Source: Heterodontus francisci
Taxonomy: Eukaryota
NCBI RefSeq assembly: GCF_036365525.1
Contig: NC_090411.1
Coordinates: 30,334,432-30,398,431, forward strand
DNA: 64,000 nucleotides
Reading direction: 5' to 3'
Shown here piece by piece: positions 1 through 64,000 of this stretch (position 1 is the stretch's first letter; each line of letters starts with the position of its first letter). A model generated the notes under the pieces. That model did not search any database. It was not told the origin of the DNA and saw only the letters and a program-made list of their open reading frames with translations. The position numbers were made by a program, and so were the translations under genes.

Positions 1-3000
1 CCTTCTTCTGGCAGGGCAGGGATCCTGAAGAACCAAGACAGCATGGAGTGGGCTTCGCCATCAGAAACTCCTTGCTCAGCATGATAGAGCCTCCCTCAAA
101 TGGCTCGGAACGCATACTGTCCATCCGACTGCTCACCACCTCTGGTCCAGTACACCTACTCAGCATCTATGCTCCAACACTCTGTTCCGCACCTGAAGCT
201 AAAGACCAGTTCTATGAACAACTCCATAACATCATTAGCAGCATCCCCAACACCGAACACCTATTCCTGCTGGGGGACTTTAATGCCAGGGTTGGGGCCG
301 ACCATGACTCATGGCCCTCCTGCCTTGGGCGCTATGGCGTTGGAAGGATGAATGAGAACGGGCAGAGACTGCTTGAGTTGTGTACCTATCATAACCTCTG
401 CATCACCAACTCGTTCTTTCACACTAAACCCTGTCACCAGGTTTCATGGAGGCACCCAAGATCACGTCGTTGGCACCAGCTAGACCTCATTGTCACAAGG
501 CGAGCCGCCTTAAACAGTGTTCAAATCACACGCAGCTTCCACAGTGCGGACTGCGACACCGACCACTCCCTGGTGTGCAGCAAGGTTAGACTCAGACCAA
601 AGAAGTTGCATCATTCCAAGCAGAAGGGCCACCCGCGCATCAACACGAGCAGAATTTCTCACCCACAGCTGTTACAAAAATTTCTAAATTCACTTGTAAC
701 AGCCCTTCAAAACACTCCCACAGGGGATGCTGAGACCAAGTGGGCCCACATCAGAGACGCCATCTATGAGTCAGCTTTGACCACCTACGGCAAAAGTGCG
801 AAGAGAAATGCAGACTGGTTTCAATCTCATAATGAAGAGCTGGAACCTGTCATAGCCGCTAAGCGCATTGCACTTTTGAACTACAAGAAAGCCCCCAGCG
901 ATTTAACATCCGCAGCACTTAAAGCAGCCAGAAGTACTGCACAAAGAACGGCTAGGCGTTGCGCAAACGACTACTGGCAACACCTATGCAGTCATATTCA
1001 GCTGGCCTCAGACACCGGAAACATCAGAGGAATGTATGATGGCATGAAGAGAGCTCTTGGGCCAACCATCAAGAAGATCACCCCCCTCAAATCTAAATCG
1101 GGGGACATAATCACTGACCAACGCAAACAGATGGACCGCTGGGTTGAGCACTACCTAGAACTGTACTCCAGGGAGAATGCTGTCACTGAGACTGCCCTCA
1201 ATGCAGCCCAGCCTCTACCAGTCATGGATGAGCTGGACATACAGCCAACCAAATCGGAACTCAGTGATGCCATTGATTCCCTAGCCAGCGGAAAAGCCCC
1301 TGGGAAGGACAGCATTACCCCTGAAATAATCAAGAGTGCCAAGCCTGCTATACTCTCAGCACTACATGAACTGCTATGCCTGTGCTGGGACGAGGGAGCA
1401 GTACCCCAGGACATGCGCGATGCCAACATCATCACCCTCTATAAAAACAAAGGTGACCGCGGTGACTGCAACAACTACCGTGGAATCTCCCTGCTCAGCA
1501 TAGTGGGGAAAGTCTTTGCTCGAGTCGCTCTGAACAGGCTCCAGAAGCTGGCCGAGCGCGTCTACCCTGAGGCACAGTGTGGCTTTCGTGCAGAGAGATC
1601 GACTATTGACATGCTGTTCTCCCTTCGTCAGATACAGGAGAAATGCCGTGAACAACAGATGCCCCTCTACATTGCTTTCATTGATCTCACCAAAGCCTTT
1701 GACCTCGTCAGCAGACGTGGTCTCTTCAGACTACTAGAAAAGATCGGATGTCCACCAAAGCTACTAAGTATCATCACCTCATTCCATGACAATATGAAAG
1801 GCACAATTCAACATGGTGGCTCCTCATCAGAGCCCTTTCCTATCCTGAGTGGTGTGAAACAGGGCTGTGTTCTCGCACCCACACTTTTTGGGATTTTCTT
1901 CTCCCTGCTGCTTTCACATGCGTTCAAATCCTCTGAAGAAGGAATTTTCCTCCACACAAGATCAGGGGGCAGGTTGTTCAACCTTGCCCGTCTAAGAGCG
2001 AAGTCCAAAGTACGGAAAGTCCTCATCAGAGAACTCCTCTTTGCTGACGATGCTGCTTTAACATCTCACACTGAAGAATGCCTGCAGAGTCTCATCGACA
2101 GGTTTGCGTCTGCCTGCAATGAATTTGGCCTAACCATCAGCCTCAAGAAAACGAACATCATGGGGCAGGATGTCAGAAATGCTCCATCCATCAATATTGG
2201 CGACCACGCTCTGGAAGTGGTTCAAGAGTTCACCTACCTAGGCTCAACTATCACCAGTAACCTGTCTCTAGATGCAGAAATCAACAAGCGCATGGGTAAG
2301 GCTTCCACTGCTATGTCCAGACTGGCCAAGAGAGTGTGGGAAAATGGCGCACTGACACGGAACACAAAAGTCCGAGTGTATCAGGCCTGTGTCCTCAGTA
2401 CCTTGCTCTACGGCAGCGAGGCCTGGACAACGTATGCCAGCCAAGAGCGACGTCTCAATTCATTCCATCTTCGCTGCCTTCGGAGAATACTTGGCATCAG
2501 GTGGCAGGACTATATCTCCAACACAGAAGTCCTTGAAGCGGCCAACACCCCCAGCTTATACACACTACTGAGTCAGCGGCGCTTGAGATGGCTTGGCCAT
2601 GTGAGCCGCATGGAAGATGGCAGGATCCCCAAAGACACATTGTACAGCGAGCTCGCCACTGGTATCAGACCCACCGGCCGTCCATGTCTCCGTTATAAAG
2701 ACGTCTGCAAACGCGACATGAAATCGTGTGACATTGATCACAAGTCGTGGGAGTCAGTTGCCAGCATTCGCCAGAGCTGGCGGGCAGCCATAAAGACAGG
2801 GCTAAATTGTGGCGAGTCGAAGAGACTTAGTAGTTGGCAGGAAAAAAGACAGAGGCGCAAGGGGAGAGCCTACTGTGCAACAGCCCCAACAAACAAATTT
2901 CTCTGCAGCACCTGTGGAAGAGCCTGTCACTCCAGAATTGGCCTTTATAGCCACTCCAGGCGCTGCTTCACAAACCACTGACCACCTCCAGGCGCGTATC

Positions 3001-3040
3001 CATTGTCTCTCGAGATAAGGAGGCCCAAAAGGAAAAAAGG
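1..3040 (+). mobile_element. RTE-clade non-LTR retrotransposon (LINE), near full length, 5' end outside window; antisense within an ALDH16A1 intron
   Basis: Single uninterrupted ORF followed by a short 3' UTR ending in an A/G-rich tail (ggcccaaaaggaaaaaagg). It abuts a truncated SINE at ~3043. Confidence 0.93.
3..2981 (+). CDS. RTE LINE polyprotein: APE endonuclease + reverse transcriptase + C-terminal Cys/His finger (5'-partial)
   Basis: Frame is open from nt 3 (FFWQGRDPEEPRQHGVGFAIR). APE motifs: YAPT, LGDFNARVG, QLDLI, DTDHSLV. RT motifs: KAPGKD, NYRGISLL, QCGFR, FIDLTKAFD, GVKQGCVLAP, LFADD, YLGS. C-terminal CSTCGRACHSRIGLYSHSRRC. Confidence 0.93.
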   Translation, partial: FFWQGRDPEEPRQHGVGFAIRNSLLSMIEPPSNGSERILSIRLLTTSGPVHLLSIYAPTLCSAPEAKDQFYEQLHNIISSIPNTEHLFLLGDFNARVGADHDSWPSCLGRYGVGRMNENGQRLLELCTYHNLCITNSFFHTKPCHQVSWRHPRSRRWHQLDLIVTRRAALNSVQITRSFHSADCDTDHSLVCSKVRLRPKKLHHSKQKGHPRINTSRISHPQLLQKFLNSLVTALQNTPTGDAETKWAHIRDAIYESALTTYGKSAKRNADWFQSHNEELEPVIAAKRIALLNYKKAPSDLTSAALKAARSTAQRTARRCANDYWQHLCSHIQLASDTGNIRGMYDGMKRALGPTIKKITPLKSKSGDIITDQRKQMDRWVEHYLELYSRENAVTETALNAAQPLPVMDELDIQPTKSELSDAIDSLASGKAPGKDSITPEIIKSAKPAILSALHELLCLCWDEGAVPQDMRDANIITLYKNKGDRGDCNNYRGISLLSIVGKVFARVALNRLQKLAERVYPEAQCGFRAERSTIDMLFSLRQIQEKCREQQMPLYIAFIDLTKAFDLVSRRGLFRLLEKIGCPPKLLSIITSFHDNMKGTIQHGGSSSEPFPILSGVKQGCVLAPTLFGIFFSLLLSHAFKSSEEGIFLHTRSGGRLFNLARLRAKSKVRKVLIRELLFADDAALTSHTEECLQSLIDRFASACNEFGLTISLKKTNIMGQDVRNAPSINIGDHALEVVQEFTYLGSTITSNLSLDAEINKRMGKASTAMSRLAKRVWENGALTRNTKVRVYQACVLSTLLYGSEAWTTYASQERRLNSFHLRCLRRILGIRWQDYISNTEVLEAANTPSLYTLLSQRRLRWLGHVSRMEDGRIPKDTLYSELATGIRPTGRPCLRYKDVCKRDMKSCDIDHKSWESVASIRQSWRAAIKTGLNCGESKRLSSWQEKRQRRKGRAYCATAPTNKFLCSTCGRACHSRIGLYSHSRRCFTNH

Positions 3041-3042
3041 AC

Positions 3043-3288
3043 GCTAATCCCATATTCCTACCACATCCCCACCTGTCCCTATATTTTCCCTACCACCTAC
3101 CTATACTAGGGGCAATTTATAATGGCCAATTAACCTATCAACCTGCAAGTCTTTGGCATGTGGGAGGAAACCGGAACACCCGGAGGAAACCCACGCAGAC
3201 ACAGGGAGAACTTGCAAACTCCACACAGGCAGTACCCAGAATTGAACCCGGGTCGCTGGAGCTGTGAGGCTGCGGTGCTAACCACTGC
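3043..3288 (-). mobile_element. HE1/V-SINE-type tRNA-derived SINE, 3'-truncated by the RTE
   Basis: Reverse complement of gcagtggttagcaccgcagcctcacagctccagcgacccgggttcaattc...gtctgcgtgggtttcctccgggtg (A/B-box head plus V-domain). Confidence 0.85.
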
Positions 3289-5695
3289 AACCTTTGGATG
3301 AACATGTTTCCCCTACTTCCCTTCTTATTCCGAACTTCCTCATTCTCAACCCTCCTCAAAGTGGGGCAATTTAACTGGACCAACTTTCTCAATTTCGCTC
3401 ACAATCTGGCAATTAGATCACCACAAAGACAGCTTGTTTCCAAAAAGAAATAAACCCAACATCCCATTGAGGTTGTGAGCATAGGGCTGGAAAAATTCCC
3501 CTGTGGAGAATGAGCTAGAGCAACCATTTAGTTCTGCAAACATTGGCAAGTTCTCTGCCCTTCAATATCCATCGCCTTTTAGTCCATGTCTAGTGGCAGC
3601 TCCTCTCGCACCGACCAAATTCTTGTCTATATCTTTTGAGAGTTCACACTAGAGAATAATTTCTGTTTTAACAATTTTATCCCTGCCCTTTCTGAAGACG
3701 TTGATGATTTTTGGGCTACCGTCTTAGGAGTGTCGCCAGTCGTCCAGCACATTCCCCAAGTGCTTGTTCGTCATGTGAGAGACTAGACAATGAGATCGGC
3801 AGGGCATTCAACCATGGAAGATAGGCCGACCCTATACTCAACCAATGCCTGCTTAACAACAGGAGTCAGGAGCAGAAATCTTGGGTGATATTTGCCTCCA
3901 TAATGCAGGGCACTCGGGTTAGTTGTAAGGCACCAAGTGTTGTCCGACTAAAATCAGAAAATGCATCTCAGATCAGAGGTCAAATGCTGATGTTTATTCT
4001 GTTACAGCTTAGTACCACATTGGGTAGTACCTTTAACCATCAGTCATAAGGGGGAGCTTGTGAGTAACTGCAAAATGTTCCCTGCAGCCCAAAATGAGCT
4101 GCACAGCTTGCAAAACGCAATTATCTTTCTGGCCTGGGGAGCATGTTGCAACAAAGAGGACAGGAATTTTAACATGATACCATACAACTAACAGTTAATG
4201 GAATTTTGTAACCAGCTGACAGAAGAAGCTGGAGGGAAACTGGGGTACCCAAAGGGAATGCACTACACTGGTTAACTGCAGGCACTGTGTTGTCAACACT
4301 GAGACACAATGAGCTAAAAGGAATAGGGTCAGATGGCTGAACCATTGAACCTGAACAGTCAAGACACTGAAATATTATGCCAGACACATGCTCCGTCTGG
4401 CTAAACACCCACAGTTTTCCCTCCCATTTTGTTGTCTGCTATTACGACCCTTCTAATCATAAATGCTGGGTTCTATGCATTTGAAGCAGTTGCACTGGAA
4501 ACACGTCAGTTAATATAAAGCTCACAATTTACAGGAAGAATAGTGAGCTTCACGCCATAAAAAAGAAACACTAATAACCAAAGCACAGCTGGATTTCAGA
4601 CATTTTCTAGGTTTTTTTTGTATCTGAGGCAAGGAATGCTAGTGCTTCCCATTTCAGACATTGGGTGTCAGCTTCTGCTCTATGTTGCCTCATCAAGCAT
4701 TCCCAGGCCAATATAGGTTAGATAGAGTAAAGCACCCTCTACACTTTCACATCAATTACTCCCAGGTCAGATACATTATGAATGCAAGAATAAGAGTCCC
4801 TCTAAGCATGTTTACCAAGCACTTTCAAGTCAGGTACAGTGCAGATTTGATGTAGAATGAGCTTCAATTAATGTTTACAGGGGGTTGCTGATCTTTTGCG
4901 ATAGAATTTCAGTGCAATGAACAATGACTGCAAAAAAAATGCAGCCAATTCACCTATGTAAACGTCACACTGGGAACTGCAAATAAATTGGCTTTCTGCC
5001 GAATGTGATGGACTTGCATTTGTCATGATATGCAGCCAGGTCACAGGGCTTGACTCACTCCCATCATTATGGAGATAGTTGTAGACAGGAAAAGAAATTA
5101 TGTTCTGCTTCTCAGCTTTTTGAAGATTCATTCATTTTTGACAGAGGACATTACTGGCAATGAACAGACAAGAACATTCCCTGATTCCACCCCCCTCCCA
5201 TCTGCTCCCAGTAAAAAGGAGTGCTAACGGCTTTTCTACCACCCACCCTGGTACCCCAGGTGAAACCAGAGATCAAACCTGGAACCTTCTCATCTGTACG
5301 ACCTTGGTAGTACAACTGCAGTGCCGTCACTGGGCTAGCTGATCAACTGCTAAGCTACAGAAAGCACCAGAAACACCAGTTGCTCAAATAATTGGGTTCT
5401 GGGCTTCCTATCAGAGGATTGGCCTCTTTCTTCCAGAGCTGTCAGTGGATCAATTCCATTTGCCACGAACAGCAGCAACTGTTGGTCAGACAACAGACAC
5501 ACAGCACAATGTCAGGAGGTAAATATCGTCAGACAAGCACCAAGTAACCAAGATAGCAGGTTGGTCATGACTGCCCTCTGGGCGAAAAGAGGGAGTGCAG
5601 GAATGGAGCTGATTTAAAGACCACAGGAACTTAAAATGGGGGGAAAATATAAACAGGTTTAAGAGAAATGTCTCTTAAGAATTCATCTGCAGTAC

Positions 5696-5880
5696 CGCAG
5701 TAGAGCCGGTGAAGGCGACCTTGTCCACATCTTCGTGTGTCGCCAGTTTGCTGCCAAATGCTCCATTTCCCGTCACCACATTGAACACACCGGGAGGGAG
5801 GCCAGCCTCTGCGCAGATCTCAGCAAACATCAGGGCAGTGAGTCGAGTGTACGAAGCTGGTTTCAACACCACCGTGTTAC
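5696..5880 (-). CDS. ALDH16A1: ALDH16A1 exon 6
   Basis: ctccag|GT AAC...ACT GCG|gtact. Encodes (G)[61 protein letters not shown]. Confidence 0.9.
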
Positions 5881-6139
5881 CTGGAGATTTAGAGAGCAGG
5901 AAACAGTTCAGACTAGAGATGGGTATTTAAAGAAACACTGCTACCTTTCTTTATTATCTTCGTTAACACACCTTCAGACTATCAATCATGGATCGCTAAT
6001 GGTTAGAAGTTATGTCAACCCTCAACTTTACCGTGTCATAGACCTATTTACTTACCTATTCTGACAGGTTGGACTGAGTCACATTGATGTGCAACCATGT
6101 CTGTCTTCAGATTTTTTTTAGCTTTTGATTGTAAGAAAA

Positions 6140-6570
6140 ACATGCATTTCTATAGCGCTTTCACCATCTCAGGAGGTTCCAAAGCTCTTTACAGCCAATT
6201 AAGTACTTTTAAAGTATGGTGACTGTTTCAATGCAAGAAAAAGCATTTACCAGTTTGCCTAAAGCAAGGTCCCACAACCAGCAATGAGATAAATGACCAG
6301 ATCATTTGTTTTAGCAGTGCTGCTTCAGAGATAAATGCTGGCCAGGACACCAAGAGAACACTGCTGCTTTTCTTCAAATAGGTCAGTGAAGGATTCAGGG
6401 TTCTGCTTTAACATCTCATCCAAAAGATAGCACCTCCCACAGTGCAGTACTCCCTCTGTACTGCACTGAAGTGTCAGCCCCTAGATTATGTGCTTAAGTC
6501 TCTGGAGTAGGGCTTGAACCCACAATCTTCTGACTTCGAGGCGAGTGTGCTACCACTGAGTGTGGCTGAT
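6140..6570 (-). mobile_element. SacSINE1/DeuSINE-like SINE. Other copies at ~20310-20590, 24620-25380(-), 30735-31170, 35125-35585(-), 39850-40130, 50450-50870, 55570-55810, 57715-57920, 60800-61255(-)
   Basis: Recurrent body gaagagcaggggagttctccc...gccaatatttatccctcaac...cattggctgtaaagcactttggga...gaaaggcgctatagaaatgcaag. A tRNA-like head is present in full copies. Confidence 0.7.
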
Positions 6571-7269
6571 TGACTGTCGACAGCGCCTATGGAGCCCTTT
6601 CCTACCAATCGAAATGTTTTGAAAATTAATGGACAGTGGGAGCAAGGAAAAAACAAGCACATAAAAGCAATTTAAATTTCGTTTCCCTCAATTAAAAACA
6701 GGTAGAATTGTTAAAATTAGGAAGAGATCAAATAAAAGTTAAAATAAGATCAGAAAACATGAGGAAGGGAAGGCAGAAAGACAAGGCAAGCAGAATTATT
6801 TCCATAACATATCTTGAATTATTTCCATAGTTTCAAGTTAATATTTCACACATATCAATAATCTTGCATCTGTACACACCTCATCTACAAAACCTTACTT
6901 CCAGTTGCATATTTTTTGTCACACTTTTATGTTAATTTTTTCCATTTGAATTCATATTTCCACATTTTTAATGTATTACAAATACTTGCAAATAAATAAC
7001 TTGCACTTACTAGAAGTGATTTACTTACTTTTCCCATCTTATTAACATCATCCCTATTATGAAGCAGCTCATCCTCCAAATTGCCAAAAGCCAAGCCACA
7101 GGAGATTTGTGAGTAACTGCAATGAAGTTACTCCTGATACCTGCGTGGTTTCAGTCGTATAATTTTATTTGACCAACTTTACAGTACAGGTAATGAATGA
7201 CTGGTCTAGGAAGAATGGTATTTGCCTGGGCCAGACAGCAGTCTAAGAGTTAATGCTCTCCAGCTGATC

Positions 7270-7790
7270 ACCTTTTGTTACCTCCATACATGGTTAACCA
7301 ATGTTCCCCGGCCAACCTCCCACCTTCCACCCTCTGCCAACTTCAGCTCTTCCAAAACTCTACTGCTCACATCCTAACTTGCACCAAGTCCCATTCACCC
7401 ATCATCCCTGTGCTCACTGGCCTACATTGGCTCATGGTGTTCAAATCCCTCTACAGGTGCCCCTCCATCTCTCTGTAGCTTCCTCCAGCCATGCAACCCT
7501 CCAAGGATCATTGTGTTCCTGGAATTCTGACCTCTTTTGTATTCCCGATTTCCATCACCTCATCATTAGAGGCTGTCCTTCAGATCAGCAGCCCTAACAT
7601 CTGGAATACCCTCCCTAAATCTCTCCAGCCTTCCCCCACTCCTCCATTAAGAAGTTACATAAAATCTTTCCATGGCCAAGCTTCCGACATTCATCCTAAA
7701 GTCTCCTAATGTGGCTCAGTACCAAATTTTGCCTGATAAAGCTACTGTGAAGCACCATGGGGTGTTTTACTATGTTATACGCTCTATATG
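7270..7790 (+). mobile_element. L2-like LINE 3' fragment. Related pieces at ~33380-33700(-), 37330-38000(-), 46900-47160, 49760-50105, 55040-55340, 61500-62040(-)
   Basis: Degenerate LQLFQNSTAHILTCTKSHSPIIPVLTGLHWL is typical of the L2 ORF2 C-terminus. Shared 3' end ...gtgaagcaccttggg...tactatgttaaagg. Confidence 0.65.
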
Positions 7791-9307
7791 CCTTCTAGGG
7801 ATCATAATCTCAGGATAAGAGGTTGGCAATTCAGCAGAGGTGAGGAGAAATTTCTTCTCTCTGAGGGCTGTGCATCTTTGGAAATCTCTACCTCAGAGGG
7901 CTGTGGATGCTCAGTCATTGAGTATATTCAAGAACGAGATTAGTAGATTTTTGGAGACTGAGGGAATCAAGGGATATAAGAATAGGGCAGGAAACTGGAA
8001 TTGAGGCAAAAGATCAGCCACAAACTTAGTGAATGGTGCAACAGGTTCAAGAGGCCATTTGGCCCACTCCTGCTCCTATTCCTTGTTCTTATATAAATAA
8101 ATGCTAGTTGTTGTTTGTAGCAGTCTAAACTTGCGTTGGTAGAAGGTTTTCTTAAAACAATTATGAGAGTGTCCTGACCGCCTCTCAAAGCGAGGGCACT
8201 GCAGAAATGAATTTGCAGTCTCAAATGAAAAGGAAATTGCTACAAGATTTACTCTGAGATACATGCCAGTTTGTTATCTCATGCATATTACACAGCCTGC
8301 AGCTAGATTTAGGTGCCTGTAACTTTAGCATCAGTGAGCTTCATTCACTGCCTTCTCCAAACTAAGGAATGCAGCTGAACAAAAATGAGAGGGGTTTGTT
8401 TCTCCCCTGTGAACACAGCATTGAGTCCAGTGATCAATTCACCTATCTTGGCACTGTAACAAGGAAGAGATTTTCACACAATTAAAAATGCATTATCTGG
8501 ATAAACATCTTCATTGATTGCTCTTCTAACACCATAAACTGATGCAAAAAAAAATAACGTGATCAGTTTATAGACTTCAAGGAACAAAAGATTTCAAATA
8601 ATAATCTCCCTTTGAACTACAAACAGCAACTAGGGCGAGAGCTGGCTGAGGAAGTTCATACCATCTAATCAGTCTGGAATTTACAGCATTATCTGGTATC
8701 CCAGTTGCAATTGTACTCGACATGCTCAAAGATGGCTCTGGTCTAAATTAAATTAGTGTTTCTTCCTGAATAAAACACACAGTATTATTAGGTCCACATT
8801 TGTGGAGTTGCTAAGTGATTTGCTCCCTTGTTCTACTCTCTTGGTGCAGCTTCAAGTAGTGCTGCCTTTTTGCCCAGATTCACTCCAAATGGACCAGATC
8901 TGGTCCATTTGCTCTCTCAGGTGAGCGTAAAGGAGCCCATGGCAATATATCGATGAAGAGCAAGGGAATTCTCCCCGGTGTCCTAGCCAATATTTATCCC
9001 TAAATCAACATCACAAAACCGGCACAGCGAACATGTGAGATGTGCACCGCGGAGCCGTCGTGCTCATTAACATGGGGGGGGCGAGGCGGAACGCCCGCCC
9101 CTTATGACGTAGAGGGGGCTGGCGCACCATCCCCTGTAACCGTATCCAGCGCTACTGCGCAGTAACCATTTTTAAAGTGCTTCAAGCCTTTACTAGTCAT
9201 TTAAATTTTTAAAGAGAACTGCAAGCTGCATTTAAATTTAAACATCAATGAAAGATCAAAGCCCCTCCTCCACCCACCCCACCACCCCCCCCCCCCCCCC
9301 CCCAACG

Positions 9308-10320
9308 TGTGACCAGTGGTGTTCCACAGGGATCCGTGCTGGGACCACTGTTGTTTGTGATATACATAAATGATTTGGAGGAAAGTATAGGTGGTCTGAT
9401 TAGCAAGTTTGCAGATGACACTAAGATTGGTGGAGTAGCAGATAGTGAAGGGGACTGTCAGAGAATACAGCAGAATATAGATAGATTGGAGAGTTGGGCA
9501 GAGAAATGGCAGATGGAGTTCAATCAGGGCAAATGCGAGGTGATGCATTTTGGAAGATCCAATTCAAGAGTGAACTATACAGTAAATGGAAAAGTCCTGG
9601 GGAAAATTGATGTACAGAGAGATTTGGGTGTTCAGGTCCATTGTTCCCTGAAGGTGGCAACGCAAGTCAATAGAGTGGTCAAAAAGGCATACGGCATGCT
9701 TTCCTTCATCGGACGGGGTATTGAGCACAAGAGTTGGCAGGTCATGTTACAGTTGTATAAGACTTTGGTTCGGCCACATTTGGAATACTGCGTGCAGTTC
9801 TGGTCGCCACATTACCAAAAGGATGTAGATGCTTCGGAGAGGGTGCAGAGGAGGTTCACCAGGATGTTGCCTGGTATGGAGGGCGCTAGCTATGAAGAGA
9901 GGTTGAGTAGATTAGAATTATTTTCATTAGAAAGACGGAGGTTGAGGGGGGACCTGATTGAGGTGTACAAAATCATGAGAGGTATAGACAGGGTGGATAG
10001 CAAGAAGCTTTTTCCCCAGAGTGGGGGATTCAATTACTAGGGGTCACGAGTTCAAAGTGAGAGGGGAAAAGTTTAGGGGGGATATGCGTGGAAAGTTCTT
10101 TACACAGAGGGTGGTGGGTGCCTGGAACGCGTTGCCAGCGGAGGTGGTAGACGCGGGCACGATAGCGTCATTTAAGATGTATCTAGACAGATACATGAAT
10201 GGGCAGGAAGCAAAGAGATACAGACCCTTAGAAAATAGAAGACATGTTTAGATAGAGGATCTGGATCGGCGCAGGCTTGGAGGGCCGAAGGGCCTGTTCC
10301 TGTGCTGTAATTTTCTTTGT
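9308..10320 (+). mobile_element. CR1/HER1-type LINE 3' fragment with RT C-terminal half
   Basis: ORF 9309-10040: [43 protein letters not shown]. 3' tail gggccgaagggcctgttcctgtgctgta. Confidence 0.9.
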
Positions 10321-12149
10321 TCTTTCTCTCCCCCCCACCCCGAGAAAGCTTTTTTGCCGATCCTGAACTTTCACCCTCAAACTTTAATATCTTTGACCTT
10401 CAATCCCTTCCTGTCATCCCCTCAACCAATAGTAACGCTTTTCTCTGCTTCCCCCACACCCCCCACCCTGAAAACTTCACACCCCCTCCCCAACAGGGTT
10501 CTGCCTCAGATCTCTGAACAGAGAACCGCAGGCGTGGGACTTCCGGCAACCAGCCGGAATATCGACGTGGGACAGCCACCGTGGAAAGATGAGTAATTAT
10601 TCAGTGATTTAAATAATGAAATTAAGCTTCCGGCGCCAAGCAGCGGTGGGGGGGGGGCGGGGCGGGCGCCAGGTGGCCTTGCCCCGCCAGTAAAATGGGG
10701 CGGGGCCTTTCCGGCATTGAGGCCATGGCAGGCCTCTCCTGGAAGGGCTTTCCAGACCCCCTGCCACGATTCTTGACGTCAGGCAGCTGGTAAAATTCAG
10801 CCCATTGTAGTCTGTAGGAACTTGTGCACAAATGGCTGCTGCGTTTTCTACATTACAATGCTGACTGCACTTCAAAAATGCTTCATTGGCTGTAAAGCAC
10901 TTTGGGATGTCCTGAGGTGCTATAGAAATGCAAGTTTTTCTTTCTCTTAAGTCACCACCTTTCAGTGGTAAATAGAGCACATTTCTTCAGGCTTTCCTCA
11001 TAATTCTGCCCTCTGGCATTAGGGATCAGTCTGCTAGCTTCTCTCTGCACCATCTTCAAGGTGATAACCAAAACTGTATGTGGTGCTCAACAGGCAAGGG
11101 TGGGCCATTTAGGACTGAGATGAGGAGAAATTTCTTCACTCTGAGGGTTGTTCATCTTTGAAGTTTTCCAGCCCAGAGGATACTGGATACTCAATCGTTG
11201 AATATATTGCCAGATTTCTGGATACAAAGGAATCAAGGGATATAGGGATAGGGCAGGAAAGTTGAGCTGAGGCAAAAGATCAGCCATTAATTTATTGAAT
11301 GGTGCAATAGGTTCAAGGGGCCGTATGGCCTATTCCTGCTCCTATTTCTTGTTCTTATATAAATAAATGCAAATTGTTGTTTTTAACTAGTAAAACGTTT
11401 TCTTAAAACAATTATGAGAGTGTCCCGACAGACTCATAAAGCGAGGGCACTGCAGAAATGCGGTCGGCGGTCTCAAATTAAAAGGAAATTGCTACAAAAT
11501 TTACCATGAGATACATGCCAGTTTGCTATCTCATGCATATTACACAGCCTGCAGCTAGATTTAGGTGCCTGTAACTTTAGTATCAGTAAACTTAATTCCC
11601 TGCCTTCTACAAACTAGGGACTCCAGTCGAACAAATATGAGAGGGGTTTGTATCTCCCCTGTCAACACATCAGCCCTGACATTGAGTCCAGTGATTAATT
11701 CACCTATCTTGGCACCATAAAAAGGAAGAGATTTTCACACAATTAAAAATGCATTATCTGGACAAACACCTTCAATGATTGCTCTTCTAAACACCATAAA
11801 CTGATGCAAAAAAATAAAGATAACGTGATCAGTTTGTAGACTTCAAGGAATAATCTCCCTTTGAGCTACAAATAACAACTAGGCAAGAGCTGGCTGAGGA
11901 AGTTCAAACCATCTAATCGGTCTGGAATTTATAGCACTATCTGGTAGCCCAGTTGCAGTTGTACTCTACATGCCCAAAGATAACTCTGGTTTGAATTAAA
12001 TTAGTCTTTCTTCCTGAATAAAACACACAGCATTACTAGGTCCCCGTTTGTGGAGTTGCTGAGTAATTTGCTCCCTTGTTCTACTCTCTTATTGCAGCTT
12101 GAAGTAATGCTGCAGACTTAACGTTTATGCCCAGATTCATTATCTTGTC

Positions 12150-12570
12150 AGAAATAAAAACAAGAAATGCTGGAACCACTCAGCAGGTCTGGCAGCATCT
12201 GTGGAAAGAGAAGCAGAGTTAACGTTTCGGGTCAGTGACCCTTCTTCGGAACTGACAAATATTAAAAATGTCACAGGTTATAAGCAAGTGAGGTGGGGGT
12301 GGGGCAAGAGATAACAAAGGAGAAGGTGTAGATTGGACAAAGCCACATAGCTGACCAAAAGGTCATGGAGCAAAGGCAAACAATATGTTAATGGTGTGTT
12401 GAAAGACAAAGCATTAATACAGAAAAGGTGTTAACGGACTGAATATTGAACAGCAGCAAGTGCAAACCTGAAAAAAAAACAGTGGGTAAGCAAACTGAAC
12501 AAACTAAGCTTTCCACAGATGCTGCCAGACCTGCTGAGTGGTTCCAGCATTTCTTGTTTTTATATAAGCT
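12150..12570. mobile_element. Short Penelope pseudo-LTR-derived element with ~55-bp inverted ends
   Basis: 12153-12207 and 12509-12563 are reverse complements. Flanked by ttcattatcttgtc at 12136-12149 and 12571-12584. Confidence 0.7.
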
Positions 12571-14704
12571 TTCATTATCTTGTCTGGTCTGGCAGCATTT
12601 GTAGAGAGAAAAGCAGAGTTAACATTTCCGGTCAGTGACCCTTCTTCAGAACTGACAAATATTAGAAATATAAAAGGTTTAAAGCAAGTAAAGCGGGGGG
12701 TGGGGCAAGAGATAACAAAAGAGGTGTTGATAGGACAAGGTCACAGAGAATAACTGACCAGAAGGTCATGGAAAAAAGGCAAACGGTATGTTAATAAGTG
12801 TGCTGAAAGACAAAGCGTTAGTTCAGAGAGGGTGTGAATTGACTGTAAAGCGCAAAGCACTCCAAGCACAAACATTAAAATTTAAAAAAAACCAGGAACA
12901 GTGGGTAGGCACAACAGTGCTCGACTGGAGTCCCTAGTTTGTAGAAGGCAGTGAATGAAGCTCACTGATGCTAAAGTTATAGGCACCTAAATCTAGCCAG
13001 TGGGTAGGCTTTGTTCCATGACCTTCTGGTCAGTTATTCTCTGTGACCTTGTCCTATCAACACCTCTTTTGATATCTCTTGCCCCACCCCCTGCTTTACT
13101 TGCTTAAAACCTTTTATATTTCTGTCAGTTCCGAAGAAGGGTTAAAGGGTCACTGACCTGAAAGGTTAACTCTGCTTTTCTCTCCACAGATGCTGCCAGA
13201 CCTGCTGAGTATTTCCAGCATTTCTTGTTTGTACTTCATATTTCCAGCATCTGCAGTATTTTGACTTTATTTTAGTGCTTAATTCACTGCCACTTCACTT
13301 CCAGGAATGCCTACCTTGAAGTTGTTCTGCTCTTCTCTCCGACGGGATTTTCGTTTGTCTCTTTTACCTTGTTCACCTTCTTTGCTTTCTATTTCCCTCC
13401 TGGTGTTTGATAAAGTGTCAACCAAAACTTGTTTTCACAGCCACATCTCCTTCCTCAGTGACTGTCTCTGACTCCGACTTATTCCACATGGATGCCAACT
13501 GAAGTTTCATCCTTCGTGTTTTGAATCCACCCAGGATTATAGGTATCTCCGAGAAATACAATGTTCCTCGGACTGCTGTTCTCGCCCCATCCTGAGATCG
13601 ACACTCAGTGCCATGCGCTGCCACATGTACACACTGAACCTCTCTCTCCAGAAGCACTGCCTCACCTTATCTCAAAGCTGTTCTCCTCCGCAGTTTCATT
13701 TCATCCTTCATCTTATCCGACACATTAACAAAAAACTTTTTCTTCCTTTCAGGTGTTAAGGAACTTAAACTCCAGCAACTGATGGGGACTAATGCCCCTC
13801 CAGATACTTCTTCCCCTTCACTTCCCTCTGACCCCACCCCTTCTGATCTGACCCCTTGCTGTGTATTCACTATACCCTCTGACCTTCCCCTCTCTGATGC
13901 TGAATGATTTGTACTCAACAAAGGTCTCAGTTTCATCCCCTTACGCCACCACCTCAATGAATTTCATGCTCGGCATGACGTTGAGCTCTTCTTCCGTCGC
14001 CTTCGCCTCCGGGCTCACTTCTTTGACCAGGTGTCCTCCCCCCGGCCAGCAGACCCATTCACCCACCTCCAGCATTCTCCCTCTACCTGGACCCCTCCCT
14101 CTGGCCTCTTACCTGCTCTTGATCTTTTCATTGAAAACTGGTGGCAAGACATCGGCTGTCTCAATTTCTCTGCCCCCCTCACTCACTCTAACCTGCCCCC
14201 CTCTGAGCTTGCCGCACTCCGTTCTCTCAGGTCTAACCCCAACATTGTCATCAAACCTGCAGATAAGGGTGGTGCTGTTGTTGTCTGGCATGCCGATCTC
14301 TACCTTGCAGAGGCACAGCACCAACTCTCGGACACTTCTTCCTACTTCCCCCGGACCCCACCACCGAACGTCAAGCTACTGTCCACAGGACTGTCACTGA
14401 TCTCATCTCCTCTGGAGATCTTCCCTCTACAGCTTCCAACCTCATAGTCCCGCAACCCCAGACAGCCGCTTCTACCTCCTTCCCAAAATTCACAAACAGG
14501 ACTGTCCCAGCAGACCCATTGTTTCAGCCTGTTCCTGCCCCACTGAACTTATTTCTTCCTATCTTGACTCTATCTTTTCTCCCCTGGTCCAGTCTCTTCC
14601 CACCTACATCCGTGACTCTTCTGATGCCCTACGTCATTTTGACAATTTCCAGTTTCCTGCCCTAACCGCCTCCTCTTCACTATGGACACCCAATCTCGCT
14701 CACA

Positions 14705-16092
14705 CCTGGTGATAGTCAAGGGTTGTTTCTGCGAGTGGAAGCCTGTGACCAGTTGTGTACTGCAGGGATTGGTGCGGAGACCCTTGCTGTTTTGTAGTGT
14801 ACATTAATGATTTAGACATGAATATAGGAGGTATAATCAGTAAGTTCGCGGATGACGCGAAAATTGGTGGTGGTGTAAATAGTGAGAGGAAAGCCTTAGA
14901 TTACAGGACAATATAGATGGGCTGGTAAGATGGGCGGAGCAGTGGCAAATGGAATTTAATCCTGAAAAGTGTGAGGTGATGCATTTTGGGAGGACTAACA
15001 AGGCAAGGGAATATACAATGGATGGTAGGACCCTAGGAAGTACAGAAGGTCAGAGGGACCTTGGTGTACTTTTCCATAGATCACTGAAGGCAGCAGCACA
15101 GGTAGATAAGGTGGTTAGGAAGGCATATGGGATACTTGCCTTTATTAGCCGAGGCACAGAATACAAGAGCAGGGAGGTTATGATGGAGCTGTATAAAACA
15201 CTAGTTAGGCCACAGCTGGAATACTGTGTACAGTTCTGGGCACCACACTATAGGAAGGAGGTGATTGCACTGGAGAGGGTGCAAAGGAGATTCACCAGGA
15301 TGTTGCCTGGGCGGAAGGGTTTCAGCTATAAAGAGAGAATGAAAAGGCGGTGTTTTCCTTAGAGCATAGTGCGCAGTGGTTAGCACCGCAGCCTCACAGC
15401 TCCAGCGACCCGGGTTCAATTCTGGGTACTGCCTGTGTGGAGTTTGCAAGTTCTCCCTGTGTCTGCGTGGGTTTCCTCCGGGTGCTCCGGTTTCCTCCCA
15501 CATGCCAAAGACTTGCAGGTTGATAGGTTAATTGGCCATTATAAATTGCCCCTAGTATAGGTAGGTGGTAGGGAAATATAGGGACAGGTGGGGATGTGGT
15601 AGGAATATGGGATTAGTGTAGGGTTAGTATACTTGGGTGGTTGATGGTCGGCACAGACTAGGTGGGCCGAAGGGCCTGTTTCAGTGCTGTATCTCTAAAA
15701 GCAGAGAAGGATGAGGGGGGACATGATTGAGGTATACAAAATTATGAGGGGCATTGATAGATTAGATAGGAAGAACCTTATTCCCTTAATGGAGGGGTCA
15801 ATAACCAGGGGGCATAGATTTAAGGTAAGGGGCAGGAGGTTTAGAGGGGATTTGAGGAAACATTATTTCACCCAGAGGGTGGTTGGAATCTGGAACGCAC
15901 TGCTTGAAGAGGTGGTAGAAGCAGGAACAATCACAACATTTAAGAAGTATTTAGATGACCACTTGAAAGGCCATCGCATACAAGGCTACAGGCCAAGTGC
16001 TGGAAAATGGGATTAGTATAGGTAGGTGCTTGATGGCCAGCACAGACATGATGGGCTGAAGGGCCTGTTTCTGTGCTGTATGACTCTATGAC
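14705..16092 (+). mobile_element. CR1-type LINE fragment nested in the Penelope RT
   Basis: MEFNPEKCEVMHFGR...[15 protein letters not shown]...FTQRVVGIWNAL. It splits the PLE RT segment SLYT|SIPH. Confidence 0.88.
15368..15697 (+). mobile_element. HE1/V-SINE nested in CR1 (which is nested in Penelope)
   Basis: Full head, V-domain and CR1-derived tail gggccgaagggcctgtttcagtgctgtatctcta. Confidence 0.88.
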
Positions 16093-17802
16093 TCCATCCC
16101 CCACGAGGATGGTTTGAGGGCTCTCCGCTTCTTCGTTGAACAGAGGCCCAACCAGTCCCCATCCACCACCACCCTCCTCCACCTGGCTGAACTTGTTCTC
16201 ACATTGAACAACTTCTCCTTCAACTCCACTCACTTCCTTCAAGTAAAAGGCTATGGGTACCCGCATGGGACTTCGTTATGCCTGTCTTTTTGTGGAATAT
16301 GTCGATATTTCTTGTTCCTGTCCTACTGAGGCCCCCTCCCCCAACTTTTTCCAGTACATTGATGACTGTATTGGTGTCGTTTCCTGCTCCCACCCGGAAC
16401 TAGAAAACTTTATCAACTTTGCTTCTAATTTTTACCTTTCTCTCACCTTCACACAGTCCATCTCCGACCCTTCCCTTCCTCGATTTCTCTGTCTCCATCT
16501 CCAGGGATAGGCTGTCTATTAATATTCATAATAAGCCCACCGACTCCCACAGCTACCTCAACTACACTTCTTCACACCCTGCCTCCTGTAAGGACTCCAC
16601 TCCATTCTCCCAGTTTCTCCATCTCAGACGCATCTGCTCTGATGATGCTACCTTCCATGACAGTGCATCTGATATGTCTTCCTTTTTCCTCAACCGAGGA
16701 CCCCCCCCTCCCCCACCCCCCACTGTAGTTGACAGGGCCCTCAACCGTGTCCGGCCCACTTCCCGCACCTCTACCCTCACCCCTTCCCCTCCCTCCCAGA
16801 ACCTCGACAGGTTTCCCCTTGTCCTCACTTTCCACCCTACCAGCCTCCAGATCCAAAGGATCATCCTCTGCCACTTCCACCACATCCAGCGTGATGCCAC
16901 TACCAAATGCATCTTCCCCTCCCTTCCCCGTCAGCATTCCAAAGGGATCGTTTCCTCCGCGACACCCTTGTCCATTCCTCCATTACCCCCACGGCCTCGT
17001 CCCCTTCCCACAGCACCTTCCCCTGCAATCGCAGGAGGTGTAATACCTGCCCATTTACCTCCTCTCTCCTCACTATCAAAGGCCCCAAACACTCCTTTCA
17101 GGTGAAGCAGGGATTTACTTGTACTTCTTTCAATTTAGTATACTGTATTCACTGCTCACAATGTGGTCTCCTCTACACTGGGGAGAGCAAACGCAGATTG
17201 GGTGACCGCTTTGCGGAACACCTCCGCTCTGTCCGAAAGCATGAGCCCGTGCTTCCGGTTGTTGGCCATTTCAACACGCCCCCTCTCCCCCCCCCCCCCC
17301 TTGCTCTCATGCTCACATCTCTGTCCTGGGATTGCTGCAGTGTTCCAGCGAACTTCAACGCAAGCTCGAGGAACAGCATCTCATTTACCGATTAGGCTCG
17401 CTACAGCCTACCAGACTGAACATTGAATTCAATAATTTCAGATCATGATGGGGCCCCCCCCCCCCACTTTTATGTTTCGTTCTTTTTTATTTGGTCATTT
17501 TATTTTAGGTTTTTTTAGTGTGTTTAGTTTGTTTGTACTGTGCCTACCCACTGTTTCTGTTTTTTAAATTTTTTTTTAATGTTTGTGCTTGGAGTGCTTT
17601 GTGCTTTACGGTCAATTCACACCCTCTCTGTACTAACGCTTTGTCTTTCAGCACACCAGTGACATACCGTTTGCCTTTGTTCCATGAACTTTTGGTCAGT
17701 TATTCTCCGTGACCTTGTTCTATTAACACCTTCTCTTTTGTTATCTCTTGCCCCACCCCTCACTTTACTTGCTTAAAACCTATTATATTTCTAATATTTG
17801 TC

Positions 17803-17839
17803 AGTTCTGAAGAAGGGTCACTGACCTGAAACGTTAACT
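17803..17839 (+). ncRNA. Minimal type-I hammerhead ribozyme motif in the Penelope 3' pseudo-LTR
   Basis: AGUU-CUGAAGA-A-GGGUC(ACU)GACCU-GAAA-CG-UU^AACU: core CUGANGA/GAAA, stem II hairpin, palindromic AACGUU helix III, stem I AGUU/AACU. Confidence 0.7.
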
Positions 17840-18307
17840 CTGCTTTTCTCTCCTCAGATGCTGCCAGAGCTGCTGAATATTTCCAGCATTTCTTATATCA
17901 GATTTCCAGCATCTGCATTATTTTGCTTTCATTATCTTGTCCATTTGCTCGCTAAGGTGGGCGTAAATCACGGAAGAGAAGGAGAATTCTCCTTCTGGCC
18001 AATATTTATCACTAAATCTGCTGTGCACAAATGGCTGCCGCATTTCCTACATTACGAAACTAACTGCACTTCAAAAATGCTTCATTGGCTGTAAAGTGCA
18101 TTGGGACGTCTTGAGGTTGTGAAAGGCGCTATAGAAATGCAAATCTTTTTTCCTCTTAGTCACCATCTTTCAGGGATAAATAGAGCACATTTCTTCAGGC
18201 TTTCCTCATAATTCTGCCCTCTGGCATTAGGGATCAGTCTGCTAGCTTCTCTCTGCACTGCCTTCAAGGCCTAAATGGCTCTCTTATATGTCGATAACCA
18301 AAACTAT

Positions 18308-18483
18308 TTTCTTTCTTTTCTTTTGGGCCTCCTTATCTCGAGAGACAATGGATACGCGCCTGGAGGTGGTCAGTGGTTTGTGAAGCAGCGCCTGGAGTGG
18401 CTATAAAGGCCAATTCTGGAGTGACAGGCTCTTCCACAGGTGCTGCAGAGAAATTTGTTTGTTGGGGCTGTTGCACAGTTGGC
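18308..18483 (-). mobile_element. 5'-truncated RTE copy (176 bp) with 12-bp target-site duplication
   Basis: Nearly identical to 2868-3030. TSD aaccaaaactat at 18296-18307 and 18484-18495. Confidence 0.92.
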
Positions 18484-18612
18484 AACCAAAACTATATATG
18501 GTGCTTAAGAGGTAAGGGTCAGCCATTTAGGACTGAGATGAAGAGGAATCTCTTCACTCTGAGGGTTACACATCTTTGAAGTTCTCTACCCCAGAGGGCT
18601 GTGGATACTCAG

Positions 18613-19385
18613 TAACATTTGCGCCACACAAGTGCCGGGCAATGACCATCTCAAACAAGGGAGAATCTAACCATCTCCCCTTGATGTTCAACAGCATTAA
18701 CATCGCTGAATACCCCACTATCAACATCCTGGGGCTTACCATTGACCAGAAACTCAGCTGAACCAGCCCAAATAAATTCTACAAGCATAGGTCAGAGATA
18801 GGAATTCTGAAGCGAGTAACTCACCTCCTGTCTCTCCAATGCTTGTCCACCATCTACAAGGCACTAGTCAGGAGCATGATGGAATACTCCCCACTTACCT
18901 GTGGGTGCGGCTCCAACAACACTGAAGAGGCTCGACACCATCCAGGACAGAGCAGCCAGCTTGACTGGCACCCCATTCACCACCTTCAACATTTACTCCC
19001 TTCACCACTGTGGCAGCAGTGTGTACCCTCTACATGATGCACAGCAGCAACTTACCAAGGCTCCTTTCAACAACCCCTTCAAAACCTGAGAGCTCTACCA
19101 CCTAGAAGGACAAGGACAGCAGATGAATGGGAACACCACCACCTGCAAGTTCCCCTCAAAGCCACACACCATTCTGACTTGGAATTATATTGCCGTTCCT
19201 TCACTGTCTCTGGGTCAAAATCCTGGAACTCGCTTCCTAACAGCACTGTGGGTGCACCTACCTCACATGGACTGCAGCGGTTCAAGAAGGCAGCTCACCA
19301 CCTCCTTCTCAAGGACAATTAAGGATGGTAATAAATGCTAGCCTAGCCAGTGATGCCCACATCCCAGAAACAAGTAAAAAAAAAA
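18613..19385 (+). mobile_element. CR1-group LINE 3' fragment of a second family. Related pieces at ~26425-26835(-), 30025-30335(-), 52885-53000(-)
   Basis: VTFAPHKCRAMTIS, TIYKALVRSMMEYSPL, LKRLDTIQDRA. 3' end ...gatgcccacatccc plus A-tail. Confidence 0.7.
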
Positions 19386-21239
19386 GTTGAGTATATTGCT
19401 AGATTTTTGGATATCAAGTGATTATAGGAATAGTGCACAAAGTTGAGCTGAGGCAAAAGATCAGCCATGGACTTATTGAATGGTGCAACAGGTTCAAAGA
19501 TGTTATGGCCTACTCCTGCCTCTATTTCTTGTTCTTATATAAATAAATGCAAGCTGTTGTTTGTACCAGTTGAAAATTTTCTTGAAACAATTATGAGAGT
19601 GCCCCGACAGCCTCACAAAACGAGGGCACTGCAGAAATGCGGTCGGTGGTCTCAAATGAAAAGGAAATTGCTACAAGATTTACTCTGAGATAGTTTGCTA
19701 TCTCATGCAGATTACACAGCTTGCAGCTAGATTTAGGCGCCTGTAACTTTAGCATCAGCGAGCTTCATTCACTGCCTTCTACAAACTAGGGACTCCAGTC
19801 GAACAAAGATGAGAGGGGTTTGCATCTCCCCTGTGAACACATCCTTGAGTCCAGTGATCAATTCACCTATCTTGGTACTGTAAAAAGGAAGAGATTTTCA
19901 CACAATTAAAAATGCATTATCTGGATAAACACCTTCATTGATTGCTCTTCTAACACCATAAACTGATGCAAAAAATAAAGATAAGTTGCTGATGATCAGT
20001 TTATAGACCTCAGGGAAAAAAAATTTCAGATAGTAATCTCCCTTTGAAATACAAATAACAACTAGGCCAAGAGCTGGCCAAGAAAGTTCAAACCATCTAA
20101 TCAGTCTGGAATTTACAGCATTATCTGGTATCTGAGTTGAAAACTGTACTCAGGATGCCCAAAGATTGCTCTGTGCCCTAATAAAACACACATTATTATT
20201 AGATCCCATTTGTGGAGTTGCTAAGTGATTTATTCTTGTTCTGCTCTCTTGGTGGAGCTTGATGTAATGCTGCAGACTGATCTTTTTTGCCCAGATTCAT
20301 TATCCTGTCCATTTGCTCTCTCAGATGGGCATAAAGGATCCCATGGCAATATATTGATGAAGAGCAGGGGAATTCTCCCCGGTGTCTTAGCCAATATTTA
20401 ACACTAAATCAACATCACAAAAACAGATTATCTGGTCATTATCACATCGTCGTTTGTAGGAACTTGCTGTGTGCCAATTGGCTGCTGCGCTTCCTCATTA
20501 CAACACTGATTACCCTTCAAAAATGCTTCATTGGCTGTAAAGCATTTTGGGTTCTCCTCAGGTTGTGAAAGGCGCTACAGAAATGCAAGCCGTTCTTTCT
20601 CTTAGTCACCACCTTTCAGGGATAAATAGAGCACGTTTCTTCAGGTTTTCCTCATAATTCTGCCCTCCGGCATTAGGGATCAGTCTGCTAGCTTCTCTCT
20701 GCATTGCCTTCAAGCCTTAAATGTCTCTCTCATATGTGTCGATGACTAAAACTGTATATGGTGCTTAAGAGGCAAGGATCGGCCATTTAGGACTGATAAT
20801 AAAGAGAGATTTCTTCATTCAGAGTATTTTCTTTGAGTATATTCAATACGGAAATCAACAGATTTTTGGACAATAAGGGATTCAAGGGATATGGGGATAG
20901 AGCAGAGACGTGGAGTGGAGGTAGAAGATCTGCCATGATCTTACTGAATGGCAAGCAGGCTCAATGAGCCATAAGGACAAAACCTGCTCCAATTCTGATG
21001 TCCTTGCACTCAGTTCTAGCTTGATATAGGTGCTGAAAATTTTATGCAAGGTAAAGCTGACAATTCATAGCACCTTTCTCATTTCATTCTACAGATTTTT
21101 TTTTTTTTACATAGGAAAAGCATCTTGTAGCCTAGTATCCAATGTCATCCCACCCCAACATGATACAGTCAGGTCAGCCAGCATTGCTCAATGGATCTGT
21201 GAAGCGTGAGGACATCATTTTGGATTCCTTCCATGGAAC

Positions 21240-21605
21240 TAGCACAGCGGTTATGTCACTGGACTAATATTCCAGAAGTCTGGACTAATGATCTGGAGAC
21301 ATGAGTTCAAATCCCACTATGGCTGGAGAATTTAAATTCAGTTAATAAATAAAAATCTGGATTTAAAAAGCTAGCCCCTGTAATGGTGGCCACAATTGTT
21401 ATAAAAACCCATCTTCATTAATGCCCTTTAGGAACGGAAATCTGCTGTCCTTACCCCTCTGGTCTATATGTGACTCCAGACCCATGGCAATATGGTTGGC
21501 TCTTAACTGCCCTCTGAAATGGGCAGGCAAACCACTCAGTTAAGGGCAATTAGTGATGGGAAGTAAATGCTGGCCTTGCCGGCGATGCCCACATCCCATG
21601 AATGA
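21240..21605 (+). mobile_element. Third tRNA-derived SINE family sharing its 3' end with the 18613-19385 LINE. Copies at ~36935-37265, 43765-44030(-), 53905-54298(-)
   Basis: Head gtcactggacta..tccaga...gagttcaaatccc, core gaaatctgc.gtccttacc...gtgactccagaccca, tail gggcaattag.gatggg...gatgcccacatccc. Confidence 0.65.
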
Positions 21606-21630
21606 ATTTTTTAAAATGCTAACGTCTTAC

Positions 21631-21708
21631 CCATAGCTAGAGCTGGACAAATCTTCCAGGTCAGCAACATCAAAGGGAAGTTCCAGGGAACGATCGCTGC
21701 GACAACAC
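21631..21708 (-). CDS. ALDH16A1: ALDH16A1 exon 5
   Basis: ttcag|GT GTT...ATG G|gtaag. Encodes (G)[25 protein letters not shown]. Confidence 0.92.
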
Positions 21709-21859
21709 CTGAATAGAGAGAGGAAGGGAAATGTATGGTACAGTATTTAATGGCAAAGCATTACAAGGGTGCATCTTTTAAAAAATGCAACCCTCACTAG
21801 GCAGAATTGTGAAATTTTTATGTACAGCTCGCATCTTCAGACAAGTTTTATGAACCTTA

Positions 21860-23170
21860 CTGTAAAGGCAAGTGATTTAAAATGGCACAGATTGGGAGTA
21901 GTTGGCACAGTGGATCAGAATCCAGCACAAGAAACTTGGAAGCATTGTCAACTGTGAGGAGGATGATGTAGAACTTCAAAAGGACATAGACAAGATGGGG
22001 GAATGGGCAGACAGATGAAGTTCAATGCAAAGAAATGTGAAGTGATTCATTTTGGTAGGAAGAACACGGAGAGACAATATAGAATAAAGGGTACCATTCT
22101 AAAGGGGGTTCAGGAGCAGAGAAACCTAGGTGTATATGTGCATAAGTCATTGAAGGTGGCAGGACAGGTTGAGAGCGGTTAATAAAGCATACAGTATCCT
22201 GGGCTTTATTAATTGGGACATAGAGTACAAGAGCAAGGAAGTTATGTTGAACTTGTACATGACACTAGTTTGGCCTCAGTTGGAGTACTGCATCCAATTC
22301 TGGGCATAGCACTTGAGGAAAGGGGCGGCACAGTGGCGCAGTGGTTAGCACCGCAGCCTCAGAACTCCAACGACCCGTGTTCAGTTCTGGGTACTGCCTG
22401 TGTGGAGTTTGCAAGTTCTCCCTGTGACCGCGTGGGTTTCCGCCGGGTGCTCCAGTTTCCTCCCACCGCCAAAGACTTGCAGGTTGATAGGTAAATTGGC
22501 CATTGTAAATTGCCCCTAGTGTAGGTAGGGAATATGGGATTAATGTAGGAGGGGATGTAGTAGGGAATATGGGATTAATGTAGGATTAGTATAAATGGGT
22601 GGTTGATGGTCGGCACAGACTTGGTGGGCCGAAGGGCCTGTTTCAGTGCTGTATCTCTCTATGACTCTAAAGACGTGAGGGCATTGGAGAGAGTACAGAA
22701 AAGATTCACGAGAATGGTTCCAGGGAGGAAGAACTTCAATTATGAAGATAGATTGAAGAAGTTAGGACTGTTTTCCTTGGAGAAGGCTGAGAGATGATTT
22801 GATAGAGGTATTCAAAATCATGACGGGTCTGGACAGAGTAGACAGAGAGAAACTGTTCCCACTCATGAAAGGATCGAGAACAAGAGGGCACAGATTAAAA
22901 TTATTTGGTAAGAGAAGCAAAAATGACATGAGGAGAAACTTTTCCACACAGCGAGTGGTTAAGGTCTGAAATGCGCTGCCTGAGAACGTGGTGGAGGCAG
23001 GTTCAAGTGAAGCATTCAAAAGGGAATTAGACAGTTATATGAAAAGGAAGAATATGCAGGGTTATGGGGAGAAGGCAGGGGAAATGGAACTGAGGGAGTT
23101 GCTCTTTCAGAGAGCTGGTGGGGACACGATGGGCCGAATGGCCTCCTTCTGTGCTGTAATGATTCTGTGA
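21860..23170 (+). mobile_element. CR1 3' fragment with nested HE1/V-SINE (22323-22665)
   Basis: Degenerate CR1 RT C-terminus ([18 protein letters not shown]) resumes directly after the SINE. Confidence 0.85.
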
Positions 23171-24766
23171 AGACAATCTGGTCTCTGCTGGCTGTAAGAG
23201 ACCCCTCATCTAAAACTCAGGCCATTTTATATGATGGATGCTACTTAGGTTGTTAAATGTGCAACGAGTTTGGAGCAGTCCCAGCTCATATTCTCAAAAT
23301 GCACTTATTCAGCTGAGTATGGCACTAAGCTTTCAGTATCACTCAGAGCTGCCTCAAGAGAGGCTGAGGTACGGGAAATGGAAATGATCGCACTGGTACA
23401 GCAGGCATACTCCTCTGAGGTTGGGCTGAGAGTACAAAAACTAGCCATGCTAAATGTGATCCAAGAATGCCTGATGAGGCAATGTAGAGTAAGTTTTACT
23501 CTGTATCTAACCCATGTTGTGGTTGACCTGAGATTGCTTGATGGAGCAGTGTAAAAGGAGAATAATGGCGCTTCTAAACCATGCTTTACCCAGATTGGGA
23601 GTGGAAGATGGGGCACTGAAGAAAGAGCTTTACTCTAATCCGTGCTGTACTTGTCCTGGGAGTGTTTGATAGGACGGTGTAGAGGGTACTTTACACTGTA
23701 TCTCACCTATGTAGTGCCTGCCTTGGGAGTGTTTGGTACTGACTCTGGGTGCCTATGTGGAACAAGAACATTTAGGTTGGTGGCAGTGTGGTGGGAGGAA
23801 GAGACACAATCCAGCCCTCAATCTAAGCCCATTTCACGCATGAAGTGTGGCCACCTGGATGAGGTACAGTATAGGACCACTGGCACCTTCACTGTACCAG
23901 AACACAAGTCAGTGACTTCAGGTTGGGGAAGGAGGGGAACATTTGCCAGAATTAAACCAATAAAAAGACTGTTGCTCACTAATCAGGCTGTGCCTCTGGG
24001 ACTCTGTTTCAACCCCTCCTGAACCAACTGCATCACAAATGTTGACTCTGTTTCTGCTCTGTTCTCATAACTGCATTGCAAACATTACCCTGTCTTCCCC
24101 CATGCAAGGCCTCAATATGTGTTCCAACATTCAGCACTTTTCGCAATTTCATTTTCCACACCAGTTAACAGCAGATATGGCAGCACACAAAGAATAAAAA
24201 CAGATGTAACCCATTTCGGGTTTATGGGGTCAGGAACTGAAGAGGATTTTGGATGGAACTTTGCTGAACAGTCTCACTGAAGCTCTTTCTGGGGTTTGGC
24301 AGCTGCATTAAATGCACATTTCCAGCTTGCTCACTATTCAAAGAACTTTCAGTCTGTTGTCTCCACCAGGTGGTGGAATAGAATCATAAGGCATGACACT
24401 AACTAGTAAATGCAGTCTTAACATAAGTGAGCTGTCTTCCCAATGTCAGGATGCCATTTGTATAAATTATCCTAGCGCATTTAAAGGAGGTTCCTTGGGA
24501 ACACAGCCACCTGAGTATTATAAAGTCATGCACTGTTCTCCTCAATGAGATGGTCTTCTGAGTAGTTGAGAGCACCTTAATGATCAAACATCAAATTGGA
24601 ATGAATGATGCATTTAAGAAAGAACTTGCATTTTTACAGCACATTTCACAACCATGGGATTCCCCAAAGCACATTACTGCCAGTGAAGTACATTTTTGAA
24701 GTGTAGTCACTGTTGTAATGTAGGAAACGCAGCAGCCAATTTGTGCATAGCAAGGTCCCACAAACA

Positions 24767-25092
24767 GCAGTGGTTAGCACCGCAGCCTCACAGCTCTAGC
24801 GGGTACTGGGTACTGCCTGTGCGGAGTTTGCAAGTTCTCCCTGTGACTGCGTGGGTTTTCGCTGGGTGCTCCTGTTTCCTCCCACAGCCAAAGACTTGAA
24901 GGTTGATAGGTAAATTGGCCATTATAAATTGCCCCTAGTATAGGTAGGTGGTAGGGGAATTGAGGGAAGGTGGGGATGTGGTAGGAATATGGGATTAATG
25001 TAGGATTAGTATAAATGGGTGGTTGATGGTTGGCACAGACTCGGTGGGCCGAAGGGCCTGTTTCAGTGCTGTATCTATAAATAAATAAATAA
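24767..25092 (+). mobile_element. HE1/V-SINE nested in a Deu-type SINE
   Basis: V-domain plus CR1 tail with (taaa)n end. Confidence 0.82.
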
Positions 25093-25612
25093 ATCACTGT
25101 GGTAATGACCAGGTAAATTGTTTTAATAATGTTGGTAGAGGGATAAATATTGACCAGGACATCGGGGATGAATCCACTGCTCTTCTTCTAAGTAAAGTTA
25201 TGGGATCTTTTCAGTACACCCGAGAGGGCAGACAAGGCCTTGATTTAATATCTCAACCAGAAGATGGCACTCCCTCAGTACTGCACCGTGACGGCATGCA
25301 TTATGTGCTCAAGTCTCTGGAGTGGGACTTGAGCCCACAACTTTCTGACTCAGAGGCGAGTGTGCTACCCAGTGAAAGTTTTGTTAAAGCAGCAGATCTC
25401 TTTTTGAAATAGAATCTGTGGAACAGTTCTGGTGTAACGTCACAGATCTGAAACGTTAGCTTTGTTTCCCTCTCTCAACAGATGCTGCCTGACCTGCTGA
25501 ATATTTCCAGCACCTTCTGCTTTTATTTCAGATTTCCAGCATCTGCAGTATCGTGCTTTTGTAGATCTTTTTTTGATGCGTTTTCTGTCTCCGTAGCTGA
25601 GCTCATACTGAC

Positions 25613-25791
25613 CTACTGGCTTCCAGTTCTTCAATTCGACATCCATGAGCTGTGCCCAGCCAGCATGGTGATAGAAGTGTCGCACTACCAGCGGGATGTC
25701 GCAGTCTCGTGACTCACGGATTGGCTTCCCGTTGTCCAAGCTCTCCAGCACGCTCAACAGCCTCTGATGCTTCTGAACATTTCTGGCAACA
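25613..25791 (-). CDS. ALDH16A1: ALDH16A1 exon 4
   Basis: cacag|T GTT...GTA G|gtcagt. Encodes VARNVQKHQRLLSVLESLDNGKPIRESRDCDIPLVVRHFYHHAGWAQLMDVELKNWKPV. Confidence 0.92.
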
Positions 25792-27679
25792 CTGTGCAAA
25801 CAAAACACCAGACAGTGACCACTCTAATGCAGCATACCAAGCACATCTCCATCCTTCCCAAACATTAATTCCAAACAGCCCTAGGCAATATAGTCTCTGC
25901 AAGTCTGATATTTACAGAGCTGAGAGAGGAATTGGATCTTTACTATTTCTGTTTAATGGGAGGGTATATGAATGGTTCCAGGGAATCTTATTTTAAAAAA
26001 AGTGAAAATACTGCAGAACTCAGAGAAAATTGAAATGCTGCTATACCTGTTATGAACTGTGCATTTATCAGCTAGAATCTCAAATGGGAGAAGCCAATTA
26101 CTTCAGCACAATTATGGGCACTGCAGCCTCATTCTATAGATCAAGATCGCAAATGAATGGGTGTAACAAGTAAATGTCTCCCTAAAGAATTTGCCAACAG
26201 TGCTGTAGGCATTACATTTTTTACAATAGCAAAGAATAGTCCAACACAGGAGGCCATTCAGTGCATTCAGTCTGCGCTGGCTTTTCTAAATTGCAATCCA
26301 GTTAGTCATACTTCCCTGCTCTTTCCCCAAATTACTGCGATAGTTTTCTCATTTAAGTATATATGCAATTTCCTTTTGAAAGCTACTATTAAATCTGTTC
26401 CCACTACCTTCTTTTTAAAAATTCTTTCATGGGATTTGAGCATCAGAGGCAAGGCCAACATTTTTCTCCATCCCTATTTGCCCTTGACAAGGTGGTGGCA
26501 AGCCACATTCTTGAATCACAGCACTCCATCTGGGGAGCTCCAGGATTTTGACCCAGCGACAGTGAAGGAATGGCGATAGTGTGTGAGTTGGAGGGGAACT
26601 TGTAGGTGGTGGTATTCCCATGCATCTGCCGTCCTTGTCCTTCTGGTGGTAGAGGTTGTGAGCTCAGACGGTGCTGTCGGAGGAGGAGGAGGCTTGGCGC
26701 GTTGCTGCAGCGCATTGTGCAGATGGTACACACTGCAGCCACTGTGCACCGCTGGTGAAGGGAGTGAATGTTTAAGGTGGTGGATGGCGTGCATCAGGTG
26801 GGCTGCTTTGTCTTGGATCTTCTTGAGTGTTGTCCAAATGCGAAACATTCGTTGCGTAAAAAAAGTTTTTCCTCATGTCACCTCTGGTTCTTTTGCTAAT
26901 CACCTTAAATCTGTGTCCTCTGGTAATCAACCCTTCAGCCACTGGAAACAATTTCTCATTACTTAGTCTATCTAAACTGTTCATGATTTTAAACACAACT
27001 ATCAAATATGTTCTAAGGAGAACAACCCCAACTTCTCCAGTCTATCCACGTAACTGTATTCCCTCATTCCTGGAACCAATCTCTAATACACGCCCTACTT
27101 TTGCAGTGCTGGGGATTGTATCTGGAACTAAATACTGGAGTTGCGGCTGGAACTCTGATTGACCACAGCATGGCAGGTACAATATCTGCCAAATGTACCT
27201 GCAATGCTGTATAATCTTACTGTAACTGTTGATGGAACCTGTGATGCTGGTACCCAGCCATGGGGTCACAGTCAGTAATTTAGCACAATGAACAACTGGC
27301 TGCAGCAACCAAACTGGATGTTCCCCAAAAGCTCATTTGGCAAGGCTACAGTACATACCCTACAACATCTTCACCTGTCAGTTAGTATCTCTAGTTATTT
27401 GATTAAATTGATTCAGCCAATTGTACAATTGGGATTTTGTAAAATGGCTGAGCACTGAAATGTTTTAAATAATTCAACATCACTTCCCACCCACCCAATA
27501 AAAATAAATCACTGCAAAAAATGCACACTCATGAAAATAGTGCAGAAACACTAATTAAGCTGAGAAAGTGACAAAGACATTGCTCATGCAAAGCTGAAAG
27601 TTAGAAAAATCCCTTGCCCAGAAAGCAGAATCGATTCTCAGATTGCTAATTATCTTGCAGAAGGAACTGAATAAACGCT

Positions 27680-27935
27680 AAAACAAAAGTAAAATACTGC
27701 GGAAGCTGGAAATCTGAAATAAGAATAGAAAATGCTGGAAATACTCAGCAGGTCTAGCAGCATCCGCGGAGAGAGAAAGAGAGTTAACGTTTCAGATCGA
27801 TGACCTTTCATTAGAATTGTCACACTCATCAAGGTCACATTTCTGATGAAAGACCCAGACATGAAACGTTAACTCTGTTTCTCTCTCCACGGATACTGCC
27901 TGACCTGCTGAGTATTTCCAGCACTTTCTGTTTTT
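27680..27935. repeat. Head-to-head pair of Penelope pLTR remnants (imperfect long inverted repeat)
   Basis: aaatgctggaaatactcagcaggtc...gagagttaacgtttca versus tgaaacgttaactctg...gacctgctgagtatttccagca. Confidence 0.7.
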
Positions 27936-28216
27936 ATAACTGAATAAACACTTTGATAATAATTGGACTGAACGGAATTACAGTTTGTGTTGACCAGAAC
28001 ATCCAATGCTTCATTCCAAACTGCAGCAAAATTTAGTGCCAATTGTGTGCTGTGGCCACAAGCCCATTATGAGACTGCCCAAACTCATTTTAAACAGCAC
28101 CCTTGCTGCGAGCAAAAGGGAATTTGCTACTCATCAATCTGGACTGAATTCAAACCCACATTCTACACTGTGATTTAGTAACTTACTGTAACAAGGCACA
28201 GAGCATCATAAAGTAC

Positions 28217-28343
28217 CTGTACAGATGCCTCGCTCTCACATGGCATGGCAGCTTACTCCATGTCTCAAAAGCCCTCCTTGCAACTTTAACCGCTAGTTCA
28301 ACATCCATGTCCTCGCCCTCGATGGTGGTGGCCAGAGTTTCCC
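28217..28343 (-). CDS. ALDH16A1: ALDH16A1 exon 3
   Basis: cctag|GG GAA...TAC AG|gtact. Encodes (G)ETLATTIEGEDMDVELAVKVARRAFETWSKLPCHVRARHLY(S). Confidence 0.9.
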
Positions 28344-29717
28344 CTAGGGGAAATAAAATATTTTCAATAGAAGCTGAAGCCTCAGTTGATTAGGAACATA
28401 GTAACAGGAATAGGCTATTCAGCCCCTCGAGTCTGTTCCACCACTCAACGAGATCGTGGCTTATCTGTACTCTAACTCCATTCATCTGCCCTGGCACCCC
28501 ATCCCTTAATATACTTGTCTAGCAAAAATATTTCGAGCTCAGATTTAAAACGATTAATTGAGCTAGCATCTACTGCTTTTTGTGGGAGATCCACACCTAC
28601 CATCCTTCATGTGAAGAAGTGTTTCCTAACTTCTCTCCTGAGTGGTCTGGCTCTGATTTTAAGGTTATGTTCTCTTGTCCCAGACTCTCCCATGAGCAGA
28701 AAAGAAGTTTCTCTTTAGCTACCTCATCAATTCCGTTCAAAATCCTTACTTAATCACTGACAACAAGACACACAGAGCAAGAAAGAACTGGATTTGATGT
28801 CTGTTCCCATGTCTCAGCCCACGTTGCTGCTGAAACCCTTCACTCATGTATTTGTTGCCTCGCGATACAACTCCTCTAATGCATCCTGGCTGTTCTTTCA
28901 TCTTCCACCCTCTATAAATTTGACTTCATCCAAAACTCTATTCATATCCTAACTTGCACCATTCCCTTCATCAGCACCCAAGCTCGCAGACCTGCATTTA
29001 TATAGCACCTATTATAACCAAAAGACAGCAGCTGTGACAACACAGCACTCCCTCAGTACTGCACTGAGACGTCAGTCTTTATGAGCTCAAGTCCTGGAAT
29101 GGGGCTTGAACTCACAACCTTCTGACTCAGAAATGAGCCATTTTTTCCCTTTCCCAGAAAGTAGAACATAATGCTATGTTTCACACTGCCGACTGTCACA
29201 TTAACACGAACAACCATATGCTGCTCCGCACATGTACGGAAGCTGACACTACAACTCACAAACTAGCTGTACAGAACCAGACAAGAGTGTTGTGTTCCCT
29301 TTTACGCAGTAAGCAAGTAAGGGAGGCTGGCAGTGAGCTACCTCTCTTTTACCTACCGTGTCTTGTGTATTTATGCAAACTGACGCAAGGACACATTTGA
29401 GCAATACAACACCAGCTGGGAATGAATCGTTCTGTTTTACCCCATGCAGGTACAGGAGTCGAATCCCACAAGCTGTGCACAATACCAGAAGCCAGTAAGC
29501 TGTGTGAACGAAAACAGCTCTTGTTGTGAAGCAAAGAAATCCCATCAGCCTGCACTAAGCCTCAATGTACCAACACCTTATTGCAACCCTAAGGCAAGGC
29601 AGAACTGTACCTGGTTGACAAAAGGGAGGACAGCAAATGATACTGAACATTTTCATAACCTCCGATGACAGAAAAAATGGAGCTGCAAGCGAGAAGCTGG
29701 GTTAAGCTTTTACTTAC

Positions 29718-29820
29718 CAGTAGCAGGGTTTTTTGACGTGCTGACCCTCCGATTTTCTGGCTTCACCCACTTGCCTCCAATGAAATGACCGAAACTTCGC
29801 TTGTGATGATCCAGCCAAGC
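29718..29820 (-). CDS. ALDH16A1: ALDH16A1 exon 2
   Basis: gccag|GCT TGG...ACT G|gtaag. Encodes AWLDHHKRSFGHFIGGKWVKPENRRVSTSKNPAT. Confidence 0.9.
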
Positions 29821-31450
29821 CTGGCAGACAGAGAATGTATTTATTGAACAGATATTTTTCTTCCCTCCATTGAACTACCCTTCACATCTTTGGCCACCAA
29901 CCCTTGCTGGGGTACTGTTCTAGGGCCATCTAGGTACTTGCTGTACAGTGGCCATTTTGACAAAGCAAATCCAAGCACGCATGCACTTCCCAGCAAGAAT
30001 TGCTGCATTTAAAAAAAAATTATTTCATGGGATGTGAGCGTCGCTGGTTTGTTGCCCATCTCTAAATGCCCTTGAGTACATGGTGGTAAACCACCTTCTT
30101 GAGCCTCTATAGTCCATGTTGTGTAGGTACACCCATGATGCTATCTGGAAAGGAGTTCCAGGTTTTTGGCCCAGTGACAGTGAAGGTACAGCAACATAGT
30201 TCCAAGGCAAGATGGTGTGTGGCTTGGAGGGGAACTTGCAGGTGATGGTGTTCCCACATGTCTGCTGCCTTTGTCTTTCGAGTTAGTAGAGATCGTGGGT
30301 TTCGAAGGTGTTGTTGAAGGAGGCTTGGCAAGTTGCTACAACAGTAACGTAGTGGTAATGCTACTGGACTGGTAATCCAGAGGCCTGGACTCATGCTTCA
30401 GGGACATGAATTCAAATCTTGTTTAACACACAGGTACAATGTGAAAAAGGCATTTTGCAAGGCAAAGCTTTCCTTCTAAAACTGTGGCTTATGAGGATAA
30501 AGGTGTTCTCAGAATACTGCCCCAGTCGGTCAATGCAGTAAAAACTACGTATATTTTTATAGCTCATTTAACGTAATAAAACATCCAAGAAGCTTCACAG
30601 GAGAGGTTGAACTCCAGAGTTTAGGACACAGTCACCAATGGCAAAGCAACTAAATTCAGGGATACGCAAAAGCTCAGAATTAAAGGAACATGATAACTTG
30701 GATGATTGTAGGGCTGAAGCAGATTACAGATGCCAGCCGTGATTCAGTTGGTAGCACTCTCACCTCTAAGTGAGATGGGTTCAAGTCCCATTCGAAGACT
30801 TGAGCGCAAAAATCAAGGCAGACGCTACAGTGCTGAGGGAGCACTGCACTGACAGAGCTGCCATCTTATGGATATGTTAAACTGAGGCCCCATCTGCCCC
30901 TTCAAGTGGATGTAAAAGATATCATGCCATTATTTTGAGGAAGAGCAGGGGAATTCTCCCCAGAGCCCTGGCCAATATTTATCCCTCAACTAACATCATG
31001 AAACAGGTTATCTGCTCATTACACATTGCTGATTGTGGGAGCTTGTGCAAATTGGCTGCTGCATTTCTCCATTACAGCAGTAACTAAGCTTCAAAAAGTA
31101 CTTCATTGGCTGTAAAGGGCTTTAATATGTCCTGAGGTTGTGAAAGGTGCTCTATAAACTGAAAATCTTTCCATAGAATTGCAGTAAAACTTCTTCCCTC
31201 TTGCACTCCAGTTGATCAGGCTAGTGGAAGGGAAGCTGTGCAATCATACTGTAGAAAAATCTACTACCTGCAGGACAGGTGGAAAGGAACTGAAGATTTT
31301 TGGAGGGAGATTTGCAAACTTTTTTTCCCCTCAGTTATTTGAATTTGACAGGCCTCTCACGTGACTCAGTCCCAGGGCAAAGTACACTGGAACCTTTCTA
31401 AAAGGCAGAGCCGTGTAAACATTCGATTGTAAAAGACCTCTGTTTCTCAC

Positions 31451-31546
31451 CTGGGCGTTAATGGGGGTCTCGGGAGCTGGTCCATAGCTCATGGTGCTGA
31501 AAATGTCACTGACACTCAGCTTCACCGTCGCAGCACCAGCAGCCAT
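31451..31546 (-). CDS. ALDH16A1: ALDH16A1 exon 1 (start codon)
   Basis: ATG at 31546. Encodes MAAGAATVKLSVSDIFSTMSYGPAPETPINAQ|gtgaga; IFSTMSYGPAPE is the ALDH16 N-terminal signature. Confidence 0.88.
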
Positions 31547-31559
31547 CACCTTCCCGCAG

Positions 31560-31720
31560 CCAAGAGGACACCTGTCAATCACCCGGACCTCTTCCGCCGG
31601 AAGAAGGTCAACGGGACCGTCTGCCCGCAAGCACAGCCTTCCGCCGGAAGAAGGTCAACACGCCTGCGGAGTGATGTCCCGTCCTGTATCGTTTACATAT
31701 AACATCCCCATTCTCCGTAC
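31560..31720. promoter_or_regulatory. Putative bidirectional CpG-rich promoter for ALDH16A1/PIH1D1 with duplicated ETS (GABP-type) sites
   Basis: CpG-dense. The 22-bp direct repeat cttccgccggaagaaggtcaac occurs at 31591-31612 and 31638-31659. Confidence 0.65.
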
Positions 31721-31926
31721 GATTAATTTTTTTTGTATTGAATTGCTTTTGTTACATTTTCATATGTTGGCCGCAGGGAAAATGCAAGGAGCAGGGCAAC
31801 TGGTTTGTTTGACTTTATTTATTTCTTCCCCCCCCCCCCCCCAACCCGGCCCTTTTGTTTTGGGCCGGGATTTGTCGGGGAAGAGTTTGGGACATTGCGC
31901 ATAGCAACAGGACAGAGAAGCAGCAG

Positions 31927-32525
31927 GTGGGTGCTGCTGTGAGTGGGCGCTGGCTGCTCACTGGGTGCCGCTGTGAGTGGGCGCTGGCTGCTCACTGGGT
32001 GCCGCTGTGAGTGGGCGCTGGCTGCTCACTGGGTGCTGCTGTGAGTGGGTGCTGCTGTGAGTGGGCGCTGGCTGCTCACTGGGTGCCGCTGTGAGTGGGT
32101 GCTGCTCTGAGTGAGTGCTGCGTGTTCACTGGGTGCTGCTGAGTGGGTGCTGCCTGCTCACTGGGCGCTGCTCTGAGTGGGTGCTGCTCTGAGTGAGTGC
32201 TGCCTGTTCACTGGGCGCTGCTCTGAGTGGGTGCTGCCTGTTCACTGGGCGCTGCTCTGAGTGGGTGCTGCCTGTTCACTGGGCGCTGCTCTGAGTGGGT
32301 GCTGCTCTGAGTGAGTGCTGCCTGTTCACTGGGCGCTGCTCTGAGTGGGTGCTGCCTGTTCACTGGGCGCTGCTCTGAGTGGGTGCTGCCTGTTCACTGG
32401 GCGCTGCTCTGAGTGGGTGCTGCCTGTTCACTGGGTGCTGCTGAGTGGGTGCCCCTTGCTCACTGGGCGCTGCTCTGAGTGGGTGCTGCCTGCTCACTGG
32501 GCGCTGCTCTGAGTGGGTGCACCTC
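31927..32525 (+). repeat. GC-rich minisatellite (~34-bp unit with 15-bp sub-unit)
   Basis: Tandem gctgctctgagtgggtgctgcctgttcactgggc variants. Confidence 0.95.
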
Positions 32526-32968
32526 TGCGTAGACTAATAAACGATAAACTCTTGAAATTGTTTCTGAACCGTGCATTTTGTGGACTGCATGTTTATTCTG
32601 GTAGACAAGCTAAGTTGAGCCATTGATCTTCCTTATTATTATCTTGTGGTCTTAACTGGAGAGAAAGGAAAGAGGTTGAGCAATCTGCCATAAAAGAGCT
32701 CAAAAAATAATTTCCATTATTCCAGATGTAAATTATCCAAGCTGTTTAATTAGAATGTAGCAATATTCCTAAAACAGCAAACAAATCGACACTGGAATAA
32801 CTAATTATCTATTTACATGCACTTTAAAAGGCAACTAGTTTCTGTTAATCTTTGGGGGGATGGGAGAGGCTTCTCTCCAAGTAAGGATTGATAAACAGCT
32901 ACTAATCTGGAGACACATGCCTCTGCAATACTAATTCACCTCTGACTGACTTCATGTTGTGTTTCTTT

Positions 32969-33310
32969 GGCGGCGCAGTGGTTAGCACCGCAGCCTCACA
33001 GCTCAAGCGACCCGGGTTCAATTCTGGGTACTGCCTGTGCGGAGTTTGCAAGTTCTCCCTGTCTCTACGTGGGTTTCCTCCGGGTGCTCCGGTTTCCTCC
33101 CACAAGCCAAAAAAAGACTTGCAGGTTGGTAGGTAAATTGGCCATTATAAATTGCCCCTAGTATAGGTAGGTGGTAGGGAAATATAGGGACAGGTGGGGA
33201 TGTGGTAGAAATATGGGATTAGTGTAGGATTAGTATAAATGCATGGTTGATGGTCGGCACAGACTCAGTGGGCCGAAGGGCCTGTTTCAGTGCTGTATCT
33301 CTAAACTAAA
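32969..33310 (+). mobile_element. HE1/V-SINE
   Basis: Full-length copy: ggcggcgcagtggttagcacc...gtgctgtatctctaaactaaact. Confidence 0.88.
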
Positions 33311-34049
33311 CTCAACTTGTCTGCAGGCTGTACTTGAGCAAAGACCTTAAAGGAACAGATCAGAATAACAAAAACAATTTGTGTTGATATAGCACCATTA
33401 AAGTAATAAAACGTCTCAAGATGCTTCACAGGAGCTTTACGAAGCAAAATGTGCCACATAAGGAGATATTAGGGCAGGAGAACAAAAGCTCAAAGAAACA
33501 TCTTAAAGGTGACGAGGTTTACAGAGGGAATTCCAGAGCTTAAGACCCAGGCAGCTGAAGGCTCGGCCGCCAATGGTGGAGTGATTAAAGTCAAGAATGG
33601 TCAAATTATTAACAGGGTTGTGCAGCTGGAGGAGATTACAGAGAAGTAAGAGAGGTGAAACTGTGCAGGGATTTGTAATCAAGGATGAGAATTTTTAATT
33701 AAAATTTTAATGTTTAAAATGTTTTTAAAATTCAACTTTATCAGCTAAACATCACTGCAGATAATAGACTATCCATTAGCAACACCAGTCAGGAGGTCAG
33801 CTGTTATGGTTGCACTCCACACCGTCTTCTCCCCCCACCCCAAGGCATTGTTTTTGTTTCCTATTGTACAAAAACATAACTTCAAAAAGAAAGGTAATAT
33901 GTAGTGAAAGGTGAACTACATCTTTATCAGATTGTCCTGTTTTTGTGTTTATACAAAAAAACATTGATAGTCCTGTTGACCTTGATGCTCACTCCTTTGG
34001 CGATTATTGAGAGGCACGCCCAGGCTTTTCACACCTAACAAGTTGGACC

Positions 34050-34127
34050 ATGGCAACAACAGACGGAAGCCTGTTTTCAGCCGAGATAAACAAGGAGGAT
34101 GCGCTGTATGAGCAACTGCTGCTGCAG
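34050..34127 (+). CDS. PIH1D1: PIH1D1 coding exon 1
   Basis: Kozak accATGG. Encodes MATTDGSLFSAEINKEDALYEQLLLQ|gtaggc. Confidence 0.85.
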
Positions 34128-34261
34128 GTAGGCATGCTAACCCACCTTCTGCCCTCACTTAATTTAAGAGCACTCAAGGTTTGAATATGTGGGCAACTGT
34201 AGCTGTTAATTATTATGGTGATGAAAATGCAACTTCACACTGGTTTCCTCTCCGTCTTCAG

Positions 34262-34328
34262 GCTGCAAGGGAGATGCAAAGCCAACTTCCAACAACACAG
34301 GAATCCAAGCAAATCAGACCACAACCAG
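34262..34328 (+). CDS. PIH1D1: PIH1D1 coding exon 2
   Basis: ttcag|AAREMQSQLPTTQESKQIRPQP(G)|gtac. Confidence 0.88.
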
Positions 34329-36279
34329 GTACAGAATCCCATCCCCCACTTTTTCCCCCTGCGTAGCATTCCACAAGCGGCAAGTTGCCCTCCCCTTCAT
34401 ATTCTACTTTTTAGTACAGTAACCTCCTTTTCAGAAATTATAACTAATTCCAAGTTATGGATTAGCCTTTGAGAAGTGCGTGTAAAAAATAAACAAGTGA
34501 AGCAATGCATCATCAAAATGTAACAAAGTCTTAACATGTCTTAATGATAAAAACGAAATAGATTCCGGAGAATCTTTACACAGTGGCGCCTTTTAGCTTG
34601 CAAGTTACATTGGGCTCTTGGTGGGCGGGAGTTAAAAGGAGTGTAGTTATTTTATACTCTGTCCTCACCTTTGCCCTCCACTCTGTTACCCACGAGTAAT
34701 GGCCATTGTTTTCTGTGTTTTGGCTCCTTTGTGCCACTGCTATATTAGTGGACGGTTTACAGGACCCTGGTGTCAGTGCGGGTTCCTGCAGCCTTTTATT
34801 GTCCGATAATGATTATTTGTATTTATAGCACGTCTTTAAGGCAAAGAATATTCCAATAAGCTTTGTCCCCAGGCATATGTAAAACAGTCCACTCTTCAGG
34901 AATATTCCTGGGCTCTGCTCAGCATCTCCTCCCCCGGATGGTCTAACAAACAGTGGGGAAAGTCACCATGTAGGAAATTGTGTTGGTGCCTTGCCATTCT
35001 CTGTGATGCTGTGTACCCATGCGTTATGTGTTGCCTTTGCCTCATCCAGGTTTCTCTCGTTCTTTCCTAAAAACACTTGTCCATGCTGAATTACAGTTCC
35101 GCTGGTTAAAAGAAAGAAAAACCTTCATTTATATAGCAAATTTCAAGACCTCGGGATGTCGCAAAGCATGTTACAGCCAATGAAGTTCTTTTTGAAGTGT
35201 AGTCGCTTCTGTAATGTATGAATTGCAGCAGCTAATTTGCACGTATCAAGCTTCCACAAACAGCAATGTGATAATGACCAGATAGTATGTTTTTTTTAGT
35301 AATGTTTGTTGAGGGATAAATAAGGGACAATACACTAGGGAGAACTCCCTTGCTGTTTTTCAGTTTAGTACTTTGGGATCTTTTACATCCACCCAAGAGG
35401 GCAGATGGAACCTCGGTTTAAAACCTCATCCAAAAGACAGCCACTCTGACAGTGCAGCACTCCCTCGGTACTGCACTGTGAGTGTCAGCCTAGATTTTGT
35501 GCTCAAGTCCTTGGAGTGGGACTTAAACTCATGACCATCCTACTCAAGGAGTGAGAGTGCTACTCACTGAGCCATGGCTGACTGAGGTTATCCACTGGTA
35601 ACTTGTCCAAGGGGATATTCACCGCACATATGGGAAATGCCATAAGCATCAGCAAATAATTTTACCATGGGAATTAGAGCCAGACTGGATTCTGAACTCG
35701 TCTAACACCTGCACACGTGCACTTACCAATGTAAATCATTGCGTAGCTGATGGGAGGGGGCACCCTTGGTTTATTTCCTCTCCTTCCCCCACCTTTTTCT
35801 AAGCCAAGGGTGCTGAGGCCAGTTGTGTATCCCTACTGCTGCTACAACATCAACTTGCATTTATATAGCGCCCTTATAGTAGTAAAACATCCCAAGGTTC
35901 ACAGGATACATTACAGGAAAGCAGAGATGAGGCCACAATCAGATCAACCATGATCTTATCAAATGGCAGAGCAGACTTGAGGGGCCGAATGGCCTACTCC
36001 TCCTCATTCATATGTTCGTATTATCAGACAAAATTTGACAACGAGTCACTTTAGACAGGTGGCCAAAAGCTGGGTCAAAGACGTAGGTTTAAAGGAGGAG
36101 TGAGAGAGAGAGAGGCTTAATGGGGGAATTCCACAGCTCGAGGCCAAGGCGACTGAAGGCACAGCCGCCAATGGTAGAGTGAAGGGAATTGAGGAAAAAG
36201 TACTTTTCTGTTTTCAAAGACTTCCTGTACTGTACTGATAACTCTAAATCAATTTAGAAAAATATCACCCTTTTCACAG

Positions 36280-36465
36280 GCTTCTGTGTGAAGACAAAGT
36301 CGAGGAGCAGCGAGAAAGTTTTCATCAATGTTTGCAAATCCGATCAGATCCCACCTCCGCCAGATCTCTCTGAGGACGGCTTGGTGACCCTGCTGGAATC
36401 AGATGATCCTTCCGGATACAGAATTCCCATGAGCCTTGGTGAACCGCATGCCGAAATTGACAACA
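36280..36465 (+). CDS. PIH1D1: PIH1D1 coding exon 3
   Basis: cacag|FCVKTKSRSSEKVFINVCKSDQIPPPPDLSEDGLVTLLESDDPSGYRIPMSLGEPHAEIDN|gtatgt. Confidence 0.93.
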
Positions 36466-36829
36466 GTATGTGTTTGTATAATCGGGACGGAGGAGGTTAA
36501 TCAAATTCTGCCCTCTCTGCTGGCTGGCGATTGGGTGGGGGGAGGGGTCAGTGTCAGTGCGGCAGTGAACTGTACGAATTGGGATGGTCCCAGATTGTGC
36601 TAAGTTAGCTGTAAATGTTAAGTGAGGATAGGATTGAACTTGGGATGTGAAGCCCCTCTTCCTCGCAGTGGAAAGCCCTGGTTTGATCTCACGTGATAAG
36701 CCTTCTTGGGCAAGGTGCCAGAGGGTGACCATCGCTGTGAAACAATGTGCCACCTTGACAACGGGAAAGGAAATAATTGGAGGGGAAAAATGTTGCATTG
36801 TGGATGATCAAAATTCTTTTCTTTTTCAG

Positions 36830-36891
36830 GTGGGAACGGATGCACTGCATATGACATAGTCATCAATTCAAAATTTTACAACAAAATTCAG
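36830..36891 (+). CDS. PIH1D1: PIH1D1 coding exon 4
   Basis: ttcag|(S)GNGCTAYDIVINSKFYNKIQ|gtaagg. Confidence 0.92.
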
Positions 36892-38369
36892 GTAAGGCCC
36901 AATGATTTATATTGCTGAATCTCACAGTGTAAGTGGTGGCTTGGTGTAGTGGTTATAGCACTGAACCAGCAACGCCAAGGCCCCCGAGTATGGGAAATAT
37001 GCAAATTTGAACTTGTTACATCTGGTCATTGTGGATGGCACTGGCATCAGATTAAATAGCTATGCAGCTGGCAGATTGTCGCGAAAACCCAACTGGTTCA
37101 CCAATGTCCTTCAGGGAAGAGGACCTGCCACCCTACCTAGCCTACATGTGACTCCAATCCCACACTTTATCAGCTGACATGTAATACCCTGTGAAGTGAC
37201 CCAGTATGACCATCTCTGGATTACTAGGGATGGGCAGTAAATGTTGCCCTGTGTTGCCTACATTCTGATCAATAAAAACACTCTTGAAAGAGTTTAATGA
37301 GACACGGTGAGAACAATACCGACAACAACAACTTGCATTTTTATAGCACACCTTAAATGGAGTAAAATGTCCCAAGGCGCTTCATGGGAGCGTTATCAAA
37401 CAACATTTGACAGAGCCACATAAGGAGACGTTAGGACAGATGAGAAAAAGCTTCTGTCAAAGAAGTAGGTTTTAACGAGCGTCTTAAAGGAGGAAACAAA
37501 GGTGGAGAGGTTGAGGGAGGGAATTCCCGAGCTTTGGGCCTTGGCAGCTGAAGGCACAGCAGACAACGCTGGAGTGATTAAAACTGGGGATGCCAGAAGG
37601 CAAGAGTTGCCAAAACCTGTGATTTGTAGGGCTGAGATGGGTAGGTTTAAAGGAGGAGTGAGGGAGAGAGAGAGGGGCAGAGAGGCTTAGTGGAGGAATT
37701 CCACAGCCTTGGAAGGTTTTGAAAACGAGAAGAATTTTAAAATCAAGGCTTTCAACCAGGAGCCTATGTAGGTTAACGAACACGGGTGATAGGCGAACAG
37801 GACTTGGTGCAAGTTTGGCCATGGACAGCAGAGTTTTGAACGAGCTTATGTTTAAGGTTATGGAGCATAATTTGACACCTGAGATATTATAACCTGTGAC
37901 CAAAAACTTGGTCAAAAAGGTATGTTTTAGGGAGCATGTCACAACGAGGAAACAGAGTTTAGGAGATTTAGGAAGACAATTCTTGAGATTGGAGCCTTGG
38001 CAGCTGAAGGTAGAGCTGTCAGTGGTGAAGTACAGTTTATGGTAATGAAGTGAATTGAGAGTGTGGTATATGTCTAAGTCTCTCTGCATAACAGTTCCCA
38101 GAGCATTACTCACACTACAAAGTGACAAAAGCAGAAATAAATCTCAGTGATCTCATACTGACCTGGAGGTGCAAATTTACAAGTGTCTTCTAAATGCAAA
38201 CTTCCATCAGCAAAGGGTCATTAAACTCTGGTTGACTACTGGCTATGTGTATGTGCAGCAATTTAGACTTTGTGGCCTTAAATGAACAGACTTTAAATAA
38301 GATGCATTTTAGCAGCAGAACTATACATTGTGCAGTGCATACCTGTCATTGTGGACCAACTTACCATCA

Positions 38370-39350
38370 GCAATGCTACAGGAGATCAGCTATTGGGACC
38401 CTTGCTGTTCCTGATATATATTAATGACCTAGACCTTGATATACAGAGCACAATTTCAAAATTTGCAGATGATCTTGGAAGTATTGTGAACTGTGAGGAG
38501 GATAGCGCAGAACTTCAAAAAGACATAGACGAATTGGTGGACAAGTGGCAAATGAAGTTCAATATGGAGAAGTATGAAGTGATTCAATTTGGTAGGAAGA
38601 ACATGGAGAGACAGTATAAAATGAAAGATACAATTCTAAAGCGGGTGCAGGAGCAGAGGGACCAGGATGTATATGTGCATAAGTCATTGAAGGTGGCAGG
38701 ACAGGTTCAGAGCGTGGTTAATAAAGCATAAGGTATCCCAGACTTTATAATAGGGGCATAGCGTACAAGAACAAGGAAGTTATGTTGAACTTGTATAAAA
38801 CACTGGTTCGGCCTTAACTGGAGTATTGCTTACAGTTCTGGGCACTGCACTCTAGGAAATATCTGAAGGCATTAGAGAGTGCAGAAAAAATTCACAAGAA
38901 TCGTTCCAGGGATGAGGACCTTCACTTACGAAGATAGATTGGAGAAGTTGGGATTGTTTTTCTTAGAGAAACGAGAAGGCCGAGAGGAGATTTGATAGAG
39001 GTATTTAAATTCTTGGGTCTGGACAGAGTAGATAGGGAAAAACTGTTCCCACTCGTGAAAGGATCAAGAACGAGCGGGCACGGATTTAAGGTATTTGACA
39101 AAAGAAGCAATGGTGACACGAGGAAAAACATTTTGAATGCAGCGAGTGCTTAGGGCCTGGAATGCACTACCTGAGAGTGTGGGGGAGCCAGGTACAATTG
39201 AGGCATTCAAAAGGCCGTTATCTGAAAAAGAAGAATGTGCAGGGTTACGGGGAGAAGGTGGGAGAATGGCACAAAGTGAATTGCTCGTTCGGAGAGCCGG
39301 TGTAGACACGATGCCCTGAATGGCCGCCTGTGCTGTTACAATTCTGTGAT
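38370..39350 (+). mobile_element. CR1 3' fragment
   Basis: LLGPLLFLIYINDLD...ISKFADD. Same subfamily as 21860-23170. Confidence 0.85.
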
Positions 39351-40180
39351 TCAGTAAAAATTTTGAAAATGGTGTAAATGTCAGTGAGATTTCATACGAG
39401 TGCAGGTGATGGTCTTCATGGTCGACCAGCCTGTTTCACCAGTGCAGCATCTCTTAGGTGGCATCCTGGACCCTCGCAATGCACTCTAACTATAACCCGC
39501 TTCACTGCATCCTAACGTGCATTCTTTCTGGTTGATAGTTTTCCTCTGCAGTATGATGCACTTTAGGAAGTGCTTGATTTATGGATTCATTTATTCCTTA
39601 ATGTCTGTACTGTGGAAAGTAAAATAATGAAGGAACTTGCGTTTATATAGTGCCTTTCTAGCTTTACCTGTTGTTCAAATTTTTGGGGATACATTACTCT
39701 TCCAGGGTAATTTGAGGTAGACTGGGCACTTTTCAGGGCCAATAAAGACGGCCTTAGGCCCGTTCATAGTGCCTTTCACAACCTTAGGACATCCCAAAGT
39801 GCTTCACAGCTAATGAATTGCTTCCGCAGTAGTTACTGTTGTTTCTGGATGAGATGTTAAATTGAGGCCTTGTCTGCTCTCTCAGGTGGACGTTAAAGAT
39901 CCCAGTATTTTGAAGAAGAGCAAGGGAGATCCCCCTCATGTCCTGACCAATATTTATCCCTCAACCAACATCACTAAAACAGATGATCTGCTCATTATCA
40001 CATTGCTGTTTGTGGGTGTTTGCTGTGCGCAAATTGGCTGAAATGTTTCCTACATTGCAACAGTGACTACACTTCAAAAGTACTTCATTGGGATATCCTG
40101 ACGTCGTGAAAGGTGCTATATAAATGCAATTCTTCCTTAATAAGGAAAGTAATTTATTTTCCATTTTTCTTTTTTGACAG

Positions 40181-40262
40181 AACAACAAACTCTTCATGGA
40201 ATTCTTCATTACTATCGGCTTTGAAGGGCTAGAAAACAAATATAATTTGGAACTCTCCCGAG
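40181..40262 (+). CDS. PIH1D1: PIH1D1 coding exon 5
   Basis: gacag|NNKLFMEFFITIGFEGLENKYNLELSR|gtagg. Confidence 0.92.
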
Positions 40263-41020
40263 GTAGGAACCCAGGTTGTTTTTTTTTTTTAGCCTGCCGT
40301 TTACCTATAAATTAAGATCTCACCTCTTTCTAATCGTGGAGCAGAACCTTCATGTGCTGAGTTACAGTTGATGGTGGACAGGTTCAACAATGGTGCAGAA
40401 CTTGAACAGAGTGACATGCTTCCCAGGCAACTGGCCCATAATTCAAACAATATTTTCTTCAGAGTTGAGTCCCCTTCCCCGAGACCTGCCTAGGTTGTTC
40501 CAAATGTTGATGATGGAGGGTGAAAGAGAGAAGCAATTTAACACTGCTATTATCAGCCACAGTTTATATGAGAGTGGAAGAGACTGGTTTCTGTTGAGAT
40601 CGTTACCAGTCACCAGCAGGCTGGAAGATTGCCAGCGCTCTGTGTTGGGTGTATGCCTCGCCTTAGCTGGCTAAACTCCAGCAGTACCCCTTGTACCCAC
40701 TTTGGGATCCAACCTACAACTAATGTCTCTGGCTTGGGATAAGTGGGGAACATTATCGTACAGGGAAAGAATCGGCATTCCACATTTGATGACTGTGTCA
40801 CTATTTTTTATTTGGAAATTGTTAAACAGACGCTGATGGGCTAAAAAACAATAAAGTAAGGTGAGAAGGATCCATGGCCAGATCTGAATAGCTTAAGCTA
40901 GTGTCCGATTCGATCTCCATCAGATAGTAGAGACCTTCATTATATCTGAACCCAGGTTCCAGAGGTGAAAGGTCAGTGTTCCCACCGAGTTGTTGAAATT
41001 GTCAACAATTTTGTTCCCAG

Positions 41021-41117
41021 AATGGCGAATGCTGAAAAACAGGAAATTTCTGGGATCCATAACGGAACAGAACATCAGAACAAAATCAAAACCCATTATC
41101 CAGGAACTGGAATCCAG
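41021..41117 (+). CDS. PIH1D1: PIH1D1 coding exon 6
   Basis: cccag|(E)WRMLKNRKFLGSITEQNIRTKSKPIIQELES|gtaaa. Confidence 0.92.
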
Positions 41118-41491
41118 GTAAAATGGTCAATGAAAGAACTCGCACTTATATTGCACCTTGCACCAACTAAGGATGCATTTGATTCCTTGTGCGTTCATGA
41201 TATGGTTTTACAAACAATATGATGGCTTTAGAGGAGCTATCCAATTTGTTCCACTAGCCCCCCCACCCCCTTTCCCCATAGCCCTGCAATGCACATAGAA
41301 ATAATCACAGCCACCGGTGGGGTTCTGATGGGAGCGTTCTTACTGTGACAGCTGAAAGAGCTCTTTGCATTTTCTAAATTTTTCAAGGATAAAGATTCAA
41401 ACTAGTAGAAACCATAGGGTCAGATACCATGCCTGTGGCATGAACCCTGACATAATAGATCAACCCATGCCATCTTATTTTGTTTTGACAG

Positions 41492-41542
41492 CACTCCATC
41501 CCCAGGAAACTGCAGTCAACCCCTCATATCAGAAGTGGAAAG
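41492..41542 (+). CDS. PIH1D1: PIH1D1 coding exon 7 (51-nt linker, symmetric phase 2)
   Basis: ttttgacag|(S)TPSPGNCSQPLISEVE|gtaag. Strong splice sites and frame-preserving. Confidence 0.7.
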
Positions 41543-41772
41543 GTAAGATTACTTCATCTTAATTCAGAATGGGAGAAGGTAATTGATTACCAGGTGAGTT
41601 ATAACTAATAGAATACTCAGTGATCGAGATGCGGATTGCAGGAGCCACAGTCACATTCACACTTGGGACCCAGACAATAGGTTTGTTTTTGAGTAAGGAA
41701 CATTGGGACTGTGTACAAGGAATGTGTGTTGTTACAGAATTGTTAACATTTTCTCTTTCTCTGTTCTGGCAG

Positions 41773-41863
41773 CACCTGTGTGGAACCAGAATACATAATT
41801 GTGGCTGAGCCTGCAGAAGAACACCCCAGCTTCCTGGTAGCAGAAATTTCCTTACCAAAAGTG
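41773..41863 (+). CDS. PIH1D1: PIH1D1 coding exon 8
   Basis: ggcag|(S)TCVEPEYIIVAEPAEEHPSFLVAEISLPKV|gttagt. Confidence 0.88.
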
Positions 41864-42879
41864 GTTAGTATTTAATTCCCTGACAGCTGCATTTTGGAGC
41901 GGATGGAGGGAGATTCTGCAGGGCCATGATTTAAGATTTGAGAATAAAGTTATAAACCAATTCCTAATGAGATTTACCATGACTGACCGTGCAAAGCCCA
42001 TCCAGCAAGGTGCAGCGTGCTGTTACCTAGCAAAAACACTTGCAATTGATTATTAATCTGTGTTTACTTATCTTTTACTTTGTCAGCTCATCTCTGGGTC
42101 AGAACGCTGTGGGTTCCAGCCCCAGACCAGGGTTGGAATCAATCTAAGCTCACATTCCAGTGGAATACTGAAGGAGTGCTGCATTGTCAGAGGTGCCATC
42201 ATTCGAAATGAATCTTAGCCTCCGATCCGAACAGCCTAGTCAGGTTTTAAACTCCTGTTTGTGATCCCATTACGCCCGCTGGTGAGGACTGCATTGGCTT
42301 GTCTGTGACATAGTTTACTGTCATAGACACTTGCCAACACTCACAGTTTAGACTCACGTGTGAAGAAGGCCTACTTAGATACTGGAAGATAACTTATGCC
42401 CATGCAACTATATTCCAGTAAGAGTTGTAGGCTTTCAGGAGAGAAAATTACAGTGCTATACCAACCCAATATTGCCAATGTATATTTAGAGCAGAGACGG
42501 CTAAGAGGGGATTTGAAAGAGGTTTTCAAAATCATTAAGGTTTTAGATAGAGAATCTGTTTCCAATGGCTGAACGGTCAATAACCAGATAGCGCAAATTT
42601 AAGGTGATTGGCAAAAGAACCAGAGGTGACATGAGGAAAAACTTCAGGCAACCAGTGGTTAGGAATTGGAATGCACTGCCTGATGGGGTGCTGGAAACCG
42701 AATCAAGGTAATTGGATAAATCCTTGAGGGAGAAAAGAATTGCAGGAATTGGTGCACAAGCAAGGGATGGGAACTAACAGGTTTGCTGCTCGAAAGAGCA
42801 GGTGCAGGCTCAATGGGCTAAATGGCCGCCTGTTGTGCTGTTCGATTCTATGATTACAAGTTTTCTCTGTATTACACAG

Positions 42880-43023
42880 GATTCAGCAGGAGTTTTATTA
42901 CTTGACCTCGGAGAAGACAGGATCGTATTGTGGGCACGGCCAGACCTTTATCACCTAGATATTTACCTCCCATATAATATCATTCAGGAGGAAAGTGGTT
43001 CTCAGTTCAACAGGAATACCAAG
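42880..43023 (+). CDS. PIH1D1: PIH1D1 coding exon 9
   Basis: cacag|DSAGVLLLDLGEDRIVLWARPDLYHLDIYLPYNIIQEESGSQFNRNTK|gtaagg. Confidence 0.92.
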
Positions 43024-43511
43024 GTAAGGAGAAGTCAAACTTTAAGACAGATCACTAATCACAATAATACTCGAGATCTGTGACTGAAACCAGCCACAAG
43101 AAACATTAAAACTGGTGCCATGATATCCTTTTTTAAAAAAAAAACTGCACATGCAGGAGCCTACATTGATAAGGTACACAGTATTGGATAGAAGAAGAAC
43201 ATGTTTTTTAACCTAGGTTCTGCTGTATGTGTACAGGTGCTGCCACAGCGACACCCCCATGCCATATATTCACTGACAGGAGTAAATTGTCCCTCTTTAT
43301 CCAGTGTGTACTGTACATATACAAGAGCAGATGTACCACATGGTGCCAGACAGGAGTGAACTGTGCACTTGTCATTGTGCACTTTGGCATGGAGAAAGTT
43401 TAGTGCAAAGGCGGAAGATTATGCGAAGAAAACTCGCCTTCAGAAGGGAGCAAGTATATTTGCATAAAACACAATGTGGAATTATTCAATTTCTGTATCA
43501 TTTTCTGGCAG

Positions 43512-43547
43512 GTTCTGACTATAACTATGCCAGTGCAGCAAGCCTAA
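43512..43547 (+). CDS. PIH1D1: PIH1D1 last coding exon
   Basis: ggcag|VLTITMPVQQA*. Confidence 0.88.
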   Translation, partial: VLTITMPVQQA

Positions 43548-46500
43548 GACCGGGAATGCTTCCAGGACCAGCTGTACTCACGAAGACCGGATAATAGGGA
43601 CTTTCCCTCGATCCCAGTGTGCATGCTATCAGCGCCACACATTTACTATGTCGCTTTCCATTCTGATGACATGGCATTCACTTTGAATTTGTTCTTGGGA
43701 ATTATGTTTAAAAATAATTTTATGAAGTTCAAAGTCCATGGCCACTTTCCCATATTTTTTTTTAAAATATTCATTCACAGGATGTGGGTGTTGCTCATCC
43801 CTAACTGCTGTTGAGAAGGTGGTGGTGAGCTGCCTTGAATACAACTGAGTAGCTTGCTAGGCCATTTCAGAGGGCAATTAAGAGTTAACCACATTGCTGT
43901 GGGTCTGGAGTACATATATGCCACATTGGGTAGGGACAGCAGATTTCCTCCCCTAAGAACTCGTGTCTCTGGATCATTAGTCTAGGCCTCTGAATTACTA
44001 GTCCAGTAGCATAACTACTGTGCTACCCTTAAATCACCACTCTTCATGCATATGAACAATAATGGTGAAAGCTGGCAAGCTATTTGACAGTGGAGGGCAT
44101 CACAGCCATGCTCAGTGCAGTCCTCCTCCAACATTCTTATATTCTTTGCAGCAAAATTCATTGGATAATGACAATAGTGGGGATGCTAGTTGATAATTAC
44201 AAACACACAGTAGGCTGGCTACATTTGATGTGGGGGTGAAAAAGCTGTTTGGGAAGCGCCCTTTACTAGATCCCTACATTTTTCAGACACTGATTGACCT
44301 TTGCGTGTGTGTCTTGTGTTTTCTATTGTTGTTTTGGATTTAAAGCACTCACATTTTTCTGTTAGCCATTAATGTACGTTTCACTGCTTGATATAATATT
44401 TGGGGCATCCTCTGAAATCAGGTCCAGTGCAACCAAATCCTTCTAATGGACAACTAAAATTGTGAGCGAGTTTGCCAAAATCTTTGTGAGTGCAGCAAGT
44501 CATAAATTCTTAGTTCTGCCCATCCTTCTGCTAGGCTTCTGCCCCACACTTCCTTGTAAATAAAATGGTTATGTTATCGAAACGGTGCAGTGTGGGATCA
44601 TTGTCGGTTAAATGGGCGCATGTTTCACTGATGCATATTGCATTATTTCTGGCTTTTATATTTTTGAGAGCTGAGTTACTGTTTGCATTTGTATTCCTTT
44701 AGTGCAAAGGGACTCACTGTCATTTGGATGAGGTTGGTGGGAGCACAAGGAGGAGGAGGAAATGATATACGTGCTCATGAATTGGAACACAGAAGAACAA
44801 ATTGAAAACTGAAATCAAAGCAGACCTTCTTGCAGTTCGGCATATCTCATACCTCACCAATGTCTGTTCAGGGAGGGATTTAGACATTGAAAAGAACTAC
44901 TGAGAATTCCAAGCCAGCAGCTGCAGCTGGTTTGTCAGGTTTATAGAAGGCAGTGCTTCCCAATCCCTCCACTCCCACGTGCTGTCCCGAATTCTAACCT
45001 TCCAACACGTTGCTGATTGAGGCATGGGAAGAGATTTGCAGATATAGATTGTCACTAGATGAAGTTAGTGCACAGTTTCATCATAACCTGAAAGGAGGGA
45101 TAAAATGGGCCAAACGTTCCTTTGGAGGGGAAAATAACTTCCACCTAGAATTTTAAAGTTGGGAACAGTATACAAGGTAAAACTTGGCAGTCAATTGAAG
45201 TACTCAAAATATACAAACTGGGTGGTTTTATTTTAATAAAAAAAAGTCAACAGTTGAAACTCTCCGCCGAACAATGGCGGTGGAGGGGTGCCACCACCCG
45301 GTAAACGGGACCTGGAACAAGCAGAGATCAGCAGCCGCCAGCCTCTCAATCCGGTGCCGGGGAGGAGGGAGGGTGGGTGGGGGTGGGGGGGGTAAGATAG
45401 GGGGGGGGGGGGGGGGGAGGGGAGGGATGGCCAAACAGTTTGCAAACAGCAAATCTTGCCTTGGTGATGATTAAGGGGATGATGTTGGCCCAGACGGCAG
45501 GATTCCCTGCTCTCTTCTGAATAGTGACATTGGATAGTTTTAATGCTCACCTGCACAAGCAGACAGGGCCTCGGTTTAACTTCTCACCCAATCGTGGCAC
45601 CTCCAGCAATGCAGCACACGCTCACTATTCTACTGAAGGGTCAGCCTAGTCTTTGTGCTGAGATCTTAAACCCATAATCTTTGGCTTACAAGGCAAGTGA
45701 GCAACGCTTGCCATGCAGCCATTTAGGGTGTAGTATACGTTGTGAAAGGGTTCTGACAATGAAAGTGACGATACAGCTCTTTAAATTTTTTATTTGAAAG
45801 TTTTTTTTTAGCAGAGTTACAGTGTTGCATGAAAGCTAAAAGCACTATTTAATATAAAGACTAGTACATTTTTACTAATATGACTATCCGTCATGGGTAA
45901 ACTCTGAAAGCGGGCATGTTATAGCATCACACTCTTAATATGCTGGGATACAGGTGACATTTTGGCCTGGATTTCAGCCTGGAGCTGAGTTCTGTGTGGG
46001 GTGGGAGGAGTACTGCTGTGAGGTCGGGAAACCTGGAAAAACAGACTTCCCGAATGTCCTGCAGAATGTAAGTGGGGAAACCGCCATAGGCAGCCTGATT
46101 GATAGACTGGAGGCCTTTCGGGTGGGAAGCCTATGAGAGCAGGTAGGTGTTTTGGGGAATGGGCGGGTTGTTTTGATGATGGACTGGTGGGGGGTGTACG
46201 GTTTATGGGTAGCTTGCTGGGACTGGAGGAAGCACTCCTCTCCTGACCCACAAGCAGTGCTGCAAAGGCACTTCCCTTAGGGATTCAACCTATCTTGCCG
46301 CCTTTCAGCTGATGAGTTTCCTAAGCCCTGGGCAACATGGCTGCCTGTGTCTAAAAAGAGAATGACTGTTAAAATGAAGGTCCGCAGCCTTATATTTAAA
46401 TGACCAACCCGCTTCCCAAGAGTTGGTTGGATGCCCATTCCTCTGTTAACACCGGAAGTGGCCAGTTTCAGTCCCTGGCCCAGATTTTTTGCATTTTATC

Positions 46501-47799
46501 CTCTGACGTGACCCCCAACTCATCCATTTTATGGGAGTTAAGATTCAGCTCTTTGTCTCCAGAATCATTCATCGCTCCACGGCCAAGAACACATGGCTGT
46601 CAACACTGGATACTTCTGAGGTGTATGTGTTTTCAGTCACATAGCATGAAAAGGGTAAATGCAAAAATTGTATTTGTCACATGAACGACAGTTGAGTCCC
46701 TGTCTTTTAAATTTTTCTTATTTATACTCTTCCAAAATGCCTGAAAGTTGGATTTCCACATGTTTTCTTCTGATGGAGAGTAAGCGGCAGATAGAGAATC
46801 AAGGTGACCCCAGCATTCATAGCAAAAGCAATCAATGAAATTGATCTGGTCCTGTAGTTTTAATAAAGCTTTCACAGAGGTGACCTTCACCCTTGATTTC
46901 AAATTACTCTATGGCCTTGCCCATCCCTAACTCCCCCCAGCCCTCCAAGATTTCAGCGTTCCTCCAATTCTGACCTAGGCCCTAGTCTCTGGAGTTTCCT
47001 CCATAAACCTCTCCGTGCCACTGACTCTTCCTCAAAACCTATCTCTTTGACCAAGTCTTTGTTCACCTGTCTGAACATCTTCCTGTGGCTCAAGTTTGAT
47101 AATGCTCCTATGAAGCACCTCAAGGTGTTCTACTACGTTAAAGGTGCCATACAAATGCAATTTGTTTCTGTGATGTATTCTAGGCTGGGCCCACTTTCAT
47201 TCTGGCAGAGAGCAATATGCTGGCAAGTTACAAACCTCGGGCAGGCAGTATGAATGGAGAGATTTTATTTTGATTATCCATGGGGGGTGTGAATTAAAAC
47301 TGCTTCAGTGAGCAATATCTCTCAGATCTGTGTGCCAATTTCCACAGGAGTCTGGCTGTGTTGTAATATTCTCAATGCAGTTCACATCCTGGCAATTTAG
47401 GAGGAGTGAAAGAGGCGTTTTAAAGGGTACCTTGTAAATAGTTGAGGCCCAAGCACTGTACCTTCAGTGCACAGCTGACTGGCAAAAACATAACCTATTA
47501 TCTGTCTAAAAACAGAAAATGCTGGTAAACATTCAACAGGTTAGGCATAGTTATCGTGCCATGTTGATGACCTTTTATCAAAACTAGTAGATATTCAAGG
47601 TGAACAGCTTTTAAGCAGATAGAGAGCCGGGAAATGGAGAAAGAATGAAAGGATGGAGGGTAGAAGTGATTAAAGGACAAAGTGGGTGATGATATTAGAT
47701 CAGTGGAGGGAGCTGGAACCAATAAACAGGCACAGTTGGCCAAAAGATCTGTGCTGAAACTTCAGGCTTCTAAAACTCAACTTTGACATCAAATGGTCA

Positions 47800-48720
47800 C
47801 AACTCCCTGATATACCTCAAACAATATCAGTGCTTGGGCCTAAACTATTTACAATCTATATCAATGCCTTATATGAGGGGACTGATTATAATGTATGTAA
47901 ATTTGCTTACAATGCAAATACAGTATGACAGTAAGTTGTGAGGAGGACACAAAGGCTGCAAAAGGATAAAGACAGGTTAAGCAAGTGGGCAAGAACATGG
48001 CATTTGGAATATTGTGGAGATGTGAGAAGTTATTCAGTTTGGTAGGAAAAATAGAAAAGAATAGGACGGCGCAGTGGTTAGCACCGCAGCCTCACAGCTC
48101 CAGCGACCCGGGTTCAATTCTGGGTACTGCCTGTGTGGAGTTTGCAAGTTCTCCCTGTGTCTGCATCTGTTTCCTCCGGGTGCTCCGGTTTCCTCCCATA
48201 TGCCAAAGACGTAGGTTGATAGGTAAATTGGCCATTATAAATTGCCCCTAGTATAGGTAGGTGGTAGGGAAATATAGGGACAGGTAGGTATGTGGTAGGA
48301 ATATGGAATTAGTGTAGGATTAGTATAAATGGGTGGTTGATGGTCAGCACAGACTCGGTGGGCCGAAGGGCCTGTTTCAGTGCTGTATCTCTAAATAAAA
48401 TTAAAATTAAAATATTTTCTAACTGGTGAGAAACTGGGAAATGTTCATATTCAGAGGGACCTGGGTGTCCTTGTACATGAATCACAGAAAGTTAAAATGC
48501 AGGTACAGCAAGAAATTAGGAAAGCAAATGGTATGTTGGGCTTTATTGCAAAGAGATTGGAGTGTGAGAGTAAAGAGGTCTAACTGCAATTGTATAGGGC
48601 CTTGGTGAGACCACAGCTGGAGTGCTGTGTACAGGTTTCATCTTGCCTAAGGAAGGGTATACTTGCCTTCGAGAGAGTGCAGGTATGGGTCACTAGATTG
48701 ATTCCTGGAATGAGAGGGAA
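47800..48720 (+). mobile_element. Degenerate CR1 fragment with nested HE1/V-SINE (48067-48400)
   Basis: CR1 RT remnants on both sides of a full SINE. Confidence 0.8.
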
Positions 48721-49488
48721 ACAAATGCTAGTCGTGCCAGTAACACCAATATTCTGAGAATGATTTTTTTAAAGATGAAAAGCAGTTTAACTTTAGTACT
48801 AATGATGCAGGGAGAAGGAGCTGTATGTATCTTTGCATTTTGGGGGGAAAACAAGGGAGGGAAATTTAGAGAATTAACAACAAGTATATTAAATAGTGAG
48901 TGTGGGGAGAGGTTTGAAGCTAGCGGTGAACAAGTGGGCAAGTTATAGAGTCACAGACAGACCAGAAGGAGGCCATTTGGCCCATCGGTTCCATGCCGGC
49001 TCTTCACGGAACTTCAAATCAGTCCCAGCCCCTTCACCCCCCCCTTCCAGATCCCTGTAGCCCTGCAAGTTTATTTCCTTCAAGTGGCCATCTAATTTAG
49101 CTTTTGAAATCATTGATTGCCTGCAAGTATGATGGAAGCAGTCAGTGAGTTCCAGGAGATTGTGAAGCAGAATAATGTCAAGATTTCTAAAGGCAATGAT
49201 GGGATAGTCAGCGTGTTCAGATGGTGATAGGGTAGTGTGGCAAAGTATCATTGCTTGTTGCTAACCTGGGGCAAAATGACAGAAGAAACTGCGTTTGAAG
49301 AAGACTCAACTTATCAATCAGAGTCGGAAGTTAACCCAGCTTTTTGTAGAGCAAAAAATGTCTGAAAAGAACTAAATAGGCCTTCTATAATTTTACACAA
49401 GTTCATGAGTTGTTGAACTTGCAACACTCTTGAGCTGTGAAAACCTAGGATAAGAAATCTACCACAAAGTGACCTTTTAGCACTTTGA

Positions 49489-49659
49489 TTACTGGGAGAA
49501 TCTGCATTTCAGTAGTTTAAGGTAGCTGTCAATTTTGTGTGTGTCACGGCGGAAACAATGCAGGAGACTGTACAGCTGCAATGTTACCGAGGGTCCATCT
49601 TCAGTCAAAGGTTGTTCCCATTGCAGTCTCTGCTGAATGGCTGCCCTATGCTGTCCAAC
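49489..49659 (-). CDS. PRL: Prolactin exon 5 (ends at early TAA 49491-49489)
   Basis: tttcag|[56 protein letters not shown], followed in frame by SKC*. Confidence 0.92.
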
Positions 49660-50915
49660 CTGAAATGGAAATGAGAAGCATTTTGCTGGTAAATGATAAT
49701 GACATTTGCACTCACTAACCACATTGGCTTCTGGTCTGGCAATGCCCCAGTATTAAAGTTCTGATCCTTGGGTTCAGATCTCTCCATGGCCTTGTCTCTC
49801 CCTAGCTCTGTGACTTCCTACAGCCTTCTGAGATCTCTGCAGTCCTCCAATTCTGGCTGCTTGCGCATCCTTGAATTTCGTCATTTCACCATTGCTGGCC
49901 ATGCCTTCAGCTGTCTGGACCTTAAGTTCAGGAATTCCATTTCTAAACCTCGCTACCTCTCCTTTCAAGTCATTCCTTAAAATTTGCCTCTGCGACCATG
50001 TTTTTATCAACTTTCCCTATGTCTCTGTGCTTTGTCAAATTTTGTCTGGTAATGCTCCTGTGATGTGCATTGAGACGTTTTACTACATTAAAGACGCAGT
50101 ATAAATACAAAGTACTGAAACCTTAAGGAAATTTCCTGCATTAGAATTAGGACAGGATCAGGCTGAGCTCCAATTCCCTTTACAGTCAAATAACCTGTTG
50201 GTGCTCACTGTCTATTCTGATGCCTGTGGAACCCTGCCAAATGTTAGCACCTCAGGACAGGAAGGGGAAAAAATAGCATAGCAAAACCCTCCAGTCTACT
50301 AGGATCTGAGCTGCTCAGACTAACAATTCATGTAGAAGTTTTACAGCACAGGAGGAGGTCATTCAGCCCATCATGTCGGTGCCTGCTCTTCACCAGAACA
50401 ATCCAAAACTAATCGTATTGTCCCGTGTCTTCTCTGTAGCAGGTGTTAGTTGGGGCTTAGTGTGGAGCACTCTCATCTCTAGTTAGAAGGTTTTGGGTTC
50501 AAGTCCCAGTTCATAGACTTGAGCATAACAATCTAGGCTGACACTCCCTTGCCGTACTGAAGGAACGCTGCACTGCCAGAGGTGCTGTCTTTCAGATGAC
50601 ATGTTACCCGTGTTTCTGTGCCTTCTCAGGTGGACATAGAAGATCCGATGGCACTATTTTGAAGAAGAGCGGGGGAGTTCTCCATGGTGTCCTGGCCAAT
50701 ATTTATCCCTCATCTAACGGTAAAAAAAGATTAAATTATCTGGTCATTATCACATTGCTGTTTGTGGGAGCTTGCTGTGTGCAAATTGGCTGTCATGCTT
50801 CCCTACATTACAACAGTGAATACACTTCAAAAGTGCTTCATTGGCTGTAAAGCACTTTGCAATATCCTGATATAGTTTTCTTTCTCCTTGTCACTTTACA
50901 TCAGCATAACTGTAC

Positions 50916-51095
50916 CTGCTCGCTGATCTTATTCAATCCTTTCGCAAGTTGCTTCATTTGCTTGGGAATCTTCACTGACTTATTCAAGATGGAGCTCGTA
51001 ATCCTATAGGCGTCACTGAATTCAGAGATCATATATTGTAGAGGGTCTTGCCAGGAACTTAGAATATCAATTACAAGGTTCAGCAGGCGCTCACG
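50916..51095 (-). CDS. PRL: Prolactin exon 4
   Basis: tttcag|RERLLNLVIDILSSWQDPLQYMISEFSDAYRITSSILNKSVKIPKQMKQLAKGLNKISEQ|gtaca; 180 nt. Confidence 0.9.
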
Positions 51096-51284
51096 CTGAA
51101 AGTTGAACACATTGCAAATTAATGTTTTTTTAATTTTAAAGGCTAATTTATCAATCTTTATTCCTCTTTGGATCTGTCCTCAGTCCTGAAGATGGAGCAG
51201 GCAATTTATGCCCAAGTATATTCTTATAGTGCCTTACACTGTCAAATAGTTCACTGACACTCAATATCTAGGCTAGTATACCTA

Positions 51285-52500
51285 GTATAATAGATAAGAG
51301 AGAACCAGTGGATGTGGTGTATTTGGACTTTCAGAAGGCTTTCGATAAGGTCCCACATAGGAGATTGGCGTGCAAAACTAAAGCACATGGGATTGAGGGT
51401 AAGGTACTGACATGGATGGAGAACTGGTTGCCAGGCAGGAAACAAAGAGTAGGAATAAAAGGGTCTTTTTCCGAATGGCAGGCAGTGACTAGTGGGGTAC
51501 CGCAGGGATCAGTGCTAGGACCCCAGCTATTCACAATATATATTAATGATATAGATGAGGGAATTAAATGTAATATATCCATGTTTGCAGATGACATAAA
51601 ACTGGGTGGAAGTGTGAGCTGTGAGGAGGATGCAGAGAAGCTCCAGTGTGATTTGGACAGGTTGAGTGAGTGGGCAAATACATGGTAGATGCAGTACAAT
51701 GAGGTTATCCGCTTTGGTGGTAAAAACAGAAAGGCAGATTATTAACTTAACGGCGATAGATTGGGAAAGGGGGAGGTGTAGCGAGACCTGGGTGTCCTTG
51801 TGCACCAGTTGCTGAAAATAAGCATGTAGGTACAGCAGGCAGTTAAGAAGGCAAATGGTATGTTGGCCTTCATAACAAGAGGATTCTAATACAGGAGCAA
51901 GGATGTCTTGCTGCAATTGTACAAGGCCTTGGTGAGACCACATCTGGAGTATTGTGTATAGTTTTGGTCTCCTTATCTGAGGAAGGATGTTCTTGCTATG
52001 GAGGGAGTGCAGCGAAGCTTCACCAGACTGATTCCTGGGATGGCAGGACTGATGTATGAAGAGAGATTGGGTTGATTAGGCTTGTATTTGCTAGAGTTTA
52101 GAAAAATGAGAGGTGATCTCATAGAAACCTACAAAATTCTAACAGGACTGGACAGACTAGATGCAGGAAGGATGTTCCCGATGGCGAGGGAGTCCTGGAC
52201 CAGGGGTCACAATCTAAGGATAAGGGGTAAGCCATTTAGGACTGAGATGAGGAGGGATTTCTTCACCCAGAGAGTGTTGAACCTGTGGAATTCTCTACCA
52301 CAGAAAGCAGTTGAGGCCAAATCATTAAATATATTCAAGAAAGAGTTAGATATAGTTCTTAGGGCTAAAGGAATCAAGGGATACGGGGATAAAGCGGGAA
52401 CAGGGTACTGAGTTTGGACAATCAGCTATGATCATATTGAATGGCGGTGCAGGCTTGAAGGGCCGAATGGCCTACTCCTGCTCCTATTTTTCTATGTTTC
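51285..52500 (+). mobile_element. CR1 fragment in prolactin intron 3
   Basis: DVVYLDFQKAFDKVPH, GVPQGSVLGPQLF, FADD; CR1 3' tail. Confidence 0.9.
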
Positions 52501-52707
52501 TCTCTGCTGCCTTCCTTTCTTACTCACCTCTAAGTGGTGAATGAGAGAGCATTTCTGGGAGCAATTTCCTTGCCTGTCCTCTCAGCCAACAAGTGGAGTT
52601 TAGCAAAGACCCTAATTGACGAGGAATGAAAGATTTTCTGAAATTCAGAAGTGCATACAAATTTTGAGGGTTTTTTTCCTTCAAATTGTTTCGGCAGAAA
52701 TACTCAC

Positions 52708-52815
52708 ACTTGTTCTTAATGCATCTTCCTTGTTCTGAGGTGTTGCTATGGAGGAGGTGTGGCAACTGTTAATAACGCTGAAGATAAGATGTTGGCCTTG
52801 CATAAAATGCTGGAT
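52708..52815 (-). CDS. PRL: Prolactin exon 3
   Basis: taacag|IQHFMQGQHLIFSVINSCHTSSIATPQNKEDALRTS|gtgagt; 108 nt. Confidence 0.92.
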
Positions 52816-53071
52816 CTGTTAAAGAAAAAAACAAAAGAATTTCTAGCACCAGAGAAAACTGTTACATAGTGTCACCATGGTGCGCTGATGGTTGTGGGAG
52901 TGAATGTTTAAGGTGGTGCATGGAGTGCCAATTAAGGGGACTGCTTTGTCCTGGACAGTGTCAAGCTTCTTGATCATTGTTGGGGCTACACTCATTCAGG
53001 CTAACACGAACTAATTACTAACACTAATCCTCAATCAATGCCCATCTGATACCAATTCAACAACCAGTATA

Positions 53072-53266
53072 AATAAGATGGAGCTGGTGATCCTATACGT
53101 GTCACTGAATTCAGAGATCGTGAACTGTAGAGGGTCTCGCCAGGACCCTAGATTAACAGTTACAAGGTTCAGCAGGTCCTCTTGCTCAAATTTGAAAACA
53201 TTGCAAATGAGTTTTTTAAAATTTTAAATGCTAACTTATCAATTTTTATTCCTCTTTGGGTCTGTC
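53072..53266 (-). pseudogene. Orphan partial duplicate of prolactin exon 4 plus its upstream intron, located in intron 2
   Basis: Encodes QEDLLNLVTVNLGSWRDPLQFTISEFSDTYRITSSIL. The adjacent intron matches 51100-51178. Confidence 0.85.
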
Positions 53267-53428
53267 ACTATTTACCCTATTAGACTCTTTCAGAATTTTG
53301 AGGACTTCTGTTTGATTCTTTGTATATGGCCTTGACTTTATTTTTCGTCTGTCTCACTAAATCTAGATACATGGTTGTTGGGCAGACACTTTGGAAAAGC
53401 CACTTGGGTTCATTATAAATATACTCAC

Positions 53429-53613
53429 AAATTCATTGTACATATCCGTGGAGAGAGTATGCATCTGGTGGGAGATCTCAACAGCACGATCAAATAATTC
53501 ACTTATTGAAATTGTTTGGCATTCGCCATGTCCATTGGCACAAGTGGGCAAAGCCATCACAACACCAACCCTGGCCTGAACTCCAAACACCAACACTATC
53601 AAGGAAAGTAAGT
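53429..53613 (-). CDS. PRL: Prolactin exon 2
   Basis: ttctag|(D)LLSLIVLVFGVQARVGVVMALPTCANGHGECQTISISELFDRAVEISHQMHTLSTDMYNEF|gtgagt. Confidence 0.93.
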
Positions 53614-56159
53614 CTAGAAGAGAAAAGAAGGTTACAAGTAAGCTAAGTGCTAACTACATTAATAACTCAGTCATTCAGCCCAAGAAAGTTCCAGGTTCTA
53701 TCCCTGGACCATGTTGATCTCAACCAGGACTGTAGTGGTGCTACCATTCACTACTAGCTCAGAGACATTACCATTGGGCTAGTTAGGGAAAGTATTTCTG
53801 CTGCTGTTTGCCATCATTGGACCCTTTTCTTCCTCCCTCACCCCATTGGATAGTGTGCAGGTGTGGACTTAAGTGACTGAGTTCGGCTTGGCATGAGATG
53901 TTTTAATTCTTTCATGGGATGTGGGCGTCACTGGCAAGTCCAGTATTTGTTGCCCATCCCTAATTCCCCTTGACAATTGAGTGTCTTGCTAGGTCATTTC
54001 AGAGGACAGTTAAGAGTCAACCACATTGCTGTGGGTCTGGAGTCACATGTTGGCCAGACAGGTAAGGACAACAGATTTGCTTCCCGAAAGGACATGAGTG
54101 AATCAGATGGGTTTTTACAACAATCGATGATAGTTTCATGGCACCATTACTGAGACTAGCTTTCAATTCCAGATTTTTAATAATTAATTGAATTTAAATT
54201 CCATCAGTTGCCATGGTGAGATTTGAACCAGTGTCCCCAGGGCATTAGCCTGAGCCTCTGGATCACTATCTCAGTGCCATTACCACTACGCCACCATCTC
54301 CTCTGGTCTTGCGGCCTGAAGACGTTGATGGTGCAATGTAGCCACTTGGGATGGGTACTGTGAGGGAGGCTCAGCTGGTTCCCGAGGAATGGTACCTCAA
54401 CATGTGTCATTACCTTTGGCAGAAGAGGGGAGAAAATTGGAGATTGGCGGAAAGCAAGAAAAAGTCCTTCACGAAGAAGAAAATTCCTTTTTGGAATTCA
54501 GGAAAGCATGCATAATGGTTGCACGGTTTTTGCTATGAAGTCACTATTTTAACCTGCACCACCTGGTGAGAATGGGGTGGGTTTACGGGGAAACCTGTAT
54601 TACACCCTGCCTGATGTTTCGCCTATTGATCTCAAGCGGGCTTTGGGTTGGATTAAAGTGGAAGGCTGTGCAGCTTCCAGACTGCAAACAACACCCAGAG
54701 GGAGAAAATCACTGAGTCCTTTTTGTGAGAGTGCTGAGACTCAGGTTCCCCCTGAGCAGCCTGCTAACACTCAATGCCCAACCTTATACATAAAGAGTGG
54801 CTACCTTTGAGGCCTGCTCATGGAACTGTACTGAAACACCAGTCAGTGCATTTAGAGGAGGGGAAAGCAGAAGTGTAAAAGGCTATAAAATTGAAGAGTT
54901 CCTTCATTTAAATTACCCATTGTAATAGTCAGGAAGTAAAACAACCCTGCCACACTGAAACCCACCATAAAATTTCTCCTGGCTCTTGTAAGACAGTACA
55001 GTAAGATTTGTGTTGCTACCTTTTAAAAAGGGCTGCTACCTTTGTAACCTCCTTCAGTCCCGCAACCATTGGAGAATTCTGCGTTCCTCCAATCCTGGCC
55101 TTTTGTCTATGCCCATTCCCTTCACCCCACCATTGGTGGCTGTGTCTTTAGCCATCTAGTGCCCAAACCTCATTGCCACTCCACCTCTCTCTCATTCTTT
55201 AAGACACAGCTTACAACTTACCTCTTTGACCATACATTTGATCACCTGTCCTAATGTCAGCTTCTTTGGCTTGGTGTCCGATTATGTTCCTGCAAAGCGC
55301 TTTGGGACATTTTACTATATTAAAGGTGCTATATAAATGAAAGTTGTTGTTGTAATTAGATGACATCACATTAATTGAGGTACCCAGAGGATTTGCAATA
55401 GATGAATGGTGCCTCTCTGACTCACTGTAAGCAATGCATAAGAAGACACTGAGTCTGCCAGAACTGGACTCATCTGAGGTACGTCCTGCTGTGCTCACAA
55501 GGGGAAGAACAACAGTGAACTGTAGCAGTGAACAACACCTGTATATCAGATGAGGCATCTCAGGTTGGCATACAAGATCCCATGACGCTGTTCAAAGAAC
55601 AGCAGGGGACTGCTCCTGGCCAGTCTTTATCCCTCAACCAGTATCACTAAAAAAAAGCATTATCTGGCCGTTATCACATGTCTGTTCGTGGGAGCTTGCT
55701 GTGCACAAATTGGCTGCCATGTTAGAACGGTGACTACACTTCAAAGAAAAACTACTTAATTGGCTGTGAAGCACTTTGGAACATACTGAGGTCGTGAAAG
55801 GTGCAAGTCTTGAAATTTCTCTTTCTCCATAACGAGCAATGCTGAAATACAAAAGACATCATCACCCCTTTTTGAGCAGGATTTAACTTTTCCTCACTGT
55901 GAAAACACTTCATTTCCTCCAATCCAGTACACAACAACAAACATGCTATGAAAGAAAAGTTGTTAAGCAGCTACTTCACCCCCGCCTGTAAGGATCATCC
56001 GTTAAGTAATTCAAATCAGTTTCAATCCAATTCACAGTGGCCATGAGCCCAGCACAAGAACCGAACTCTAATTACTCACTGAGGGTCGGCATAGGATATC
56101 AGTAGTGAAATGGATTAGTACTATTAGTACTACTTGCTACTTCATACTACTGCTCAAAG

Positions 56160-56540
56160 GAGTTTGAGGGGGAGATTTGATAGAAGCATACAAGACTCTG
56201 GCAGGTTTGGATAGGGTAGACAAGGAAAAACTACTCCCATTAGCTGATATACAAGGACTAAGGGATTCAGATTTACTGTTTTGGACAAAAGATGTAGGAG
56301 GAAATGTGAGGCAGAACTGTTTATGCAGGGAGTGGTAATGACCCACGACTTGCTGCCTACGAGGGTGCTGGAAGCAGAAACGACGAATGATTTTGAAAGG
56401 AAGTTGGATGGGCACTTGAATTTCTTAAATTTATAGGGCTATGGGGATCAAGCTGGAGAATGGGACTGATTGGATTGCTCTGCAGAGAGCCAGCATGGAC
56501 TTAATGAGCCGAATGGCCTCCTTGTGTGCCATTATGACTC
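56160..56540 (+). mobile_element. CR1 3' remnant in prolactin intron 1
   Basis: gggggagatttgatagaagc...gccgaatggcctccttgtgtgcc. Confidence 0.7.
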
Positions 56541-56754
56541 TGACATTAGGAGGTCTCTTCTCAAGTTGGGTCTCAGACACATGGTTGGGCAGAGTGTGTG
56601 AGCGTTGCTCCATCTCTACCCCATGATCTATTTTTCCCCCTCAGAGCCCTTGATTGTGACACTATCTGCCTCATTCCATTCCCCAACACTAACATCCCTT
56701 ACCTGAATGAATGCATGAAGTCATTATCAAAAAAAAGTTTAGAAAAATCCATAC

Positions 56755-56794
56755 CTTTAAGAGAAATGTGACTACAGATTAGAAGGATGACCAT
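56755..56794 (-). CDS. PRL: Prolactin exon 1 (start of signal peptide)
   Basis: ATG GTC...AAA G|gtatgg (MVILLICSHISLK). Phase 1 matches exon 2, and a TATA box lies ~77 nt upstream. Confidence 0.75.
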
Positions 56795-56870
56795 TGTTGT
56801 CTGATGTTGGTTTAGACAGTGAAAACCAAAGCCTCAACTTGTCCTTCTGTTCCCAAAGGATTCAGAGCAA

Positions 56871-56902
56871 TTTATAGACCTGGTTATAATCATATTCATT
56901 AA
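56871..56902 (-). promoter_or_regulatory. Prolactin proximal promoter: TATAAA plus Pit-1 (POU1F1)-like site
   Basis: Minus strand reads ...ttaATGAATAtgattataaccaggtcTATAAAttgc. TATTCAT matches the Pit-1 core TATNCAT. Confidence 0.65.
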
Positions 56903-57079
56903 CTACATTGCTGCGCATGGCCCCTTAAACAATTAATATTCAGTTAGCACCTTTAACCACACCATTAGTCACTCATTGGAAAAATATTGTTTGCAACTAC
57001 TTAGTTAATATTTAGTCTTTTTCTTCCTGCTCAATGATGTCAAAACCTGTGTCCTTAATGTCCTTAGATGAAGCCTTAT

Positions 57080-57465
57080 ATCTCATAGAAACCTACAATA
57101 TTCTAACAGGACTGGACAGACTAGATGCAGGAAGGATGTTCCCGATGGCGGGGGAGTCCAGGACCAGGGGTCACAGTCTAAGGATAAGGGGTAAGCCATT
57201 TAGGACTGAGATGAGGAGTGATTTCTTCACCCAGAGAGTGGTGAACCTGCTGAATTCTCCACCACGGAAAGCAGTTGAGGCCAAATCATTAAACATGTTC
57301 AAGAAAGAGTTAGATATAATTCTTAGGGCTAATGGGATCAAGGGATATGGGGAGAAAGCGGGAACAGGTTACTGAGTTTGGATCATCAGCCATGATCGTA
57401 TTGAATGGCAGAGCAGGCTCGAAGGGCCGAATGGACTACTCCTGCTCCTATTTTTCTATGTTTCG
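57080..57465 (+). mobile_element. CR1 3' fragment, same subfamily as 52118-52500
   Basis: Highly similar sequence ctcatagaaacctac...ctcctatttttctatgtttc. Confidence 0.85.
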
Positions 57466-57653
57466 ATATTAAAATAATTAAAAAAGTATATTTTAGTTGG
57501 GTGAATAAGAAAGACAAACATGAATGTTGGAAATCTGAAATAAAAATAGAAAATGTTGGAAATATGCAGCATGTCAGTCAGAGAAAAGAAAGATCGGCTA
57601 AATCTTCATCCGAACTATGTTACAGGCAAAACCTGCTTTTCTCTCTCCTTTCA

Positions 57654-57654
<1 letters not shown>

Positions 57655-57690
<36 letters not shown>

Positions 57691-57710
57691 ATATATATAT
57701 ATATATATAT
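57655..57710. repeat. (CT)n/(AT)n microsatellite
   Basis: Directly visible. Confidence 0.95.
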
Positions 57711-57919
57711 TTATGGCACTGTTCGATGAAGAGCTGGGGAGTTCTTCCCAGTGTTCTGGGCAATATTTATCCCTCAACCAACAGCTAAAACTGATGATCT
57801 TGTCAATTATCTCATTGATCTTTGTGGGAGCTTGCTGTACAGGTATTGGCTGGCATGTTTCCTACATCGCAACAGTGACTACACATCAAAAGCAAGTCAT
57901 TGGCTGTAAAGTGCTTTGG

Positions 57920-60045
57920 AATAGGAACAGAGGAGCAAGTGTAGGCCATTCAGCCCATCAAGCGTGCTCCACCATTTAATTAGATCCCGGTTCCTGCACT
58001 ATCCCCATATCCCTTAATGTTATAAATATCAGAAATCTATTGACTTCTGTCTTGAACATGCTCAATGATTGAGCTTCCACAGCCCTCTGACGTAAAGAAT
58101 TTCAAAGATTCACCACCCTCTGAGTGAAGAAATTCCTCCTCATCTCAGTCTTAAATGGCCTACCACATATTCTGAGACTGAGTCCCCTGGTTCTAGACTC
58201 ACCAGCCAGGGGAAACATTCTATCAACATCCACCCTGTCACACCCTGTAAGAATTTTGTAAGTTTCAATGAGATCACCTCTCATTCTTCAAAACTCTAGA
58301 GAATGCAAGCCCAATTTCCTCAATCTCACTTCATAAGACAATCCCGCCATCCCAGGGATTAGTCTGGTAAACCTCCATTGCCCTCCCACTATGGCAAGTA
58401 TATTCTTCCTTAGGTAAGGAGACCAAAACTGTACACAATACTCCAGATGTGGTCTCACCAAGGCTCTATACAATTGCAGCAGTATATTATTACTCCTGTA
58501 CTCAAATCCCCTTGCAATAAAGGCCAATATAGTATTTTCCTTCCTAATAGCTTGCTGCACCTGCTTGTGAGCTTTTAGTGACTCGTGAACAAGGACACCC
58601 AGTGCCTTTTGGCCATCAACACTTCCCAACCTCTCACCATTTAAGAAATACTCTGCATTTCTGTTTTTTTTCTACCAAAGTGAATGACTGCACACTTATT
58701 CACATTATATTTCATCTGCCATGTTCTTGCCCATTCACTTAGACAGTCCAATTCCCTTTGAAGCCTCCATGCATCCTCCTCACAACTTACATTCACACCT
58801 AGTTTTGTGTCATCAGCAAATTTGGAAATATTACATTTGGTCCCCACATCCACTTCATTTATATAGATTGTGAACAGCTAGTAACAGCGTGCCATCCTGA
58901 AAATGACCCATTTATTCCTACTCTCTGTTTTCTGTCTGTTAACCAATTCACAATCCACACCAATATATTATTCCCAATCCCATGTGATCTAATTCTGTTT
59001 ACTAACCCCCTATGTGGGACCTTATCAAAAGCATTCTCAAAACCCAAATACACCACATCCACTGGTTCTTTATCTATGCTCCAAGTAACCTCCTTAAAAA
59101 ACTCCAACAGGTTTGTCAAACATGATTTCTCTCTCATAAACCAATGTTGAGTCTGCCCAATCATATCATTATTTTCTAAGTATCCAGCTATCACATCCTT
59201 TATAATAGATTCTAACATTTTCGTTATTGCTGATATCAGACTAACGGGTCTGTAGTTCCCGTTTTCCCTCTCCTTCCTTTCTTAAATAGTAGGCTTATAT
59301 TTCCTACTTTTCAGTCTGCAGGAACCTTTCCATAATCTGTAGAATTTTGAAAGATAACCACCAATGCACCCACTATCTCTATAACCATCTCCTTCAACAC
59401 TCTGGGATGTAGCTCATCTGGTCCAGCGGATTTGTCATCCTTCAATCCAGTTAATTTTTTGAGTACTACCTCTTTATTAATGCTAATTTCTTTCAGTTCC
59501 TCATTTTCACAAGTCCCTTGGCTCCCTAGTATTTCTGGGAGATTTTCTGTATATCCCTGCTTGAAGACAGTCACAAAGTAATTGTTTAGATTCTCCACCA
59601 TTTCCCTATTGTCCGTTATAAATTCTCCTGTCTCCGCCTGTAATGAACTCACATTTCGTTTTCACATACCTAAAGAAGCTTTTACAGTCTGCCTGTATGT
59701 TTCCCGCTAGCTTGCATTCATATTCTCTTTTCCCTTTCTTTATCAGTTTTCTAAATTGCTCCCAATCCTTGGGCTTACCATTTTTTTCTGACAACTTTAT
59801 AAACCACTTCCTTTGATCTAATATAATCTTTAACTTCTTTTGTTAGCCACAGTTGAGTCATCTTTCCTGTTGGGTTTCTGTGTATTGGAGGACTGTATAT
59901 TTGTTGTAGGCCATGTAACACTTCTTTAAATACTAGCCATAGCCAGTCTACCATCAAATCTTTTAGTGCTTTTTCCCAATCCACCACAGCCAACTTGCCC
60001 CTCATATCTTCATAGTTTCCTTTATTCAGATTTAAGACTGTTAGG
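57920..60045 (-). mobile_element. Longer degenerate CR1 LINE fragment
   Basis: Frameshifted pieces [58 protein letters not shown]. Confidence 0.9.
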
Positions 60046-62139
60046 AATGTTCTGAGGCTATGAAAGGTGATATAGGAGTGCAAGTCCTTTTTACTTTTTC
60101 TACCTTTTCACCAGGAATCTCACAGTAGAAATTGGGGAAAATACCTACTCCTATCGCAGTTTGTAAATGTTGAGGTATTTTGGAACAGTAGGGAGATGAG
60201 AGGTCCAACTGAAGCACACATACGGATTCCACTTCTGTAACCAAGTCTGTGCTGGTATGATAAAACAGAAAATACTGGAAAATGCTCAGCAGGTCTGGCA
60301 GTGTCTGTGGACAGAGAAAGTGAGTTTACATTCCAGGTCGATGACCTTTCATCAGGACTAGTCTGTACTAGTGTGTTTGGAGATGTCTGAAATGCTCAGC
60401 ATTTCCACTTCATGCCCTTTTCAAGCATGTGTTTGCTTATTGATGAGTTATAGAACTCAGTTAGGTTTGAATATTCATATTCTGCGCACCCTCAGGTAAT
60501 CCCCCAAACGGTCTGACATTCATTTGGCATTCATTAGTCTGAATATCTTTACCTGGAAGTGGAAGAAATTCTTAGGAGATGTCAAAACAAAGATTATCTG
60601 TCTTTTCTTTTCAGCAATTGGTTCCACAGTGCCCATATGTTCTCCAAGTGTACGAGTAGCTGTCTACGTACATAGAAAGAGATTGTACGTCATAAGAACT
60701 TCTAGCGGACAAAAAGACCACAGTCCATCTAGGCCCCCTTCCACCATCCAGTTTGTTCCACTTCCCCACTCTTTCCACATATCCCTGCAATTGAAAGAAA
60801 GACTTGCATTTCTATAGCGCCTATCCCGACCACAGGCTATCACAAAGTGCTTTACAGCCAATGAAATACTTTTGAAGTGTAGTCACTGTTGTAATGTAGG
60901 AAATGCAGCAGCCAATTTGCGCACAGCAAGCTCCCACAAACAGCAATGTGATAATGACCAGATAATTTGTTTAGTGATGTTGGATGAGGCATAAATATCA
61001 GCCAGGACACCAAGGAGAACTCCCCTGCTCTTTTTTTGAAATAGTGCCATAGGATCTTTTACATCCACCTGAGAGGGCAGACAGAGCCTCAGTTTAACAT
61101 CTCATCTGAAAAACAGCACCTCCACCAGTGCAGCACTCGCTAAGTACTGCACTGGAGTACCAGCTTTGATTTTTATGCGCAAGTCATGGAGTGACATTTG
61201 AGGCCACCAGCTTCTAACTCAGAGATGAGAGTGTGACCAACTGAGCCACCGCTGACACTAAATGCTCATCTTATATCCCTTCAGTTTTCCGCCCCCCTAC
61301 CCCACTACCCTGCACAGCAGTCCTGTGAGCTACAGTTCCTCAGGTACCTTCCTATTTCTCACCCGGACAGCCATTCATCAAGTTTTGAGCCGAGGTACCG
61401 AGGGTCAGCAGGCTACATGACCACAGAACATGTCATCCTGAATCTGTCCTTATCCAACATCAATGCGCACACTTCCAAGCAGGGTTCTCAGCAACAACAA
61501 CGTGTATTTATAAAGCACCTTTAACTTAATAAAACGTCCCAAGGCACTTCACAGGAGCAGTATGAAGCAAAATATGACACCAAGCCACATGAGATATTAG
61601 GGCAGATGGCCAAAGGCTTGGTCAAAGAGGTAGGTTTAAGGAATGTCTTAAAGGAGGAGAGAGATTTAAAAAGACAGAGAGGTGTAGGGAGGGTGTTCCA
61701 GAGCTTAGGGCCTAGGCAACTGAAGACAAGGCCACCAATGGTGGAGTGATTAAAATCCGGGATACTCAAGAGACCGGAATTAGAGGCGGACAGATATCTT
61801 GAAGGGTTGTGGGGCTGGAGGAGATTACAGAGATAGGGAGGGGCGAGGTCACGGAGGGGTTTGAAAACAAGGATGAGAATTTTACAAATCGAGGCATTGT
61901 TCAACCAGGCACCAATGTAGGTCAGCAGGTGCGGGGGTGATGGGTGAACGGGACTTGGTGAAAGTTGGGACACAGGCATCAGAGTTTTGGATCATTTACG
62001 GATCGAATGTGGGAGGCCAGCCAGGAGTGTGTTAGAATAACTAAGCAAACCTGCTTTCATGCAAAATGCTGGATGAGCATGAGTGAATCAGGCACTCAGA
62101 ATGCTAGAGCTAGAAACAAGAAAAAACTTGACTTTGTAT

Positions 62140-62860
62140 ATAGAGACAAATACAAGAACAAGGAAGTTATACTAAACTTTTACAAATCTCTGGTCAGATC
62201 TTGGCTGGAATTATTGTGTACAATTCTGTGAACCACACTTTAGGAGAAATATCAAGGCCTTGGTGAGAGTACAAAGGAGTTTAACTAGGATGATACCAGG
62301 TACGAGGGACTTATCATAGAATCATGGAATAGTACAGCACAGAGGAGGGCCATTCGTCCCATTGAGTCTGTGCTGACTCTTTCTAAGAGCAATCCAGTTA
62401 GACCCACTCCCCCACTCTTTGAACATATCCCGACAATTTATTCTTCAAGAAATTATTCAATTCCCTTTTGAATCTATTTCCACCATCTATGCCCTGTGGT
62501 TATCGACCCTTCAGCCAGTGGAAACAGTTTCTCTTTATTTACTCTATCTTCAGTGATGTCGAGAGATTGGAGAAGTGGGGATGGTTCTCCATAGAGCAGA
62601 GAAGGTTCGTGGGTTTCGATAGAGCAAGTATAGAGAAGCCATTTCCTCTGACAAGTGGCTCGCTAACTAGAGGCCATAGATTTAAAATAACTGACAAAAA
62701 AACTAGAGGAGAAATGAAGAAAAGCATTTTCACACAGAGGTTTGTTATGATCTGGAACACACTACCTGAAAGGGTGGTGGAAGCAGGTTTCATAGGAATT
62801 TTCACAAGGCAATTGGACATATACATGAAGTGGTTATGGAGAAAAAGCTAGAGTGTGGGA
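62140..62860 (+). mobile_element. Degenerate CR1 fragment(s) followed by a partial HE1 head (62862-62949, -)
   Basis: YKSLVRSWLE...TRGHRFK...FTQRFVMIWNTLP. Confidence 0.75.
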
Positions 62861-63277
62861 CTCACAGGGAGAGCTTGCAAACTCCACACAGGCAGTACCC
62901 AGAACCGAACCCAGGTCACTGGAGCTGTGGTGATAACCACTGTGCCACCCTTGTCCTCCCAGTCCTTACATTGAGGTACAGTAGTATTGTGGTTATGGTA
63001 CTGGACTTAAGTTCTCACTTGTGTGTGAGTCCTTTCATGGTTTCTCCCACCCCTTCCTATCTCTGTAATCTCCTCCAGCTCGACAACCCTCTGGGAGCTC
63101 TGCATTCCTTCAACTCTGGCTTCTTATTCATGCCCCAGTCCCTTCACCCACCATTGGCAGCCATGCCTTCAGCTGTCTAGGCCCCAGGCTCTGCAATGCC
63201 CTCCGTAAAGGAGAGAGAATTGGAGAGGCTAAGAGTTTTAGGGAGGGATTCCAGAGCTTTGGGCCCTAGTGTGCTTC

Positions 63278-63820
63278 TAAGGCCACAGCTGGAGTACTGT
63301 GTGCAATTCTGGTCGCCCCATTATAGGAAGGATGTGATTGCACTGGAGGAGGTGCAGAGGCGATTCACCAGGATGGTGCCTGGGATGGAACATTTAAGCT
63401 ACGAAGAGAGGTTAGATAGGCTTGGGTTGTTTTCGCTGGAGCAGAGAAGACTGAGGGGTGACCGAGGTGTACAAGATTATGAGGGGCATGGATAGGGTGG
63501 ATAGGGAGCAGCTGTTCCCCTTAGTTGAAGGGTCAGTTACGAGGGGTCACAGGTTTAAGGTGAGGGGCAGGAGGTTTAAGGGGGATTTGAGGAAGAACTT
63601 TTTAACCCAGAGGGTGGTGACGGTCTGGAATGCACTGCCTGGGAGGGTGGTAGAGGCAGGTTGCCTCACATCCTTTAAAAAGTACCAATATTCAAGGCGA
63701 TGGGCCAAGTGCTGGCAAATGGGATTAGGTAGACAGGTCCAGGTTTCTTTAATGCATCGGTGCAGACTCGATGGGCCGAAGGGCCTCTTCTGCGCTGTAT
63801 TATTCTGTGATTCTATTACC
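63278..63820 (+). mobile_element. CR1 3' fragment
   Basis: [32 protein letters not shown]; tail gggccgaagggcctcttctgcgctgta. Confidence 0.88.
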
Positions 63821-64000
63821 AGTTAACCCAGTTATTACTATCTCTAAAGGTGCATCTTCTGCTTATTACACTAGGTGGCACTGTAAGCATATAAGCTAGA
63901 GTTTAGCAGAAAAGGCAATGCTTTTTGTACCTTACCATATGGTATACACACCCACTGAAGAGGTTCAATTCATTCCTGCCGGGTACTGTACAGCTCAAGT

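What the first reader, a model, noticed from the sequence alone, without database searches (positions are those of the whole stretch)
49477..49510. Prolactin has an in-frame TAA three codons before its conserved terminal cysteine
Seen: the minus strand reads TGC AGA TTC TCC CAG TAA TCA AAG TGC TAA = C-R-F-S-Q-*-S-K-C-*. Known: prolactins end in a C-X7-C disulfide loop (human CRIIHNNNC), and the hidden Cys sits at exactly that spacing. As read, the hormone lacks the C-terminal disulfide and has an unpaired Cys, while all other exons, splice sites and the promoter are intact. Inference: a recent nonsense allele or incipient pseudogene, a lineage-specific truncated hormone (possibly a disulfide-linked dimer), stop read-through, or an assembly error.
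Basis: partly seen in the sequence, partly recalled or inferred. Interest (0 to 1): 0.8.

Follow-up and report, generated by a model that had tools for sequence, protein, structure and literature searches.

The report
Shark prolactin missing its tail disulfide
This shark's prolactin gene has a real stop codon that removes the last cysteine of a loop kept in almost all vertebrate prolactins; records of a second shark lack the same cysteine, and the rest of the gene and the receptor exons found have open frames, so the shortened hormone likely still works, though this is untested.

Summary
Confirmed. TAA at 49491-49489 ends prolactin 1 (PRL1) at residue 227; the Cys codon follows three codons later. 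It is not an assembly error: contigs from 4 of 4 runs of one sample carry it, with no other allele. No other individual was covered. Most other sharks have Gln here, so the change is probably CAA to TAA. It is not unique: two Chiloscyllium punctatum records end one residue later, also without the Cys, while its closest relatives keep it. Eight of ten shark species keep the Cys. The gene is otherwise whole and is the slowest-changing shark PRL1 tested. Seven prolactin-receptor exons are open and in phase. No PRL2 was found. Best reading (0.55): a tolerated truncation giving a five-cysteine hormone with all four helices. Main rival (0.3): a gene starting to die; it has a private proline in helix 3, and a similar human stop causes prolactin deficiency. 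Read-through and a disulfide-linked dimer are unlikely but untested. A new variant of a known hormone, of moderate interest.

The parts
56871..56876 (-). TATA box-like TATAAA, 77 bases upstream of the ATG
   Evidence: sequence; function inferred
56891..56899 (-). Pit-1-like motif ATGAATATG
   Evidence: sequence; the consensus is recalled, and no chance control was run
56755..56794 (-). PRL1 exon 1, coding part (start of the signal peptide)
   Evidence: same 13-codon length as the N-terminus of the full-length C. punctatum record P0021
53429..53613 (-). PRL1 exon 2: signal peptide end, Cys38 and Cys45, helix 1; open
   Evidence: Database model P0001 omits 20 residues that the DNA holds in frame
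53075..53266 (-). Decayed partial copy of intron 3 end plus the first 110 bases of exon 4, lying in intron 2; acceptor reads TTGAG instead of TTCAG
   Evidence: 84% identity over 193 bases, E 5e-59; codon comparison
52708..52815 (-). PRL1 exon 3 with Cys93
50916..51095 (-). PRL1 exon 4 (helices 2 and 3)
   Evidence: helix limits from the proxy model
50964..50966 (-). Pro155, private to this protein, inside predicted helix 3
   Evidence: 0 of 89 other records have Pro in this column; helix 145-172 in the proxy model
49489..49659 (-). PRL1 exon 5 coding part up to the premature stop: helix 4, Cys206, Cys223
49504..49506 (-). Cys223 codon; this Cys has no partner in the truncated product
   Evidence: Cys in 89 of 89 other records
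49489..49491 (-). Premature TAA at codon 228; ancestral codon inferred to be Gln (CAA)
49477..49488 (-). Untranslated remnant of the old end: Ser-Lys-Cys-stop
   Evidence: whale and zebra shark records end in the same S-K-C

Best explanation
A single-base stop ends this shark's prolactin 1 gene four codons early and removes the last cysteine, and the gene likely still makes a secreted hormone that is predicted to keep all four helices and to signal, perhaps more weakly, through the prolactin receptor. Shown: the stop, the open frame before it, the missing Cys, a second shark with the same loss, slow protein change, and seven open receptor exons. Inferred: the mRNA escapes nonsense-mediated decay because the stop is in the last exon (established rule). 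The mature chain is about 194 residues with Cys38-Cys45 and Cys93-Cys206 paired and Cys223 free. The small tail loop mainly adds stability and some binding, so its loss is tolerated. Shark PRL1 appears to be under weak constraint on its outer disulfides, possibly because it acts near its source in the pituitary rather than through the blood.
For: (1) The stop is in the read-derived contigs of 4 of 4 runs with no second allele; if the animal were heterozygous and each run kept one allele at random this would happen 1 time in 16, so it is probably homozygous and the allele probably common. (2) Two C. punctatum records end CRFTQR, one of them a full 228-residue frame; C. plagiosum and Hemiscyllium keep the Cys, so the loss is independent. 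Only 7 of 91 single-base routes to a stop lie in codons 224-231, so random gene death would hit the tail about 8% of the time. (3) No other break in five exons. (4) Relative-rate counts against Pristiophorus: 9 v 25, 9 v 32, 3 v 30, 4 v 38 and 10 v 22 changes, the window protein slower in 5 of 5 comparisons (P 0.05 or less); 1 of 85 otherwise invariant shark columns is changed. (5) In the model of the truncated C. punctatum protein (pLDDT 79) helix 4 runs 193-227 and the best structural matches are prolactins. (6) Seven receptor exons on C4 are open and in phase; no PRL2 was found in three searches. (7) Odd Cys counts occur in 4 of 10 shark species, against 2 of 77 near-full-length non-shark records. 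(8) A review states that the matching loop of human growth hormone may only modestly affect activity (PMC10443362, passage); another paper cites shark PRLR as mainly pituitary-expressed (PMC6997183, passage).
Against: Human PRL p.Arg220Ter, which also leaves the first Cys of the loop unpaired, causes prolactin deficiency even when heterozygous (PMC6551007, meeting abstract; PMC11624213, passage); it cuts four residues further in. A paper on growth hormone variants argues that an unpaired Cys in this loop can cause aggregation (PMC12731935, passage), and removing the loop lowers stability and receptor affinity. The window protein has a private Pro155 in predicted helix 3, and 7 of its 15 private changes are radical against 20 of 88 in eight other sharks (Fisher P 0.06). 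A slow rate over a long branch cannot exclude recent loss of function. Since the exon-4 duplication, exon 4 took 3-4 amino-acid changes against 5.6 expected if neutral (P 0.19-0.34), which shows no constraint. Only one individual was seen. There are no expression or protein data. The C. punctatum evidence is protein records only, and I did not establish that they are two animals. The receptor's last exon looks divergent from my recollection of other PRLRs and its signal-peptide exon was not located.
Confidence: 0.55

Rival explanations
1. The stop is a loss-of-function change and PRL1 is an incipient pseudogene: the free Cys223 blocks folding or secretion, and sharks can do without PRL1, so the gene is starting to decay in two lineages.
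For: Human p.Arg220Ter phenotype. Cys231 is kept in 86 of 89 other records. Pro155 in helix 3 and the higher share of radical private changes. No constraint shown after the exon-4 duplication. The changed Cys patterns across sharks can also be read as general relaxation.
Against: Both lesions fall in the last four codons (about 8% by chance for the independent case). No second break. Slowest rate among shark PRL1s. C. punctatum has 0 changes at 83 invariant columns. Receptor frame open. No PRL2 found as a stand-in.
Confidence: 0.3
2. The free Cys223 is put to use: the hormone forms a disulfide-linked dimer or a rearranged bond, with changed storage, half-life or agonist/antagonist behaviour.
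For: Two lineages both keep Cys223 and lose only its partner. The chimaera PRL1 record has a different six-Cys pattern, so the pattern can be rewired in cartilaginous fish.
Against: A stop can only remove the later Cys, so keeping Cys223 needs no selection. No structural or biochemical support was obtained. Unpaired Cys in this family is described as harmful.
Confidence: 0.06
3. The stop is a rare allele in this one animal or population; the species mostly carries Gln.
For: Only one sample covers the site; four runs from other samples gave 0 reads. Assembled contigs can drop an allele.
Against: 4 of 4 runs show only TAA; a rare allele is seldom homozygous.
Confidence: 0.06
4. The stop is read through, restoring the loop in part of the product.
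For: The Ser-Lys-Cys-stop tail is intact and matches whale and zebra shark.
Against: The context is TAA-T; known vertebrate read-through signals are TGA-CTAG (recalled). Nine intact bases are expected by slow drift alone. Other sharks have a sense codon here rather than a conserved stop.
Confidence: 0.02
5. Assembly or sequencing error.
For: All supporting runs come from one sample, which may be the assembly's source.
Against: Four separately assembled runs with different depths (4.2, 2.8, 9.6, 6.7) each give the same letters over the whole 511 bases.
Confidence: 0.01

Closest known systems
Shark and chimaera prolactin 1 (P0002 Pristiophorus, P0003 Hemiscyllium, P0004 Mustelus, P0022 Stegostoma; Callorhinchus BAT33109.1)
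   Same: 68-76% identity to shark records over the mature chain; one supported clade 99/99; same central and N-terminal Cys
   Different: These end in C-X7-C; the window product ends at Gln227 with five Cys
Chiloscyllium punctatum PRL1 (GCC34186.1, XP_072444409.1)
   Same: Same loss of the terminal Cys, Cys223 unpaired, rest of the frame whole in GCC34186.1
   Different: Ends one residue later (CRFTQR); arose separately, since sister taxa keep the Cys; DNA change not seen
Human PRL p.Arg220Ter (familial alactogenesis)
   Same: Stop in the last exon inside the tail loop, first Cys left unpaired
   Different: Cuts directly after the Cys, so four fewer residues of the helix-4 end; a rare heterozygous disease allele, whereas the shark appears homozygous
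Human growth hormone Cys182-Cys189 loop variants
   Same: Homologous small loop; loss reported to lower stability and affinity with modest effect on activity
   Different: Different hormone and receptor; engineered or clinical variants. This genome's own GH exon 5 keeps both Cys
Teleost PRL1 and elephant shark PRL2, which have two disulfides
   Same: Precedent for losing a whole outer disulfide (PMC2702173, passages)
   Different: In teleost PRL1 it is the N-terminal bond that is lost; here the C-terminal bond goes and one Cys is left free

Membership tests
Prolactin 1 orthologue (GH/PRL family, PF00103) | Hormone_1 domain match | tested here: met
   4 of 4 exons scanned are over the curated cut-off
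Prolactin 1 orthologue (GH/PRL family, PF00103) | Five coding exons with a signal peptide and an open frame | tested here: met
   the signal peptide is inferred from alignment, not predicted by a tool
Prolactin 1 orthologue (GH/PRL family, PF00103) | Groups with shark prolactins and outside the PRL2 clade | tested here: met
   shark clade 99/99, PRL2 clade 100/100 and separate; deeper nodes, including the place of the named C. milii PRL1, are unresolved
Prolactin 1 orthologue (GH/PRL family, PF00103) | Four-helix bundle | tested here: inconclusive
   met in the proxy model of truncated C. punctatum PRL1; the model of P0001 was poor, pLDDT 54; the window's full protein was not folded
Prolactin 1 orthologue (GH/PRL family, PF00103) | Central Cys pair (93, 206) | tested here: met
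Prolactin 1 orthologue (GH/PRL family, PF00103) | Pituitary expression and activation of PRLR | not testable with these tools
   no RNA holder listed
Canonical three-disulfide prolactin | N-terminal Cys pair | tested here: met
   Cys38, Cys45
Canonical three-disulfide prolactin | C-terminal Cys pair | tested here: not met
   Cys231 lies after the stop; so it is an orthologue by descent but not a canonical three-disulfide prolactin
Unitary pseudogene | Lesion that removes function | tested here: inconclusive
   the stop removes 4 residues after predicted helix 4; the effect was not assayed
Unitary pseudogene | Further frame or splice breaks | tested here: not met
Unitary pseudogene | Neutral rate of protein change | tested here: inconclusive
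   slowest rate overall, but radical share P 0.06 and relic test P 0.19-0.34; no codon-level test across species was possible
Unitary pseudogene | Loss of expression | not testable with these tools
Programmed stop read-through | Leaky TGA-CTAG-type context (recalled) | tested here: not met
   TAA-TCA
Programmed stop read-through | Stop conserved in relatives with a conserved extension | tested here: not met
   all nine other shark species have a residue at this position

The most novel reading that the evidence does not exclude
Sharks have twice evolved a working prolactin without the C-terminal disulfide that is essential in humans, because shark prolactin acts as a short-range signal inside the pituitary and no longer needs the bonds that stabilise a circulating hormone; the free cysteine may even link it into a dimer.
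Probability: 0.25. Interest if true: 0.7.

Novelty: new variant of a known kind. Interest (0 to 1): 0.45.

Why it matters
What prolactin does in sharks is not settled. Two independent natural deletions of a nearly invariant disulfide make that question testable. If the shortened hormones are secreted and active, the loop is dispensable in sharks, which contrasts with the human disease stop and points to a different mode of action. If they are dead, two sharks live without PRL1 (this one with no PRL2 found either) while this genome keeps the receptor, which raises the question of what activates it. Either way this is a variant of a known hormone, not a new system.

Tried and rejected
Other individuals: raw reads of four runs from other samples (one capture, three RAD) gave 0 reads on the exon, so no test. 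No RNA holder listed; this says nothing on expression. Folding P0001 failed (pLDDT 54) because that database model lacks part of helix 1. No complex prediction was run: the receptor domain is split over exons and a textbook pair would pass by likeness. Dating from the intact tail was rejected as too short. The relic-exon test was inconclusive. Cross-species dN/dS was not possible because only proteins of other sharks were reachable. No ray, skate or lamniform PRL1 turned up; I draw nothing from that. PRL2: the Pfam, protein and pattern searches found none; the pattern gave 2 one-mismatch hits against 1 in the reversed control, and neither reads as the motif; absence is not shown. Earlier findings: two look-ups gave nothing and one gave eight unrelated notes. 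Papers not held: Hara et al. 2018 and Moriwaki and Welt 2021.

Full report
Observation. The gene has five coding exons, 56794-56755, 53613-53429, 52815-52708, 51095-50916 and 49659-49477, all with GT and AG ends, and one open frame of 227 residues up to TAA at 49491-49489. TCA AAG TGC TAA follows. Cys lie at 7 (signal peptide), 38, 45, 93, 206 and 223; Cys231 is behind the stop. Exons 2-5 each match Pfam Hormone_1 over its cut-off. The exon-5 peptide has one match in the 6.0-Gb genome and is identical to a record labelled prolactin-like, Heterodontus francisci, which also ends at FSQ. That record omits 20 residues of exon 2 that the DNA holds in frame.

Is the stop real? Of 12 runs listed, 4 hold the stretch, all from one sample that may be the assembly's source. 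In each of the 4, one contig of 785-788 bases covers all 511 bases with 0 differences; depths differ (4.2, 2.8, 9.6, 6.7) and no other allele was laid. An assembly error is therefore very unlikely. Contigs can drop an allele, but four random choices would agree on TAA 1 time in 16, so homozygosity is favoured (inference). Four raw-read runs from other samples gave 0 reads here, so fixation in the species is untested.

Relatives. Records for nine other shark species were found. Eight end in C-X7-C, and seven of those have Gln at position 228 (Hemiscyllium has Lys), so CAA to TAA is the simplest change. The named chimaera PRL1 also keeps the Cys. Chiloscyllium punctatum does not: two records, one a full 228-residue frame, end CRFTQR, while C. 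plagiosum and Hemiscyllium keep the Cys and group with it. This is a second, independent loss. I saw only proteins for it and did not establish that the two records come from two animals. Of 90 fetched records 85 end in C-X7-C; the exceptions are the three shark records, one frog record with C-X6-C and one alpaca record whose end looks frameshifted. Among 55 unnamed distant representatives whose ends I printed (of 150 listed), six lack one or both Cys of the loop; they look like mammalian placental paralogues, so loss of the loop has precedent in duplicated family members (inference).

Selection. With Pristiophorus as outgroup (placement recalled from taxonomy), the window protein has fewer unique changes than each of five sharks: 9 v 25, 9 v 32, 3 v 30, 4 v 38, 10 v 22. 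It differs at 1 of 85 columns invariant in the other sharks. Its end branch is 0.086 in a shark clade supported 99/99, apart from PRL2. Only 7 of 91 single-base routes to a stop fall in codons 224-231. The window's case was chosen for being there, so only C. punctatum is an independent test, at about 0.08 under random gene death, using the window's codons as a stand-in. Against this, 7 of 15 private changes are radical versus 20 of 88 in eight other sharks (P 0.06), and Pro155 is found in 0 of 89 other records. A decayed copy of exon 4 in intron 2 gives an internal clock: 11 of 82 intron bases differ, and by outgroup 3-4 amino-acid changes fall on the real exon against 5.6 expected if neutral (P 0.19-0.34; assignment by eye). 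That is inconclusive. Odd Cys counts occur in this species, C. punctatum, Pristiophorus (Cys38 to Phe) and S. torazame (extra Cys216), against 2 of 77 non-shark records; I set aside the whale shark record, whose N-terminus is mis-modelled. These are mostly predicted models.

Structure. A model of the truncated C. punctatum protein, which has the same numbering, has pLDDT 79, helix 3 at 145-172 and helix 4 at 193-227; its best matches are solved prolactins. The stop therefore falls just after the predicted end of helix 4, and Pro155 falls inside helix 3. The window's own full protein was not folded.

Rest of the axis. A prolactin receptor gene lies on C4, minus strand: four extracellular exons with the WSDWS motif, a transmembrane exon, a Box1 exon and a 266-codon last exon, all open and in phase over about 573 kb. 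The two exons tested match solved PRLR best. The signal-peptide exon was not located. GH exon 5 keeps both loop Cys and the GHR cytoplasmic exon is open. PRL2 was not found in three searches, which are of limited sensitivity.

Literature seen. PMC6551007 (whole text, a meeting abstract): heterozygous p.Arg220Ter with low prolactin and reduced mRNA. PMC11624213 (passages): the same variant caused failure of production and secretion. PMC10443362 (passages): the hGH small loop may only modestly affect activity, but its removal lowers stability and affinity. PMC12731935 (passages): an unpaired Cys may cause aggregation; this is the authors' argument. PMC10889014 (passages): three disulfides of human PRL. 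PMC2702173 (passages): disulfide counts in PRL1 and PRL2. PMC6997183 (passages): shark PRLR mainly pituitary, citing Hara 2018. PMC8851675 (passages): origin of PRL1 and PRL2. Six searches listed no paper on a truncated shark prolactin, judged from listings. The library lacks most subscription journals, and Hara 2018 with its supplements, which may show the C. punctatum sequence, was not held; nor was the full Moriwaki and Welt paper.

Mechanism. Most likely (0.55): the gene is expressed, the mRNA escapes decay because the stop is in the last exon, and a five-Cys hormone of about 194 residues with four helices is secreted and signals, perhaps more weakly; shark PRL1 tolerates loss of its outer disulfides, possibly because it acts locally. 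The stop, the second loss, the slow rate and the open receptor exons are shown; expression, secretion and activity are inferred. Rivals: early pseudogene 0.3, functional dimer 0.06, rare allele 0.06, read-through 0.02, error 0.01.

Verdict. A real feature and a new variant of a known hormone: a PRL1 orthologue by descent that fails the three-disulfide definition. The repeat loss in a second shark is what lifts it above a single odd allele. Interest 0.45.

Noticed in passing
window 53075-53266, minus: Decayed partial duplicate of exon 4 and its upstream intron inside intron 2 (84% identity, acceptor changed).
   Followed up: yes
G000:C4:5438973-6012346, minus (L017-L093): The prolactin receptor spans about 573 kb for seven exons, with a 281-kb intron and a 247-kb intron largely filled by a satellite array; the frame stays open.
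   Followed up: partly
L014, G000:C10:80087304-80087417, minus: A second PRLR-like first-domain exon (66% identity to the C4 exon); no further exon within the 100 kb fetched. Possibly a CRFA4-like receptor, which PMC6997183 says has not been found in cartilaginous fish, or an orphan exon.
   Followed up: partly
G000, whole genome: No PRL2 found by family, protein or pattern search.
   Followed up: partly
P0234 (Callorhinchus milii PRL1), P0002, P0008: Cys patterns differ across cartilaginous-fish PRL1: the chimaera lacks the N-terminal pair but has two new Cys; Pristiophorus lost Cys38; S. torazame gained Cys216.
   Followed up: partly
window about 25610-25790, minus: An aldehyde dehydrogenase exon whose best structural match is the 767-residue chain 6mvr (ALDH16 by my recollection), about 24 kb downstream of PRL1 on the same strand; usable as a synteny marker.
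   Followed up: partly
P0001, P0007, P0009, P0022: Four database models of shark PRL1 drop part or all of helix 1; for P0001 the DNA shows this to be a modelling artefact.
   Followed up: partly
window 3-2978, plus: A 992-codon open frame of an endonuclease/reverse-transcriptase-type retrotransposon, with a near-identical copy in a PRLR intron at C4:5969018-5972291, suggesting a young element family.
   Followed up: no
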